This document shows positions 1-64,000 of a stretch of DNA of 64,000 bases, one piece after another. This DNA comes from Thermoplasmata archaeon (GTDB taxonomy: Archaea > Thermoplasmatota > E2 > JACPAO01 > JAHFTW01), in assembly GCA_034667725.1 (NCBI GenBank), contig JAXDQS010000003.1, positions 160,001-224,000 of the forward strand, read 5' to 3'. Position numbers and translations under genes: made by a program. Position 1 is the stretch's first letter, and every line of letters begins with the position of its first letter. The notes beneath the pieces were generated by a model. The model did no database searches and was not told where the DNA came from. It saw only the letters and a list, made by a program, of their open reading frames with translations.

Positions 1-1
1 C

Positions 2-655
2 GTGGGCTTCTGGGACCTGGCGACCACCATCCGGTCCCGCTGGAGCCTGCTTGCGTTCGTCCTTGCGGCCGACGTCGCGGGGATGCTGTTCGGGTGGTTC
101 TACTACTACGAGGTCGGCCAGTTCGACCCGGCGTCGCAGCACTACACGCAGCCCTATTGGTGGCCGTTGGTGTCGGACTCGCCGAACGCGGTGCTGCTGT
201 TCTTCGTCGCGGCGCTGGCGTACAAGCTCACGGGCTGGCGCAACAAGTGGCTCGACGTGTTCGCGCTCACCCTCAACGCCTACGTCGGCGCCTGGACGAC
301 GCTGCTGTTCCTGTCCTACCCCGAGCGGATGGGGACGTTCGACTGGGGCTCGGCCAATAGCATCCTGTTCGTGACCCACATGGGGATGCCGCTGCAGGGC
401 CTGCTTCTGGTCCCGCAGATGCGGCGCGACCGTTGGCGCCTCTGGGAAGTCGGCGTCGTGCTGGCGGCGCTCGCGGCGTTCGTCGCCGTCGACTATTGGG
501 GCCCGCATCTCCATCCGGCGCCGTTCCTGCATCCCAACGACGGGGTGCTGCACGCCTGGAGCCCGTGGCTCATGGTGGCGGCGGCCGGCTTGTGGCTCTT
601 GCTACAGCGCGTGGGTCGTGAGGAACGGCCGGACGGCGGCCGCGGGGTCCGCTGA
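2..655 (+). CDS. DUF1405-like integral membrane protein
   Basis: Multi-TM ORF with W-P-L-V-S-DSP and THMGM motifs typical of DUF1405; start lies at the window edge. Confidence 0.65.
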   Translation: MGFWDLATTIRSRWSLLAFVLAADVAGMLFGWFYYYEVGQFDPASQHYTQPYWWPLVSDSPNAVLLFFVAALAYKLTGWRNKWLDVFALTLNAYVGAWTTLLFLSYPERMGTFDWGSANSILFVTHMGMPLQGLLLVPQMRRDRWRLWEVGVVLAALAAFVAVDYWGPHLHPAPFLHPNDGVLHAWSPWLMVAAAGLWLLLQRVGREERPDGGRGVR

Positions 656-2749
656 CACCACGGTCGGCGCGTCGGGCAGGAGGCTGCGGTACGGCGGCCC
701 CGCGTAGCGCTCGTCCAACAGCAGGATGGCGCACTTGTCGACGGGCCCGCGGATGGCGCGCCCCATCGCCTGGAGGACCTTGTTCATCGCCGGGTAGGTG
801 TAGCCGTAGGCGCGGCCCATGCCGGGGAAGCGCGCCTCCAGGTAGCCGATGGCGGCCTCCACCTCCAGGTCGGGCGGGGCCAGCGGCAGGCCCGCGACCG
901 CCACGACGGACAACAGGTTGTCGCGGAAGTCGACGCCCTCCGAGAACGAGCCGCCCAGGACGCCGAGCAGGATGGCGCCGCCCTTGCCGCGCCACGACTC
1001 CAGTTGGTCGAGCACCTCGTCGCGCTCGCGCTTGCCCCAGGCCGGATCCTCCAGGATCAGCTCCTTCACCACGCCGCTGGCCTCCAGCGCGTCGCGCAGG
1101 TCGCGCAGGATGGCGTAGCTGGGCGCGAACACCGCCAGGTTGCCGCGCGTCGCGCTCGCGGTCTCCTGCAAGATCGTCGCCATGCGGGTCCACAGCTCGG
1201 GGCCGCGGCTGGCGAAGCGGGTGGTGAAGCCCTGCGCGATGGCGACCAGGCGGTGCTCCGGCGGGAACGGGCTCGGGTAGGTGCGCACCGTCGTGCGCGC
1301 CGAGTCGAGGCCCAAGAGGTCGCGGGCCATCTCGGGCGGCCGCAGCGTGCCCGACATCAGGATGGCGCTGTGGACGCGCTGGAACACCGTCTTGGCCGGG
1401 ATGGCGGCGTCGAGCAGGCGGACGTTCAGGGTCGGGCTGCCGGCGTCCTCCCACTCCAGGTAGCGCAGCGCGCCGCTCGCGAACCGCCCCCAGTCCTCCA
1501 AGGCCTCCGCCAGCTCCTCGGCGTGGACGACGCTGTCGGTGCCCTTGCGGACCTGTGCCGCCAGTTGCTGCAAGCCCTTGACGGCGTCCTCCAAAGTGCG
1601 ATGCAGGCCGAGGATGCGGTTGCGCTCGGCCTCGAACGCGATCGGCAGCGCCTCGATGGGCAGCTTCGCGACCCGGGCCGTGCCGCCGCCCAGCTTCGCC
1701 TCCTGGTCGCTGTTCGACCGGAGCGCCTGCTGCGCCAGGACGCCGAGCGCGTTCCGGAGGGCGCCGAGGTCCGCCTCGACGTCGCGGGCCTTGTGGGCAC
1801 GCGCCTCCGAGCCCACCTGGTCGAGGAGGAACGGCGTCACGCGGTGGCTGTGGCTCGCCCGGATCCGGTCGGGCAGGTTGTGCGCCTCGTCCACGATGAG
1901 GATGCAGTCCGCGAGCGTCAGGCCGAGGCGCTCCAGCGACTGCTCGCGGATGTCGCTGAACAGGTGGTTGTAGTCCGCGACCACCACCTTCGCCTCCTTC
2001 GCCGCCGTCAGCGCCACCAAATGGGGGCAAAGCTGGGCCTGCCGCGCCACGTGCATCAGCTCCGTCACGTGCAGCACGCCCTCCCGGACGCGGCGCAACG
2101 TGTCGCCGTCCACCTCGCCGAGGAACTTGCACGACTTGGTGCGGGTCTCGGTGGCGCAGAAGTCGCCGAACCGCCCAGGATGCAGGTCCTGCGCCTCCGC
2201 CCGCAGGCACATGTCGCGCTTCGACACGAGGTCCACCACGCCAAAGCTCGCGCCGCGCCGGTCGCGCACCGTCCGCAGCGTCTCGACGGCGATGCGGTGC
2301 TGGCTCTGCCGGCTCGTCAAGAACAGCACGGTCTTGCCGGAGGCGATCGCGAACTGGAGCGCCGGCGCCAGGCTCGCCGCCGTCTTGCCGATGCCCGTCG
2401 GCGCCTGCGCCACCAAGTGCTTGCCAGCCTGCACGGCGAGCGTCACGTCCCGCGTCAGGCGACGCTGCCCGTCGCGAATCTCGTCGTACGGGAACAGGCC
2501 AAGCTGCGGATGCAGCTGGCCGCCGAAGCTCGGCCGGTACGTGCTGGCCTGCGGCTGCAGCGGCGGCTCGACGCCGCCAGCGGCGGCGGCCGGCACCCCG
2601 CCGAGGCCCTGCTGGCCGGCGGCAAGTGCTATGCGCCGGCCGCCCGCGAGCACCGTGCGCGCCTTGCCCTGCGTCGTGCAGCGGATGCACAGCATGGCGC
2701 CGCGCGTGGGCCGCATCAGCCCCCGGCACGTCGGGCAGTAGGTCGCCAC
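602..2749 (-). CDS. xpd: XPD/Rad3 (DinG family) Fe-S ATP-dependent DNA helicase with N-terminal Zn-ribbon
   Basis: APTGIGKT Walker A, DEAH, four Fe-S Cys (DMC...DFC...SCKF...LCPH), SGTL, QAMGRAIR; N-terminal CPTC...CIRC. Confidence 0.9.
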   Translation of the reverse strand: MATYCPTCRGLMRPTRGAMLCIRCTTQGKARTVLAGGRRIALAAGQQGLGGVPAAAAGGVEPPLQPQASTYRPSFGGQLHPQLGLFPYDEIRDGQRRLTRDVTLAVQAGKHLVAQAPTGIGKTAASLAPALQFAIASGKTVLFLTSRQSQHRIAVETLRTVRDRRGASFGVVDLVSKRDMCLRAEAQDLHPGRFGDFCATETRTKSCKFLGEVDGDTLRRVREGVLHVTELMHVARQAQLCPHLVALTAAKEAKVVVADYNHLFSDIREQSLERLGLTLADCILIVDEAHNLPDRIRASHSHRVTPFLLDQVGSEARAHKARDVEADLGALRNALGVLAQQALRSNSDQEAKLGGGTARVAKLPIEALPIAFEAERNRILGLHRTLEDAVKGLQQLAAQVRKGTDSVVHAEELAEALEDWGRFASGALRYLEWEDAGSPTLNVRLLDAAIPAKTVFQRVHSAILMSGTLRPPEMARDLLGLDSARTTVRTYPSPFPPEHRLVAIAQGFTTRFASRGPELWTRMATILQETASATRGNLAVFAPSYAILRDLRDALEASGVVKELILEDPAWGKRERDEVLDQLESWRGKGGAILLGVLGGSFSEGVDFRDNLLSVVAVAGLPLAPPDLEVEAAIGYLEARFPGMGRAYGYTYPAMNKVLQAMGRAIRGPVDKCAILLLDERYAGPPYRSLLPDAPTVVSADPAAAVRPFLTTHAL

Positions 2750-2758
2750 CGGCGCCCC

Positions 2759-2821
2759 TCAGGCCGCGACGGGGCCGTCGACCAGGACCACCAGGAAGGC
2801 GACAGGAAGAAGCACGCGCAT
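2759..2821 (-). CDS. possible 20-aa hydrophobic leader peptide upstream of xpd
   Basis: ATG 23-28 nt downstream of a CTTATC box (2844-2849); MRVLLPVAFLVVLVDGPVAA*; stop lies 9 nt before the xpd GTG. Confidence 0.3.
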   Translation of the reverse strand: MRVLLPVAFLVVLVDGPVAA

Positions 2822-2879
2822 GGCCGAAGCGACTTGCGCGCCGGATAAGGGCTTTGTCGCACGAGGCGCAGGCGGCGCG

Positions 2880-3173
2880 TCAGCGCGCGTCCTGGCTGGC
2901 GCGCATCTCCCGCGCCACCTTGTCCAGCACCGCTTCCTTGCTGCCGTCGCGCGCCACCCGCACGCAGCCCGCCTTCTCCCACGGCTTGGCCGGGTCGCGG
3001 GCCGCCTCGTCCACCTCAGGGTCGAGCTTGACGCGCGCCGCCGCCGTCTCGATCCACCGGGCGTCTGGGTCCTTGACGGCGAGGGCCACGGGGACGCGAC
3101 GGCCCTCCGCGCGGCTGCGGCGCGCATCGAAATAGCGCGGCCACAGGACGAAGCGCTCGTCGCCCTTGGGCAT
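2880..3173 (-). CDS. srp19: signal recognition particle protein SRP19
   Basis: VLWPRYFDARRSRAEGRRVP...AVKDP signature. Confidence 0.92.
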   Translation of the reverse strand: MPKGDERFVLWPRYFDARRSRAEGRRVPVALAVKDPDARWIETAAARVKLDPEVDEAARDPAKPWEKAGCVRVARDGSKEAVLDKVAREMRASQDAR

Positions 3174-3183
3174 GAAAAACCCC

Positions 3184-3564
3184 TTACGCGACCTTGACGC
3201 CGTTCAGCGCGCCGGACTGGCCGGGGCGCGACGTGACCTTGACCTTGCCGACGTCGGTGTCCACGACGGCGCCCTTGGTCAGGATGTTGCGGCGCACGTA
3301 GTGGATGTTGGCGCCGTTCTCGGTCACCGTCTTGATGGTGGCCTTCGACGCCTTGCCCGTCTTCGGGTCGGTGACGTTGATGAAGTCCGTCGCCAGCAGC
3401 TTGACCTTCTGGCCGGCGCCCTTGGTGCGGATGAGCTTCTGGGTGTGCTCGCCCAGCTTGGTCTCGGCGTCCTCGGGGGCGACCTCGAAGCGGCGCTTCT
3501 TGCGGCCCGCGATGAGGCGGCCACCGGTCGGCTTGCGGACAGAGGTGCCTTGCCAGAGGGACAT
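3184..3564 (-). CDS. rps8e: 30S ribosomal protein S8e
   Basis: MSLWQG..RKPTGG...RKKRRFE; RRNILTKGAVV; VTSRPGQSG.LNG. Confidence 0.96.
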   Translation of the reverse strand: MSLWQGTSVRKPTGGRLIAGRKKRRFEVAPEDAETKLGEHTQKLIRTKGAGQKVKLLATDFINVTDPKTGKASKATIKTVTENGANIHYVRRNILTKGAVVDTDVGKVKVTSRPGQSGALNGVKVA

Positions 3565-3695
3565 GGACGGGACTCCTTGGAGTAGGCTGCGCGACAGGGC
3601 GGGGGTATAAATGCGTGATGTTGGGCCAAATAGAGGCGGACGCGGGCTGGACGACCCTCCGGCCTTTTGATGCGCGCAGATTTCCAAAAACCAGG

Positions 3696-4793
3696 ATGGC
3701 GGAGAAGGTAAGCCATTGGGCGCGCGACGCCTCCTTGATCGTCGCTGGGGCGACGGTCCTGGTGTACCTAGTGGGATACTTCCGCACTACGGCATACTAT
3801 TCCCAGTTGGGAGTTCCCGCCGAGGAGTTGCCTTTTGACCTCCCCGCCTACATGGTGAAAAGCACGCCCGTCCTAGTCCTGCCCGTCTTCACGTCGTTCT
3901 TGGCTTTGATGGCCAATGTCCTCGGTCGCGAGATTGGGCGGCGCCATTCACGTCTGGTTGCCGCTCGGGAGCCGCAAGCTGGCGCCACGCCGGAAGCGAG
4001 CCCCCCTTTCCCGCCCAACGATGAGCGCCCCCTCCGCGTCGGACTCCATCCGGAAACAGTGGCGCTGATTCTGGTGGTTGGATTCTTTCTCTACGAGGCG
4101 CTGCCCGGCCGAAAGAGTGCCATGGGGGTGTGGGACCAGGGATGGCTTTACTCGGTAGGAATCACGATTCTCGTTTTCGTTCTCGCGTGGCGGTCGAAAC
4201 GGACCGGCCTTGAGCCTCCCTTGCAAGCACGCGTTCCCACATTCCCTTCATGGTTCAAGCGATGGCACAAGCCGTGGTTCATGACCGCCCTGAAGGCGAT
4301 CTTTGCGCTTGGGTTGCTGGGCGTCATCTGGTGGATTGGTGAGTTCTGGACTGCGGTGTTCAGCACATTGGGCGCGGTGTTCGCCCTGCTGCTGGGCGCC
4401 CTTCAGCTTTGGCTCCAGCGGCGGCGCTCGGAAAAGCCTCCAAAGTTCCCCGGGCATGGATACGGGTCGCGAGTCGCGCCACACGCCCAGAAGCTAGGGC
4501 GGTCCTATTTCGCGTTCGTCGCCGCGTATTTCCTCATCGTCGTGGCCATTCTGCAAGGGCTCCACGTTGGCCAGTCTGCCGCGGGCGGCTGCGAATCGGC
4601 GCACGTCATTGCCTTCGACCCTCAGCCTGCGAACTTGGATTCGAATCGAACCTACTGGCTCGTCCTTCATGCGAACTCGAACTACTACCTGCGCGACGTG
4701 GCCGAGAAACCCGACAACAAGACTGTCCATCTCGTCCCGGACAATCAGTTCGCGGCGACGATGTCGGGCGCGAAGGCGATCCGCGACTGCTAG
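3696..4793 (+). CDS. hypothetical multi-pass membrane protein, atypical (lower-GC) codon usage
   Basis: 365-aa ORF with several TM segments and a C-terminal soluble domain; many A/T third positions. Confidence 0.7.
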   Translation: MAEKVSHWARDASLIVAGATVLVYLVGYFRTTAYYSQLGVPAEELPFDLPAYMVKSTPVLVLPVFTSFLALMANVLGREIGRRHSRLVAAREPQAGATPEASPPFPPNDERPLRVGLHPETVALILVVGFFLYEALPGRKSAMGVWDQGWLYSVGITILVFVLAWRSKRTGLEPPLQARVPTFPSWFKRWHKPWFMTALKAIFALGLLGVIWWIGEFWTAVFSTLGAVFALLLGALQLWLQRRRSEKPPKFPGHGYGSRVAPHAQKLGRSYFAFVAAYFLIVVAILQGLHVGQSAAGGCESAHVIAFDPQPANLDSNRTYWLVLHANSNYYLRDVAEKPDNKTVHLVPDNQFAATMSGAKAIRDC

Positions 4794-5359
4794 GCGGGCT
4801 TGGGCTTGCCGGGCTCGGGCTCCCCATTGACCGCCCGCACCCTGCCGTTCTCGTTGTCGTACAGCAGTCCGACGACCTCGAGGCCCTTCGGCATCAAGGG
4901 GTGGTTGCGGATCAGTTGCACGCTGCGGCGGACGTTCTCCTCGGCGTCGGCGAAGCCGCCCAGCCATCGTTGGAAATCCGGGCGCATCGCTTCGTGCAAG
5001 GGGACGTCCGTGCTGGCGGCGATGCTCTTGGCGATGCGGAACTCGCCGCGGCCGACCAGGGTCATGCCACACTTGGTGTGGCCCAGGATCGCGATGTTCC
5101 GGACGCCCAGGAGGTGCACGGCGACGACCAGGCTGCGCAGCGTCCCGTCGTCCAGCAGGTTGCCGGCGTTGCGGACGACCTTGGCGTCGCCGTGGCGGAG
5201 GCCGAGCACTTTCTCGACGTTGTGGCGGGTGTCCATGCAGGCGACGACGGCGAGTTTCAGGGCGGGCGGGGTGGCCAGGTCGCGGTCGGCGGGGTCCCAG
5301 TCTTGGGCGACGTAGGCGCGGTTGCCCTCCAGCAGCTGGTCGAGGATGGGTCGGTCCAC
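4790..5359 (-). CDS. beta-class carbonic anhydrase
   Basis: VACMDTR, RNAGN and GHTKCGM zinc-ligand motifs; GTG start inferred. Confidence 0.92.
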   Translation of the reverse strand: MDRPILDQLLEGNRAYVAQDWDPADRDLATPPALKLAVVACMDTRHNVEKVLGLRHGDAKVVRNAGNLLDDGTLRSLVVAVHLLGVRNIAILGHTKCGMTLVGRGEFRIAKSIAASTDVPLHEAMRPDFQRWLGGFADAEENVRRSVQLIRNHPLMPKGLEVVGLLYDNENGRVRAVNGEPEPGKPKPA

Positions 5360-5451
5360 GCGCGGGCCCAGGCGCGGGCGGGCAAGAGGGTTGCGCTGGC
5401 GGGGCCGAGGGTTTTCGGCAAGCCTATCCGCGAGGGGCCGGTTTGGGTGCC

Positions 5452-5670
5452 ATGGCTGCCAAGAAGGCCTCCAGGAAGACGGCAAAGAAGGCCACCCGCA
5501 AGACGGCGAAGAAGGCGCTGTCCAAGAAGCAGGTGGCGCAGCGCAAGTACGCGGGCGCCATGTCGGGCATCCGCAAGCGCGCCGCCACGGCCAAGGGCGG
5601 CAAGGGCCGGGTCAAGAAGCGGGCGGCGGCGACGGGGCTGCGGCGCAAGCTGGGCCTGAAGTCCGCGTGA
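5452..5670 (+). CDS. small Lys/Ala/Arg-rich basic protein (histone H1-like low complexity)
   Basis: AAKKASRKTAKKATRKTAKK repeats; host-like codon usage (AAG/GCC). Confidence 0.7.
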   Translation: MAAKKASRKTAKKATRKTAKKALSKKQVAQRKYAGAMSGIRKRAATAKGGKGRVKKRAAATGLRRKLGLKSA

Positions 5671-5719
5671 GGCGGCCCGGTTCGGCACCGGCTTCAAGGA
5701 GCGGGGCGAAACCTAGGGC

Positions 5720-6103
5720 ATGACGCAGAACGTCGAGGGCCGGGGCGCGGCCGTGAAGAAGCCTGCCAAGAACGATTGGGGCAAGGGCGACGCCGAGGAG
5801 CATGGCCTCAAGGAGTGGGGCCAGGGCCGGCCGCTGTTCGGGGCGGGCGGCATGAAGCCGGCGGAGGGCAAGCTGGCTGAACACTACGAGAAGGGGGAGG
5901 GCAGCGTGTTCCGGGGCGCGGAGGACCTGAAGGCGAAGACCGGGATGGGCCGGGAGCACGTCCAGCGCAACAAGGGGGACGACAGCCTGGAGGCGGAGAA
6001 GGAGGGCGGGGTCGCGCGCATGGACACGGAGAAGGAAGGGATCGGCGGCGATCCTGGGAAGCGCAGCGACGGCAAGGTCCGCCGCAAGGGCGCGGACGCG
6101 TAG
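5720..6103 (+). CDS. hydrophilic Gly/Glu/Lys-rich protein (hydrophilin-like)
   Basis: 127-aa ORF, strongly charged and Gly-rich, host-like codon bias. Confidence 0.65.
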   Translation: MTQNVEGRGAAVKKPAKNDWGKGDAEEHGLKEWGQGRPLFGAGGMKPAEGKLAEHYEKGEGSVFRGAEDLKAKTGMGREHVQRNKGDDSLEAEKEGGVARMDTEKEGIGGDPGKRSDGKVRRKGADA

Positions 6104-6325
6104 GGTCGCGGTTTCCGCGGTGCGTCCCCGATTCGCCGGCGGCAGCGTCGCCCCCCGCATCCCTGGCCTTGAGGCCGCGGCGCCGCGGAACTGCGCAAGG
6201 CCTGGCGCTTTGGCCGCGGAAGGCGCGGGCCGGCAAACGGGCGCCTCGGGTGCGGTATAAGCCTTGGGGTCGCGGATGCCGCGGAAGGGCTGCTTTTGAC
6301 CAACGGGCTGCTGTCGTCAACTCCC

Positions 6326-6883
6326 ATGGTCAGCAACACCAACCAAGGCAACAACCAGGGCAAGAAGACCGGCAAGGAGTCCGAGGAGTTCTCGAAGACC
6401 GGCACCCAGGGCGGCCAGAACGTCCAGAAGGGCAACGTCGGCGGCAACATCCAGGGCGGCCAGGGTGGCAACATCCAGGGCGGCCAGGGTGGCGGCTACG
6501 GCCAGCAGGGCGGCCAGGGCGGCCTCCAGGGCCAGTCCGGCGGCTCGCAGCTCCAGAAGGGCGTCGGCGGCCAGGGCGGCACCCAGGGCGGACAGTCCTG
6601 GGGCGGCCAGGGCACCCAGGGCGGCCAGAACTACTCCGGCGGCCAGGGCGGCGGCCAGAACTTCGGGGGCCAGGGTGGCAACCTGAAGGGCAACCTCCCC
6701 ACGCCGTCGGGCAAGACGACCGGGATGAAGGAAGACCTGGCCAGCGAGGACGTTGGCGAGGACGTCGAGGAGGACATCGAGTCCGGCGAGGAGGAGACCT
6801 CGTACGGCACCGGCGGCAAGCCCAGCGGCAACACCGGCTCCGGCAAGGACAACAAGAACAAGGGCAAGTCCGGCGGCATCTAG
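6326..6883 (+). CDS. Gly/Gln/Asn-rich low-complexity repeat protein with acidic C-terminal patch
   Basis: QGGQGG repeats including tandem GNIQGGQG units; EDVGEDVEEDIESGEEE; strong host codon bias. Confidence 0.75.
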   Translation: MVSNTNQGNNQGKKTGKESEEFSKTGTQGGQNVQKGNVGGNIQGGQGGNIQGGQGGGYGQQGGQGGLQGQSGGSQLQKGVGGQGGTQGGQSWGGQGTQGGQNYSGGQGGGQNFGGQGGNLKGNLPTPSGKTTGMKEDLASEDVGEDVEEDIESGEEETSYGTGGKPSGNTGSGKDNKNKGKSGGI

Positions 6884-6907
6884 GCCGGTCCAAGGTCCTG
6901 GGTCCAC

Positions 6908-6956
6908 ACCTCTTCCCGCTCTTTCCCTCTCTCCTCCCCCTATTCTCCCTCCTGTT
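6908..6956 (+). terminator. pyrimidine-rich tract between convergent genes (possible terminator)
   Basis: Almost pure C/T run (cctcttcccgctctttccctctctcctccccctattctccctcc) after the stop codon. Confidence 0.35.
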
Positions 6957-7637
6957 CTAGTCCCCCAAGTGCCGAGCGACGAGCTTGCCCACGGCCCGCC
7001 TGATCCGGTAGCTCGCAGCGCTTGGGCTGAGGCCGGCGGCCGCGGCGACCTCGCGCACGTCGGCGCGGCCCGGCACCTCGAAGTAGCCGAGGCCGGCGGC
7101 CTGGCGCAGGGTCGCCTCCTCCGCCGGCGTGAGCGCCGCGGCGGCCTCGTCGCGCGGCGGGCCGAGGTACAGCAGCTCCAGGCCAGGCTCCAGCTCGCGC
7201 ACGGCCTTGAGGTAGCCGGCGACGGCGCCGGCGCGCCGGGCCAGGAGGCGCACCGTCAGGACGCCGGCGCGCGTCGAGTCGGTCACCACCGTGTCGCGGC
7301 CGAGCATCCGGAACGCCAGCGCGGTGTGGCTGGGCCGGCCGCGCGCGACCTGGGCGCGGTACTTGTACCACAGGATGAGGCGCTGCGGCGTGCGCGCCTG
7401 CACCTCCTTCTCGACCACGTGCGGCGGGTCGTAGGCGGCGAACGCCGCGGCGGCGGCCTCGACGCCGGCCTGGTCGCCGTGGACGTCGAGGACGCGCCAC
7501 ACCATGCCGTCGTCGTCGAGGTGGGCGACGGTGGTGTCGATGGCTAGCGTGGGGGACGCGCGCGACAGCAGGAACGGCAGCTGGCGCACGGGGCCGCCGG
7601 GGTCGTGCAGGCGGTAGTGCAGGGCGCGCGTGGGCAC
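6957..7637 (-). CDS. bacterio-opsin activator-type (HTH-10) transcriptional regulator
   Basis: C-terminal LTPAEEATLRQAAGLGYFEVPGRADVREVAAAAGLS; GTG start inferred. Confidence 0.8.
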   Translation of the reverse strand: MPTRALHYRLHDPGGPVRQLPFLLSRASPTLAIDTTVAHLDDDGMVWRVLDVHGDQAGVEAAAAAFAAYDPPHVVEKEVQARTPQRLILWYKYRAQVARGRPSHTALAFRMLGRDTVVTDSTRAGVLTVRLLARRAGAVAGYLKAVRELEPGLELLYLGPPRDEAAAALTPAEEATLRQAAGLGYFEVPGRADVREVAAAAGLSPSAASYRIRRAVGKLVARHLGD

Positions 7638-7684
7638 GAGGCGGCCAGGAGGAAGGGGGACTTGAGGTTGCACCTGTGCAAGCC

Positions 7685-8215
7685 CTAAGCCGGCGGCGCC
7701 TGCTCGCTCAAGGCCGCCAAGTTGTCGAGGCTCTGGCTCCAGCCGTAGGGGGCGCCCTCGGCTGCGGGGCCTTTCGGGATTCCAGATTGGACGATGGTGA
7801 CCTCGGTGCCGCCCGCGACCGGCTTGAGGTCGATGGTGACGGTCATCTCGCCCTCGCCGAAGGCGGGGTCCTCGAAGCAGTCGGTGTGGACGATGCGCTT
7901 GCCGGGGACGAGCTCCTTGTAGGCGCCGCCGAAGAAGTGGGTGAACTTGCGGTCGAGGGTGCTGAAGCTCATGCGGAACGTGCCGCCGACCTTGGGCTCC
8001 ATCTTGTGGACGTGGCCGGTGAAGCCGTGCGGCGGCAGCCACTTGGCGTAGGCGTCGGGGTCGACGAAGCAGGCGTAGACCCGGTCGGCGGGCGCCTTGA
8101 GGACGCGCACGAGGCGCAGCGTCGTGGTGCCGTCGGCGGCGTGCGTCACGGTGGCGTGGGTGGCGCCGAGGGTCAGGGTCTTGCTGTCGGGCTTGCTGGT
8201 GGTGGTCTTGGTCAT
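7685..8215 (-). CDS. SRPBCC/AHSA1-like ligand-binding protein
   Basis: RVLKAPADRVY.CFVDP...KWLPP; VGGTFRMSF; GWSQSLDNL. Confidence 0.88.
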   Translation of the reverse strand: MTKTTTSKPDSKTLTLGATHATVTHAADGTTTLRLVRVLKAPADRVYACFVDPDAYAKWLPPHGFTGHVHKMEPKVGGTFRMSFSTLDRKFTHFFGGAYKELVPGKRIVHTDCFEDPAFGEGEMTVTIDLKPVAGGTEVTIVQSGIPKGPAAEGAPYGWSQSLDNLAALSEQAPPA

Positions 8216-8219
8216 GGGT

Positions 8220-8579
8220 TCACTTCTTTCGGTGGGGTTTGGCGGGCTTCTCCAGGTGGCGGGCCATGGCGTCCAGGGCGTCCTCCCAGAACAGCCGGTA
8301 CTGGACAAGCCAGCCGAAGGCGGACGACAGCGGCGCGGCCTGCAGGTTGCAGCGCCGCACGCGGCCGTCCGGCGTCTGCCGCAGCAGCCCGGCCTGCTCG
8401 AGCACCCGCAGGTGCTTCGAGATGGCCGGCGGCGAGACGGCGTGCGGGGCGGCGAGGTCGCCGACCGTGCATTCCCCCTCGGCCAACTGCGCCAGCATGG
8501 CGCGGCGAATGGGGTGGGCAAGGGCCGCGAACACCGCGTCCAGGTCCACGCCGCCATTCTTCACCATCGGGTTAACCAT
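8220..8579 (-). CDS. ArsR/SmtB family transcriptional regulator
   Basis: LDAVFAALAHPIRRAML...SPPAISKHLRVLEQAGL...GRVRRC; typical partner of SRPBCC genes; start may be 8567. Confidence 0.9.
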   Translation of the reverse strand: MVNPMVKNGGVDLDAVFAALAHPIRRAMLAQLAEGECTVGDLAAPHAVSPPAISKHLRVLEQAGLLRQTPDGRVRRCNLQAAPLSSAFGWLVQYRLFWEDALDAMARHLEKPAKPHRKK

Positions 8580-8610
8580 AGGCGCCCCCATCATTTAACC
8601 ATTTGGTGAA
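8560..8610. promoter_or_regulatory. two imperfect palindromes, probable ArsR auto-operator
   Basis: TTCACCATCGGGTTAA (8560-8575) and TTAACCATTTGGTGAA (8595-8610) overlap the ArsR start and promoter. Confidence 0.6.
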
Positions 8611-8685
8611 CAATCCCTCGTGGGTTGCACCTGTGCGAAGCATGGCTCTTATCGCCTGCCCGGCTCGGTGGCCCCGAGGCCCTCC

Positions 8686-8931
8686 ATGGTCACCGCCCAA
8701 GTCACAGTCCACCTCAAGCCCGGCATCTCCGACCCGGAGGGCAAGAACACCGAGAAGGCGCTCCAGCTCCTGGGCTTCGACGGCGTCAAGGGCGTGCACA
8801 CCACGCGCGTCTGGAACATCGAGCTCGCCACCAAGTCGAAGGACAAGGCCAAGGCGGACGTCGAGCGGATGTGCCGCCGGCTCCTGACCAACCCGGTGAT
8901 CCACGACTTCAGCATCAAGGTCCTGGACTGA
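8686..8931 (+). CDS. purS: phosphoribosylformylglycinamidine synthase subunit PurS
   Basis: V.LKPGISDPEG...AL..LGF; MC.RLLTNPVIHDF. Confidence 0.93.
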   Translation: MVTAQVTVHLKPGISDPEGKNTEKALQLLGFDGVKGVHTTRVWNIELATKSKDKAKADVERMCRRLLTNPVIHDFSIKVLD

Positions 8932-8936
8932 TCGCG

Positions 8937-11705
8937 ATGCACTCGGCCAGCAAGTCGCAGCGCAAGAACGCCAAGATCGTCAAGAACGCCGACCGGGACG
9001 AGCGGGAGGGGCGGCACAAGGTCATCGGGAAGGGCAAGGACCGCGCGCCCAAGGCCATCGCGGGCGCCCGCAAGGGCAACCGCAAGCTCGCGAGAGTGGT
9101 CTCGCGCGCCCAGAAGAAGCTCGACACCGACATCGCGCGCGCCAAGACCGCGGTCGCCAAGGCCCGCAAGGACTTGCACCGCCACGCCGGCGGCTCGGTG
9201 CTCCACCAGCGTGAAGCCGGCCCCGCGGCGCCCGCCATGGTGAGCCCCGCCGACCGCATCATCCATCGCCTATTGACCAAGGCCGCCCCCGAGGCCGCGG
9301 CCGCGACCGGCCCGTCGTGGGAGCGCCACGTCCACAAGGCCGACGTCGGCTTCCCCCTCAAGACCTTCAGCCTCGCCCGCATGACCGACGACGAGCTGAC
9401 GGCGTGCAGCAAGGCGCTCGGCATCCGCCTGTCGCTCGCCGAGATGAAGGCGGCGCGCGACTACTTCGCCGGCAAGGGCCGCGACCCCACCGACGTCGAG
9501 ATGGAGGCGCTCGGCCAGGCCTGGTCCGAGCACTGCTGCTACAAGTCCTCCAAGCCGGTGCTGAAGCGCAACGTCTACGGCATCGCGGAGGACAAGATCG
9601 TCTGCCGCGAGGACGCGGGCGTGCTGCCGTTCGACGGCGACTGGTACTACTCGCCCAAGCTGGAGTCGCACAACCACCCCTCGGCCATCGAGCCCTACGG
9701 CGGCGCCGCGACCGGCATCGGCGGCGTCATCCGCGACGTGGTCTGCATGGGCGCCCAGCCGGTCGCCCTGATCGACCCGCTGTTCTTCGGCCCGCTCGAC
9801 ACGCCGCTGGAGTCGCTCCCCGCCGGCGTCAAGCACCCGAGCTTCCTCCTGTCCGGCGTCACCGCGGGCATCCGCGACTACGGCAACCGCGTCGGCATCC
9901 CCACGGTCGCGGGCGGCGTCACGTTCCACCCCGGCTACACCGGCAACTGCCTCGTCAACGTCGGCTGCGTCGGCGTGCTCCGGAAGGACCACCTGACGCA
10001 CTCGAAGGCCGGCGGCGTCGGCGACGTCTTCGTCTACCTCGGCAACCCGACCGGCCGCGACGGCATCCATGGTGTTGCGTTCGCGTCCGAGGAGCTGTCC
10101 GAGGCCTCCGAGGAGGCCAGCCGCTCGGCCGTCCAGGTCGGCGACGCCATCCTCAAGGAGCCGCTCATCCACGTCACGCTGGAGCTGATCGAGAAGGGCC
10201 TCGTCACCGGCTGCAAGGACTTCGGCGGCGGCGGCCTGTCGTGCGTCGCGGGCGAGCTGGCCTACGACGCCGGCTTCGGCTGCGAAATCCTGCTGGACGC
10301 CGTCCCCACCAAGGTCCCCGGCATGGCGCCGTGGGAGATCTGGGTCAGCGAGTCGCAGGAGCGCATGATGGTCACCTGCAAGATCGCCCAGGCCGAGAAG
10401 GTGCTCCAGGTGGCGCGCAAGTGGGACGTGCCCGCCGCCGTCGTGGGCAAGGTCATCAAGGAGAAGGTCAACCGCGTCCTCTACCACCACACCAAGGTCC
10501 TCGAGTTCGACCTGAGCTTCAGCACCGGCGGCCCCGTCTACGACCGCCCGATGCAGCCCCGCGCCATCGACCGCAAGTCCACGCTTTCGTTCAAGGAGCC
10601 CAAGGACCTGTCCGAAGTCCTCCTGGCCTTGATGGCGCACCCCAATGTCATGTCGAAGGAGCACATCGTCCGCCAGTACGACCACGAGGTGCGCGCCAAC
10701 ACGGTCCTCAAGCCGTTCCAGGGCGTCATGGGCCACGAAGGCCCCGGCGACGCCGCCGTCCTCAAGCCCGTCGCCGAGTCGAACAAGGGCCTCGCCCTCA
10801 GCTGCGACGTGAATCCCAACTACTGCGTCCGCGACCCCTACTGGGGCGCCGCCTCCGCCGTCGACGAGACCGTGCGCAACCTCGCCGCCGTCGGCGCCCG
10901 CATCAGCTCGATGTGCGACAACCTCAACTTCGGCAACCCCGAGAAGCCGGAACGCATGTGGGAACTGAGCGAGTCCACCCGCGGCCTCGGCGACATGGCC
11001 CGCGTCCTCGACGTCCCCTACTCGTCGGGCAACGTCAGCCTCTACAATGAAGGCCCCAGCGGCCCGATCCCGCCGACCCCGACGGTCATGGGCATCGGCA
11101 TCCTGAGCCACTACGCCCACGCCACCACCATGGACCTCAAGGAGGCCGGCAACCCGCTGTTCCTGCTGGGGCACACCTTCCGCGACCTGGGCGGCAGCAT
11201 CTACCTGGAGCACCTCGGGCTGGAGGGCGAGCGCGTCCCCCAGAGCGACCCAGAGTTGCTGAAAGTCCTTGCCGAGAAGCTGGTGTCCGCCATCGAGAAA
11301 GGCCTGGTGCGCGCGGCCCACGACTGCTCCGAGGGCGGCATCGCCGTGACCCTCGCCGAGATGGCGTTCGCCGGCAAGATGGGCGCCAAGGCCGACCTCG
11401 CCCCCATCGGCGGCTTCGGCGACGAGACCGACTTCGCCCCGGGCCCGATGCGCAGCGACCACAAGCTGTTCAGCGAGAGCAACAGCCGCTGGATCGTCGA
11501 GGTCCCCGCCGCGAAGGCCAAGGAGTTCCACAAGCACTTCGACACGCCGCTCGTGCGCAAGTGCGTCTACCCGCTCGGCGAAGTGACCGACGACGGCCGC
11601 GTCGCCATCGTGGACGGCCGCAAGAAGCTCGTGGACCTGGAGGCAGAGGCGTGCCGCGAGGCGTGGCGCACCGCGCTGCCCAGGCTGCTGGGGGTGCCGG
11701 CTTGA
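8937..11705 (+). CDS. purL: phosphoribosylformylglycinamidine synthase subunit PurL, with basic N-terminal extension
   Basis: WSEHCCYKSS, ESHNHPSAIEPYGGAATGIGG, DFGGGG, SESQERM, LNFGNPE, GNVSLYN; start could be 9237. Confidence 0.95.
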   Translation: MHSASKSQRKNAKIVKNADRDEREGRHKVIGKGKDRAPKAIAGARKGNRKLARVVSRAQKKLDTDIARAKTAVAKARKDLHRHAGGSVLHQREAGPAAPAMVSPADRIIHRLLTKAAPEAAAATGPSWERHVHKADVGFPLKTFSLARMTDDELTACSKALGIRLSLAEMKAARDYFAGKGRDPTDVEMEALGQAWSEHCCYKSSKPVLKRNVYGIAEDKIVCREDAGVLPFDGDWYYSPKLESHNHPSAIEPYGGAATGIGGVIRDVVCMGAQPVALIDPLFFGPLDTPLESLPAGVKHPSFLLSGVTAGIRDYGNRVGIPTVAGGVTFHPGYTGNCLVNVGCVGVLRKDHLTHSKAGGVGDVFVYLGNPTGRDGIHGVAFASEELSEASEEASRSAVQVGDAILKEPLIHVTLELIEKGLVTGCKDFGGGGLSCVAGELAYDAGFGCEILLDAVPTKVPGMAPWEIWVSESQERMMVTCKIAQAEKVLQVARKWDVPAAVVGKVIKEKVNRVLYHHTKVLEFDLSFSTGGPVYDRPMQPRAIDRKSTLSFKEPKDLSEVLLALMAHPNVMSKEHIVRQYDHEVRANTVLKPFQGVMGHEGPGDAAVLKPVAESNKGLALSCDVNPNYCVRDPYWGAASAVDETVRNLAAVGARISSMCDNLNFGNPEKPERMWELSESTRGLGDMARVLDVPYSSGNVSLYNEGPSGPIPPTPTVMGIGILSHYAHATTMDLKEAGNPLFLLGHTFRDLGGSIYLEHLGLEGERVPQSDPELLKVLAEKLVSAIEKGLVRAAHDCSEGGIAVTLAEMAFAGKMGAKADLAPIGGFGDETDFAPGPMRSDHKLFSESNSRWIVEVPAAKAKEFHKHFDTPLVRKCVYPLGEVTDDGRVAIVDGRKKLVDLEAEACREAWRTALPRLLGVPA

Positions 11706-11716
11706 CGCCGCACCCG

Positions 11717-11778
11717 ACCACGGATTCCACGGATTGCACGGAACGGACATGGTCCGTGGAATCCGTGCAATCCGTGGT
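11717..11778. repeat. CACGGAT-unit inverted repeat (REP-like hairpin), copy 1
   Basis: ACCACGGATTCCACGGATTGCACGGA...TCCGTGGAATCCGTGCAATCCGTGGT between purL and purQ. Confidence 0.85.
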
Positions 11779-11798
11779 TGTCATGGAGGTGGCGTAGG

Positions 11799-12644
11799 AT
11801 GCGCAAGAGCGACATCAAGTGGGCCGTGCTGCGCATCGAGGGCACCAACTCGGAGGACGAGTCGGCCGCCTGCATGCGCGAGGTCGGCGTCCAAGCAGAG
11901 ATCGTCCACCTCAAGCAGTTCACCGGCGACGACGTCACCAAGGCCGAGCGGCGCAACCTTGCCGACTACGACGGCCTGTGGATCGCGGGCGGCTTCTCCG
12001 CGGGCGACTACATCCGCGCCGGCGCGATCCTGGCGGCCCGCATGAAGAGCCGGCTGGCCCCCGACCTCAAGGAGTTCATCAAGGCCGGCAAGCCGATGCT
12101 GGGCGTCTGCAACGGGTTCCAGATCATGGTCGAGCTGGGCGTGCTGCCCAACCTGGACGGCAAGCCGATGACCGACACGCCGACGGCGGTCCTGCACCTC
12201 AACGACTCGGGCCACTACGAGTGCCGCCCAAGCCTGCTCCGGCACGTCAACGCGGGCACCTGCAAGTTCACCGCCAGCATCCCCAAGGGCGAAGTCCGCA
12301 CCGTCATCACGAGCCACGCCGAGGGCAAGTTCCTGCTCGCTTCCAAGGAGGACTACAAGCGCCTCGCGGACCAGGACCAGGTCGTGTTCCAGTACACCGA
12401 CCCCGACGGCTCCAAGGCCCCGAAGTATCCCTGGCTGCCCAACGGCGCGCCGCACGCCATCGCGGGCATCTGCAACCCGGACGGCACCGTGTTCGGCATG
12501 ATGCCCCACCCGGAGCGCGTGTTCTGGCGCCGCAACCACCCCGACTGGACCCGCACCGGCCTCGACGCCGGCCTGGGCTTCGACGTGGGCGACGGCCGCG
12601 CGGTGTTCGAGAGCATCGTGGACTACCAGGTGAAGAAGCTGTGA
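11799..12644 (+). CDS. purQ: phosphoribosylformylglycinamidine synthase glutaminase subunit PurQ
   Basis: GTNSE, GGFSAGD, LGVCNGFQ, HAEG, GMMPHPER; GGAGGTG Shine-Dalgarno upstream. Confidence 0.95.
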   Translation: MRKSDIKWAVLRIEGTNSEDESAACMREVGVQAEIVHLKQFTGDDVTKAERRNLADYDGLWIAGGFSAGDYIRAGAILAARMKSRLAPDLKEFIKAGKPMLGVCNGFQIMVELGVLPNLDGKPMTDTPTAVLHLNDSGHYECRPSLLRHVNAGTCKFTASIPKGEVRTVITSHAEGKFLLASKEDYKRLADQDQVVFQYTDPDGSKAPKYPWLPNGAPHAIAGICNPDGTVFGMMPHPERVFWRRNHPDWTRTGLDAGLGFDVGDGRAVFESIVDYQVKKL

Positions 12645-13027
12645 CGACGGCCGCGGCTTGGCGGCGCCCCGCGCTCCAACCCTACTACTTCGGGCTCGCT
12701 TGCCTCCTGGTCCTGGCCATCGTCGTGCAGGTCTACCTCGCGGGCCTCACGGTGCTCTACGAGTACGACACCTACGCCCCGGCCCACCGCGGGCTGTCGC
12801 ACGTGCTGGAGCTGGCGCCGATCTTGCTAGTCGTGCTGGGCCTCGTCGGCGGCGCCCCAAAGCCCGTCACCTGGGCTCCGCTCGGCCTGGTGGTCCTGGT
12901 GGGCCTGCAGCACGCCACCATCGCGGCGGTCGGCAGCCCCCTCCGGGCCCTGCACGCCGTGAACGCGCTGCTGATCCTCGCGGCCGCCGCCTGGCTTGCC
13001 TACGCCTCGCGTCCCACTCGGGCGTAG
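12641..13027 (+). CDS. DUF6220-like 4-TM membrane protein
   Basis: VQVYLAGL...H..L...LQH...ALHAVNA; GTGA overlap with the purQ stop. Confidence 0.6.
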   Translation: MTTAAAWRRPALQPYYFGLACLLVLAIVVQVYLAGLTVLYEYDTYAPAHRGLSHVLELAPILLVVLGLVGGAPKPVTWAPLGLVVLVGLQHATIAAVGSPLRALHAVNALLILAAAAWLAYASRPTRA

Positions 13028-13100
13028 GACGGGCCTCGGCCTGCCCGAATCCGGCGTGCCCTGGCGGAGGGCCAAATCGGGGGCGCGCATGGCTTGGGGC

Positions 13101-13445
13101 ATGGGAGCCCTGCTGCTTGCCCAGAAGCCGACGCCCGCCACCCCGACCGCCCCCCGCCGCAACAAGGTGCTGGTGCCCGTGCGCTACAGCGCCTGGCTGG
13201 CCGGCGACCTCGGGCGCACCCTGGAGGCCACCCTCCTCGGCGCCTTGCACGACCTGAAGGAGCCGACGGTCACCCGGATGCCGCGCGCCTTCGTGGTCGA
13301 GGCCGCCGAGGAGCCCGGCCCGATGCTGGAGGCGGTCCACCGCGCCGTCCAGGACCTGGAGCGCGCCGTGCAGCAGCGCTACCCGGTGTTCCATCACCAG
13401 CTCGGCCCGGTGTGGGCGGGGACGTTGCAGGCCGTGTTCGCGTAG
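13101..13445 (+). CDS. hypothetical protein
   Basis: ORF with host codon bias filling the gap before the DsbA-like pair. Confidence 0.5.
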   Translation: MGALLLAQKPTPATPTAPRRNKVLVPVRYSAWLAGDLGRTLEATLLGALHDLKEPTVTRMPRAFVVEAAEEPGPMLEAVHRAVQDLERAVQQRYPVFHHQLGPVWAGTLQAVFA

Positions 13446-13475
13446 GTCCAAGACGGCCGCCCGCCTGCGGCGCCC

Positions 13476-14081
13476 GTGGAGCCCACCCCGCTCTACTTCA
13501 CCTACCCGTCGCCGTTCTGCTACCTCGCCTGGCAGCGGACCCGCCTGCGGCCCGAGCGCTACGCCAACGTCCGGCTGTCCTGGACCCCGATCCTGTTCCG
13601 CCGCCTCATGGCCCTGACGGGCGGCGCCGCCGGCGGGTCGCCGCCGTTGCAGCTCAAGTACGCCTACGCGGACGCCGAGCGCTGGGCCAAGGCCTACGGC
13701 GTGCCGTTCGCCAACTTCGACCGCAGCGCCCCCGCCGACCAGACGGCGCACAAGGTCCACCTGCTTGCCCAAGACGCCGGCGGCGGCTGGGAGGCCCGGT
13801 GGCTCCAGGCCGCCTTCACGGCCGGCCGCATCGAAGGCCGCGACCTGACCGACGCGACCGTCGTGCAGGCGTTGGCCCGCCAGGCCGGCGTGCCTGGGCT
13901 CGCGCGCCTGGGCGAGCCGGAGCTGGACGCCCGGCTGGAGGCGAACACGCAGCGGGCGATGCGCGACGGCGTGTGCGGCGTGCCGTTCCTGCGCCACGGC
14001 GGCGAGGCCTACTGGGGCAACGACCGCCTGAGCTGGCTCGAGGCCCGGCTGGCGGGCAAGCCGCACCCGGAGGCGCTGTGA
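13476..14081 (+). CDS. DsbA/HCCA isomerase (GST-kappa-like) family protein
   Basis: YFTYPSPFCYLAW; GVCGVPF; YWGNDRL. Confidence 0.85.
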   Translation: MEPTPLYFTYPSPFCYLAWQRTRLRPERYANVRLSWTPILFRRLMALTGGAAGGSPPLQLKYAYADAERWAKAYGVPFANFDRSAPADQTAHKVHLLAQDAGGGWEARWLQAAFTAGRIEGRDLTDATVVQALARQAGVPGLARLGEPELDARLEANTQRAMRDGVCGVPFLRHGGEAYWGNDRLSWLEARLAGKPHPEAL

Positions 14082-14677
14082 TGCAGGTCCATCTCTACTT
14101 CGCCTACGGCAGCAGCTACAGCTACCTCGCCTGGGCACGCATCACGAAGGCGCTGGCGAAGCGCTGGGACGGCGTCGAGGTGCTGTGGAAGCCGGTGCGC
14201 TTCGCCCGCCTCATGGAGCTGCAAGGCCACGACGGCACCGGCCCCAGCAACGAAGGCCCCTACGCGCGGCGCGACACGGCGCGGTGGGCGCTGGCCTACG
14301 ACGTGCCGATGCGCTACCCGCCCAGCTACCCCATCGACTCGTCCGACGCCGCCCGCGCCCACCTCCTGGCCGAGATGGAGGGGCCCGCCAAGGAGGCGGC
14401 CTGGCTGGCGGCCTGCATGGCGGCCCATTGGGAGCAAGGCCGCGACATCAGCGACCCCGCCGTGCTGGAAGACTTGGCGCGCGAGGCCGGCCTGCCGCCG
14501 CTCGGCCCGCGCCTGCGGTCGGAAGGCATCGAGAAGCTCCTGGAGGCCAACACGCAGGAGGCGGTCGCCGCCGGCGCGCCCGGCGTGCCGTTCGCCGTCC
14601 TGGAAGGCGAAGGGTTCTGGGGCAACGACCGGCTCGACTGGGTCGAGGCCATGGTCGAGGCGATGCGGGGCGGGTAG
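14081..14677 (+). CDS. DsbA/HCCA isomerase (GST-kappa-like) family protein, paralog 2
   Basis: YFAYGSSYSYLAW; GAPGVPF; FWGNDRL; TGATG coupling to the upstream paralog. Confidence 0.85.
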   Translation: MQVHLYFAYGSSYSYLAWARITKALAKRWDGVEVLWKPVRFARLMELQGHDGTGPSNEGPYARRDTARWALAYDVPMRYPPSYPIDSSDAARAHLLAEMEGPAKEAAWLAACMAAHWEQGRDISDPAVLEDLAREAGLPPLGPRLRSEGIEKLLEANTQEAVAAGAPGVPFAVLEGEGFWGNDRLDWVEAMVEAMRGG

Positions 14678-14830
14678 GGTCGCGCGGCAGCGCGCGCCGA
14701 AGGCGAAGCCGAGGCGGCCGGTGGGTCACGCCCGGAGGGCCGTGACCCGCCAGGGGGTCCAAGGGGCGAAGCCCCTTGTGCGGGCAACGACCGGCTCGAC
14801 TGGGTCGAAGCCATGGTCGAGGCGATGCGG
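14620..14830 (+). mobile_element. 113-bp GNA-hairpin insert flanked by a 49-bp direct repeat of the CDS 3' end
   Basis: 14620-14668 is repeated at 14782-14830 (1 mismatch); the insert contains CCAGGGGGTCCAAGGGGCGAAGCCCCTTG, shared with 63769-63797; mobility is inferred. Confidence 0.7.
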
Positions 14831-14850
14831 ACGCCCTGAGGGGCCCCCGG

Positions 14851-14952
14851 TCAGCTCCTGATCAGCGCCGCCAAGGCCGTGAGGGCCAGCAGGCCGACCA
14901 TGATCAGCACGAGGATGCGGGCGCGGCGCACGCGGCGGTCTTCTTCCTTCAC
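14851..14952 (-). CDS. 33-aa single-pass membrane microprotein (absent from ORF track)
   Basis: GTG-KEEDRRVRRARILVLIMVGLLALTALAALIRS*; nearly all third positions G/C. Confidence 0.5.
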   Translation of the reverse strand: MKEEDRRVRRARILVLIMVGLLALTALAALIRS

Positions 14953-15041
14953 GCTGGGCCGACTTGGGGCGCGGCGTCATGGCCCTTGCGGTTCCTGCGC
15001 AAGGCGGCTCCTTGAAATATCGAACGCCATTGACGAAAACC

Positions 15042-15701
15042 ATGGCCTCCTGGATGGACAACGAGTCCATGTTTCGGTTCCTGCACATCCTGTCCGGCAT
15101 TGTCTGGATCGGGATGCTGTACTTCTTCAACCTCGTGAACCTGCCTCTGTTGAAGTTCCCCTTGACCCGCCCGGTGGCGGCCAAGATGGACGAGAAGGTG
15201 AACCTGCACGTCGTCACCAAGACGCTGTTCTGGTTCCGCTGGGGGGCCGCCTTCACGCTGCTGTTCGGCCTCATCCTCCTGGAGATCGAGCGCCAGACCT
15301 TCCCCGGCGGCTTGAAGGGCTACTTCCTGGAGAACGGGATGCAGGGCCACGCCATCCTGATGGGCGGCCTGTTCGCGCTCGTGATGTTCTTCAACGTCTG
15401 GTTCGTCATCTGGCCCCGCCAGAAGAAGATCCTCGCCAACAACCTCCGCCTGGCCGGCACCGTCACCGACGAGGAGAAGGCCCGCCTGGCCGCCGAGAAC
15501 GCGCCGCTCGTGAAGACCGCGACCCTGGCGTCGCGCACCAACACCTGGCTCTCGGTCCCCATGCTCTGGGGCATGGTCATGGGCGCCCACGGCTACCCCG
15601 TCGGCAACGACCTGCGCTCCTGGCTCATCCCCATCCTCATCCTGGCGGCCGTGCTGCTGATGATGGCGGCCTACGCCAACCAGAAGCCGAAGAAGGCATA
15701 G
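15042..15701 (+). CDS. Urate_ox_N / PuuD-like membrane protein without cytochrome c domain
   Basis: RFLHILSGIVWIG.LYFFN; FWFRWGAAFT; MFFNVWFVIWP.QKK; ASRTNT.LS.PML. Confidence 0.75.
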   Translation: MASWMDNESMFRFLHILSGIVWIGMLYFFNLVNLPLLKFPLTRPVAAKMDEKVNLHVVTKTLFWFRWGAAFTLLFGLILLEIERQTFPGGLKGYFLENGMQGHAILMGGLFALVMFFNVWFVIWPRQKKILANNLRLAGTVTDEEKARLAAENAPLVKTATLASRTNTWLSVPMLWGMVMGAHGYPVGNDLRSWLIPILILAAVLLMMAAYANQKPKKA

Positions 15702-15703
15702 CC

Positions 15704-16432
15704 CTAGGACGCGGGGGCGGCGGCCAGCACCTGCCAGCCGGCCCGCCGCGCCCGCCGCTTGAGGCGGCCGCGCGGGTTGACGGCGACGGCGTGGCCGACC
15801 GCCTCCAGCATGTGCTTGTCCGACCAGTGGTCCGAGTAGGCCCAGCAGTCCGCGAGCCGGATGCCCTTGGCGCGCGCGTAGGCGTGCATGATGTTCGCCT
15901 TGTCGAGGCCAAAAAGCGGGCCGTCGACGCGGCCGGTGAGCCGGTCCTTGCGCTCCCGCAGCCGGCAGCCGATGACCTCGATGGCGGGATCGACGGTGTG
16001 CACGACGCGGCGGATGAGGTCCTCCATGCCGGTGGTGACGACGACGCAGTCGCGGCCGGCGGCGCGGTGGGCCCGCAGCTCCCGGACCATGCTGGGCAGC
16101 AGGCGGGGCACGAGCGCCTCGTGGGCGAACTCCTCCATGAGTCCGTAGAACTCGCTGGCGGGGACGCCGCGCAGGCCCTTGTAGGCGGCGCGCAGCAGGC
16201 TGCTGCGGCGGCGGGCATGGACCTTGTAGAGCGCCGCCTGGAAGCCCATCCCGGTGAGGTAGGGCACGTAGCGCAGCCAGAGGCGGAAGCGGCGCCAGAA
16301 GTGGCCGGCGAGCTGGCGGCGGCGCCAGAAGAACAGGTAGAGCCCGAACAGCGGGCCGGCGTCGCCGTGGATGAGGGTGTTGTCGAAGTCGAAGAAGGCG
16401 ATGCCTGGGCCGGCGGGGCGCGGCGCCGTCAC
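15704..16432 (-). CDS. HAD-IB (SerB-like) hydrolase
   Basis: AFFDFDNTL, VVTTG, AYSDHWSD, AVNP. Confidence 0.88.
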   Translation of the reverse strand: MTAPRPAGPGIAFFDFDNTLIHGDAGPLFGLYLFFWRRRQLAGHFWRRFRLWLRYVPYLTGMGFQAALYKVHARRRSSLLRAAYKGLRGVPASEFYGLMEEFAHEALVPRLLPSMVRELRAHRAAGRDCVVVTTGMEDLIRRVVHTVDPAIEVIGCRLRERKDRLTGRVDGPLFGLDKANIMHAYARAKGIRLADCWAYSDHWSDKHMLEAVGHAVAVNPRGRLKRRARRAGWQVLAAAPAS

Positions 16433-17268
16433 CGCGCCTCCTCCAAGTGCCGGTCGAACCAGGCCAAGGCCGCGTCGGCCAACAGCGGGCCGTCGAGGTC
16501 GCGGAAGCAGGAGTGGCCGCCGCGGTGCTGCAGCAGCTCCTTCGGGCCGCCGAGGTTGTCGTAGACCTCCCGGGTGTGGGCGGGCCGCACCGCGCGGTCA
16601 TGCGGGCTCGCGAACACCAGCACCGGGGCACGGACGTCGCGCGCCCACTCGGCGGCGGACATCGTCATCGCCGGCCGGTAGTTGGCCAGGCTGACGCGGC
16701 CCAGCAGGAAGCCGTCCGCCTTCGCCTTGCGGGCGGCGTCCTGGTCCACGAACAGCTGCGGATACGACAGCTTGTAAGGAATCGTGCCGGCCGGCTTGCC
16801 CTTGCGGACCCGGCGCTCCGCCCACTTGCCCACGACATGGTAGCCCCACTGCTCCCACGGCCGCAGCTCGTCGAACAGCCGCGACACGGGATGCGCGACC
16901 ACCCCGGCGCCGAACAGCCGCGTCCGCCCCATCGCCGCGATGGCGTAGGAGCCGCCCAGGCTGTGGCCGACGACGCCGAACGGGCCGGCGGTCCGGGCGG
17001 CCAGCGCGTCGGCGGCGGCGCGCAGGTCCTCCAGCGCCAGCTCGACGCTGGTGCGGCCCGGCTCGCCGCCGGAGCGGCCGTAGCCACGGAAGTCGAACGC
17101 CAGCACGTCGTAGCCGCCCTTGGCCAACGTCGCCGGCAGGGGCCCGAACTCGGCGAGGCTGGAGTTGAAGCCGTGCGCCAGCACGAGGCCGCCCTTGGAC
17201 GGGCCGACCGAGCGGTGCAGCTCGCCGTGCAGCTGCGTCCCGGCCACGTCGATGCGCAGCGGCTCCAT
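16429..17268 (-). CDS. alpha/beta hydrolase
   Basis: HGF, FDFRGYGRS.G, GHSLGG, D..V, GGH. Confidence 0.88.
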   Translation of the reverse strand: MEPLRIDVAGTQLHGELHRSVGPSKGGLVLAHGFNSSLAEFGPLPATLAKGGYDVLAFDFRGYGRSGGEPGRTSVELALEDLRAAADALAARTAGPFGVVGHSLGGSYAIAAMGRTRLFGAGVVAHPVSRLFDELRPWEQWGYHVVGKWAERRVRKGKPAGTIPYKLSYPQLFVDQDAARKAKADGFLLGRVSLANYRPAMTMSAAEWARDVRAPVLVFASPHDRAVRPAHTREVYDNLGGPKELLQHRGGHSCFRDLDGPLLADAALAWFDRHLEEAR

Positions 17269-17298
17269 GAGCAACGCAGCAGCATCGGCTTTGAAACT

Positions 17299-17520
17299 TC
17301 ACCGCTGCTTCCGCGACAGCATAGGCGGCGCGTCGCGGAGCGCCGCGAGCGACTCGGAAGCGCTCAGGATTTGCTTCATGACATAGGCGGTCGTCGCTGC
17401 CGTTGCCACGATCGTCATCCCTGTCCCCGCCAGCCACCATCCCTGTGCAAAGGCATACCCGACCGAAACCCACCCAGAAATCGGAAGAAGGCTGGCAATT
17501 TCTGGTCGCACGGGAACCAC
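17299..17520 (-). CDS. small hypothetical membrane protein (lower-GC segment)
   Basis: 73-aa ORF with hydrophobic core, starting 1 nt after the upstream stop. Confidence 0.35.
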   Translation of the reverse strand: MVPVRPEIASLLPISGWVSVGYAFAQGWWLAGTGMTIVATAATTAYVMKQILSASESLAALRDAPPMLSRKQR

Positions 17521-17521
17521 C

Positions 17522-18067
17522 TCACTTTTCGGCCTTGAGGTCGGCTAGAATCCGTTCAAGCACCGCGATTTGCTCCTTGCGGTCGCCTTCGACAAGGGCT
17601 CGGTTGAGGCGATGCTTGACGCTGTCTCCTCTTCTCCATTTTGGCAGGTCCTTGACCTCGATGCTCAACAGTGCCAAGCAGCCCAACAACCAAGCCCGTT
17701 CTTCTGATGACAGGGTCACGTCGTTGTTGTTTTTCCGCTGAATCGCGACCAAGCCTCCACCCGCCTGCATCAGATCGAGGGGCGCCCACTCCATGTCTTG
17801 ATGGTAAAGAACCGGCTTGGGCTCGCGGCGAGACGTTGTCAGCACCATCTCCTCTCCATGTTGGTTGAGAGCGTGGGTGGCAAACATGGTCCCGTCAACA
17901 ATGAGTCCCGGTGGCGCATGGTGCTCATCCGAGCTTCCTGAAACGTAGACCAGGTTCTTGGCTGGCACGACAACAACGTCCTGCCCGACCCAGGCCCGCG
18001 GCAGCGTGATGTGCGCTCCGTTGCCGAAGTTGGCCACCCGCTTTGTCGTGACCTCTATCCCAGGCAC
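17522..18067 (-). CDS. DUF2080-like (AbrB-type) N-terminal domain protein, lower GC
   Basis: KRVANFGNGAHITLPRAWVGQDVVVV matches the DUF2080 pattern; GTG start inferred. Confidence 0.65.
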   Translation of the reverse strand: MPGIEVTTKRVANFGNGAHITLPRAWVGQDVVVVPAKNLVYVSGSSDEHHAPPGLIVDGTMFATHALNQHGEEMVLTTSRREPKPVLYHQDMEWAPLDLMQAGGGLVAIQRKNNNDVTLSSEERAWLLGCLALLSIEVKDLPKWRRGDSVKHRLNRALVEGDRKEQIAVLERILADLKAEK

Positions 18068-18142
18068 AATTCGGATAAACGGTGGATATACATGGCCTTT
18101 GCTGGCCGAAGCCTTTTCCCGACGCCTCCAGTCGCGCGCCTC

Positions 18143-19861
18143 GTGCAGTCCCCCCTGGCCGCCTTCCGGGCCGAGGTCGAAGCCCTCCTGCGGGCGGCGG
18201 TGCCCGAGGGCACCAGCCTGCCCGCGCTGGAGGTGCCGCCCGACCCGGCGATGGGCGACCTGGGGATGCCGTGCTTCACGCTCGCCAAGGCGTTGCGGAA
18301 GGCGCCGCCGGCCATCGCGGCCGACCTCGCCGGGCGCATCGCGCCGTCCGGCTGGGTGGCGCGCGTGGCGGCGGCGGGGCCGTACGTCAACTTCGCCATC
18401 GACGGCGCCCGGCTGGCGTCGGCCGTGTTGTCGGACCCGCGCGCCGCGCTCGACCCCGTGCCGGCGCAGCGGCCGAACGTGCTGCTGGAGCACACCAGCG
18501 CGAACCCGAACGGGCCGCTGCACGTGGGCCGGGCGCGCAACCCGATCGTGGGCGACACGCTGGCCCGCCTGTACCGGGCGGCGGGGCACAAGGTCGAGGT
18601 GCAGTACTACATGGACAACCTCGGCCGCCAGGTCGCGACCCTGAGCTGGGGCAAGTGGAACCTGGACCCTGCGACCCTTCCTCCGGCGGGCCGCGACAAG
18701 GTCGACCACGACCTCGTCCGCTACTACCAGGCCGCGCACGACCTGGCGAAGCAGGACCCCGCCGTCGCGGCGAAGGTCAAGCATCTGGTGGAGGAGCTGG
18801 AGGCCGCCAAGCCGGAGCTGCTGGCGCGGGTGCGCTCGGTCTATGGCGCGTGCTTCGAGGGGATGCTCCAGTCGCTGCACCGGCTCGGCGCGCGCTACGA
18901 CTCCATCAAGGACGAGTCCGACGTGGTGCTCGACGGCTCGGTCGCGGACACCATCGCGCGCCTCAAGCAGTTGCCGATCGCGGGCGTCGACGACAACGGC
19001 GCCAACTACCTCGACCTCTCGACCCTCCTCAAGGGCCAGAAGGACAAGTTCTTCTTCACCCGCGGCGACGGCACCTCGGTCTACGCCACCCGCGACGTCG
19101 CCTACCACGCCTGGAAGGCCAAGCACGTCGCCGGCGGCGTGCTCTTGAACGTCCTCGGCGAGGACCACCGCCTCCAAGCCCTCCAGGTCGGCACCGCGCT
19201 CGACGCGCTCGGAATCCCCCGGCCCACCGTCGTGTTCTACGCCTTCGTGTCGCTGCCCGAGGGCAAGATGAGCACCCGCGCCAACCGCGTCGTGTTCCTC
19301 GACGACCTCTTGGACGAGGCCGCCGCCCGCGCCTACGAGGAGGTCAAGCTGCGCCGGGGCGCCGAGCTGGGCGAGCCGCAGCTGCGCCGCATCGCCGAGG
19401 CCGTCGGGGTCGCCGCCGTCCGGTTCAACATCGCGCGCATCCAGCCCGAGAAGCCCATCGAGTTCCGCTGGGAGGAGGCGCTGTCGTTCGACGGCGACGC
19501 CGCTCCCTACCTCATGTATGCCTACGCCCGCGCCGCCAGCCTCCTCCGGAAAGCCAAGGAGGCCGGTCTCGCCCCCGCGGGCGCCGCCCCGCCCGAGGCG
19601 GGCGAGCAGAAACTCCTCGCCACCGTCGCGCGCTTCCAGGAGGCCGTCCAGGAGGCAGCCCGCCAGAACGCCCCGCAACGGTTCGCCGCCTACGCCTCCA
19701 GCCTCGCCGCGGCGTTCAACGAATACTACCGGGACCACCGCGTCCTGGAGTGCGAGGACCGCGCCCAGCAAGCGCTGCGCCTGGCCGCCGTGGCGGCCGC
19801 GCACGCGGCGCTGGCGCGGACCCTGGACGCGCTCGGCATCCCGGCGCTCGAGGACATGTAA
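18143..19861 (+). CDS. argS: arginine--tRNA ligase
   Basis: EHTSANPNGPLHVGRARN, KMSTR, YLMYAYARA, FNEYY. Confidence 0.96.
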   Translation: MQSPLAAFRAEVEALLRAAVPEGTSLPALEVPPDPAMGDLGMPCFTLAKALRKAPPAIAADLAGRIAPSGWVARVAAAGPYVNFAIDGARLASAVLSDPRAALDPVPAQRPNVLLEHTSANPNGPLHVGRARNPIVGDTLARLYRAAGHKVEVQYYMDNLGRQVATLSWGKWNLDPATLPPAGRDKVDHDLVRYYQAAHDLAKQDPAVAAKVKHLVEELEAAKPELLARVRSVYGACFEGMLQSLHRLGARYDSIKDESDVVLDGSVADTIARLKQLPIAGVDDNGANYLDLSTLLKGQKDKFFFTRGDGTSVYATRDVAYHAWKAKHVAGGVLLNVLGEDHRLQALQVGTALDALGIPRPTVVFYAFVSLPEGKMSTRANRVVFLDDLLDEAAARAYEEVKLRRGAELGEPQLRRIAEAVGVAAVRFNIARIQPEKPIEFRWEEALSFDGDAAPYLMYAYARAASLLRKAKEAGLAPAGAAPPEAGEQKLLATVARFQEAVQEAARQNAPQRFAAYASSLAAAFNEYYRDHRVLECEDRAQQALRLAAVAAAHAALARTLDALGIPALEDM

Positions 19862-19898
19862 CACAACGGTTATGCCGCTGCATCCGTCGGTTCCCCGC

Positions 19899-21401
19899 AT
19901 GAAGGCCTTCCTCGCCGCCGCGCTGCTCGTGGCCGCGCTGCTTGCCGGCTGCTCCGCCAACGACACGACGGAGACGACCGGCCCGCCCACCCAGACGACG
20001 GGGCCGTCGGACCAGCGCTACGACCTGCCCGCGGACCCGAACCCGGAAGGCGCCGGCCACGTCCACGGCGACCCGGCCCAGCACAAGTTCCTGTGGAACT
20101 ACAACTTCACCGCCCGCGACCCGCTCTTGCAGAACCAGGCCAACGTCGCCGGCGTCCACGCCCTCGACGTCCAGGCCGGCTACCTGTTCGGCGCGGTGTA
20201 CGGCTCGCACGCCGCCAGCGTCGACGGCGGCCTCGTCATCTGGGACCTGTCCGACCCGGCGCACCCGCAGCAGACCGGCCGCTGGATCATCCCGGGCAGC
20301 GTCGGCGGCGACCGCAGCATGGAGGCGACCCCGGACGGCCGCTTTGTCGTGATCGCGACCGAGCCGGTCGACTGCGCCGGCCACGTCAACCCGCTCGGCG
20401 TCGTGGGCGCCTACCTCCTGGACACCCAGGACAAGACCCTCCCCGTCGTGGCGGACGCCATGACCCTCAACGGCGTGACCCTCGGCAACGTCCTCGGCGG
20501 CCAAGGCCCCGGCCAACCCGAGCAGGGCCAGCACTCGGTCGCCGTCCACCGCATCGGCGGCGTCGACTACGCGCTCATCTTCGGCAAGGTCTACCAGATC
20601 GAGCTCAGCGAGCAGGGCGCCCACCTCGTGCACGTCTCGACCATCCCGACCGGCCACGACATCTACGTCCGCGACACGCCTTGGAACACCACTTGGGCGC
20701 TGTCGGCCAACGGCGGCGGCGGGCTCACCATCTGGGACCTGACCGACCCCACCGCCCCCTTCCAGCTTGCGACCTGGGACGTCCCCGACCGCGAGGCGCT
20801 GGCCAACAAGGGCGTCGAGTACTACATCCACACCGCGGACGTGAGCTTCCAGCCCGACGGCCAGGTGCTCATCGTCGTGACCTCCGAGGACTTCGCCGAG
20901 CACGTCAGCCCCTTCTGGGTCGTCGACGGCAACCCGCTGCGCGGCGTCACCACGGCCAGCAGCCCCATCGAGCTCGACAACACGCTCGGCTCGTGGAGCA
21001 ACCCCGGCGACCACAACGCGCTGGCCGGCCTCACCTTCAGCCTGCACAACCCGCGCTTCCACGACGGCGGCATCCTCACCCTGTCCAGCTACCACGGCGG
21101 CATGTGGCAGCTCGACCTGCGCCACCCCAGCTTCTGGGCGGACCCCGCGCCCATCGCCTACGCGGCCTATTCCGACGGCGAGCCGCCGCAGGTCTCGGAC
21201 CCCGTCGAGGGCGCCGTGCAGAAGAACCTGTGCGGCCTGGAGATCGCGGTCGACACCCCCAGCTACTGGGACGTCGAGGTCGGCCCCGGCGGCCACCTCT
21301 ACCTCGCCGACGGCATGATGGGCCTGTACACCTTCGCGCCGACCAAGGACCACCCGGTCTACGGCGCCCCGGGCGACTACCCCGGCACCGCAGGCCTCTG
21401 A
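19899..21401 (+). CDS. secreted lipoprotein, LVIVD-like beta-propeller
   Basis: MKAFLAAALLVAALLAGC lipobox; repeats GLVIWDLSDP and GLTIWDLTDP. Confidence 0.75.
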   Translation: MKAFLAAALLVAALLAGCSANDTTETTGPPTQTTGPSDQRYDLPADPNPEGAGHVHGDPAQHKFLWNYNFTARDPLLQNQANVAGVHALDVQAGYLFGAVYGSHAASVDGGLVIWDLSDPAHPQQTGRWIIPGSVGGDRSMEATPDGRFVVIATEPVDCAGHVNPLGVVGAYLLDTQDKTLPVVADAMTLNGVTLGNVLGGQGPGQPEQGQHSVAVHRIGGVDYALIFGKVYQIELSEQGAHLVHVSTIPTGHDIYVRDTPWNTTWALSANGGGGLTIWDLTDPTAPFQLATWDVPDREALANKGVEYYIHTADVSFQPDGQVLIVVTSEDFAEHVSPFWVVDGNPLRGVTTASSPIELDNTLGSWSNPGDHNALAGLTFSLHNPRFHDGGILTLSSYHGGMWQLDLRHPSFWADPAPIAYAAYSDGEPPQVSDPVEGAVQKNLCGLEIAVDTPSYWDVEVGPGGHLYLADGMMGLYTFAPTKDHPVYGAPGDYPGTAGL

Positions 21402-21448
21402 CCCCGCCGACCGATGCCCTCAAGACCGGCCATCCGCCATCGGCCCGC

Positions 21449-21682
21449 ATGGTAGGCGTCGACTGGGTCGCCATGGCCATGGAGATGGTGCAGGCCACCA
21501 TCTGGTCCATGTTCGTCCTGCTGCTGGCCACAGGCATCCTGTGGGGCATCGACCGCGCGACCCACCAATGGTTCGACCTGCGCGTCATCGGCCGCGACCC
21601 GCAAGGCATCGCCATCCTGGCCGCCGGTGTCGTCATCGCGACCGTGCTGATCATCGGGTTCGTGCTGGTCGCGCTGAAGTAG
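21449..21682 (+). CDS. small 2-TM membrane protein (DUF350-like)
   Basis: Two TM helices with ID...D and IAILAAGVVIA patterns. Confidence 0.55.
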   Translation: MVGVDWVAMAMEMVQATIWSMFVLLLATGILWGIDRATHQWFDLRVIGRDPQGIAILAAGVVIATVLIIGFVLVALK

Positions 21683-21686
21683 CTGG

Positions 21687-22757
21687 CTAGAACAGCCGCG
21701 CCTGCCGGCCCTTGCCCGCCGCGGCCACGTACTTCTCCAGCGCCGTGTCGACGCGCTCGCGCTGGAACCCGAACTCGCCCACCAAGAGCTGCCGCACGGC
21801 GTCGGCGTCGGGCTTGCCCATCGCGAGCGCCGCCGCCTCGACCGGGGCGTGCGCCGGCTCGAGGAAGATGCGGCGCACTTCGTCGCGGTCGGCGAGCGCC
21901 TCGTGCTGCTCCACGATGGCGCGTTCGACCGCAGAGACGGCCGAGCCCGGGTTTGCCGTCAGCCGCTCCAGGAGGGCCTCCAGCGAGCCGTGCTTCTGCA
22001 ACAATGCCACCGCCTTCTTGGGGCCGATGCCTTGGACGCCCGGATGGAAGTCGGTGCCCACCAGCAGGGCGCAGTCGACGAGCTGCTCGCGCGTGAGGCC
22101 CAAGGCGGCCAGCGACGCCGCCAGCGGAATCTCCTCCGGCGGCACGTCGACCCAGACCTGCTTGCCGGGCATCTTGCGGCGGCCGCCGACCCCGAGGTTG
22201 CGCACCAGCACGGGCGTCCCGAACAAGAGCGCGTCGAAGTCTTGGCTGACGGTGGCGTCCGCGAGGCCCTGCTGCACCATCCAGGCGGCCTGCGCCTCGC
22301 CCTCGCCGGGCGCTTGCAGGACGGGGATGCCGAGCGCGCGCAGCAGCCGTTGCGCTTGCTCGACCATTGGCACCGTGAGACGGCTGGTCTGCTGCGCCTT
22401 GGTGCGCGCCGTGGCCAGGTCGCCGGCCTCGACGGCGGCGTCGTAGGCGGCCTGCGCCTCGACCTTGCGGGCCTGGCGGTGCGCCAGCGTGTCGGCCTTG
22501 AGCGCGTGCGGGGCGCCGTCGAACACGAAGACGGGGCGGACGCCGGCCTCGACCAGCGCGCCGGTGCGGTGCAGCACCCCCGTCAAGTGGCTGGTGACGC
22601 GGCCTTGCGGATCCGTGAGCGGCGTGCCGTCGGGGCCGCGGATCGAGGCGAGGAACTGGTAGAGGATGTTCCAGGCGTCGAGCGCGACCCGCTTGCCGGC
22701 GAAATGCTGCATGGTGACGGGGCGGCGCACCACGACGTCGCCCAGGTCGATGCCCAT
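21687..22757 (-). CDS. fen: flap endonuclease 1
   Basis: DAWNILYQFLASIRGPDG, FVFDG, EGEAQA, SQDFD, GTDF, GIGPK; C-terminal PIP-like QARLF. Confidence 0.96.
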   Translation of the reverse strand: MGIDLGDVVVRRPVTMQHFAGKRVALDAWNILYQFLASIRGPDGTPLTDPQGRVTSHLTGVLHRTGALVEAGVRPVFVFDGAPHALKADTLAHRQARKVEAQAAYDAAVEAGDLATARTKAQQTSRLTVPMVEQAQRLLRALGIPVLQAPGEGEAQAAWMVQQGLADATVSQDFDALLFGTPVLVRNLGVGGRRKMPGKQVWVDVPPEEIPLAASLAALGLTREQLVDCALLVGTDFHPGVQGIGPKKAVALLQKHGSLEALLERLTANPGSAVSAVERAIVEQHEALADRDEVRRIFLEPAHAPVEAAALAMGKPDADAVRQLLVGEFGFQRERVDTALEKYVAAAGKGRQARLF

Positions 22758-22815
22758 GCGCGGCGGCACGCCGATGGACCGGAAACCCCTTGTGGCGGGC
22801 GGCCCAGTCGTGGCC

Positions 22816-23859
22816 GTGCGCGTCCTTCCCGCCACGCTCGCGGTCCTGCTCTTGGCCGGATGCCTGGGCCCCTCCACCCAGTCCACCACGACGCCCGCGC
22901 CGCCGGCCAAGTTCGACGGCCAGGCCGCCTACAGCTTCGTCGAGGGCCTGGTGTCGGAGGCCGGCGGGCCGCGCTTCCGGGTGCCGGGCACGCCGGCGCA
23001 CGCGCGCGCCGCCGCCTGGCTGGAGGCCGCCATGCAGGTGCCAGGATGGACCGTGGCGTGGCAGAACTTCACGGGCGCGGAGTACCAGGCGATGCCCAAG
23101 GGCGGCGTCGCGGGCTACACCACCCAATGCGACATCGGCGAGCCGGAGCGCGTCAAAGGCCTGGAGTTCCACAACCTGGTGGCGCGCTGGGACGGCGGCG
23201 ACACCGGCCGCACGATGGCGCTGGGCGCGCACTGGGAGTCGAAGAAGGCGGCCAACCGCGACCTGGCGGCGGCCAACCAGACGCAGCCGGTGCTAGGCGC
23301 CAACGACGGCGCCTCCGGCGTCGGGATCCTGTTGCAGTTGATGCGGCACGTCGCGGCCCACGGCGGGCCTGCTGGCGTGGACCTCACGATCGTGCTGTTC
23401 GACGGCGAGGACGGCTTCGAGGACTGCCACCCGCTGGCCGGCTCGATTGCGTTCGTGCAGGCCCTGGAGCCCGGCGAGGTGGACCGGATGCTGCTCTTGG
23501 ACATGGTCGGCGACCCGGCGGCCCGGTTCATCCAGGAGACCCGGGGCTGCGACCCTGGCATGGCGGCGCTGTTCGCGCGCCACGCGCCGCGACTCGGGCT
23601 GGCGGACAATTTCTTGGAGCACAAGGCGCCGATCTACGACGACCACCTGCCGTTCGCCGAGGCCGGCATCCCCGCCCTGGACCTGCTGGACGCGGGCCGG
23701 CCCACCACCTTCCCGCCCTACTGGCACACCTCGCACGACACGCTCGCGAACATCAGCCCGGCCATGCTGGGCCGCGTCGGCGACCTGGTGGCCGCGTCCT
23801 TGCTGGACCCCGACTTCACCGCGCAGTGGCCAGCATCGTGCGCTCAAGCAGCGCCTTGA
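22816..23859 (+). CDS. M28 family peptidase / glutaminyl cyclase-like lipoprotein
   Basis: LLAGC lipobox; AHWES, GANDGASG, FDGED, DDHLPF, YWHT. Confidence 0.85.
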   Translation: MRVLPATLAVLLLAGCLGPSTQSTTTPAPPAKFDGQAAYSFVEGLVSEAGGPRFRVPGTPAHARAAAWLEAAMQVPGWTVAWQNFTGAEYQAMPKGGVAGYTTQCDIGEPERVKGLEFHNLVARWDGGDTGRTMALGAHWESKKAANRDLAAANQTQPVLGANDGASGVGILLQLMRHVAAHGGPAGVDLTIVLFDGEDGFEDCHPLAGSIAFVQALEPGEVDRMLLLDMVGDPAARFIQETRGCDPGMAALFARHAPRLGLADNFLEHKAPIYDDHLPFAEAGIPALDLLDAGRPTTFPPYWHTSHDTLANISPAMLGRVGDLVAASLLDPDFTAQWPASCAQAAP

Positions 23860-25201
23860 ACCGCGCCACCAACGCCTGCGCCTCGGCCTCGGTCTTGGCC
23901 TCGGCCTGGATGCGGAAGATCGGCTCGGTGCCGCTTGGCCGCACCAACGCCCAGCCCTCCTTGGTGTAGACCTTGACGCCGTCGCGCGCGTCCACCGACA
24001 CAACACCCGCCTCGCGGCCCACCGCCTCGCGCAACGCGGCGAGGGTGGCCTGCTTGGCGGCGTCGGGCACCTGGAGCTTGTCCTTGACGAGGGCGTAGCT
24101 CGGAATCTCGGCCACCAGCTTCGAGAACGGCTGGCCGGTCTTGGCCAGTAGCTCCAGCATGAACGCGAGCGCCATCAGGCCGTCGCGGCAGACCTGGTGG
24201 CGGGCGAACATGAGGCCGCCGTTGTCCTCGCCGCCGAAGACGGCGCCGACCCGCAGCATCTCGCGGGCCACGACGGGGGAGCCGACGATGGTCCACTCCA
24301 GCTTGCCGCCTGCCATCTTCACGGCGTCGGCGACGCAGGAGGAGCTGCTGACGGCGGTGCAGACGACGGCGCCGGGCTTGCCGTGGCGGCGCAGCTCATG
24401 GAGCGCGGCGAGGGCGAGCGACTTGTCGCCCCAGACGTAGCCGCCCGTCTCGTCGATGAAGACGGCGCGGTCGGCGTCGCCGTCCTGGAGGACGCCGAGG
24501 CTGGCCTTGCTGGCCTTGACGGCGGCGATGGCGCGGGTGGCGTTCTGCGGGCTGGGCTCGCTGGGCCGGTCGCGGAACGCGCCGTCCAAGGTGGTGCTCA
24601 AGGGCACGACCTCGACGCCGAGCGCATCCAACAGCTTGGGGGCGGTCACGCAGCCGGCGCCGCCGCCGGGGTCCAGCACGACCTTGAGCTTGGCGGCCCG
24701 GATCGCCTTGGCGTCCACCTGCTGGAGGACCGCCTGGAGGTAATGCGCGACGGCGCCGTCGTCGGTGGAATGCGTGCCGATGCCCTTCCAGTCGGGGCGG
24801 CGGAAGTCCTGCTTGGCATAATGGCCTTCGACCACCGCCTCCTCGGCCTGGCTGGTCTCGGTGCCGTCCGGGGCTACCAGCTTGATGCCGTTGTACTCGG
24901 GCGGGTTGTGGCTGGCGGTCACGATGGCGCCCGCCGCGAACCTGCGGTCGCGGACGTAGAGCTGGATGCCGGGGCTCGGCAGCACGCCGATGTCGACGGT
25001 GTGGACGCCGGTGGCGTTGACGCCGGCGCAGAACGCCGCCTTGAGGTGCGGGCCGGAGGCGCGGGCGTCAGAACCCACCGTCATGCGGTCGCCGGGCTTG
25101 AGCCAGGTGCCGACCGCGAGGCCGAGGCGGAGCGCCACGTCGGGCGTCATGGTCGAGCCCACGGTCCCGCGCACCCCGTTGGTGCCGAACAGCTTGGTCA
25201 T
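23816..25201 (-). CDS. glmM: phosphohexomutase (phosphoglucosamine mutase / PMM-PGM)
   Basis: LFGTNGVRG, TASHNP, DGDADR, GGEDNG, RPSGTEP. Confidence 0.85.
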   Translation of the reverse strand: MTKLFGTNGVRGTVGSTMTPDVALRLGLAVGTWLKPGDRMTVGSDARASGPHLKAAFCAGVNATGVHTVDIGVLPSPGIQLYVRDRRFAAGAIVTASHNPPEYNGIKLVAPDGTETSQAEEAVVEGHYAKQDFRRPDWKGIGTHSTDDGAVAHYLQAVLQQVDAKAIRAAKLKVVLDPGGGAGCVTAPKLLDALGVEVVPLSTTLDGAFRDRPSEPSPQNATRAIAAVKASKASLGVLQDGDADRAVFIDETGGYVWGDKSLALAALHELRRHGKPGAVVCTAVSSSSCVADAVKMAGGKLEWTIVGSPVVAREMLRVGAVFGGEDNGGLMFARHQVCRDGLMALAFMLELLAKTGQPFSKLVAEIPSYALVKDKLQVPDAAKQATLAALREAVGREAGVVSVDARDGVKVYTKEGWALVRPSGTEPIFRIQAEAKTEAEAQALVARFKALLERTMLATAR

Positions 25202-25279
25202 CGCCCCAGGAGGGTCCGGGAGGCCAAAAAGGGCGCTGGAACCGGAAACGATAGGTCCCTGGCCGCGCTGTCCGCCGGC

Positions 25280-25591
25280 GTGGCGGTCCCGAGCCGCATC
25301 TTCGTCGGCATCACCCTGTTCGGGCTGCTGTGCTGCGTGCTCCTGGTGCCCTACACCGTCCTGGTGGTGGCGTGCCACGCGCAGTACGCCGCCGACCTGC
25401 CCGGGATCCCGTGCGCCGAGATTCCGGTGGGCACGCGGCTGCTGCTGGTGCTGGCGAGCTTCTTCGCGGTCGCGTTCACGGTGCTGTCGTGGCGGGCCTT
25501 GCTGGCGGGGGCGCGGCGGGACCGGGCGCGGCGGCAGGCGCGGGCGCAGGGGAAGCCGGATCCGCTCAAGGAGCAGGACCCGCCGGGCTGA
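25280..25591 (+). CDS. small 2-TM membrane protein
   Basis: Two hydrophobic helices with a Cys-containing loop and a basic tail. Confidence 0.5.
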   Translation: MAVPSRIFVGITLFGLLCCVLLVPYTVLVVACHAQYAADLPGIPCAEIPVGTRLLLVLASFFAVAFTVLSWRALLAGARRDRARRQARAQGKPDPLKEQDPPG

Positions 25592-25606
25592 ACGGCGGCC
25601 AAAGGA

Positions 25607-25957
25607 CTACTTGGACGCCTGCCGGCGCTCCCACGCGGCCTCGTTGAGGCGCTGGTAGAGCTTCTCCGTCGGGTCCGGGGCGGCGCGCGCGGGGGACTCC
25701 TCGGCGACCTCCTCCTCGCGGACGCGCCACAGGTACTGGCGGCGGGCCTGGCCGTCCTGGCGCAGCTCGATGCGGCGGACCTCGAGGATCTTCTCGTCCT
25801 GCAGGTCGTAGAACACCTGGCGGAGGTCCTTGTCGAGCACCTCATCGTCCAGCTCGGAGCTGCCGGCGAACGCCTCCTCGACGACTTGGGACACGGCGAG
25901 GGCGTCCTCGCGCATCATCCGCATCTTCTCGGAGAGAAGCCGGAGCAAGGAGCCCAT
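25607..25957 (-). CDS. DUF6015-like Thermoplasmata protein (probable winged helix)
   Basis: LDDEVLDKDLRQVFYDLQDEKIL...DG..RR.Y.W pattern; CTTATC box 25-30 nt upstream. Confidence 0.6.
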   Translation of the reverse strand: MGSLLRLLSEKMRMMREDALAVSQVVEEAFAGSSELDDEVLDKDLRQVFYDLQDEKILEVRRIELRQDGQARRQYLWRVREEEVAEESPARAAPDPTEKLYQRLNEAAWERRQASK

Positions 25958-26012
25958 GCCTGGTGGATTCCGACGGCCCGGGATAAGCCTAGTGCTGAGG
26001 TTCGGCGGCTCC

Positions 26013-27170
26013 CTAACGTTGGCCGACTGCGGATTTCGCAAGCCGGAGGTTGTCGCGGTGGAGCGCCATGTGCCCCCGTTGGATGCCTTCTCCAGAGAGG
26101 GCCTTCAAAGCCGCGAGGTTCTGGGCCAGCCCCACGCTGGCGCACACGGCGGCAAGGCGGGCGGCGTCGGGGTCGCCGAGGATGCGCAGCGCGACCCGGG
26201 CGGTGGGATGGAGCCGGGTGACGCCGCCGACGGTGCCCAGCGCCAGCGGCAAGGTGAGGCTGCACTCGAGCGCGTCGCGGCCGCGCTTGTACGTCGTGAG
26301 GGGCCGGTACTTGCCGCCTGCCGCCGCGAACGCGTGCGCCCCCGCCTCGACGGCGCGCCAGTCGTTGCCGGTCGCGACGGCCACCGGGTCGATGCCGTTG
26401 AGGATGCCCTTGTTGTGCGTCGCGGCGCGGTAGGGATCCAGTTCCGCGAACCGGTTGGCGGCCACGATGCCGTCCGCGACCTCCTTGCCGCCCAGCACGT
26501 CCAACGGGACGCGGGCGCGGGCGGTGGCGAGCCGCTGGTCCGCCAGGTTCGACAGGATGCACAGGCCGAGCTTCGCCTCCAGCGCCTCGGCAGCGATGGG
26601 GCCGAGGTGCTCGCACAGCGTGTTGACCGTGTTGGCGCCCATGGCGTCGCGCGTGTCCACCCGCAAGTGCAGGACGGCGTGCTTGGCCCCGATGCCGCGG
26701 AAGTCGATGCCGCGCACGCCGCCGCCGCGGGCCACCATGCCTGGGATCAGGCCGTCCAGTTCGGCCATCCAGGCGGCGGCGTGGCGGGCGACCTTGCGAC
26801 GCGCCGCCGCCATGTCGGGCACGCCGCGCAGTTCCACTTGGCCGATGGTGACCGGCGGCATGACGGCCGTGGCGAAGCCGCCGCCCGCCGCCGCGAGCTT
26901 GGCGCCGTGGCTGGCGGCGGCGACGACGCTCGACTCCTCGACCGCCATCGGCACCGCGACCGGGACGCCGTCGACGACGAAGTGGACGGCGAGGCCGAGC
27001 GGGAGCGGGAAGCTGCCGAGCGAGTTCTCGATGAAGCGCTCCGACAGGTCATGTGGCAGCGCCGAGGTGGCCACCAGGTCGCGGAACGCGGCGGCGTCGA
27101 GCCGGGCGTGGGCGCGCACCCGCTCCAGGCGCTCGCGGCGGGGCAGGCGGTGGAAGCCGCTCCAGGACAT
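26013..27170 (-). CDS. mvaA: hydroxymethylglutaryl-CoA reductase, class II
   Basis: IENSLG, MAVEESSV, DAMGAN, ILSN, ATHNKG, GIQRGHMALH. Confidence 0.92.
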   Translation of the reverse strand: MSWSGFHRLPRRERLERVRAHARLDAAAFRDLVATSALPHDLSERFIENSLGSFPLPLGLAVHFVVDGVPVAVPMAVEESSVVAAASHGAKLAAAGGGFATAVMPPVTIGQVELRGVPDMAAARRKVARHAAAWMAELDGLIPGMVARGGGVRGIDFRGIGAKHAVLHLRVDTRDAMGANTVNTLCEHLGPIAAEALEAKLGLCILSNLADQRLATARARVPLDVLGGKEVADGIVAANRFAELDPYRAATHNKGILNGIDPVAVATGNDWRAVEAGAHAFAAAGGKYRPLTTYKRGRDALECSLTLPLALGTVGGVTRLHPTARVALRILGDPDAARLAAVCASVGLAQNLAALKALSGEGIQRGHMALHRDNLRLAKSAVGQR

Positions 27171-27237
27171 GCGGGCACGACCGGATGCGCCCATTCAGGC
27201 TTGCTGCTTTATCCCGGCCGGGGATGGCCGCGCGTCC

Positions 27238-28902
27238 ATGCCCGTCGTGACCTTCCAGGCCTCCGACCTGTGCCGCCTCATCGGCAAGAAGGTGCCGACG
27301 CAGGAGCTGGCCGAGCGGATGCCGATGATGGGCGGCGACCTCGACAAGGTGGTCGGCGACGCCATCACCATCGAATGGTTCCCCAACCGGCCCGACCTGC
27401 TGGTGCTGGAGGGGACCGGCCGTGCGCTGCGGGCGTTCCTGGACGTCAAGCCCGGCCTGCCCGAGTATCCGGTGGCGCCGCCCAAGACCGAATTGCGCGT
27501 GGACCCGATGGTGCAGGCCGTCCGCCCCTACGCGGCGCTGTGCTTCGTGCGCGGCGTGCCGTTCGACGACGCCTACGTCCAAGCCGTCATCGACGCGCAG
27601 GAGAAGCTCACCTTCAGCCCAGGCCGCAAGCGCCGCAAGGTCGCGATCGGCGTCCACGACGCCTCGGGCCTCAAGGGGCCGTTCAAGTACACGTGCGTGG
27701 GGCCGTCGGAAAAGCCGTTCACGCCCCTGAACGACACCGCGCCGCGCACGCCGGAGCAGATTCTGCGCAACCACCCCAAGGGCCTGGAGTACGGCCACCT
27801 GCTGCCGCAGCCGCGCGCCAGCTCGAAGACGTTCCCGGTGTTCCTCGACGGCGACGGCCAGGTGCTGTCGATGCCGCCCATCATCAACGCCGCCCGCACC
27901 GCCGTGACCGCCAAGACCCGCGACCTGCTGCTGGACGTGACCGGCACCGACCTGCGCTCCGTCAAGCAGACCATCGCGCTCCTGGCCACCTGCTTCGCCG
28001 AGCGCGGCGGCGCCATCGAGGCCGTCAGCGTCCACGACGGCAGCGGCGCCTGGACTTGCCCCGAGCTCAAGCCGTCCGAGCACGTGCTGCACACCGACGA
28101 CGTCGCCGCCCTGCTCGGCCTCCACTGGACCGGCGACCAGGTGGCCGCCTGCCTGCGCCGCATGGGCCACGAGGCGACCGCCTACGACAACAAGGTCCAC
28201 GTCAAGGTCGGCGCCTGGCGCCAGGACATCCTCCACCCTGTGGACCTGCTGGAGGACGTCGGCATCGGCTTCGGCTTCGACCGCTTCCCCGGCGACCTGC
28301 CCACCACCCAGACCTTCGCCGCCCGCCTGCCGCTGCAGGACCTGGAGGACGCCCTCCGCAGCCTCATGGTCGGCCACGGCTGGCACGAGGCCCGCACCCT
28401 TACGCTCTCCGACACCAAGCAGCAGTGGACCCACTGGGGCGACGAGCCGCGCCGCGCCGTCACCGTCCTCAACCCCGTCGTCGAAGACCAGACCCTGCTG
28501 CGCCAGCAACTCGTCCCCAGCCTGCTGCACGTGCTGGCCAACAACCGGCACCGCAGCCTGCCGCAACGCCTGTTCGAGGCCGGCTACACCGTCCACGACG
28601 ACCGCAAGGCCTGGCGCAACCACCTCCACTTCGCCGGCGTCGAACTGTCCGCCAAGGCCGGCTTCAGCGAGGCCAAGGGACTGGTCGAGGCCCTCGTGCG
28701 CGACGCCCGCCTGGACGCGGTGCTGGAGCCGGGCACGCGCCCGGGTTTGATCGAGGGGCGGCAAGGCCGCATCGTGGCGCACGGCATCGAGGTCGGCTGG
28801 TTCGGCGAGCTGCACCCGGACACCCTGGTGGCGTTCGGGCTGGGGGCGCCGGGGTACGCGTTCGAGATGGATTTGGAGCCGTTCCTCGGCGCGAAGCCTT
28901 AG
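27238..28902 (+). CDS. pheT: phenylalanine--tRNA ligase beta subunit (archaeal type)
   Basis: PNRPDLL, QEKL...GRKRRKVAIGVHD, SMPPIIN, R.DILHPVDLLEDV, GELHP. Confidence 0.95.
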   Translation: MPVVTFQASDLCRLIGKKVPTQELAERMPMMGGDLDKVVGDAITIEWFPNRPDLLVLEGTGRALRAFLDVKPGLPEYPVAPPKTELRVDPMVQAVRPYAALCFVRGVPFDDAYVQAVIDAQEKLTFSPGRKRRKVAIGVHDASGLKGPFKYTCVGPSEKPFTPLNDTAPRTPEQILRNHPKGLEYGHLLPQPRASSKTFPVFLDGDGQVLSMPPIINAARTAVTAKTRDLLLDVTGTDLRSVKQTIALLATCFAERGGAIEAVSVHDGSGAWTCPELKPSEHVLHTDDVAALLGLHWTGDQVAACLRRMGHEATAYDNKVHVKVGAWRQDILHPVDLLEDVGIGFGFDRFPGDLPTTQTFAARLPLQDLEDALRSLMVGHGWHEARTLTLSDTKQQWTHWGDEPRRAVTVLNPVVEDQTLLRQQLVPSLLHVLANNRHRSLPQRLFEAGYTVHDDRKAWRNHLHFAGVELSAKAGFSEAKGLVEALVRDARLDAVLEPGTRPGLIEGRQGRIVAHGIEVGWFGELHPDTLVAFGLGAPGYAFEMDLEPFLGAKP

Positions 28903-28905
28903 CCA

Positions 28906-28965
28906 ACCACGGATTTCACGGATGCCACGGGACCAGCGGTCCGTGCGATCCGTGAAATCCGTGGT
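28906..28965. repeat. CACGGAT-unit inverted repeat, copy 2
   Basis: ACCACGGATTTCACGGATGCCACGG...CCGTGCGATCCGTGAAATCCGTGGT fills the convergent pheT/uvrC gap. Confidence 0.88.
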
Positions 28966-30833
28966 CAGGCAGGCGGCGCAGGAACGGCCTCGTCGGGCCC
29001 GCGCAACGCCGCCTGGATCGCCGCCGCCACCGCCGGCGTGACCCCCCGCACCTTCTGCAGTTCCTCCAGGCTGGCGGCCCGCAACCCCTCCAGCCCGCCG
29101 AACGCCGTTACCAGCTCCGCCCGCCGCTTCGGCCCGATGCCGGGCACGTCGTCCAATGGGCTGGACACCACGCTCTGGGTGGACTTGCGCTGCACCTGCT
29201 GGATGCCGAAGCGGTGCGCCTCGTCGCGGACCCGCTGCAACAGCTGGAGCGCCGGGTCGGAGCGGGCCATCCGGAGCGGCTTGAGCCGGCCGGGGATGTG
29301 CACCAATTCCTCCTCCTTGGCCAGGCTGCACACCGGAAGGTGCAGCAGCGCCAGGCCCCGCAGCGCCTCGCGGGCGGCGTTGAGCTGGCCGGGCCCGCCG
29401 TCCACGAGGACGAGGTCGGGCAGCGGCTCGCCGCGCTCCAGCACGCCGCGGTAGCGCCGGCCGACGGCCTCCCCCATGGAGGCGAAGTCGTCGACCTCGC
29501 GGCCGGCACCCTTGGAGGCGGCGGTGCCGGCGGCGACGGCGGCCTCGCCGACCAGCTTCATGTTGAAGGTGCGGTAGCCGGCCTTGTCGGGCTCGCCGTC
29601 CACGAAGCGCACCATGGCGGCGCGGGTGAAGTCGCCGGCCAGGTGGCTGATGTCGAAGCCCTCGACGACGCGGGGCGGAACGGGCAGGGCGAGCGCGCGC
29701 TGGAGCGCCTCGAGGGCGCCTTGGCCGCGGCGGGAGCGGCGGTGCAGCTCCTCGGTGAGGCGGAGCGCCGCGTTGGTGCGCGCCACCTCGATCCAGCGCC
29801 GCTTGTCGCCCTTCTGGGGGGACTCGACGGTGACGGCCCCGCCCCGCAGCAGGCGCAAGTCGGCCTCCAGCGGGGCGGCGACGGGGTCGGGGGCGTCGAT
29901 GGCGAGGTTGCGCGGCACCGGGATGTCCTGGTAGTAGCCGCGCAGGAACGCCACCAGCGGGTGGTCGTCCTGCTCGTCGGCGGCGGCCCCGGTGACGATG
30001 AACGGGCTCTGGCCGACGACCTTGCCGTCGCGCTGGTGCAGCACCACGACGACGCCGAGGTCGCCGTCCACCGCCATGGCGGCGACGTCGCGGTCCTCCA
30101 ACCGGTCGGCGACCATGTGCTGGCGGTCGAGCACGTTGCGGAGGCCGGAGAGCTGGTCGCGCAGCCGGGCGGCCTCCTCGAAGCGCTGCGCCTCGGCGGC
30201 GGCCTCCATGCGGGCCTGGACGCGGCCGACGAGGTGGCCGGAGCGGCCCTCCAGCAGGTCGCGGACCTCGGCCACGAGCAGGTCGTACTCGTGGTCGGTG
30301 CAGGCGTCGATGCAGGGGGCCACGCACTTGCCGATGTCGTAGTAGAGGCACTTCTCTTTCGGGAGGACGCGGCAGCGCCGGAGCGGCACGAGGTCTTGGA
30401 TGGCCTGGAGCACGTGCCAGGCGCCGGTGCCGTCGGGGAACGGGCCGAAGTAGGTGGCGCCGTCGGCCTCGCGGCGATGGACCTTCAGCAGGCGCGGGTA
30501 GGGTTCGCGGGTGAGCTTGAGGTAGGGATACTGCTTGTCGTCGTTGAGCCGGACGTTGTAGCGCGGCCGGTGCAGCTTGATGAGGGTCTGCTCCAACAGC
30601 AGCGCCTCCTTCTCGGTGCGCACCGCGATGAAGTCGAGGTCGGCCACGTCCTCCATCAGCCGCGCCGTCTTGGGCGTCGTCGGGTCGAGGTAGGAGCTGA
30701 CGCGGCTGCGGAGGTCCACGGCCTTGCCGACGTAGAGGATGGTGCCCGTCGCGTCCTTCCACTGGTAGACGCCGGGGCCGCGGCTGAGGCGCGCGACGCG
30801 CTCCTGCAACGCCGGTGACACGGGCACGCGCAT
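28965..30833 (-). CDS. uvrC: excinuclease ABC subunit C
   Basis: PGVYQW...LYVGKA (GIY-YIG), UVR coil FEEAARLRD, EGFDISH, DGGPGQL, RDEAHRF, HhH GIGPKR. Confidence 0.96.
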   Translation of the reverse strand: MRVPVSPALQERVARLSRGPGVYQWKDATGTILYVGKAVDLRSRVSSYLDPTTPKTARLMEDVADLDFIAVRTEKEALLLEQTLIKLHRPRYNVRLNDDKQYPYLKLTREPYPRLLKVHRREADGATYFGPFPDGTGAWHVLQAIQDLVPLRRCRVLPKEKCLYYDIGKCVAPCIDACTDHEYDLLVAEVRDLLEGRSGHLVGRVQARMEAAAEAQRFEEAARLRDQLSGLRNVLDRQHMVADRLEDRDVAAMAVDGDLGVVVVLHQRDGKVVGQSPFIVTGAAADEQDDHPLVAFLRGYYQDIPVPRNLAIDAPDPVAAPLEADLRLLRGGAVTVESPQKGDKRRWIEVARTNAALRLTEELHRRSRRGQGALEALQRALALPVPPRVVEGFDISHLAGDFTRAAMVRFVDGEPDKAGYRTFNMKLVGEAAVAAGTAASKGAGREVDDFASMGEAVGRRYRGVLERGEPLPDLVLVDGGPGQLNAAREALRGLALLHLPVCSLAKEEELVHIPGRLKPLRMARSDPALQLLQRVRDEAHRFGIQQVQRKSTQSVVSSPLDDVPGIGPKRRAELVTAFGGLEGLRAASLEELQKVRGVTPAVAAAIQAALRGPDEAVPAPPA

Positions 30834-30919
30834 GTCCAGGAGGGTTCTCCGGATGAGCGTGGTGGAGGGGGAAAAACCACTGCCGGGTCGCCATCGTCGC
30901 CGGCGCACGCTTTTTTGTT

Positions 30920-31729
30920 TCAGCCGCGCGGGCGCCGCAGGGCCGCCGCCAGCCCGACGGCCAGGAGGCCGGCGGCGAACGCGGGCGCCGGCAGGTCGAG
31001 GACTTGGCGGCCCGACGGCGGCGCGTCGACGCCGAGCCGCACCTGCTCCCCGACCGTGCCGTCCCGCAGCGAGGCCGCCGTCGCCACCAGCCACAAGGTG
31101 GTGGCCGGGCCGCGGACGTAGTGCAGCACCGGATGCGCGGTCTCGCCCGGCTGCAGCGGCACCGGCGTCGGCAGGATCGGGGCGCCGACGACCTCGTCGT
31201 CCTGATCGAGGTCGAGCTCGAAGCGGACCTCGATGGGGGAATCGCCCACGTTCGAGGCCGACAGGACCCAGCGGGTGCCGCCGACGTCCTCCGGCGGGCC
31301 GACGCCCACCGCCAGCCTGCCGTGGAACGCCAGCGCCACGCGGGCCTCGCCCACGGCTTCGACGGCCGGCGCCTGGGCGGTGCGCAGGGTGGCGGTGGCG
31401 CGCAGCGCGTGCTCTTGGTCGCCCATGGCGTCGGGGCTGGTGGTGAACCGGACCGGCACCTCCAGGTCCCAGGCCTCGCTGAGGCATGGGCGCGAGTCGA
31501 GCACGAGCGGGTCGGCGGCCGCCTTCACGGCCCCTTGCTCGAAGACCAGTTGCACGACCGGGTCGATCCAGGCCTCGTTGCCGGCGCAGCCGACCCGCAC
31601 CGGGACCGGCACCGTGGCCTCGTCGCCGACCGACATCTGGACGACGTCCCAGGGCGGCAGCTCGACCCGGGCGGCCTCGGCGGCGGGCAGCAGCAACAGC
31701 AAGGCGAGCGCCCAGGGGGCAAGGGCCAT
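30920..31729 (-). CDS. secreted surface protein with C-terminal TM + Arg sorting-like tail
   Basis: N-terminal signal peptide (ALALLLLLPAAEA); C-terminal LPAPAFAAGLLAVGLAAALRRPRG. Confidence 0.65.
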   Translation of the reverse strand: MALAPWALALLLLLPAAEAARVELPPWDVVQMSVGDEATVPVPVRVGCAGNEAWIDPVVQLVFEQGAVKAAADPLVLDSRPCLSEAWDLEVPVRFTTSPDAMGDQEHALRATATLRTAQAPAVEAVGEARVALAFHGRLAVGVGPPEDVGGTRWVLSASNVGDSPIEVRFELDLDQDDEVVGAPILPTPVPLQPGETAHPVLHYVRGPATTLWLVATAASLRDGTVGEQVRLGVDAPPSGRQVLDLPAPAFAAGLLAVGLAAALRRPRG

Positions 31730-31830
31730 GGCGGCCGCAGCCGGGTCGGCCGGGCTTAGGGATTCCGGCGAACGGCTGCGAACGGGTCGCAAGGCGCCAT
31801 GCTTATCGCGGTCCCGCCGGTTTGCCCGGC

Positions 31831-32184
31831 ATGGCCTTGGCCCTCATGGACTCGCAATACGGCTTCCGCTTCGACACGCCCGGCATCGTCGGGTTCCTGG
31901 TCGTGCTGCTGCTCACGGCGCTGTTCATCTACTTCGCCGCCAAGCTGCTCGGCGAGACGGAAGGCTACGGCACGGCGCTGGTCGTCGCCCTCGTGGGCGG
32001 CATCCTGGCGAACCTCGTGTCGTACTTCGTGGCCGGGCTGCTCGGGCTCATCCTTGCCGTCGTGGTGTGGGCCCTGGTGGCCGCGGCCGCCTACCACACC
32101 CGCTGGCTCAAGGGCCTCTTGATCGGCTTCCTGGCCTGGGTGCTGTTCTTCCTGGCCCAGCTGGCCGTGGCCGCGCTGCGCTGA
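31831..32184 (+). CDS. small 4-TM membrane protein
   Basis: Four hydrophobic helices; CTTATC box 24-29 nt upstream. Confidence 0.65.
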   Translation: MALALMDSQYGFRFDTPGIVGFLVVLLLTALFIYFAAKLLGETEGYGTALVVALVGGILANLVSYFVAGLLGLILAVVVWALVAAAAYHTRWLKGLLIGFLAWVLFFLAQLAVAALR

Positions 32185-32232
32185 ACCGCGCGAAACCGGA
32201 AGCCTGAACTCGCGCCCCGCGGCGTGCGACGC

Positions 32233-32613
32233 ATGGGCCTGGAGTCCTGGGGCCTGCCGTCGCCCAACTACGACATGGCGACCCCGTCCGGCGTGCTGTC
32301 GCTCATCCTGTCCATGGCGGTCGTGGGGGCGTCGATGTGGCTGGCCGCGCGCGCCGTCCTGCGGAAGGACGACTTCTTCCGCGCCGTGTGCGCCGGCATG
32401 ATCGGCCTCCTGGTCGCCCACCTGGCCTACGTGCTCACGGACGAGTACCCCATCGTCGGCCTGCTGCTGGGCCTCGCGGCGTTCGCCCTGGTGACGGCGG
32501 CCATCTACCGCGCCAAGGCCGCGCAGGGCTTCGTCGTCGGCGCCGTCGCGTGGGTGCTGTGGATTCTGGCCACCCTCGCGCTGGCCTACGTCAAGGCCCA
32601 CTGGACCCCTTGA
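32233..32613 (+). CDS. small 4-TM membrane protein, paralog of the upstream gene
   Basis: Similar pattern (AA(K/R)...; A..Y; G...AWVL). Confidence 0.65.
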   Translation: MGLESWGLPSPNYDMATPSGVLSLILSMAVVGASMWLAARAVLRKDDFFRAVCAGMIGLLVAHLAYVLTDEYPIVGLLLGLAAFALVTAAIYRAKAAQGFVVGAVAWVLWILATLALAYVKAHWTP

Positions 32614-32616
32614 AAG

Positions 32617-32688
32617 AGCCGCTGGCGTGATTCGAACACGCGACCACCTCCTTACCAAGGAGGTGCTCTACCACTGAGCCACAGCGGC
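32617..32688 (-). tRNA. tRNA-Thr (GGT)
   Basis: Cloverleaf GCCGCTG/CAGCGGC, anticodon arm CCTCC-TT-GGT-AA-GGAGG, TTCGAAT T-loop; TAAATA box ~28 nt upstream. Confidence 0.96.
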
Positions 32689-32742
32689 GGCGAAGCCGGC
32701 CACAGGAGGCCCATATTTAGCGGCTTCCAAGCCCGTGCATCC

Positions 32743-32846
32743 CAAAAAGCCGACGAAGGGATTCAACGCCGGGGGCTGCGCCCCGCGGGCCGCCCGCGCG
32801 TCGTGGGGCCTGCGGCCCCACATAGCAAAAAGCCGACGAAGGGATT
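32743..32846 (-). repeat. 21-bp direct repeat of the tRNA-Thr(TGT) 3' end around a 62-bp GCA-triloop hairpin insert
   Basis: CAAAAAGCCGACGAAGGGATT at 32743-32763 and 32826-32846; the insert on the minus strand has GTGGGGCC-GCA-GGCCCCAC and GGGGC-GCA-GCCCC. Confidence 0.75.
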
Positions 32847-32902
32847 TGAACCCTCGACCTGCGGTTTACAAGACCGCTGCACTACCGCTATGCTACGTCG
32901 GC
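32831..32902 (-). tRNA. tRNA-Thr (TGT)
   Basis: Cloverleaf GCCGACG/CGTCGGC, anticodon arm GCGGT-CT-TGT-AA-ACCGC, GGTTCAAATCC. Confidence 0.96.
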
Positions 32903-33006
32903 GGACGGAGTCGCCGCGCGGCTTGCGGCGTGCAGGCTGCACGGCCGCATGCTGCGTCGGCGTTGGGCAGGCGAGCCGGCCGGTGTTCAAAACGGGCTTG
33001 GCGGGC

Positions 33007-33852
33007 TCAGGGCCACACGAAGTCCACCGTCAGGCCGGGGTCGCCGGCCGCGTACGGGTAGATGTAGAGCCAGGAGGTGAGCTCCGGGACCTCGCCTTGG
33101 CACAGGCCGCTGCCGTTGCTGGCGTCGCCCAGGATGCTGGTCTGGTCCTCGGCCACGAACACGCAGTCGGAGTCGGGGTTGGCCGTCGAGTCCGAGGTGA
33201 ACTCCACGCCCCAGTAGCGGCTGTCCAACGGGACCCAGTGGCCGTCGATGGGCTCGGCGTCGGGGCCTTGGCCGAAGCTGATGCACTTCTCGGGGCCGAT
33301 GACGTCGCCCGCGCAGCCGGCGGAGGGACCGAGCTCGAAATGGAGAGGGTCCGGGGCGGCCGGGGGCGGGGGCGCGATGGCCTTGACCTCCAGGGCCTTG
33401 CCGAGCTTCTGGCCGTCTGCGTAGGTGACGTTGAAGGTGGCGGTGAAGTTGCCGCCGACGCTGTAGACGTAGGTGAACGAGGCGGGGACGCTGCCCTTGC
33501 CGGTCTTGGCCTGGCTGCCGTCGCCGAAGCTGAGGCGCCACTGGGTCTTGGGGTCGGTGCCCGTGGCCGCCGTGCTGAAGGTCACGTTGAGGGGTGTCGA
33601 GCCTTGCAGGACGGGGGCCGTGAAGGTGATGGTGCGGTTGCCGGCCCCGGTCCCGCCGGTGCCCGTGCCTGCCGTCCCGCCGGTGCCGGTGCCGCCCGTG
33701 GCATGGGTGCCGGTCCCGGAGCCGGTCTGGGTGTCGGCGCCGGTGCCGCCGCCCGGGCCCGTGGTGTCCGTGCCGTCAGGCCCCCCGTCGTCCGACGAGC
33801 AGCCCGCAAGCAAAGAGAAAAGCAGCATGGCCGTGGCCAGCACCCAACGCAT
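33007..33852 (-). CDS. PKD-domain lipoprotein with Thr/Gly linker
   Basis: LLAGC lipobox, TGTG linker, PLNVTF...W.LSFGDG...Y...GNFTA. Confidence 0.8.
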   Translation of the reverse strand: MRWVLATAMLLFSLLAGCSSDDGGPDGTDTTGPGGGTGADTQTGSGTGTHATGGTGTGGTAGTGTGGTGAGNRTITFTAPVLQGSTPLNVTFSTAATGTDPKTQWRLSFGDGSQAKTGKGSVPASFTYVYSVGGNFTATFNVTYADGQKLGKALEVKAIAPPPPAAPDPLHFELGPSAGCAGDVIGPEKCISFGQGPDAEPIDGHWVPLDSRYWGVEFTSDSTANPDSDCVFVAEDQTSILGDASNGSGLCQGEVPELTSWLYIYPYAAGDPGLTVDFVWP

Positions 33853-33942
33853 AAGCCGGCAAGAAAGGGGGCCCTCTTCAGGATGCCGGGTTTGGCCAAG
33901 TCCCCAATGCTTATCCTGGGGCTCCGGGTAGGAGCTTCTGCC

Positions 33943-34320
33943 ATGGTCGCCACGATCAACGACATCCTGGAAATCGTGCGCAGCAACCCCTTCATCGACG
34001 GGGTGGGCTACTTCGTGGAGATCACGACCTCCCAGCCGGTGCCCAAGGGCGACGTCCCCAAGCTGTCCGAGAAGATGCGCGACGCCTTCTGCGAGCACGC
34101 CCAGGTCACCTTGGAGGGCGAGGACGTCCTCGGCCTGGACTTCCATGAGCACATCTTCACCCAGGGCGACGAGGCCGACGAGGACCTCCAGGCCTTGGCC
34201 GACATCCTGCACCACGTCGAGCGCCGCTACGGCGTCGACCACCTGTGCATCGAGTTCCAGTTCGACTTCAGCCGGGCCCGCGAGGCCAAGAAGGAGCTGG
34301 ACGAGCTGCTCAAGCCGTAG
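33943..34320 (+). CDS. hypothetical acidic protein
   Basis: Strong host codon bias; CTTATC box ~30 nt upstream. Confidence 0.7.
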   Translation: MVATINDILEIVRSNPFIDGVGYFVEITTSQPVPKGDVPKLSEKMRDAFCEHAQVTLEGEDVLGLDFHEHIFTQGDEADEDLQALADILHHVERRYGVDHLCIEFQFDFSRAREAKKELDELLKP

Positions 34321-34354
34321 GCCGAGACCCGGGCCTGACGAGCGCCCACCCGCG

Positions 34355-35044
34355 TCAGTCCGCGACGACCAGGTCGTCCCCGTACCGCTCCTCGGCCCCC
34401 GGCGGCAGGAACTTGCTGCTGCACCCGACCAGGTAGCCGTCCACCTGGTAGACCAAGGCCCCGGGGGGCAGCGCGGTCCCGTCGGGCAGCGCCGTCAGCA
34501 GGCGCCCGGTGAACTGGCCCGGCTTGGGCTGGAGGGGATGCTCCGGGGCGGCGTCGTACCAGGCCCAGACCCGGGCCGGCGTCTCCCCGACGCCCGCCAG
34601 CGCCTCCACCGGGAAGACCTGGCCTGCGCGCCCGAGGCGCCAGGCCGTCTCCGTCGGCGGGAGGGCGGGCTCGGGGTCGGCGGGGCTGCGGCGCGTCTCG
34701 TTGCGCAGCGTCCAGGCGACCTCGCCGTTGGTCTCCTCGATCGAGAGGCGGAGGGTGCTGTAGAGGCGGACGCCGTCCTGGGTCCAGCCTTGCGTCCAGG
34801 CGATGGCGTCCGAGAACGCGGGGTTGGGCGCGAGGTAGGTGCCGTTGGGGCCGGTGAGCGGGATTTGGCGGGGCTGGGGGACGCCGAGCATCGTCCAGGA
34901 GCCGGTGGTGTGCGCGGCGGGGTCGGCCAGGATCTCGGGGACTTGGCGGACGGCGGCCTCGGACTGGGAGGCGGCCAGCCAGAAGGTGGCGGCGCCGGCG
35001 GCGAGGATGGCGACCCCGACCAGGAGGCGGCTGCGGGCGTTCAT
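34355..35044 (-). CDS. ccmE: CcmE-like heme chaperone (CxxxF variant)
   Basis: N-terminal TM anchor, C-terminal VGCSSKF resembling the CxxxY CcmE motif; last gene of the ccm cluster. Confidence 0.55.
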   Translation of the reverse strand: MNARSRLLVGVAILAAGAATFWLAASQSEAAVRQVPEILADPAAHTTGSWTMLGVPQPRQIPLTGPNGTYLAPNPAFSDAIAWTQGWTQDGVRLYSTLRLSIEETNGEVAWTLRNETRRSPADPEPALPPTETAWRLGRAGQVFPVEALAGVGETPARVWAWYDAAPEHPLQPKPGQFTGRLLTALPDGTALPPGALVYQVDGYLVGCSSKFLPPGAEERYGDDLVVAD

Positions 35045-35172
35045 GGACGCCTCCGCAGCTCCTCGACCTGGCGCTGGAGGCGGCGGCTGCGGCGCTCCAG
35101 CAGGGCGAGGTAGGCGCCGACCAGGAGGGCGATGCTGCCGAAGGCGAGGGCGAAGCTTTGGGCGTCGGTCAT
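35041..35172 (-). CDS. ccmD: CcmD-like small membrane protein
   Basis: 43 aa, TM followed by Arg-rich helix (AYLALLERRSRRL), located between ccmC and ccmE. Confidence 0.6.
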   Translation of the reverse strand: MTDAQSFALAFGSIALLVGAYLALLERRSRRLQRQVEELRRRP

Positions 35173-35912
35173 GCGAGGGCCTCCTCCAGCTGCGCGAGGC
35201 GGACGCGGGCGAGGATGAGGTGGGCCAGCAGCAGCAGGAAGGCGACGGCGCTCAGGGCCAGCAGGACGTTGACCTCGGTGCTGGTGGCGGCGTCGTTGTT
35301 GGCGCCGGGGCCCAGCACGTCGGGGTGGAGGCTGGTCTGGACGAGGCGGCTCACGAGGAAGCTGGCGGGGACCGCGATGAAGCCGAGGACGCCGAAGGCG
35401 GCGCTGAGGCGGGCGCGGCGCTCGGCCCCGTCCACGAGGCGGCGCAGCAGCAGGTAGGCGGCGAAGGTGAGCCAGAGCACCAGGACGACCAGCACCTTGG
35501 GCTCGGAGTAGACGGTGGCGAGGGCCGACTGGCCGGTGCGCGACCACTCCTGCATCCCCCAGATGGTGCCGGTCGCGAGGGCGATGGTGTTGAACAGGAA
35601 GCCGACGCCGGCGGCGGCGCGGGCGTTGCGGTCGTGGCGCAGGTCGCGCTCGTTGAGGTAGGCGACGCCGTAGGCGAACGTCACCAGGTAGGCGGCGAAC
35701 GAGGCCCACGCGGTGGCGGGGTGGTAGAAGGTGAGCTTGCGGGTCAGCGGCGCCGTCACGTCGGGGGCGTAGGACCAGTCGGGGCCGCCCATGCCGCCGA
35801 GGAGCGGGACCCAGGAGGGCAGCGGCAGCCACGCCGTGTAGCCGAGCAGCAGGAGGGCCGCGACGGCGAGCACCAGGGTCGCCACGCGCCAGGGGCGCAT
35901 CGGGTCCTCCAT
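35169..35912 (-). CDS. ccmC: heme exporter / cytochrome c maturation protein CcmC
   Basis: FYHPATAW, TGTIWG...W, AYLLLR, LHP; the WWD motif is degenerate. Confidence 0.85.
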   Translation of the reverse strand: MEDPMRPWRVATLVLAVAALLLLGYTAWLPLPSWVPLLGGMGGPDWSYAPDVTAPLTRKLTFYHPATAWASFAAYLVTFAYGVAYLNERDLRHDRNARAAAGVGFLFNTIALATGTIWGMQEWSRTGQSALATVYSEPKVLVVLVLWLTFAAYLLLRRLVDGAERRARLSAAFGVLGFIAVPASFLVSRLVQTSLHPDVLGPGANNDAATSTEVNVLLALSAVAFLLLLAHLILARVRLAQLEEALA

Positions 35913-35984
35913 GGGGGCCGGTCCAGCCGGGGGGGCCGATAGGGCTTGTGGTGGTGGAGCGGAAGCTTGGATCCCCGACAGCGA

Positions 35985-36048
35985 ACCGAGGATTGCACGG
36001 ATCGCACGGAATGGCGTCAGCCTCCTTGAAATCCGTGCAATTCGTGGT
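35985..36048. repeat. CACGGAT-unit inverted repeat, degenerate copy 3
   Basis: ACCGAGGATTGCACGGATCGCACGGA...TGAAATCCGTGCAATTCGTGGT between ccmB and ccmC. Confidence 0.75.
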
Positions 36049-36070
36049 GGATTCGGGGCGACCAAGCCGC

Positions 36071-36727
36071 TCACTCCCCCTCCAGCACGATTGGCCACAG
36101 CAGCCATGCCGCCCCCGCCGCCAGCAGGTCGTAGCCCGCCATCGCCAGCAGGGGGGCCCGCGCGTCCGCCACGCTGGCGCCCGACAGCAGCGCGGTGGTC
36201 GCGGCCAGCCCCGCCTGCAAGAGCGGGAACGCAGCGGGCACCAGCAGCACCGGCAGGATGGCGTCGCGGGCGCGCGCCTGCACGGCGAGGGCCGCCGCCA
36301 GCGTCGCCAGCACCGCCAGGCCGACGGCCGCCAGCCCCAGGACCACCGCGAGCCCAAGCGGCGCGGGCAGCGCGAACAGCCAGCCGAGCACGAGCCAGGC
36401 GGCGCCGCCCAAGAGCAGGAGCAGGACGAAGTGCAGCAGGGTGCGGCTCCAGCCGTGCAGCCCCACGGACACCGGCGCCGAGCGCAGCAGGTCGAGGGTG
36501 CCTTGGTCGGCCTCGGCGGCGAGGCCCCGGCCGGCCACCGCGCCGGCGCCGAACACCAGCGGCGTCCAGAGCAGCGCGGCGGCGGTGGCGTGCGCGCCGG
36601 CCAGGCTGCGGAACGACAGCAGGTCGACGGCGGCGAACAGCAGCACCAGCACCAGTCCCGCTTGCAGCGCCTCGCGGCCGCGCCACTCGCGGCGCGCGTC
36701 CTTCCACAGCAGCGCGCCCAGGCTCAC
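36071..36727 (-). CDS. ccmB: heme exporter protein CcmB
   Basis: LLWKD.R.EWR.RE, E.DQGTLDLL, LPVLLVP..FP.L. Confidence 0.85.
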   Translation of the reverse strand: MSLGALLWKDARREWRGREALQAGLVLVLLFAAVDLLSFRSLAGAHATAAALLWTPLVFGAGAVAGRGLAAEADQGTLDLLRSAPVSVGLHGWSRTLLHFVLLLLLGGAAWLVLGWLFALPAPLGLAVVLGLAAVGLAVLATLAAALAVQARARDAILPVLLVPAAFPLLQAGLAATTALLSGASVADARAPLLAMAGYDLLAAGAAWLLWPIVLEGE

Positions 36728-37332
36728 GCCAGGCGGCCCTCCTGGAGGCGGACGGCGCGGTGCGCGACGCGGGCGGCCTGCGCCTCGTCGTGCAGGGCGA
36801 CCAGGATGGCGCCGCGGTGGCGGGCGAAGCGCCCCTCGAGCCAGGCCGTGCCTTGGGCGTCGAGGCTGGCGAACGGCTCGTCGAGCAGCAGCAGGGGCCG
36901 CTCGGGCAGGAGGGCCATGGCGAGGGCGAGGCGTTGGCGGGTGCCGCGGCTCAGGTCGCGCACCGGGGTCTGGAGGTGGGCGGCGAGCCCCGCCTCTTTC
37001 AGGAGGCCGTCGTCGCCGGGGACCCCTTGGACGCGGGCCCACCAGTGGAGGTGCTCCGCCGGCGTCAGCTCGGGGTAGAGCGGGGCGTCCTGGGTGAGGA
37101 GGGAGAGGCGGCGGCGGGCGGCCTCGGGGTCCTTGGCGGCGTCGACGCCGCCGACGTGGACCGTGCCCGCGGCGGGGCGGCTGAGGGTCGCGGCGATGCG
37201 CAGCAGCGTGGACTTGCCGGCGCCGTTGGGCCCTAGCAGGGCGACCCGTTCGCCGGGGCCGAGCTGGAGGTCGACGCCGCGCAGCACCTCGGCGCCGTCG
37301 AACGACTTGCGGACGCCGGCCAGGCGCAGCAT
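36724..37332 (-). CDS. ccmA: heme ABC exporter ATP-binding protein CcmA
   Basis: GPNGAGKST, LSRGTRQR, LLLDEPF.SLD; context. Confidence 0.85.
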   Translation of the reverse strand: MLRLAGVRKSFDGAEVLRGVDLQLGPGERVALLGPNGAGKSTLLRIAATLSRPAAGTVHVGGVDAAKDPEAARRRLSLLTQDAPLYPELTPAEHLHWWARVQGVPGDDGLLKEAGLAAHLQTPVRDLSRGTRQRLALAMALLPERPLLLLDEPFASLDAQGTAWLEGRFARHRGAILVALHDEAQAARVAHRAVRLQEGRLA

Positions 37333-37337
37333 CGCGG

Positions 37338-38039
37338 CTAGGCTCCCTCGAACTGCCGGCGGATCAAGGCGTTCTCGGCGGTCTGGAGGCGCTTGTGGAC
37401 GGCGGCCTTGGAGACCCCGAACGCGGTGGCAAGCTCGTCGAGGGTGCAGGCGCGCGGGTCGGAGTAGTAGCCCATGCTGATCGCCATCTTGACCACCTCG
37501 ACCTGGCGCGGCGTCAAGAGGCGGCCTTTCTGGCGAAGGCGCAGCTCGGGCTGGTACTCGCCGACGTGCAGCAGCTTGAAGTCGTCGGCGGGGACGACGC
37601 GGCGCATGTGGACCGTGAACTCGTTGAAGGCGGCCAGGCCGGCGGGGTTGGGGGACAGCACGGCGATCACGATGTAGCCGCCCTCGACCACCACGGGCTG
37701 GAAGATGGTCTCGGGGCCCAGCATCCGGATGGTCATCTGGATCGGGTCGTGCCGCTGGTAGTAGGTGAGGACCGTCGTCGAGATCTCCACCGAGCCGTAG
37801 TCCTCGCTCTCGGACAGCATCTCGAAGGTGCCGTAGCGCTTGGCGAACTGCCCCGTCAGGAACCGGGTCCGCGTCTGGCGGTCGGCCAGGATGGTCACGA
37901 TGGCGCGCTCCACCGGCGCGTGGGCGCTGGCCCGCATCAGGTTCAGCACGATGCGGGCCTGCGGATGCTCCTGCGTGAACTGGCACAAGAGGTTGTCCTG
38001 GGACCGGATCTTGAAGACGTACTCCGTCAGCCCCTGCAC
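37338..38039 (-). CDS. bacterio-opsin activator-type (HTH-10) regulator
   Basis: LTPRQVEVVKMAISMGYYSDPRACTLDELA..FGVSKAAVHKRLQTAE. Confidence 0.85.
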   Translation of the reverse strand: MQGLTEYVFKIRSQDNLLCQFTQEHPQARIVLNLMRASAHAPVERAIVTILADRQTRTRFLTGQFAKRYGTFEMLSESEDYGSVEISTTVLTYYQRHDPIQMTIRMLGPETIFQPVVVEGGYIVIAVLSPNPAGLAAFNEFTVHMRRVVPADDFKLLHVGEYQPELRLRQKGRLLTPRQVEVVKMAISMGYYSDPRACTLDELATAFGVSKAAVHKRLQTAENALIRRQFEGA

Positions 38040-38184
38040 GCCGGGCCCGACCGCCTGGGGGTTGATGAAACGTGGACCTGCGAACCCGCCCGGTTTCTAT
38101 GTCAACCCCGCGGCAAGCCGACCGTTGACTTCTCAAGCCTCGGCACGGCAAAGGTTTAGATGCGACGAAACTGGCCGCGGGCCC

Positions 38185-39099
38185 ATGCGAGGCCTTGCCC
38201 TCCTGGCGACCGCCATGGTCCTGCTGGCCGGCTGCACCGGCGGCGCCGACGACACTTCGTCCCCCGGCCCCGTGCCCGGCGACGACTACCCTGGCAAGCC
38301 CACCGGCAGCGACGCGCTCGCCATCGTCGGCGTCGTGCATTCCGAGGCGCTCGTGCCCCTCGCCCAGGCCGAGCTGGCCATCGACGGCCTCGGCCTCCGC
38401 GCCATCTCCGACGCCCAAGGGCAGTTCTCGTTCCCGCCCGTCGAGCCCGCCATCTACACCGTGCACGCCACGGCGGCAGGCTACCGGTCGGCCACCCTCA
38501 CGGCCCGCCCCGCCGGCGGCGCCCTCGAGTTCATCCTGGCCTCCACGGGCCCCGTCCAGCCCTACAACAACACGCTGCCGTTCCACGGCTACCTGGAATG
38601 CGCCGCCGAGTACCTCATCATCACCGGCCCCTGCGACGCCGTCCTGATCGCGGGGGGCCAGGAGCCGGTCTTCCAGAACCAGAGCGCCTTCCAGTTCGCC
38701 ACCGACCCCAACTGGGCCACCATGGTGTTCGACGTCGACTTCGACCCGGACCAGGCCCAGGCCATCGACGGCCTCCGCCTGACGCTGCGCGGCAAGGACG
38801 ACTCCGACTCCACCGGCACCTACGAGCAGTACGGCCGCTTCCACGACGCCGCCCCCTTCAGCTTCCGCGTCGAGCCCAACGGCAACTACACCGACGGCAC
38901 CAAGCCCGTGCCCGCCAACGCCACCGCGTTCACCGTGGACGTGTACCCGCAAGGCAAGGCCTACCACGAGGTGTGCGACCCGTCCGGCGCGACCTGCTTC
39001 CTCGGCGTCGGCGCCGCCACCAACATCCGGTTCGACGTGTACGTGACGGTGTTCTACCTGGAGCCGGCGCCGGCAGGGTTCACCCTGCTCGGGGCCTAG
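38185..39099 (+). CDS. lipoprotein with carboxypeptidase-regulatory-like domain
   Basis: LLAGC lipobox; G.V......PLAQA......SDAQGQFSF..V.P..YTV.A.A.GY. Confidence 0.75.
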   Translation: MRGLALLATAMVLLAGCTGGADDTSSPGPVPGDDYPGKPTGSDALAIVGVVHSEALVPLAQAELAIDGLGLRAISDAQGQFSFPPVEPAIYTVHATAAGYRSATLTARPAGGALEFILASTGPVQPYNNTLPFHGYLECAAEYLIITGPCDAVLIAGGQEPVFQNQSAFQFATDPNWATMVFDVDFDPDQAQAIDGLRLTLRGKDDSDSTGTYEQYGRFHDAAPFSFRVEPNGNYTDGTKPVPANATAFTVDVYPQGKAYHEVCDPSGATCFLGVGAATNIRFDVYVTVFYLEPAPAGFTLLGA

Positions 39100-39100
39100 C

Positions 39101-39520
39101 ATGGGGCCGCCGCCCTACTCCACCGCCAGCGCCGCCAGCGAGCTCCTGGTCACGGCCGCCGTCCTCTACGTCGTCGCGCGGGCCTACCGCCGCGGCGACT
39201 TCCGCCGCGCCCTCATCGCCATCGTCCTCGCCTTCGAGGTGTTCGCCAACGTCCTCTACATGGCCTACCGGATGGCCGTCCCGACGCCGCCGCTGGCGCA
39301 AGCCGCGGGCTGGCTGGGCGGGGTCGCCGCGCTGCACGGCATCCTGTCGCTTGCCATGCTGCTGTTCCTGGGCATCCTGGTGGCGCTGGCGTGGCGCGAC
39401 GGCGAGCGCGGCACCAACACCTTCCGCGAGCTCAAGGGCACGACGTGGACGTTCGTCGGGCTCTGGCTCGTCTCGGTGGCAAGCGGGGAGTTCCTGTACG
39501 CGGCGCTGTACCTGGCCTAA
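39101..39520 (+). CDS. 4-TM membrane protein (DUF420-like)
   Basis: Four TM helices, ALHGILSL. Confidence 0.55.
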   Translation: MGPPPYSTASAASELLVTAAVLYVVARAYRRGDFRRALIAIVLAFEVFANVLYMAYRMAVPTPPLAQAAGWLGGVAALHGILSLAMLLFLGILVALAWRDGERGTNTFRELKGTTWTFVGLWLVSVASGEFLYAALYLA

Positions 39521-39891
39521 CGCTTCTTGGCGCCCATCCCAGGCATGGCCGCGGCCTGCCGGAACCACTTGGCGAGCTGCCGCTCGTCCAGCTTGTCCCC
39601 TTCGCGCAGGTCGAGCGAGCGCATCAGTTCGCCCGTGCCTTCCGGCGGAGGCGGCGTCAGCTCCGCGCCGCGGAAGAAGTTGACCTTGACGTGCGCCTTG
39701 AAGCCCGCCAGCGCCGCGAACCAGCCGTTCGCCTCGGTGCCGTAGTTCGGGACGCGCCACTTGATGGCGCGTCGCACGCCGGGCACCTCCCGCGCGACGA
39801 TGGCGTCGATGCGGCGCGCGACCTCGCGCTGCCAGCCGGGCAGGGCCGCGAGGTAGGCGGCGACGGCCGCGTCGTCGCTGGCCGCCGCCAT
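39517..39891 (-). CDS. DUF1801 (YdhG-like) protein
   Basis: VAAYLAALP.WQR, IKW.VP.YG, FKAHVKVNFFRGA.L. Confidence 0.8.
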   Translation of the reverse strand: MAAASDDAAVAAYLAALPGWQREVARRIDAIVAREVPGVRRAIKWRVPNYGTEANGWFAALAGFKAHVKVNFFRGAELTPPPPEGTGELMRSLDLREGDKLDERQLAKWFRQAAAMPGMGAKKR

Positions 39892-40943
39892 CAGTGCACG
39901 CCGCCGACCGGGTGATGCACGCCGGTCCCCTTCGCGACGTGCCCGACGACCTTCACGTCGTACTGGACCTGCTTGCGCAGGAAAGCGACGGCCTCCTTGG
40001 CGCTCGCCTCGGGGACGACGACGCAGAAGCCCATGCCCATGTTGAACGTCTTGTACATCTCGGCGTCGGCGACGGCGCCCAGCTCCTGCACGCGGCGGAA
40101 CACGGGCTGGACCGGCAGCGGGTCCACGATGTCGTAGCGGACGCCCTGGTGGATGCGGCGCAGCTTCCGCAGGCCCGAGCCCGTGATGTGCGACAGGCCG
40201 TGCACCGGGATGCCCGACTTCAACAGCGCCAGGATCTCGCGGACGTAGATCCGGGTCGGCTCCAACAGGACGTCGCCGACGCGGGCGCCCTTGGCGTAGC
40301 CGTCCGCCGCCCACGGCCACGGGTCGGTGTACTTGTGGCCGCCGCGCTCGAACGCCTTGCGCGCCAGCGAGTAGCCGTTGGAGTGGATGCCCGTCGAGGC
40401 GAGGCCCACGATGGCGTCGCCGGGCTGGATCTTGCTGCCATCGACGATGGCGTCGCGGCGCACGTGCGCGAGGCAGGTGCCGGCGAGGTCGAAGCCCTTG
40501 ATGATGCCGGGCAGGCTCGCGGTCTCGCCGCCGATCAGGCTGCAGTTGGCCTGGCGGGCGCCCTCGTTGAGGCCGATGCCAACTTGGCGGGTGAGGTCGG
40601 GGTCCGGGTCCTCGACGGCCAGGTAGTCCACGAACGCCAGCGGCTCGGCGCCGACGCAGAGCGCGTCGTTGACGTTCATCGCCATGCAGTCGATGCCGAC
40701 CGTGTCCCACTTCCGCAGGGCGTTGGCGACCTCGACCTTGCTGCCGACGCCGTCGGTGCACAGCACGAGGGCTTGGTCGGGGCCGAACTCGATGAGGCCC
40801 GCGAAGTGGCCGATGCGGCCGAGCGGCTTGCCAAAGCCGGAGCGGGCGAAGCTCACCATGCCCGCGAGCGCGTCGATGGCCTTGTCCTCGCGGTGGATGT
40901 CCACGCCGCTGCCGGCGTAGGTGAGCGCGTCCTTGCCCGTCAC
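39891..40943 (-). CDS. purM: phosphoribosylformylglycinamidine cyclo-ligase
   Basis: YAGSGVDI, TDGVGSK, GGETA, HSNGYSL, HITGSG, TFNMGMG. Confidence 0.96.
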   Translation of the reverse strand: MTGKDALTYAGSGVDIHREDKAIDALAGMVSFARSGFGKPLGRIGHFAGLIEFGPDQALVLCTDGVGSKVEVANALRKWDTVGIDCMAMNVNDALCVGAEPLAFVDYLAVEDPDPDLTRQVGIGLNEGARQANCSLIGGETASLPGIIKGFDLAGTCLAHVRRDAIVDGSKIQPGDAIVGLASTGIHSNGYSLARKAFERGGHKYTDPWPWAADGYAKGARVGDVLLEPTRIYVREILALLKSGIPVHGLSHITGSGLRKLRRIHQGVRYDIVDPLPVQPVFRRVQELGAVADAEMYKTFNMGMGFCVVVPEASAKEAVAFLRKQVQYDVKVVGHVAKGTGVHHPVGGVH

Positions 40944-40978
40944 GCCCGCCGCCACAAGGAGGCCGCTTAGAAGCTTGG

Positions 40979-41425
40979 CTACGGCTGGACGGCGTCGGGC
41001 GCGGCGGGCTTGCGCTTGGGTGCCGCGAACGCCAGGATGGCGGCCTGCAGGGCGGTGAGTGCCACGGCGCCGGTGACGAGCAGGATGACGGTGGCCTCCG
41101 GCAGCGGGTACTGGTGCTGCTTGCAGGTCGCTGTGAGGATCACGTCCGCGCAGGTCGGCTCCGCGTCCAGGTCCAGGAAGCCCCGGCCGGCGACCACGAA
41201 GTTGGGGATGGCGAAGATGATGGCGCCGAACAGCCCGACGACGCGGGCGTCCGGATGGCCGCGCGCGTACAGCAGGCCGCACATCAGCGTAAACACGGCC
41301 GACACCAAGGTCGCCGCGGCCCAGACGGGGTCCGGGGCCGTCTTGGCGGCCCCGTCCAGCGGGTAGCGCACGACGTACCAGAGCGCGACCGCCCACCCGA
41401 CGCTGGCCAAGCCCGCCAGCAGCAT
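40979..41425 (-). CDS. hypothetical membrane protein
   Basis: Four hydrophobic segments with a Cys pair in a loop. Confidence 0.55.
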   Translation of the reverse strand: MLLAGLASVGWAVALWYVVRYPLDGAAKTAPDPVWAAATLVSAVFTLMCGLLYARGHPDARVVGLFGAIIFAIPNFVVAGRGFLDLDAEPTCADVILTATCKQHQYPLPEATVILLVTGAVALTALQAAILAFAAPKRKPAAPDAVQP

Positions 41426-41521
41426 CCCGACGGCGCCGGCGCCCCGAGCCTTGAACACGCGCGAGCGACGGGGCTGCGCGCTATTCAAGGGTTGCGAAGG
41501 CCGCGGCCGGCCGCGGGCGGG

Positions 41522-43360
<1,839 letters not shown>

Positions 43361-43429
43361 GCCCCAGGCAACGCGTGGTGCCGTGATAACGGTGATGCAG
43401 GCTAAGAGCGGCCGGGGCTTGCCGCGGCC

Positions 43430-44056
43430 GTGGAACAAGAGGCCGCCGCCTGGGATGCCCGCGAGGCGTACCGGTTCCTCACCGCGGCCGTCGCCCCCCG
43501 CCCGATCGCCTGGGTCACGACCCTGTCGCCCGCCGGCCTCCCCAACGCGGCGCCGTTCAGCTGGTTCAACGCCGTGTGCGCCGACCCCATGATGCTCGCC
43601 ATCTCCATCCAGCGGCGCGCCGACGGCTCCCTCAAGGACACGGTGCGCAACATCCGCGACACCGGCGAGTTCGTCGTCAACGCCGTGACCCGCGGGCTGG
43701 TGGCGCCGATGGTGGCCTCCTCGGTCGACTTCCCGCCCGACGTGTCGGAGCCCGAGCGCCTGGGCTTGCGCCTGGCCCCGTCCAAGGCCGTCCGCCCGCC
43801 CCGCCTCGCCGACAGCCCGATCCACTTCGAATGCCGCCTGCACAGCGAAACGGTGCTGGGCCGCAAGGGCGACCTCAGCCACGTCCTGGGGGAGGTCGTC
43901 CACGTGGGCGCCGACGACGCGGTGCTGGACGCGCACGGCCACCTCGACCCCGCCAAGGCGGTGCTGCTTGCCCGCATGGGCGGCGCGAACTACGTGGCGG
44001 CCGACCGGCCGTTCGAGCACAAGCGCCCGAGCGGCGACGCGCTGCGCGGCGCTTGA
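43430..44056 (+). CDS. flavin reductase family protein (DIM6/NTAB)
   Basis: PRPIAWVTT, NAAPFSWFN, KDT.RNI..TGEFVVN, ARMGG..Y. Confidence 0.88.
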   Translation: MEQEAAAWDAREAYRFLTAAVAPRPIAWVTTLSPAGLPNAAPFSWFNAVCADPMMLAISIQRRADGSLKDTVRNIRDTGEFVVNAVTRGLVAPMVASSVDFPPDVSEPERLGLRLAPSKAVRPPRLADSPIHFECRLHSETVLGRKGDLSHVLGEVVHVGADDAVLDAHGHLDPAKAVLLARMGGANYVAADRPFEHKRPSGDALRGA

Positions 44057-44062
44057 CGGCCT

Positions 44063-44419
44063 TCAGAACGTCCCGCGCGCCACGACGTCCCGCACGAAGG
44101 CCGGGTCGTGGTCGATGCGGACCTCGCTCACGCGATCGCCTTGGGCCTTGAGGCGCACGACGGCGTAGGGGACCTGCAGGCGCTCGGGGTCGCTCCACTG
44201 CACCAGCATGGGCTCGCCTTCGACCATCAGCACGCGGCCGAGGCCGCCGGCGAACTCCCTGCCAAGGGCCGCAAGGACCGAATCTGGGCCCTCCCCGACC
44301 CATTCACCGTCGCGCACCACGCGGGACGAGGCGGGATAGTGCCCTGCGAGCGCGGCCGTGTCCTGGCCGTTGCAGCAGGCAGCATGATGCCGGAAGAGGG
44401 CTGCGCGAGCGGCGTCCAT
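44063..44419 (-). CDS. SnoaL/NTF2-like small protein
   Basis: H.A..N..D.AAL..HY...S pattern and a C-terminal G.RV.E.RI strand. Confidence 0.5.
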   Translation of the reverse strand: MDAARAALFRHHAACCNGQDTAALAGHYPASSRVVRDGEWVGEGPDSVLAALGREFAGGLGRVLMVEGEPMLVQWSDPERLQVPYAVVRLKAQGDRVSEVRIDHDPAFVRDVVARGTF

Positions 44420-44531
44420 GGCAACCACGGAATGATTGCACGGCGACCATAAGAACCCGCGGCCGGCAGCCGAACGGGTTCACGTCCGGCGCAGGGACAA
44501 TCCTCGTAAGCCGGCGGCAACTGGCGGCCAG

Positions 44532-46565
44532 GTGAACGGCGCGGGCGCCTCGCCGGACTTTTACCTGAAGGCGATCGCGGCGGTGGGCGCCCTGCTGTTC
44601 GGCGGCTTCGTGCTGGCGGGCGGCCCCCGGCGCCGGGCGAGCCTGTTCCTGGCCGGCTTCCTGGCGCTGATCGCCGGCAACCAGGCCGTCGAGGCCTACC
44701 GGGCGCTGGTGCCCGGCGCCTACGAGGACCTTGGGCTGTTCCGGCTGGCGACCCTGTTCGCGCTGCTGGACCCGCTGCTGCTCTACGGCTTCGCCGCCTC
44801 GTACCCGCGCCGCAACCGCCTCGCCCAGCCCGCCCGGTGGCTGCCGCTCGCCGCGGCCCCGCTGCTGCTGCTCGGGTGGGCCTTGAGTGTTGCGACCACC
44901 GACGCGGGCGACCCGCGCTTCCTCTGGGGCGAGGTCGGGCTGGCCGCCTACACGGCCGCCGCCTACCTGCAGGTCTGGGCGTGGGCGCTGCGGCGGGCGG
45001 CGGCGCGGCCCGGCTCCCCGACCCGGCTCCTGTTCGCGGGGATGTGCTGCGCCGCCATCCCGGCGTTCGAGCGGGTCAGCGGCGACCTCAGCCGCTTCGC
45101 CGACGGCCCCGCCGCCCAAGACCTCGTCAAGGTGGCCTTGTGGGCCCCGCTGGCGGCAGGCGTGCTGTGGGCCGTCGCGCGCCGGGCCCGCGGCCGCCGC
45201 ACAGGGCCGTTCCTGCTCGGCTGGGCCGGCTTCGGGCTGCTCTTGATGGTGCTGCTCAACCTGTTCTCGGCCATCGCGGTCGTCACCCGCCACGACCCTG
45301 CCCCAGAGCTTGGCGTGATCGGGCGGGCCGCCGCCTCGGTGCGCTGGCTGCTGTTCGCCGGCCTGGTGTCGGTCGCGGTGCTGCGCCACGACCTCCTGGG
45401 CCTGAGCATGGGCGTCCGCCGCGCCGCCGCCCGCGTGATGGTCGCCTTCGCCTTCGTCGTGGCCGCCGTGCTGCTCTTGGTCTCGACCAGCCCGCTTTTG
45501 GGCCCGACGGGGCCGTCGCTGTGGTTCGAGCTGGGCATCCTCGCCGCCGCCGTGCTGCTGTCGCAGGGCTTCCGCGCGGTCGTGGGCCGGGCCGCGCGCA
45601 TCCTCTACGGCGTGCCCGACCGCTCCGACCCCGCCGCCGCGGCCGACGCCTACCGGCTCGGCGTGCTGCAGGCGCTCGAGAGCGGCATGACGCCGCACGA
45701 CGCGCCCGTGCGCCGGCTGCAGGCGGAGCTCGGCCTCGACGACCGCACCGCCGCCGCCATCGCAAGGGCCGCGGGCGACGCCGTCGGCGGGCCGCTCGCG
45801 GCGGGGCAGGTGGTCGGCGGGCGGTTCCGGGTCGAGCGCTTCCTCGGCCGCGGGGGCTCCGGCCGCGCCTTCCTGGCGCACGACGAGCTGCTGCAGCGCA
45901 CCGTGGTGCTGAAGGAGGTCCTCACCGACGGCCCCGACGACGAGGCGGAGGTGCTGCGCGAGGCGCGGCTGGCCGGCGGCCTGCAGCACCCGAACGTCGT
46001 CACGGTCCACGACGTGCTGCGCCGCTCCGGCTCGATCCTGCTGGTGTCGGAGCACGTGGCCGGCGGCTCGCTCCAGCAACGACTGGCGGAGGCGCCGCCA
46101 GAGCCGGAGGAGGCGCTGGACATCGCCGATGGCGTGCTGGCCGGGCTGGAGGCGATCCACGCGCTCGGCATCGTCCACCGCGACCTCACGCCCGGCAACG
46201 TCCTGCTGCGCCCCGACGGCCTGCCGAAGATCGCGGACTTCGGCATCGCGCGCGCCCGCGCCGGCGCGGCGGGGGCCACGGCCCGCTTCGGCGACGAGCC
46301 CGTGCAGGGCACGCTCGGCTACATGGCGCCCGAGCAGCGCCGCGGCGAGCCGGCCACGCCCGCCTCCGACGCCTACCAGGCCGGCCAACTGCTGCGCGCG
46401 CTGTTCGCGGACGCCATGCCGGCCGGGCTGGCGGCGGCGGTCAAGCGGGCGCTGGCGGCCGACCCGGCGGCGCGGCCGGACAGCAAGCAGCTGCGGGCCG
46501 CGGTGCGCCGCGCCCGCGCCGCCCTCAAGCCTGGAACACCAGCGCGCTCCGGCCGACGCCGATGA
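44532..46565 (+). CDS. membrane-bound Hanks-type Ser/Thr protein kinase
   Basis: N-terminal multi-TM region; LGRGGSG, VVLK, HPNVV, HRDLTPGN, DFG, GTLGYMAPE, SDAY. Confidence 0.9.
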   Translation: MNGAGASPDFYLKAIAAVGALLFGGFVLAGGPRRRASLFLAGFLALIAGNQAVEAYRALVPGAYEDLGLFRLATLFALLDPLLLYGFAASYPRRNRLAQPARWLPLAAAPLLLLGWALSVATTDAGDPRFLWGEVGLAAYTAAAYLQVWAWALRRAAARPGSPTRLLFAGMCCAAIPAFERVSGDLSRFADGPAAQDLVKVALWAPLAAGVLWAVARRARGRRTGPFLLGWAGFGLLLMVLLNLFSAIAVVTRHDPAPELGVIGRAAASVRWLLFAGLVSVAVLRHDLLGLSMGVRRAAARVMVAFAFVVAAVLLLVSTSPLLGPTGPSLWFELGILAAAVLLSQGFRAVVGRAARILYGVPDRSDPAAAADAYRLGVLQALESGMTPHDAPVRRLQAELGLDDRTAAAIARAAGDAVGGPLAAGQVVGGRFRVERFLGRGGSGRAFLAHDELLQRTVVLKEVLTDGPDDEAEVLREARLAGGLQHPNVVTVHDVLRRSGSILLVSEHVAGGSLQQRLAEAPPEPEEALDIADGVLAGLEAIHALGIVHRDLTPGNVLLRPDGLPKIADFGIARARAGAAGATARFGDEPVQGTLGYMAPEQRRGEPATPASDAYQAGQLLRALFADAMPAGLAAAVKRALAADPAARPDSKQLRAAVRRARAALKPGTPARSGRRR

Positions 46566-47241
46566 TGTCGCCCTTCTCCAACGGATGCTGCTTGCCCTTG
46601 GCGATGGTCTCGAAGTTGAGCTGGGTGCCGTTGCGGCTGTGCGGCAGGTCCTCGATGCGGTAGCCGACGCCGTCGAACCGGATGCGGGCGTTCTCGGCGC
46701 TCACCGAGGCGTCGAAGTCGAGCGACACCGCCAGCCCGCGGCGCCGCCCGATGAGCCAGGCCGCTTCCCCCGTGGCCGGCGGCTTGAGCCCGAACACCTG
46801 GCCTTCGTCGAGGCCCTTCACCAGGACGAGGCGCGGCCCAGGGGCATGGGCCGGCGAGGGCGCCGGCGCGAACACCTGCGTGAGACCGGCCACGGGCTCC
46901 GCGGGCCGCAGCCGGGCCAGCGCGCGCACCTCCTCGCTCAACGAGAACAGCGCACGGTGGTTCACCACGTACTCCAGCGTCGTGCCACGGCCCCGGTCGG
47001 CGTCGCGCGCCACCACGATGCCCATCTCGACCAGCCGGTCCAGGTGCTGCTTGACGGTCTGGCGCGCCAGGATGCGGCCGCCCGCCTTGGTCTCCGGCCC
47101 GCGCAGCGTGATCTGGGTCACCGTCCGCGGCGTGCGCAGCTCGCGCAGCAGCCGGATGCGCGCCGGGGTCGCAAGCGCCCGCAGCGCGTCCGCGAACGCT
47201 GCCGTCGAATCCGGCGCGCCCAGAGGCTCGTCCTGGTCCAT
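46525..47241 (-). CDS. ArsR-like HTH + FHA domain protein
   Basis: ALATPARIRLL...QTVKQHLDRLVEMG; FHA IGRR...VSAENARI...IEDL..SRNGT.LN...GDII.VG. Confidence 0.85.
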   Translation of the reverse strand: MDQDEPLGAPDSTAAFADALRALATPARIRLLRELRTPRTVTQITLRGPETKAGGRILARQTVKQHLDRLVEMGIVVARDADRGRGTTLEYVVNHRALFSLSEEVRALARLRPAEPVAGLTQVFAPAPSPAHAPGPRLVLVKGLDEGQVFGLKPPATGEAAWLIGRRRGLAVSLDFDASVSAENARIRFDGVGYRIEDLPHSRNGTQLNFETIAKGKQHPLEKGDIIGVGRSALVFQA

Positions 47242-47282
47242 GGCGTGGCCACCGCATCCCGTGGGTATATGCTGCGCGGCCC

Positions 47283-48182
47283 ATGCCGGGCCGCTTGGAC
47301 GCGACCTTCTTGGCGCACGGCGGCGCGACGGCCGGCAAGGACGCCGCGGACGGCACGCAGCGCGCCTGCGCGGCCGGCCAGCGGGCGTTCCAGGAGGGCG
47401 CCTCGCTGCTGGACGCCGCGGTGCTGGCGTGCCGCGTGCTGGAGGACGACGGCCGCTTCAACGCCGGCCGCGGCAGCCAGCTCCGCCTGGACGGCAAGAC
47501 CGTCGAGATGGACGCCGCCTGCATGACCTCCGACGGCCAGTTCGGCGCCGTCATCTGCGTTGCCGACGTCCGCAACCCGATCCTGGCCGCACGCGCGGTC
47601 CACGACACGCCGCACAACGCGCTCGTCGGCGACGGCGCCACCGCGTTCGCCCGCAGCCTCGGGCTGGCGGGCCGCGAGGCGCCCTCGGAGGCCGCGGTGC
47701 GGCACGCCCTCGCGGCCCGCAAGGCGCTGCAAGAGCACGGCCACGCCCAGGAGACGGGCTGGCGGCTGGACAAGATCCTGGAGCACTGGAACTACCAGGA
47801 GCCGCCGCCCCAGGAGCTGCTCGGCTCGGACACGGTCGGCGTGGTGGCCACCGACGGGCGCGCGTTCGTGGCCGCCGCCAGCACGGGCGGCCTCAGCATC
47901 ACGCTGCGCGGCCGCGCCAGCGACGTCGGCATGCTCGGCGCCGGCATCTACGCCGGGCGGCACGGCGCCGTCGCCTGCACCGGCCGCGGCGAGTTCCTCG
48001 CCCGGTCGCTGTTCAGCCACCGCGTGTACCAAGGGCTGGCCGACGGCCTCGACGCGGGCGCCGCGATCGAGCGCGCCATGCGGGTGGTGCCCGACAAGAC
48101 CGCGGTCGGCGCCATCGCGGTCGGGACGGGCTCGGCGGCGGGGGCGGACAACTGCCGGATGCCGTGGTCGAGGGCCGGGTAG
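47283..48182 (+). CDS. isoaspartyl peptidase/L-asparaginase (Ntn hydrolase)
   Basis: HGG, LEDDGRFNAG.GS, EMDA, SDTVG, STGG, TGRGE. Confidence 0.9.
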   Translation: MPGRLDATFLAHGGATAGKDAADGTQRACAAGQRAFQEGASLLDAAVLACRVLEDDGRFNAGRGSQLRLDGKTVEMDAACMTSDGQFGAVICVADVRNPILAARAVHDTPHNALVGDGATAFARSLGLAGREAPSEAAVRHALAARKALQEHGHAQETGWRLDKILEHWNYQEPPPQELLGSDTVGVVATDGRAFVAAASTGGLSITLRGRASDVGMLGAGIYAGRHGAVACTGRGEFLARSLFSHRVYQGLADGLDAGAAIERAMRVVPDKTAVGAIAVGTGSAAGADNCRMPWSRAG

Positions 48183-48287
48183 CAGGCATCGCCAGGTTCA
48201 AGGCCTTGCGGCGACGACACCGAGGCCATGCCGCGTGGGAGCGGACGCCCGGACGTTTCGCAACGCCCTCGCAGGGAAGCCCCTGGA

Positions 48288-48503
48288 ATGCTCACGGGGC
48301 TGGCCATCCTGGAGCGCGAGCTTGGGCTGAACGAATACGCCCGCCACCAGCTCGAAGGCCGGCTGGCGCGCAAGCTGCCGGCCGCCGAGGCCCAGCGGCT
48401 GCGGGCGGAGCTGGAGGAGCTGCGAATCCGGCGGCTGCAGACCATCCGGCTCCTGGACGACCTGCACGCCAAGCTCGAAGGGCTGGCGGCGGGCCCCGAT
48501 TGA
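48288..48503 (+). CDS. small hypothetical coiled-coil protein
   Basis: Leu/Glu/Arg heptad-like ORF with host codon bias. Confidence 0.45.
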   Translation: MLTGLAILERELGLNEYARHQLEGRLARKLPAAEAQRLRAELEELRIRRLQTIRLLDDLHAKLEGLAAGPD

Positions 48504-48525
48504 AGCGTGGCCCGCGCGGCTCAGG

Positions 48526-49143
48526 TCATTCGGTCTTCGGCGCGACGGGCGCCACGTCAAGGCCAGCCAGGCCGGCACGCTGCAGCCGACCAAGGCGGTC
48601 CGCCGTGGCGGGCTCAAGGACGAGCATGGCCCGCGCCGCCCGCTTTGGCTTGGCGGGCCAACGGGACCGCAGCATGGGCAGGCCCGGCGGCCGGTCCTCC
48701 ACCAAGGACTCGATCACGAGCTTGGACCCGATGCGCTCCAACGGGGTGGCCGACAGAAGGGCGGCCAGCTGCTTCAAGTCGTCCACGCGGCCGGTGCGCG
48801 CAAGCACCATGACATTGCAGGGCCCCGTCGTCGCGAAGGCATGCACCACGTTGGGGATGGCCTTGAGCAGGGTGGCGGCTTCCGCAAGCCGGGCGGGCGG
48901 GCAGTAGGCCTCGACGAGTGTAAGCACGGGCAGGCCGACGAGCGCCCAGTCCACGGTCGCCTCGAAGCCCAGAAGGACGCCATGCGCCTCCAGGCGGGCC
49001 ACACGGTCCTGGACCGTGCGCTCGTTGCAGCCGATGGCCTCCGCCACCTCGCGCAACGGGCTGCGGCCATGGGTTGACAGCACTTCCAGGATCCTCCGGT
49101 CTGTGTCGTCCAAGGCCCAGGGGCGTGCCATGGCGTGTGCCAT
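48526..49143 (-). CDS. Lrp/AsnC family transcriptional regulator
   Basis: LDDTDRRIL..L...GR.PL.EVA..IG..E.TV..RV.RLE..GV; TTG in the RAM domain. Confidence 0.88.
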   Translation of the reverse strand: MAHAMARPWALDDTDRRILEVLSTHGRSPLREVAEAIGCNERTVQDRVARLEAHGVLLGFEATVDWALVGLPVLTLVEAYCPPARLAEAATLLKAIPNVVHAFATTGPCNVMVLARTGRVDDLKQLAALLSATPLERIGSKLVIESLVEDRPPGLPMLRSRWPAKPKRAARAMLVLEPATADRLGRLQRAGLAGLDVAPVAPKTE

Positions 49144-49486
49144 GCGCGCTCCAGCGGTTAGGGAGGCGCCCGTGCGCACATGTTGGGGTCCTGGGTCGGG
49201 TTTGCAGCACGGCGCCCAAGGGGTCGAGCCGGAATTTTGGCCAAAACCCGCAAAGTGCGTTGGGCCCGAGGCCAGCGCAGCAGCCGATGCAACCAAGGCG
49301 GAGTAGGTTTCGCCATGGATTTTGACCTTCACCGAGAATATACCGCGAGCAAATCGCTCTACAGGCGGGGTATGAGGCTCGTCAGACACAAGGTGGCATT
49401 TGGGGAACGGGCTTCGCCACCTGAAAGCCGCCATTCATTCCGCCCCCCTTCCCATATTTAGCCTGCCTCGCCTTCGCATCGCCGCT

Positions 49487-50707
49487 ATGGATCAGACCGA
49501 GCGCGCGGTGTTGAACTGGTTGAAGGCGCACCGGTCCAGCACGCCTTCCCCAGGCACGGCGCATCTGCCCGGCGACAAGGTTGGAATGCGACCCTTCGTT
49601 CTCGCGTCCGTCCCGCTGGCCAAATTGGACTTCCAAGACCACCGCTTCAACCCACGCACGCCAAGTCCGGCCAAAGTGAATGAACTCTCCGCGTCTATCC
49701 GTTATCTTGGTCTCCTCACCCCGCTGACGTGCTGCTACATCGAGGAGGAGGACAAGGTTGTCCTGATTGATGGCCGCCACCGGTATGGCGCATTGAAGTC
49801 GCTAGCCCAGGAAGACGCGGCGTGGGCGAAGGAAGCGGAGGTGGACGTGAAAATCTACTATCGCCTCCTAGTGAGCGACATCTACATTCTCGCCACCTAC
49901 CTTAACCGCACGCGACGCAACCTGAAGAAGGGCGAATACTACCAGGTAATCGTCAACATCTACGAGAATAAGCAGCAAGAATTGGAGAGCGAAACACGGA
50001 AGAAGCACACCGAAAAGGAGATTTTTGGCAAGATTAGCCATCGCGAACTCACTGATCGCAACTTCGACCTTTCCATTGGGCGCCTTGTCGGCATTGCAGC
50101 CTTCGATGAAGAAGAGGACGACGCCTGGTTCCCCTACGTTGGCAATCACCAGAGCGCCCGCGTCCAAAACGATTCGAGCCGCGGCTATTGCCCTTTGACC
50201 GCGGGCAACCTCGCATCGTTCCTACGGTTTCTCTGCAAGGCCCAGCCTTACGACGATGTTGGCCAAGCGCGTGCAATCGAACTCGCAAACGTCATCGAAT
50301 TGGGCCGCATTTTCCACAAAGGACTGTTGGAGCCCGTGGAAAGTTACATGCAAGCGACCGCTACTACTGTTGCCTGCAAGCACTGGCCACTCGTGGCATT
50401 TGGTCACCTACTCCGCGACTCCTCCATCTTTGCGGACCGCGAAGCAAAGTCCGCGCCGTTTGCAACCACGCTCAAGGCGAGCCAGAAGACCATGCTTACC
50501 AAGGCCGTAGCCGCTTACAAACAGGTAATGGCGGAACAGGCCACGCTGATTCAGGAGTTCAAGGAATCAGACAACGACCAAGACATCCTGCGAAAGGCAT
50601 GGAGTTACCAGACGCAAAAGAACTTGATTCTGGGCTATCTCAAGGACGAACTTGAGGCAAGGGTCACCGGGTTCACTGCCAAAATCGCGGAAGATGACCA
50701 AGAATGA
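49487..50707 (+). CDS. ParB/Srx (DGxHR, DndB-like) N-terminal domain protein
   Basis: VPLAKL...FNPR...VNELSASI...GLLTPL...LIDGRHRY.AL...YLNRTRRNL; ATATTTA box ~30 nt upstream. Confidence 0.8.
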   Translation: MDQTERAVLNWLKAHRSSTPSPGTAHLPGDKVGMRPFVLASVPLAKLDFQDHRFNPRTPSPAKVNELSASIRYLGLLTPLTCCYIEEEDKVVLIDGRHRYGALKSLAQEDAAWAKEAEVDVKIYYRLLVSDIYILATYLNRTRRNLKKGEYYQVIVNIYENKQQELESETRKKHTEKEIFGKISHRELTDRNFDLSIGRLVGIAAFDEEEDDAWFPYVGNHQSARVQNDSSRGYCPLTAGNLASFLRFLCKAQPYDDVGQARAIELANVIELGRIFHKGLLEPVESYMQATATTVACKHWPLVAFGHLLRDSSIFADREAKSAPFATTLKASQKTMLTKAVAAYKQVMAEQATLIQEFKESDNDQDILRKAWSYQTQKNLILGYLKDELEARVTGFTAKIAEDDQE

Positions 50708-52041
50708 CTGCCACTGATGCGTTCTTGAAAAACGCGGGCGTTCCGTTCGACGCGGCGACTGCGATGGTCAATGCATGGCCGATTGCACCCGATGCCGGCG
50801 GGGAGTTGAATGCGGCCGCAAAGCGGGTATCCTCGCTTGCACAGTTGGCTGTCGGCGAAGACAGCGACTGGCCCACCAAACAGAACATCCTGGAACGAAG
50901 TAGACTGGGCATCTACTCTCCCGTTCAACTCGTCCTGCTTGAGGCTGCAAACGCGACTCCTGCGAGCACCGACCTTGAGTATCCTTTCGCTTTCAGCAGC
51001 GTCGGGCTTGCAACAGAACTGCTGGTCAAAACACTTCAACGCGAGCCAAATCCTACGGGCACAACGGGATGGCCCCCCACCGATAGCACATCCTACGACA
51101 AGACCCGCCGCCTTCTTCAGTCGATGTTCCAGCAGCGCGAAGTCCGGGAGGAAGGTGAACCGCCGTCAATGGAAATCATCATCCCAATGGCGGAGGACGA
51201 CGCAGCACTTCCTCAAGTGACGTCCAAAAAACTCGGGCAGGTGTTCGGTCGCGGCGTGGCCATGCTTCAAGGAAGTGGATTGGCGACATTGCCCGCATCT
51301 GGCGGCCAGGTCTTCGAAATTTTCCAAACCCACGACACCGCACCCGGCACTAATCTCTACACGTTGGAGGAATCGTTCTCGCACCTTCCGGAGCGCAAAA
51401 TGTCGTTGACCTTGCGCCGAGACGGTCATGTGACTATTGCGATGGACAAGAATCCAATCTTGGAGTTCTACAACGGCGGCTGGCACATCTGCGACCTGAA
51501 GTATTCTAGGATCGCCCTGCAAGCCATTGCTCAGGCCGCATTCGGAACCGCCGTGCGCCCCGAAATCTTGCCCCGCATCCTCACCCTTGCTTACCACATG
51601 GCCACGCACGGTCACGGTGGAATCATCGGAGTAGTTCCGGAGGCCGTCGCGGCAGGCGCCGATTCCACCATCGTTGAGTTTGAACCGCAATCGCCGGAAA
51701 GCATCGGGGTTACGAACGCCATTCGTGCGGTCAAGGACAAGATGAAACTGACGGGCGACCTGACGATTGATCGCCTAGCGCAGATCGGCTTTGGTCGGTT
51801 GCTCCTGGCGGCCAACCTTCAGGATGGTGCGACCTTGTTCTTGCCCGATGGCCATTTCCACTCCTCGGGTAGAATGGTGAAACGGATTGCGGCCGGAGCG
51901 GGTGGCGGTTCTGGAGCCCGCGCGGCAAAGGGGATTGGCGCCGCCGGATTGGCCATCAAGATTAGCGAGGACGGCGCTATCAAGGTCTATTCCAGCATGG
52001 GTGGGGACAAGACCCCCGATGATGGACTGCGCATCCACTGA
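50704..52041 (+). CDS. divergent diadenylate cyclase (DAC/DisA_N) domain protein with unknown N-terminal region
   Basis: HGGIIGVV, LQDGATLF, GGGSGARAAKGIG (at the RHR position), KISEDGAIKVY; ATGA overlap with the ParB-like gene. Confidence 0.72.
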   Translation: MTATDAFLKNAGVPFDAATAMVNAWPIAPDAGGELNAAAKRVSSLAQLAVGEDSDWPTKQNILERSRLGIYSPVQLVLLEAANATPASTDLEYPFAFSSVGLATELLVKTLQREPNPTGTTGWPPTDSTSYDKTRRLLQSMFQQREVREEGEPPSMEIIIPMAEDDAALPQVTSKKLGQVFGRGVAMLQGSGLATLPASGGQVFEIFQTHDTAPGTNLYTLEESFSHLPERKMSLTLRRDGHVTIAMDKNPILEFYNGGWHICDLKYSRIALQAIAQAAFGTAVRPEILPRILTLAYHMATHGHGGIIGVVPEAVAAGADSTIVEFEPQSPESIGVTNAIRAVKDKMKLTGDLTIDRLAQIGFGRLLLAANLQDGATLFLPDGHFHSSGRMVKRIAAGAGGGSGARAAKGIGAAGLAIKISEDGAIKVYSSMGGDKTPDDGLRIH

Positions 52042-52042
52042 A

Positions 52043-52528
52043 CTACGCGGAAACCACGAGATTGGGCACGTCCTTGATTTCCTCCGTGACGTGCGATTTG
52101 AATGCCGCAGCGACTGGACCGAACACTTCACGGTATGGCTTGGGGGGAAGGAAGGCGACCGCCGCAGCGTATTTTCGGCGAATGACGCCAAGGACAGTGG
52201 CTGTCCGAACACGCAAGTCCTGCTTGTGAGCCACGCTCGTCAACTCCGATAAGCGCATGTCGTAACTCACAATCTCGGGCAACGACTCATGGCGCCAATG
52301 CACAGGGTCAAACAACCTGCTGAGCGTAATTCGGTCAAAGTCTCGGCCTTCCGCCGCGCCGTTTGCGTTCAATAAATCGATGGTCCTCTGATGAGGCCTG
52401 GAGGAGCGGTAGGGTCGCTGCTTGGTGCAGCCTAGGATCAGAAGCACCGAGCCTAGGCTTGAATTCGGATACCGGTAATCGGATCGTTTGTTGGCTGGCG
52501 CCCCGCTTGCGGTTAGCCCCGCAGGCAC
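52043..52528 (-). pseudogene. DUF5591-like (archaeosine synthase/TGT-associated) domain, probably 5'-truncated
   Basis: LLILGCTKQRPYRSSRPH and ITLSRLFDPVHW.HE.LP.IVSYD resemble the LPCSxxKPYxxSxxH and SxxFGxVPxExE...YD patterns. Confidence 0.45.
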
Positions 52529-52806
52529 AGTTCTCTTGTAGCGACGAGTTTCGTCCGCCAGTCGGCGTTCTCACGTAGCAAGATTGTGAAGCGCAAGTGC
52601 CGCAAGGACGTCGGACTTGTTGACTTGCTGTTCGCCAAGTCTCAACTTCCTTGGCAATCTGCGATTTGGTCAGCCCTTGCCTGGCCAGGCCCGCTATGCG
52701 GTGGAGCATCGCTTCATCCAGAAGGGGATGCGAGCCCCGCTTGATGGGCGGCGGTTGGGGCGCTTCCATGCCCGTTTGTGGGGCATGGGAATCCAAAAGC
52801 CTATAG

Positions 52807-52879
52807 TGGTCGAGCCGGGATTTGAACCCGGGTCGGAAGAGTGAGAGTCTTCCATGATTGGCCGCTACACTACTCGACC
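52807..52879 (-). tRNA. tRNA-Glu (CTC)
   Basis: GGTCGAG/CTCGACC acceptor stem, GAAGA-CT-CTC-AC-TCTTC anticodon arm, GGTTCAAATCC. Confidence 0.95.
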
Positions 52880-52940
52880 TGAGGCAGGCCCGTCCAGGGG
52901 CTGCAAGGGCGCGCGACTTGGCGACCTGATTTAACCCCTT

Positions 52941-53408
52941 TCACCAGGTGCGCGGCGGCTCCTCGTGGACTTCGAGGTAGACCTTGGCTTTCTTGCCGGT
53001 GGCGAGGCCGAAGCCGGCGTCGATGCTGGCCCAGTCCCAGGCGAGGCGTTCGCAGAGGCCGGCGAGCGAGCCGGGGCGTTCGGGGAGGATGACTTCGCGG
53101 ACCTCGCGGGCTTGGAAGTGGTAGGCGTTGGCGTCGAGGGCGTGCTTGGCGGCCTTGAGGTCGCGGGTGAGGAGCTGGACGCCGCCTTGGTTGGCGACGA
53201 AGCCTTCGAGGTTGACGCTGGCTTCGGCGAGGGCGCCGGCGAGGCGGGCGAGGGCGCCGCGTTCGTTGGGGAGGTGGACGTGCAGGAGGTGGAAGCCGGT
53301 GGCCTTGGAGCCCTTGGCCTGGACCGTGACGGGCTTGGCAGGCTTGGGGGCGGGCTTGGCGGCCTTCTTGGGCGGCGCGCGCTTGGGGGCGGCCTTGCGG
53401 GTGGGCAC
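52941..53408 (-). CDS. tandem ACT-domain protein with Lys/Pro/Ala-rich N-terminus
   Basis: LPNERGALARLA.AL.EA.VNL and LPERPGSLA.L; N-terminal RKAAPKRAPPKKAAKPAPKPAK. Confidence 0.75.
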   Translation of the reverse strand: MPTRKAAPKRAPPKKAAKPAPKPAKPVTVQAKGSKATGFHLLHVHLPNERGALARLAGALAEASVNLEGFVANQGGVQLLTRDLKAAKHALDANAYHFQAREVREVILPERPGSLAGLCERLAWDWASIDAGFGLATGKKAKVYLEVHEEPPRTW

Positions 53409-53455
53409 GTCCGTTTGGAGCCGGGCTTGCCGCAAGAGGGTTGTGGCCGGGAAGG

Positions 53456-56335
53456 CTACGCCGGCTTCTTCGGGCGCTTCGGCCGTGGCGCGACGGCGCC
53501 TTCCTCCAGCCGCTTCTTGGGGGTCAGCAAGGGCTTGAGGAAGCGGCCGGTGTGGCTGGCCTCGACCTGCGCGATCTCCTCGGGGGTGCCTTCGGCGACG
53601 ATGCGGCCGCCGGCGTCGCCGCCTTCGGGGCCGAGGTCGATGACCCAGTCGCTGCACTTGACGACGTCGAGGTTGTGCTCAATGACCACCACGGAATTGC
53701 CGGCGTCCACCAGGCGTTGCAGGACGCCCAAGAGGTGCTGGATGTCGTGGACGTGCAGGCCGGTGGTGGGCTCGTCGAGGATGTAGAGGGTGCGTCCGGT
53801 GCCGCGCTTGGCGAGCTCGGTGGCCAGCTTGACGCGCTGGGCCTCGCCGCCGGAGAGCTGGGTGGCGGGCTGGCCGAGGCGGATGTAGCCCAATCCCACG
53901 TCGTGGATGGTCTGGAGCTTGTTCCGGATCTGCGGGAGGTTCTCGAAGAACCCGAGCGCCTCCTCGACGCTGAGGTCTAGCACTTCGCGGATGTTCTTGC
54001 CCTTGTAGCGGACCTGGAGGGTCTCCTTGTTGTAGCGGGCGCCCTTGCAGACCTCGCACGGGACGTAGACGTCGGGGAGGAAGTGCATCTCGATCTTGAC
54101 GACGCCGTCGCCTTCGCACGCCTCGCAGCGGCCGCCCTTGACGTTGAAGCTGAAGCGGCCGGTCTTGTAGCCACGGTTCTTGGCGTCGGCCGTCATGGCG
54201 AACAGGTCGCGGATCGGGGTCCAGACGCCGGTGTAGGTGGCGGGGTTCGAGCGCGGGGTGCGGCCGATGGGCGACTGGTCGATGTCGATGACCTTGTCCA
54301 CGTGCTGCAGGCCGAGGATGCCGCCGTGCTTGCCGGGCTTCTCGCCGCCGACGTAGCCGAGCTGCTTGAGCGCGGCCTTGTGCAGCGTCTCGTTGATGAG
54401 GGTGGACTTGCCGGAGCCGGACACGCCGGTCACCGCGACGAACACGCCGAGCGGGATGTCGACGTTGATGGCCTTGAGGTTGTTCTCCTCGGCCTTCAGG
54501 ATCCGGATGGCCCGGCCCGGCGTCGGCTCGCGCCGGCTCGGGGGCACGGCGATGGCGAGCTTGCCCGCGAGGTACTGGCCGGTGAGCGACTTGGTGCTGC
54601 GCGCGACCTCGGCGGGCGTCCCCGCCGCCATCAGCTGCCCGCCGTGCTCGCCGGCGCCGGGGCCGAGGTCGATGAGCCAGTCGGCTTCGCGCATGGTGTC
54701 CTCGTCGTGCTCGACCACCAGCACCGTGTTCTCCAGGTCCCGCAGGCGGCGCAGGGTCGCGAGCAGGCGGTGGTTGTCGCGCTGGTGCAAGCCGATGCTG
54801 GGCTCGTCGAGGACGTAGAGCACGCCTTGCAGGCCGGACCCGATCTGGGAGGCGAGGCGGATGCGCTGCGACTCGCCGCCGGACAGGGTGCCGGAGGCGC
54901 GGTCGAGGTTGAGGTAGCTGAGGCCGACGTCGTCGAGGAAACGGAGGCGCTCGACGATCTCCTTGAGGATCTCCTTGGCGACCTTGTTCTCGCGCTCCGT
55001 GAGGTGGCTGGGCAGATCGCGGAACCAGGCCAGGCTGGCGTTGACCGGGAAGCGGGTGGACTCGATGATGGACTTGCCGTGGACCTTGACGGCAAGCACC
55101 TCGGGCTTGAGGCGCCAGCCTTTGCAGCCGGCGCACGGACGCTCCGACATGAAGGCGGCGATGCGTTCCTTGGCCTTGTCGGACTCGGACTCGCGCATGA
55201 GGCGCTGCATCCGGGTGGACAGGCCTTCCCAGCTGGACTCGTTGCCCCAGCGGGTCGGGATGCCTTCCGGGCTGCCGTAGAGGACGATCTCCTTGTGCGC
55301 GGGCGGCAGCTTGGCCCAGGGAACGTCGACGCTGACGCCGAGGGTGTCGCAGACGTGGGCGAGCCAGCGGCCCATCCAGCTCTTCATGATGAAGACCTCG
55401 GAGTCGAAGCAGCCTTGGCGGATGGTGCGGTTCTTGTCCTTGACGATCTTGTCCTCGTCGGGCTGCATCGAGAAGCCCAGGCCCGAGCAGGTGGCGCAGG
55501 CGCCGTGCGGGGCGTTGAACGAGAACATGCGCGGCGTGAGCTCCGCGAGGATCGAGCCGTGGTCGGGGCAGCCGAACGACTCGGAGTAGAGGTGCTCGCC
55601 GTCCTCGGTCCACACCGTCACGAGGCCTTCGGCGGCCTTGAGCCCCGTTTCCAGGGCGTCGGTGAGGCGCTCCTCGAACGCCTCGCCGTCGGGGCCTTGC
55701 TTCTTGACCGCCAGCCGGTCCACGACGATGTCGATCGAGTGCTTGTAGGTCTTCTCGAGCTTCCAGTTGTCCTCGACCTCGCCGAACTTGCCGTCGACGC
55801 GGACACGGGTGTAGCCCTGCGCCTTGAGGTCGGCCCAGAGCCGCTGGTACTCGCCCTTGCGGTCGCGCACGACGGGGGCGAGGATCTGGAGCTTGGCGCC
55901 CTCGGGCAGGCCCTTGGTCTCGGCGACGATCTGGTCCACCGACATCTTGCCGATGGGGCGGTCGCACTTGGGGCAGTACGGGGTGCCGACGTGGGCCCAC
56001 AGCAGGCGCAGGTAGTCGTAGATCTCCGTGGTGGTGCCGACGGTGGAGCGCGGGTTCTTGGAGGTGGTCTTCTGGTCGATGGAGATGGCGGGCGACAGGC
56101 CCTCGATGTGATCGACCTCGGGCTTCTTCATCTGGCCCAGGAACTGGCGGGCGTAGGCGGACAGCGACTCGACGTAGCGCCGCTGGCCTTCCGCGTAGAT
56201 GGTGTCGAAGGCGAGCGACGACTTGCCGGAGCCGGACAGGCCGGTCACGACGACCAGCTTGCCGCGGGGAATCTCGACGTCGATGCCCTTGAGGTTGTGC
56301 TCGCGCGCGCCGCGGACGATAATGGAACCGGACAT
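53456..56335 (-). CDS. uvrA: excinuclease ABC subunit A
   Basis: [49 protein letters not shown]. Confidence 0.98.
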
Positions 56336-56610
56336 TCTTTCCCTCACGCGATGGAAACTGCGTGCGGAAGCTTTCGCCCCCGAGTGGTTTTTCTCGACGG
56401 GAGGCGTCTCTTTCAGGGTTTGGGACGGGGTAGGTGAAGGTTCGTCGCTCAAGCCTTGCCCTTTGGCCCCTAGTCTCAATAGGCGGCCCGGTTCGGGCAG
56501 AAGCCTCCCCGCTGGCCAGCTTTATCCCTGGTGGGTGGATCGCACGGCATGGCCGTCCCCTTCCCGTCCACCGCGGACCGGACGGCCGCCAGGCGCGCGG
56601 AGGCCCTCCC

Positions 56611-57267
56611 ATGGGACCGCGCCTGACCCTGCCCACGATGACAGGCTGGGAGGTGGCCGTCCTCCACGAGCTCGGCGGCCGCACCAGCCAGCAGGACGCC
56701 TGGGCCTGCCTGCCCGCGACCCCGTTCGCCGGCGCCACCGCCGACGTGTTCGCCGTGTTCGACGGGCTCGGCGGCCTGCCGCGCGGCGCCGACGCGGCCG
56801 ACGCCTGCGCCAAAGGCCTGGCCGCCGTGCTGCAGGCCTGCCCGTCGCTGGAGCGCGCCATGCAGGCGCTCGACGCCGCCGCCCGCGCGACCGGCGGCGC
56901 CACCACCGCGACGCTGCTGGCGGTCGCGCCCGACGGCCGCGGCCAGGTCGCCACCGTCGGCGACTCCTCCGCCTACCACCTGCGCGACGGCCTGCTCGAC
57001 CTGCTGGTGCCCGGCGGCCGGGCGGCCACCGGCGCCGTCACCTCGGCCCTCGGCCGCGGCGGCGCGCCCCGCCTCGCGTCTTTCACTGCGAAGCCCGGCG
57101 ACACGGTGGCGGCCGCGACCGACGGCGTCGGCGACTTCTTCGCGCCGCTGCACCTGGAGCGCCTGCTGGCCCGCGCCCCCGCCGAGGCGGCGCAGGCGGC
57201 GTGGGCCGAGGTGCGGCGCCGCGGCGCGCCCGACAACGCCACCCTGGTGGTCGCGAGGCGGGCATGA
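56611..57267 (+). CDS. PP2C/PPM family Ser/Thr phosphatase
   Basis: [27 protein letters not shown]; start may be 56638. Confidence 0.82.
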
Positions 57268-57725
57268 AGGTCCGCCGCGCCGGCCCCGCCGACTTCGACG
57301 CGGTGCGCCCGCTGGTGGCGCTGCTGCACGCCCACGAGGAGCTGCCGCCGGCGCCCGAGACCGACCATGCGCTGCGGCGGCTCCTGGCCAACCCGCGGCT
57401 GGGCCGCGTCCTGGTGGGCGAGGACGACACCGGCGCCCTGCTTGGCTACGTCGTGCTGGGCTTCGGCTTCAGCCTGGAGTTCCACGGCACCGACGCCTTC
57501 GTCGACGAGCTGTTCGTGCTGGAGGCGCACCGCGGCCACGGCGTCGGCGCCCTGCTGATGGCGGCGGCGGAGGGCGAGTGCCGCAGCATCGGCATCCACG
57601 CGCTGCACCTGGAGGTCACGCACGCCAACCCGGCCGCGGCGCTGTACGAGCGGCAGGGCTACAAGCGGCACCAGCGGCACCTCATGACGAAGTGGCTGGC
57701 CAAGGACGGGCACGACCCGGACTAG
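57264..57725 (+). CDS. GNAT family N-acetyltransferase
   Basis: VDELFV...HRGHGVG..L; N.AAALYER.GY. Confidence 0.88.
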
Positions 57726-58840
57726 GGGCCGGTCGCCGCGTCCCGCGTCCCCGACAGCAGCCGCACCATGCGCGTCTCGTTCCAGCCCGTGACGACCCGG
57801 ATGTGCTTGGGCGCCGAGGCGTCGAGCTCCGCGTCGCCGGTGTCGATGTGCAGCCCCTTGAGGCCGGTGAGCTTCTCCGGTGGCGCGATGACCTGCACGT
57901 TGTCCCAGCCCACGGCCTTGAGCACGTCGGGCCGGAACACTTGCGTGCCGCGGCCGAGCAGCATCCCCTGGCCGCCGATGGTGGACAGCACGATGCGGAC
58001 CTTGCCGTTCTTGGCAAGCTGCGCCTGCGCCATCTCGGCGATGCGGCGGTCGTCGAGGTCGGTGGCGACGATGCGCGAGCCCTGGATGGCGTCCACGCCC
58101 AGGAGAGTGGGCTTGCCCCAGAACTGCGACTTGACGGCGACGCACACCGAGCCGGCGCCGACGAAGTGGAGCGCGTCCGGGTCCCAGTCGCGCAGCACCT
58201 GCTCCACCAGCGGCTCCAGCGGCGTCTCGACCGAGGTGGCCACCTTGCCCTGCTGGATGGCGGGCGACAGCGGGACGCGCAGGCTGCCCTTGAGCTCGAT
58301 GTCCACGCTGCCCTTGCGGTAGGCCACCTCGTCGAGGTCGGTGACGTCGCGCAGGATGGTCTCGAAGCCCGGCGCAAGGTGCGCCACCAGCCACGCCGCC
58401 TCGGCCACGTCGTGGGTGTAGACGGCGCTCGTGATCTTGACGCCGGCGGGCACGCCGAGGCACGGGACGCTGGTGCCGACGGCCCGGCTCACGTCGGTGG
58501 CGGTGCCGTCGCCGCCGAGGAAGCACAGCAGGTCGACCTTGGCGTCCCGGAGCGCGACGGCGGCGCGCTGGGTGTCGAGGTGGGAGGTGGCGCCCAGCTC
58601 CAGCTTGGCGGCCTCCATCACAAGGCGGGCGCCGGGCACGAGGTCGCCGCCCATGGCGCCGGGCACGGTCCACCATTCGACCGCGTCGCCGACCAGGCCG
58701 ACGAAGCGGCGGGCGCGCTCCGGCGCGGTGGGCGCGTAGCCGTGCTCCAAGGCGTCCTTCCAGCCGGTGTCGGAGCCCTTGTAGCCTCCCGGCCCCCCGA
58801 GCCCCGCGACGGGGTTCACCAGGAGGCCGGCCCGGAGCAC
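57722..58840 (-). CDS. ATP-NAD kinase family protein (archaeal type)
   Basis: [43 protein letters not shown]. Confidence 0.85.
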
Positions 58841-58896
58841 TTACCGCTCCAGGCGGTCCGTGCCGTGCGCGTCGCGCTGCCAGCAGCCGACCGGAG

Positions 58897-60375
58897 TCAT
58901 GCTGCCTCCAGTCGGCTTAGTGTGTGCCACCGCAGCACGAGCTTGCGGGCGGCGGTGGCCTCGTCGAGGCGCTTGACCGGTGTCGTGTGCGGGGCGGCGT
59001 GGACGAGGGCGGGGTCTTCCTTCGCGATGGCCTGGACGGCGGCGACGAAGCGGTCCAGCTCGCTCCGGCTGGCGGACTCGGTCGGCTCGAACATGATGGC
59101 CTCGGGCACCAGGAGGGGGAAGTAGACGGTGGGCGCGTGCAGGCCGTAGTCCAGGAGGCGCTTGCCGACGTCGCCGGCGGTGATGCCGGTGCGCTTCTTC
59201 AGGCCCGACGCGGAGGCGACGAACTCGTGCATGGAGCGGCCGGGGTGCGGGAAGTCCAGCACGCCCGTGAGCTTGGCCTTGACGTAGTTGGCGTTGAGGC
59301 AGGCGATCTCGGCGGCCCGGGTGATTCCAGGTCCGCCTAGCATGCACATGTAGCTGTAGGCGCGCACAAGCGCGGCGCCTTGGCCGTAGCCGGCCTTGAT
59401 TTTGCCGACCGACTGGGGGTGCCGGTCCATGTCCTCGGCGGCGAAGGTGCCGTCCGACTTCTTGGCGATGCGCGGCACCGGCAGGAACGCCTCCAGCCGC
59501 TTCTTGACGCCGATGGGGCCGGCGCCGGGGCCGCCGCCGCCGTGGGGCACGGCGAAGGTCTTGTGGAGGTTGATGTGGACGATGTCGAAGCCCATGTCGC
59601 CGGGGCGCGCCTGGCCCGTGATGGCGTTGAGGTTGGCGCCGTCGTAGTAGAGCAGGGCGCCGGCGTCGTGCACCATCTTCTGGATCTGCTGGATGTTCTT
59701 CTCGAAGATGCCCACGGTGTTCGGGTTGGTGAGCATGAACGCCGCCGTCCTGGGGCCGATCGCGCCCTGGAGGGCCTGCAGGTCCACCAGCCCGTCCGGG
59801 CCGGAGGCGATCTCGACCACCTTGTAGCCCGCCATCGACGCCGTCGCGGGGTTGGTGCCGTGGGCGGTGTCGGGAAGGATGACCTCGTCGCGGTGACCCT
59901 CGCCGCGCGACTCATGGTAGGCACGGGCGACCAGCAGGCCGAGGAACTCGCCTTGGGCGCCGGCGGCGGGCTGGAGCGACACGGCGTCCATGCCGGTGAC
60001 CTCCGCGAGCCAGCGCTCCAGCTCGAAGAAAATCTCCAGGCTGCCCTGGATGGTGCGCGGGTCCTGGGAGGGATGCACCAGGTTGACGGTGCTGAGGCCG
60101 GCGACCTCGTCGCACGCCTTCGGGTTGTGCTTCATCGTGCACGATCCGAGCGGGTAGAGCGCGGTGTCGTTGCCGAAGTTCTTTTGACTCAGCTTGGTGA
60201 AGTGCGCAACCGCCTGCGGCTCGCTGAGGCCGAAGTCGCGCTCGGTGCCGGGCGCGAACTGCAGCTCTTTCGGGACGCGGGCGGCGAGGCGCTCGTCGGC
60301 GGGGCCTTGGTTGGTGCCGGTCTGGCCGGGACGGGCCTCCTCGACCACGAGCGGGACCTCGTGCGGGATGATCAT
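58897..60375 (-). CDS. gcvPB: glycine dehydrogenase (decarboxylating) subunit 2
   Basis: YPLGSCTMKHNP, QPAAGAQGE, YDGANLNA, NLHKTF..PHGGGGPG, EPTES. Confidence 0.95.
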   Translation of the reverse strand: MIIPHEVPLVVEEARPGQTGTNQGPADERLAARVPKELQFAPGTERDFGLSEPQAVAHFTKLSQKNFGNDTALYPLGSCTMKHNPKACDEVAGLSTVNLVHPSQDPRTIQGSLEIFFELERWLAEVTGMDAVSLQPAAGAQGEFLGLLVARAYHESRGEGHRDEVILPDTAHGTNPATASMAGYKVVEIASGPDGLVDLQALQGAIGPRTAAFMLTNPNTVGIFEKNIQQIQKMVHDAGALLYYDGANLNAITGQARPGDMGFDIVHINLHKTFAVPHGGGGPGAGPIGVKKRLEAFLPVPRIAKKSDGTFAAEDMDRHPQSVGKIKAGYGQGAALVRAYSYMCMLGGPGITRAAEIACLNANYVKAKLTGVLDFPHPGRSMHEFVASASGLKKRTGITAGDVGKRLLDYGLHAPTVYFPLLVPEAIMFEPTESASRSELDRFVAAVQAIAKEDPALVHAAPHTTPVKRLDEATAARKLVLRWHTLSRLEAA

Positions 60376-60407
60376 CAGCGACACGCCGGGAGTAGGCGTC
60401 TTGAGGG

Positions 60408-61808
60408 TCAAGCGAGGACCCCCTTGAGCGACGGCATCACGGCGCGGGTGAGGCGCTGGTAGTCCTCCTCCATGTGGACCGGCGACGCGCCCCACAGCAG
60501 GCAGTTCCGCAGCTTCGGCACGTCGCGCTCCAGGCCCCAGCCGACGTGGACGCCCTCCTTGAGCGCCTTCTCGTGCAGCGCCTTTGGGTCTTGGACATGG
60601 GTGACCAATTCGTTGTAGAACTGCCCGGAGAAGCGGGGGCGCAATCCGGCGGCGGCAAGCGCGGACTCCAGCCGGGCGCCGGCCTCCAGGTTCTGCAAGC
60701 CCATGGTGCGCAATCCGGTGCGGCCGAGCATCGTGAGGTGGATGGCCGCCTGGTTGGCGATCAGCGCCTCGTTGGAGCAGATGTTGGAGGTCGCCTTGCT
60801 GCGCCGGATGTGCTGCTCGCGCGCCTGGAGCGTCATGACGAAGCCGCGCTTGCCGGCCTCGTCCTTGGTGGCGCCGATGATGCGGCCCGGCATCTTCCGC
60901 ACCAGCGCCTCGGTCGCGCAGAACACGCCGAGAAGCGGGCCGCCGAGGGCAGGGGCGCCGCCGAAGCAGGAGCCCTCCGCCACCACGATGTCGGCGCCCA
61001 GCCTGCCGGGCGGGGTCGCAACACCCATGCTCGTGAGGTCCACGCCCATGACGAACAGCGCGCCGGCCGCGTGCGCCAATTCGCCGGCCTTCTTCGCCTC
61101 CGCCTCGAACACGCCGAAGTGGTTCGGGTTCTCCAGGTACACGCCGGCGACGTCGGGGCCGAGCTTGGCCTGGAGGCTCCCGAGGTCGGCGCGGCCGGTC
61201 TTGTCGTCGTAGCCGTAGGACTCCACCGTGATGCCGGGGCCGACGGTGTAGTTCCGGAGGATGCTGCGCTTCTCCCAGCCCATGTGCTCCGGGACCAGGA
61301 ACCTCATGCGGCCGGTGTGGCGGGTGGCCATCAGGGCGGCCTCGCCGAGGGAGGTCGGATGGTCGTACATGCCCGCGTTCGACACCTCCATCCCGGTGAT
61401 GTCGCACATCAGCGACTGGTACTCGAAGATCACTTGCAGCAGGCCCTGCGACACCTCCGGCTGGTACGGCGTGTAGGAGGTGATGAACTCCTGCCGGTGC
61501 GCCACCGCCTTGACGGCCGCGGGGACCATCTGGGGCTTGAGGCCGCCGCCCAGGAACACCGCCATGCGCTCGTAGGACTGGTTCTTCGCCAGCAGGGTCC
61601 GCAGCCGGCGCACCATGTGCCGCTCGGGCTCGGCGACCGGCAGCCGCAGCGGCTTGGCGCGCACCGCGGCGGGGATGTCCGAGAACAGGTCCTGGGCCGT
61701 GGCAACTCCGGCCACGCGGGCCATCTCGGCCTCCAACGCATGGTTGGGGATGAGGTGCACGCGCGCGCGAGCCAAGGCCGGCTCATAAGGCGTGGCCTGG
61801 GCCGCCAT
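60408..61808 (-). CDS. gcvPA: glycine dehydrogenase (decarboxylating) subunit 1
   Basis: EFITSYTPYQPEVSQG.LQ.IFEYQ, LQAREQHIRRSKATSNICSN. Confidence 0.95.
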   Translation of the reverse strand: MAAQATPYEPALARARVHLIPNHALEAEMARVAGVATAQDLFSDIPAAVRAKPLRLPVAEPERHMVRRLRTLLAKNQSYERMAVFLGGGLKPQMVPAAVKAVAHRQEFITSYTPYQPEVSQGLLQVIFEYQSLMCDITGMEVSNAGMYDHPTSLGEAALMATRHTGRMRFLVPEHMGWEKRSILRNYTVGPGITVESYGYDDKTGRADLGSLQAKLGPDVAGVYLENPNHFGVFEAEAKKAGELAHAAGALFVMGVDLTSMGVATPPGRLGADIVVAEGSCFGGAPALGGPLLGVFCATEALVRKMPGRIIGATKDEAGKRGFVMTLQAREQHIRRSKATSNICSNEALIANQAAIHLTMLGRTGLRTMGLQNLEAGARLESALAAAGLRPRFSGQFYNELVTHVQDPKALHEKALKEGVHVGWGLERDVPKLRNCLLWGASPVHMEEDYQRLTRAVMPSLKGVLA

Positions 61809-61869
61809 CGGAGGCCAGGGAAGGGCTGCGCTCGCCAGCTTCAAGTGCTTCCTGGCGTGCTCGCCCCGC

Positions 61870-62931
61870 GTGCGTCCCTTGCCCGTCTTCGTCCTGCTCC
61901 TGGCCGCGGCCGCCGCGGGCTGCGTCACGCCGGAGCCCGTGCAAGACCTGCGCCCCGACGTTGCCGTCCTCCTCCCCGCCGACTGCGCCGCCCTCGGCTG
62001 GCGTTGCACCGACGCGCCGGAGGAGATGGTCGTGCAAGGGCTCGACCTCCGCCCGACGGGGCAGGAGACCGTCGGCATCTGGATCGAGGGCCTCACGAAA
62101 CCCCTCCTGCTGCACGACGTCACGGTGGCAGGGTTCGCAAGCGGCGTCCACGTGGGCCCCTCGGCGTGCTCCGCCTGCCCGGTCCGCCTGCGCCAGGTCC
62201 ACCTGCTTGGCCCCGCCCCGGAGGGCCCCCTCGACCTCTCCGACCCCCTCTCCATCGGCGTCCTCGACGAAGGCGGCGCCGGCGACCTCGAGCTTTCGGA
62301 CATGGAGGTGCGAGGCTACCGCATCGGCATCGCCGCCACCCCCTTGCACGAAGGCCCCGTCCGCGGCAAGCTCGGCCTGGAGCGCGTGGACGTCACCTGC
62401 GGGATGCTGGGCGTCTACGCCGCCGCCCAGCGCATCGAGACGGTGGACGTGCAGGTCCGCGGCTGCTCCGAAGGCCTTGGCCTGCAGGCGCTCGGTGCCT
62501 CCACCCTGGCCGGCGGGTCCGCCACCGGCAGCGACGTCGGCGCGCGGCTCTCGGGCGACTGGCGCGTCACCGGCTTCGAGGCCAGCGGCAACCGCCTGGG
62601 CATCGTCCACCACGAGGGGCTCCTGGACGCCGAGGGCCTCACCATCACCGGCAACGGTGCTGCCGACGACCCCTTGTCGGGCGGCCTGGTGTCGACCGGC
62701 TCCGGCTCGGTGCACGGCTCCACCCTCGCGGGCAACCTGGGCGTCGCCCTCCAAGCCAGCGTCACCGACCTGCCCGAGGGCGAGGCGCGCACCTTTGACG
62801 CCACCGGCAACTGGTGGGGCGCCGCCACCGGCCCGACGCCGCATCCCGCGCGGGCGCCCGGGCTCGGCGACTCGTTCTCCGGCCCCGTGGAGGTCGTGCC
62901 GTTCCTGGCCGCGCCGCCCGCTAGTGCCTGA
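61870..62931 (+). CDS. lipoprotein with parallel beta-helix-like repeats
   Basis: AAAGC lipobox; periodic GI.I/.GN repeats; DATGNWWG. Confidence 0.65.
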   Translation: MRPLPVFVLLLAAAAAGCVTPEPVQDLRPDVAVLLPADCAALGWRCTDAPEEMVVQGLDLRPTGQETVGIWIEGLTKPLLLHDVTVAGFASGVHVGPSACSACPVRLRQVHLLGPAPEGPLDLSDPLSIGVLDEGGAGDLELSDMEVRGYRIGIAATPLHEGPVRGKLGLERVDVTCGMLGVYAAAQRIETVDVQVRGCSEGLGLQALGASTLAGGSATGSDVGARLSGDWRVTGFEASGNRLGIVHHEGLLDAEGLTITGNGAADDPLSGGLVSTGSGSVHGSTLAGNLGVALQASVTDLPEGEARTFDATGNWWGAATGPTPHPARAPGLGDSFSGPVEVVPFLAAPPASA

Positions 62932-63073
62932 GCCCGAACGGCAGCAGCGCCACCGGGAACAGGAAGAACACCCAGAGGCCGTTCTCGCCTTGCAGGGTCA
63001 GCACCACGGACACGACGGCGGTCAGCACGAGCATGGCCAGCGCCACCAGCGCCCGCCACGTCCCGCGCCGCAT
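62921..63073 (-). CDS. 50-aa membrane microprotein
   Basis: TGATG-coupled to gcvH; two hydrophobic segments. Confidence 0.5.
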   Translation of the reverse strand: MRRGTWRALVALAMLVLTAVVSVVLTLQGENGLWVFFLFPVALLPFGLRH

Positions 63074-63453
63074 CACTCGGTCTCGGCCAGGTAGTCCTCG
63101 GCGGACAGCAGGCCCTTCGCCTGGCTGGCGTCCGCCATCTTGATGCGCAGGAGCCAGCCCTTGCCGTAGGGATCCTCGTTGAGGGTCTCGGGGGCGTCGT
63201 CCAACGCCGCGTTGACGGCCAGCACCTTGCCTGCCACGGGCATGTAGAGGTCGGACACCGACTTGACGGACTCCACCACGCCGAACTCCTCGTCGGCCTG
63301 GAACTCGTCGCCGACCTTCGGCAGCTCGACGAACACGATGTCGTTGAGCGCCTCCTGGGCATGGTCGGTGATGCCGATGGTGGCGGTGTCGCCCTCGATG
63401 CGGACCCACTCGTGGGACTTGGTGTACAAGAGGTCCGGGGGGGTCTTGGACAT
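63073..63453 (-). CDS. gcvH: glycine cleavage system H protein
   Basis: YTKSHEW, GITDHAQ, VESVKSVSD (lipoyl-Lys), N.DPYGKGW. Confidence 0.97.
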   Translation of the reverse strand: MSKTPPDLLYTKSHEWVRIEGDTATIGITDHAQEALNDIVFVELPKVGDEFQADEEFGVVESVKSVSDLYMPVAGKVLAVNAALDDAPETLNEDPYGKGWLLRIKMADASQAKGLLSAEDYLAETE

Positions 63454-63582
63454 GCACGGGGGACCGTGCCCCTCGCCTTAGGCGTGTCGGGCGATCCGGC
63501 CAGCCCATCCGAAAGGTCAAGAACCGCTCCCTTGTCGCCGCAACCGCGGGCTCGGGCCCGCTGGCGCCCCATCCAACCGGAT

Positions 63583-63656
63583 CGGGACTTAGTCTAGCTC
63601 GGTTAGGCGCCAGACTGTAAATCTGGAGTAGGCCGGTTCAAATCCGGCAGTCCCGA
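63583..63656 (+). tRNA. tRNA-Tyr (GTA), intronless, archaeal type
   Basis: CGGGACT/AGTCCCG acceptor stem (C1-G72), CCAGA-CT-GTA-AA-TCTGG, short variable loop. Confidence 0.95.
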
Positions 63657-63850
63657 CTTCTTTCCCCCCTTCTTCCTTGGTTTCTTCGTCCGTGAAGGGT
63701 GCGCGTCAGCGCCGCCGATGCGCAGCGAGGCGCAGGGGTGGTCGTCGAGCGAATGCGAGGACGACCGCCCAGGGGGTCCTAGGGGCGAAGCCCCTAGCTG
63801 CGGGTGAGGCCGGTTCAAATCCGGCAGTCCCGACTTCTTTCCCCCCTTCT
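63630..63850 (+). mobile_element. 133-bp GNA-hairpin insert flanked by a perfect 44-bp duplication of the tRNA-Tyr 3' end
   Basis: 63630-63673 is identical to 63807-63850; the insert shares its architecture and 27/29 bp core with 14750-14778; mobility is inferred. Confidence 0.72.
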
Positions 63851-64000
63851 CCGTCCTTTCTGGCGGCCTGCGGCCCCCCGGCCCGGCGTTGCTTTCCCCT
63901 CGATTCCGGGTCCCTCCCAGCCGGCCCCTCTCCTGGGCCCCTCCAACCCTCTCCTGATGCCCTCCGAAGCCGGTTTCCGCCACCCCCGTTTCCACTGGCC

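Follow-up and report, generated by a model that had tools for sequence, protein, structure and literature searches.

Integrative elements that target tRNA and tmRNA genes, or the ends of other genes, are moved by tyrosine integrases, and CIMEs are integrase-less derivatives of them. The att sublocations used by these elements (Williams 2002), and the CIMEs themselves (Pavlovic et al. 2004), have reportedly been documented. In yeast, WHO elements at the FBA1 locus are said to insert near the end of the gene and to supply a replacement 3' end, with the old end pushed downstream and relics of earlier insertions stacking behind it; they reportedly target this one gene. The tyrT gene of Escherichia coli is reportedly followed by repeats each of which includes a copy of the last bases of the tRNA and, to our knowledge, they have not been recognised as a family dispersed among protein genes, nor has a hairpin core common to them been reported. 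Fungal mitochondria harbour mobile GC clusters, double-hairpin elements, and endonuclease open reading frames (ORFs) accompanied by a C-terminal duplication. Homing elements of the WHO type (Coughlan et al. 2020, PMC7282813) are described in published abstracts as encoding an endonuclease which cuts the empty allele.

We describe here a family of gene-less, hairpin-rich cassettes that lie at the 3' ends of protein and tRNA genes, commonly between two versions of the same gene tail. Two copies occur in the window, by which we mean the whole 64,000-nucleotide stretch that was analysed (G000:C3:160001-224000), from the 2.32 Mb, 71% GC and 90%-complete genome of a soil archaeon of the Thermoplasmatota. 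All features given below lie on the + strand of the window.

Copy A is located at the end of a gene for a DsbA-family protein with a thioredoxin fold (13976..14677, start approximate; Pfam DSBA, 4e-30). The cassette of 113 bp (14669..14781) scores 105 bits with the covariance model R1 (E 3.5e-14), and its extent is consistent with predicted folds and covariation. It separates two direct repeats that are identical at 48 of 49 positions, the upstream one (14620..14668) being part of the working gene. The reading frame closes at the TAG at 14675-14677, and its last codons, GGC GGG TAG (14669-14677), are supplied by the cassette side, the 5' motif GTAGGGT of the cassette thereby providing the stop codon. 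Hairpins 1, 2 and 3 are predicted at 14681-14694, 14695-14716 and 14720-14751, respectively, and are followed by the linker AGGGGGTC (14752-14759), a predicted terminal C-GAA-G hairpin (14760-14778) and a tail, TGC (14779-14781). The displaced old tail of the gene (14782..14839) consists of the downstream repeat (14782-14830) and the original last codons ACG CCC TGA; it is in frame, with a translation ending in MRTP and a stop, and the sole mismatch between the repeats, GAG/GAA, is synonymous. Each junction of copy A was covered separately by error-free Logan contigs of run X1 which break inside the cassette, so that none spans it, and neither an empty-site nor a circle-type joint was seen for this copy among the assembled contigs. 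Because of these breaks, the assembled data could not choose between the models considered below.

The host of copy B is a tRNA-Tyr(GTA) gene (63583..63657), detected both by ARAGORN and by Rfam. Its upstream repeat (63630..63673) comprises the 3' 28 nt of the tRNA together with 16 nt of trailer, and is identical at 44 of 44 positions to the displaced second 3' part and trailer (63807..63850). Between them lies an insert of 133 bp (63674..63806; 75 bits with R1, E 2.6e-9, and placed by alignments), which opens with a T-rich spacer of 22 nt (63674-63695), continues as the cassette core (63696-63797) and closes with the tail CTGCGGGTG (63798-63806). Both inserts and both repeat pairs are where an earlier reading of the sequence alone, hereafter the sequence-only reading, had placed them.

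Copies A and B share one order of parts: AGGGT, hairpin 1, a nested GA-flanked hairpin 2, a long hairpin 3, AGGGGGTC, and the terminal hairpin C(A/T)AGGGGC-GAA-GCCCCT(T/A)G. Hairpin 3 differs in sequence between the two but retains its pairing, and the terminal hairpin shows a compensatory swap. This architecture, which the sequence-only reading had recognised, was confirmed by alignment and by the covariance model and is far beyond chance. The model was built on five copies, and iterated nhmmer was used in addition. The genome scan that the same reading had proposed yielded 12 matches to the model, with E values of 2e-15 to 5e-3, and there are about 15 copies in the genome if fragments retaining only H4 are included. 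Among 40 relatives, 12 of them from the same genus, just four weak matches were found, and the R1 core family is specific to this lineage.

The core is about 105 nt long, has four hairpins and contains no ORF. In an alignment of 14 copies, itself fitted to the model, pairing holds in 95.6% of cells and both sides have changed in 29 of 34 pairs; none of 500 shuffles reached that level, and slid controls paired at about 42%. Among the ten copies of this genome, sense-strand pairs include 13 G·T and no A·C, eight of the 13 lying in one column, and this asymmetry provides modest evidence that it is the gene-sense strand that folds. The C-GNA-G triloop is a stable DNA mini-hairpin, and three of the four loops are of this kind, as the sequence-only reading had emphasised; its tandem GA pairs turned out to be an asymmetric 3x2 internal loop. 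The GNA triloops suggest that DNA is the folded molecule and the tolerated G·U/T wobbles suggest RNA, while predicted folding energies separate neither the strands nor the chemistries.

In the window, tRNAs alone reach the Rfam gathering score, and nothing relevant was found in Rfam at E<=1 for nine loci holding cassettes or the terminal module described below, in keeping with the earlier view of an undescribed, non-autonomous structured family at tRNA and protein gene 3' ends. A full-text literature search found no occurrence of the hairpin sequence, and searches by phrase turned up nothing beyond WHO elements, homing endonucleases and a single reference to tRNA-linked repeats. The cores diverge from one another by 14-25%, with compensated stems, whereas the displaced tails show no neutral decay; together these observations imply that the cores diversified before the present insertions occurred. 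Cores truncated at the 5' or the 3' side were seen, as well as one mosaic core.

All of the approximately 15 copies lie 0-60 nt past the stop codon of a sense-strand ORF or past a tRNA. The protein hosts are unrelated and include genes for DsbA, an HxlR regulator, an FAD-linked oxidase, DUF1015, an FHA-domain protein, a methyltransferase, the large subunit of DNA polymerase D, an ACT-domain protein and an M20 peptidase; the tRNA hosts are tRNA-Tyr and tRNA-Lys. A duplicated gene tail of 12-95 bp flanks 10 of the roughly 15 copies, always in the sense of the gene, and no flanking duplication was detectable in about five of the 15. Flanking duplications are thus present in about two thirds of the family, and the sense orientation noted for A and B extends to every other copy with repeats. 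Related cassettes in relatives are antisense to their tRNA, which makes orientation a family trait and not a rule.

The junctions have a recurrent anatomy. The displaced tail begins 0-9 nt past the terminal hairpin, and the tail homology mostly stops at the stop codon or within 4 nt of it in the copies read at that junction. TGA or TAG opens several cores, copy A using its TAG as the new stop. The displaced tail opens with one to three corrupted codons that approach a G-rich motif (TGCGGG, CTGCGGGTG, ATGGGGTG or GGGGTG) and, in the HxlR copy, these edge codons replace a conserved Glu-Tyr. Near-perfect repeats are found at copies A and B and at the ACT-gene copy. No fixed target word was seen among the copies. 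The sequence-only reading had supposed that transcript 3' ends are targeted, and two observations contradict this: the repeat of copy B reaches 16 nt beyond the mature tRNA, and the related cassettes just mentioned are antisense to theirs.

The nature of the flanking repeats became clearer when the two tails were compared codon by codon. In seven cassettes the interior tail differences affect 17 of 91 codons, with 16 synonymous and one non-synonymous change and no indels, after three edge codons (the first one to three of the displaced tail) had been left out once the data had been seen; if the edge codons are counted, the ratio becomes 19:11, and it is at those edges that the non-synonymous changes lie. 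Stop-to-stop changes are among the synonymous differences, and some tail pairs differ at 3/10 to 5/12 codons and still encode identical peptides. The synonymous share expected is 22% for random substitution and 36% if a tail is duplicated and the spare copy then drifts, the latter being rejected at P=1e-6. For stop-aligned duplicated tails of ORFs of >=250 aa over the whole genome, a set that includes further cassette families, the corresponding ratio was 38:7. One candidate, at G000:C4:13088, was removed from this count: by our reading of the intervening ORF, its apparent duplication reflects a C-terminus that two adjacent ribosomal stalk-like genes have in common.

Differences that are almost all synonymous imply that both tails evolved as coding ends and that at least one of them came from another lineage. 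The flanking repeats are thus alleles that evolved under coding constraint rather than plain target-site duplications, and the simple duplication of the host 3' end by insertion, as first envisaged, is contradicted by the 16:1 ratio. Synonymous-only differences could also follow from allelic imports after insertion, if recombination greatly outpaces mutation. Attempts to recognise the incoming tail gave little: GC3 bias divided 10 vs 9, and the nearest homologue found, which is 86% identical and has an empty site, agrees with the downstream tail at only one of three informative sites. An exact protein match showed the same structure, but it probably represents the source assembly and is therefore not independent. 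Acceptor-stem pairing in tRNAs, used as a similar test, provided two weak and ambiguous cases.

Relatives carry empty alleles. A single uninterrupted tail is present at the DsbA site of a member of the same genus (G009), and 7 of 11 congeneric genomes have nothing inserted at tRNA-Tyr, such that insertion polymorphism exists at both sites. Other congeners are occupied differently at the tRNA-Tyr gene: in G001 three short copies of the tail are stacked and accompanied by hairpin cores of other kinds, and in G004 a related terminal hairpin, which runs into CGCGGGG, precedes a duplication of 65 nt. The junction lies in the variable loop in the genome under study (G000), in the acceptor stem in G001 and in the D-arm in G004. 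Within G000, 10 of the 47 tRNAs are followed, at a distance of 50-240 nt, by another 3' end, the join often falling in the T-loop, and tRNA-Leu(CAG) has stacked 3' ends. The tRNA-Leu cassettes bear an antisense arm which the R1 core family lacks.

None of the described mobile elements that we found fits the cassette pattern. With integrative elements and CIMEs the cassettes share flanking repeats drawn from the 3' end of their target, a replacement end that keeps the gene intact, repeats that may differ, and tRNA junctions that often fall in the T-loop. The two differ in that the cassette has about 105 nt and no gene, that no linked integrase was found, and that one core family occupies at least 12 unrelated targets with neither a narrow att set nor a fixed crossover position. 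The position near the gene end, the replacement 3' end and the displaced old end are also reported for WHO elements, whereas the cassettes, as hairpins of about 105 nt with no ORF, code for no protein and are found at many genes. The E. coli tyrT repeats are alike in recurring behind a tRNA, with the end of that tRNA in each unit. With the fungal mitochondrial GC clusters they share the character of small GC-rich hairpin inserts that spread in genomes, and with the mitochondrial endonuclease ORFs a gene-tail duplication which preserves the host gene; those elements belong to another domain of life and have other sequences, and the tail duplications there accompany an endonuclease ORF.

Among the families of small repeats, REP/BIME sequences, REPINs (RAYT) and the IS200/IS605-derived PATEs are likewise short, GC-rich, gene-less and strand-specific, lie just 3' of genes and have hairpins near their ends. 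The cassettes, in contrast to REP and REPIN sequences, have no conserved GTAG, which occurs in copy A alone; their conserved single-stranded motifs are AGGGT and AGGGGGTC, and the genome that carries them has no detected Y1 transposase (PF01797). REPs and PATEs produce no target duplication, whereas the 12-95 bp tails flank most cassettes; hairpins near both ends, as in PATEs, are present, but a fixed tetra- or pentanucleotide target was not seen. DDE-type MITEs differ in two respects: the ends of the cassette (AGGGT... vs ...CCCCTNG and a G-rich tail) are not mutual inverted copies, and its repeats are long and variable in length, far exceeding, as the sequence-only reading had stressed, a fixed target-site duplication of 2-10 bp. 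Unlike integron cassettes with attC sites, there is no ORF in the cassette, and the single PF00589 match scores 22 bits on the XerA/integron-integrase equivalog, the cut-off of which is 220. The variable repeat length and the 5' truncations recall products of target-primed reverse transcription (TPRT), but RVT_1 was not found and the tails are allelic rather than identical, in contrast to a non-LTR or SINE-like retroposon.

An enzyme of the HUH/rolling-circle class or a reverse transcriptase had been suggested as the mobilising agent, possibly encoded beside a copy. In the 90%-complete genome, Y1 HUH (PF01797), relaxase, RVT_1, TnpB zinc-ribbon and IS110 DEDD domains were not found, so that neither suggestion was supported. 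The IS91-type Y2 model was also blank here, a result that is uninformative since it was blank in all 14 control genomes. The sole recombinase-type gene encodes a divergent tyrosine recombinase (G000:C10:27029-28177), which scores 26-27 bits with the Phage_integrase model and 22 with the XerA/integron-integrase equivalog. It is patchy and multi-copy across the genus, like the integrase of a mobile element; it adjoins no cassette, and next to it lies an inverted duplicate of the tRNA-Pro 5' half.

The part of the cassette that extends furthest is its terminal module, GGGGTCC followed by the C-GAA-G hairpin. An exact match to its 25-nt form, GGGGTCCNAGGGGCGAAGCCCCTNG, is present in 15 contigs from species-representative genomes, the carriers belonging to Firmicutes, Planctomycetota, Acidobacteriota, Leptospirales, Margulisbacteria and Streptomyces, and in 61 metagenome contigs. 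The module closes several unrelated repeat families and always lies at an element end, both in archaea and in bacteria. In one bacterial family a triple array of 'GGGGTC + hairpin' abuts the stop codons of convergent genes, and one bacterial copy (L062) has a 38-nt flanking duplication. No recurring neighbour protein was found at the 76 module loci. Three of the bacterial genomes that hold the module have Y1 genes, and no module lies within 1.5 kb of these. Viral contigs gave no matches. Plasmid and phage matches are weak (E 0.3-3) and confined to few lineages; on small plasmids several of them map to the mobC/oriT region, although a follow-up traced that motif to no more than eight related plasmids, and we regard these look-alikes as a lead and not as evidence.

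How the cassettes move can be proposed from these observations. The reading which we favour tentatively, with confidence a little short of even, is that a circulating unit of gene tail plus core integrates by recombination and displaces the resident tail. The four-hairpin DNA cassette of about 105 nt, lacking genes and ending in GGGGTCC, the C-GAA-G hairpin and a short G-rich tail, would circulate horizontally and land at or just past the stop codon of a gene, or in the 3' part of a tRNA. It would come to lie between two tail versions, the one joined to the gene being the working end and the other the displaced one. The moving unit, tail plus core, would probably be a small circle or a tandem multimer generated by recombination between the flanking repeats, and could re-enter the corresponding gene of a different strain by recombination inside its tail. 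Rarer joins at short matches may give access to new targets, between the TGA/TAG at the 5' end of the core and a stop codon, and between the G-rich 3' tail and a GGG/GGAG site. The enzyme would be either host recombination or a recombinase supplied in trans, and the best reading is that the cassette is trans-mobilised or enzyme-less.

Several results argue for this scheme. There are a dozen matches in the genome with covariation in most pairs, all copies lie at the ends of unrelated genes, and the tails are allelic both in the cassettes studied and genome-wide. The displaced tail starts within 9 nt of the terminal hairpin, the cores are older than the insertions, and there is insertion polymorphism at the DsbA and tRNA-Tyr sites as well as a second 3' end behind many tRNAs. 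Against it, neither the circle or multimer nor the enzyme was observed, some five of 15 copies lack a repeat, nothing came of the polarity tests, and the edge codons were excluded from the codon test post hoc. The near-perfect repeats of A, B and the ACT-gene copy, and the core-derived stop in A, are as expected of duplication at insertion; truncated and mosaic cores suit template switching equally well, and fast recombination with later allelic imports could mimic the synonymous-only pattern.

These last points lead to an alternative that we consider rather unlikely, though it has to be taken seriously, namely an enzyme-free duplication at insertion. A nascent strand would switch by microhomology onto the hairpin-rich cassette, or a protected flap would be ligated, with all or part of the cassette being copied during replication or repair; a switch back upstream would duplicate 12-95 bp, and later exchange would bring in the synonymous differences. 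This would account for the variable repeat length and the near-perfect repeats, for the short matches at junctions (TGA/TAG at the core 5' end, the GGG-rich tail against GGG/GGAG targets), for cores truncated on either side and one mosaic, and for the failure to find transposase-type genes, and the clustering of substitutions in the first one to three codons after the junction is what an error-prone restart would produce. It copes less well with tail pairs that differ, all synonymously, at 3/10 to 5/12 codons, which need diverged donors and crossovers within 30-90 bp of homology, or with displaced tails free of neutral decay, and an exact 25-nt module across phyla points to sequence-specific recognition rather than to a purely physical process. 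A further explanation, which we judge improbable, is that the cassettes are miniature att-site elements, similar to CIMEs, moved in trans by a tyrosine recombinase with strand exchange at a short overlap beside the terminal hairpin and, as in tRNA-targeting islands, with a replacement gene end. The repeats do represent tRNA and protein gene 3' ends that differ between the two sides, as attL and attR do, many tRNA junctions are in the T-loop, and the only recombinase-type gene, divergent, patchy and multi-copy, is of this class; but the 12 or more unrelated targets share no target sequence, the tRNA-Tyr junction shifts between species, no arm-type repeats were recognised, and the integrase gene lies next to an inverted tRNA-Pro fragment instead of a cassette.

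Transfer of a folded ssDNA element in trans by an HUH enzyme of the rolling-circle or relaxase type, or by a reverse transcriptase, appears more improbable again. A terminal hairpin that is always at the element end resembles the right ends of IS200/IS605 and the 3' ends of Helitrons, the loops belong to the C-GNA-G triloop type, the mobC/oriT region on small mobilisable plasmids contains weak counterparts of the module, and fragments are, by our own tally, more often 5'- than 3'-truncated, as in target-primed reverse transcription. Yet the genome yielded no Y1, relaxase or RVT_1 gene, the module is absent from the vicinity (<=1.5 kb) of Y1 genes in the three bacterial genomes, no protein is common to the 76 module loci, the plasmid matches are marginal in E value and in lineages, and the tails are allelic and not fresh duplications. 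Least probable, and very much so, is a non-mobile but beneficial 3'-UTR element, a stabiliser of RNA or a terminator, spread by ordinary homologous exchange and gene conversion. The sense orientation directly 3' of stop codons, the conserved structure and the G·U-compatible wobbles on the sense strand would suit it, whereas it leaves unexplained the duplicated gene tails and the stacks behind tRNAs, a dozen unrelated genes occupied in one species with near-absence in 12 congeners, and the related cassettes that are antisense to their tRNA.

It is conceivable, if on balance doubtful, that the cassettes represent a new class of selfish DNA in archaea and bacteria, a gene-less self-folding unit that carries a spare target tail, uses recombination to home to that gene in other lineages and pushes the resident tail aside, with a terminal signal read by a trans-acting factor that is host-universal or widely shared. 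The exact 25-nt terminal module offers a handle for finding the factor that moves the cassettes, and the allelic tail pairs a built-in marker of the partners in DNA exchange within soil populations. If this view is correct, displaced tails would constitute a fossil record of DNA transfer between lineages, and would explain many of the 'pseudo-3'-end' fragments that confuse the annotation of uncultured archaea and bacteria. A class of mobile elements would be added beside transposons, integrative elements, introns and inteins, in which DNA without genes spreads and rewrites the last codons of essential genes and the ends of tRNAs; in this genome those affected include DNA polymerase D, in its large subunit, as well as 10 of 47 tRNAs.

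The 25-nt terminal module that closes the hairpin cassette, GGGGTCC followed by a C-GAA-G hairpin, also occurs in bacteria. In moss-associated metagenome contigs (Ga0116226_*) it forms the end of a repeat of about 95 nt, which consists of three consecutive units of GGGGTC(C) plus a hairpin and was found at loci L060, L065, L066, L072, L074, L089 and others; there, a convergent gene has its stop codon 3–10 nt away from the module end. Look-alikes of the module were also located on small plasmids of Psychrobacter (L039:1501-1525), Proteus (L040:1501-1524) and Roseomonas (L041:238-260), in each case adjoining a mobC/relaxase operon on its upstream side. About 20 nt beyond the look-alike, the Roseomonas plasmid carries an inverted repeat and TAAAGTGCGCCCTT, which is similar to the MOBQ nick consensus. 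The region directly upstream of mobC/relaxase operons, where the plasmid look-alikes fall, is one in which oriT has been predicted (PMC3632715).

The source genome (G000) carries a second dispersed repeat family at many sites, including C3:456007, C3:396160, C10:146780 and C6:17576, with a palindromic core CAGATTCCACAGA...TCTGTGGGAATCTTCC(C/G)AATCTG, and copies of it often overlap ORF ends. This family is unrelated to the hairpin cassettes. An apparent duplicated gene tail at C4:12770-13090 was rejected as a paralogue feature rather than a cassette: the two adjacent genes share an identical acidic C-terminus of 23 residues, with nine synonymous differences, and, as read from the intervening ORF, they are probably of the ribosomal stalk P0/P1 type. 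Directly upstream of the DsbA-family host gene of copy A lies a tandem paralogue, with about 70% identity across a stretch of 215 nt (window 13830-14050 vs 14340-14650).

A 58-nt inverted repeat with 74% complementarity flanks the sole tyrosine recombinase gene of the source genome (C10:26900-28250, equivalent to L120:1389-2715). One arm belongs to a minus-strand tRNA-Pro(TGG) gene, of which it forms the 5' half; a diverged copy of that half makes up the second arm. Relatives carry one to six recombinases of this type each, at 27–37% identity.

Duplicated ends were observed at further tRNA loci. The 3' end of the minus-strand tRNA-Thr(TGT) gene (window 32831-32902), AATCCCTTCGTCGGCTTTTTG, recurs about 50–90 nt downstream (window ~32735-32830, minus strand), behind a short hairpin cassette that differs from the core of copies A and B; this locus is a gene-end duplication of the same kind as those copies, with another core. 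Among same-genus relatives, nearly the whole tRNA-Tyr, from D-arm to 3' end, is duplicated behind a cassette in G004 (L135, C9), and the corresponding G001 locus (L133, C53) shows a stack of three copies of the last ~20 nt behind different hairpins. In the source genome, a 29-nt copy of the 5' end of tRNA-Ser(TGA) (C2:79234-79317) lies about 110–140 nt upstream of the gene, possibly a 5'-side counterpart of the 3'-end cassettes.
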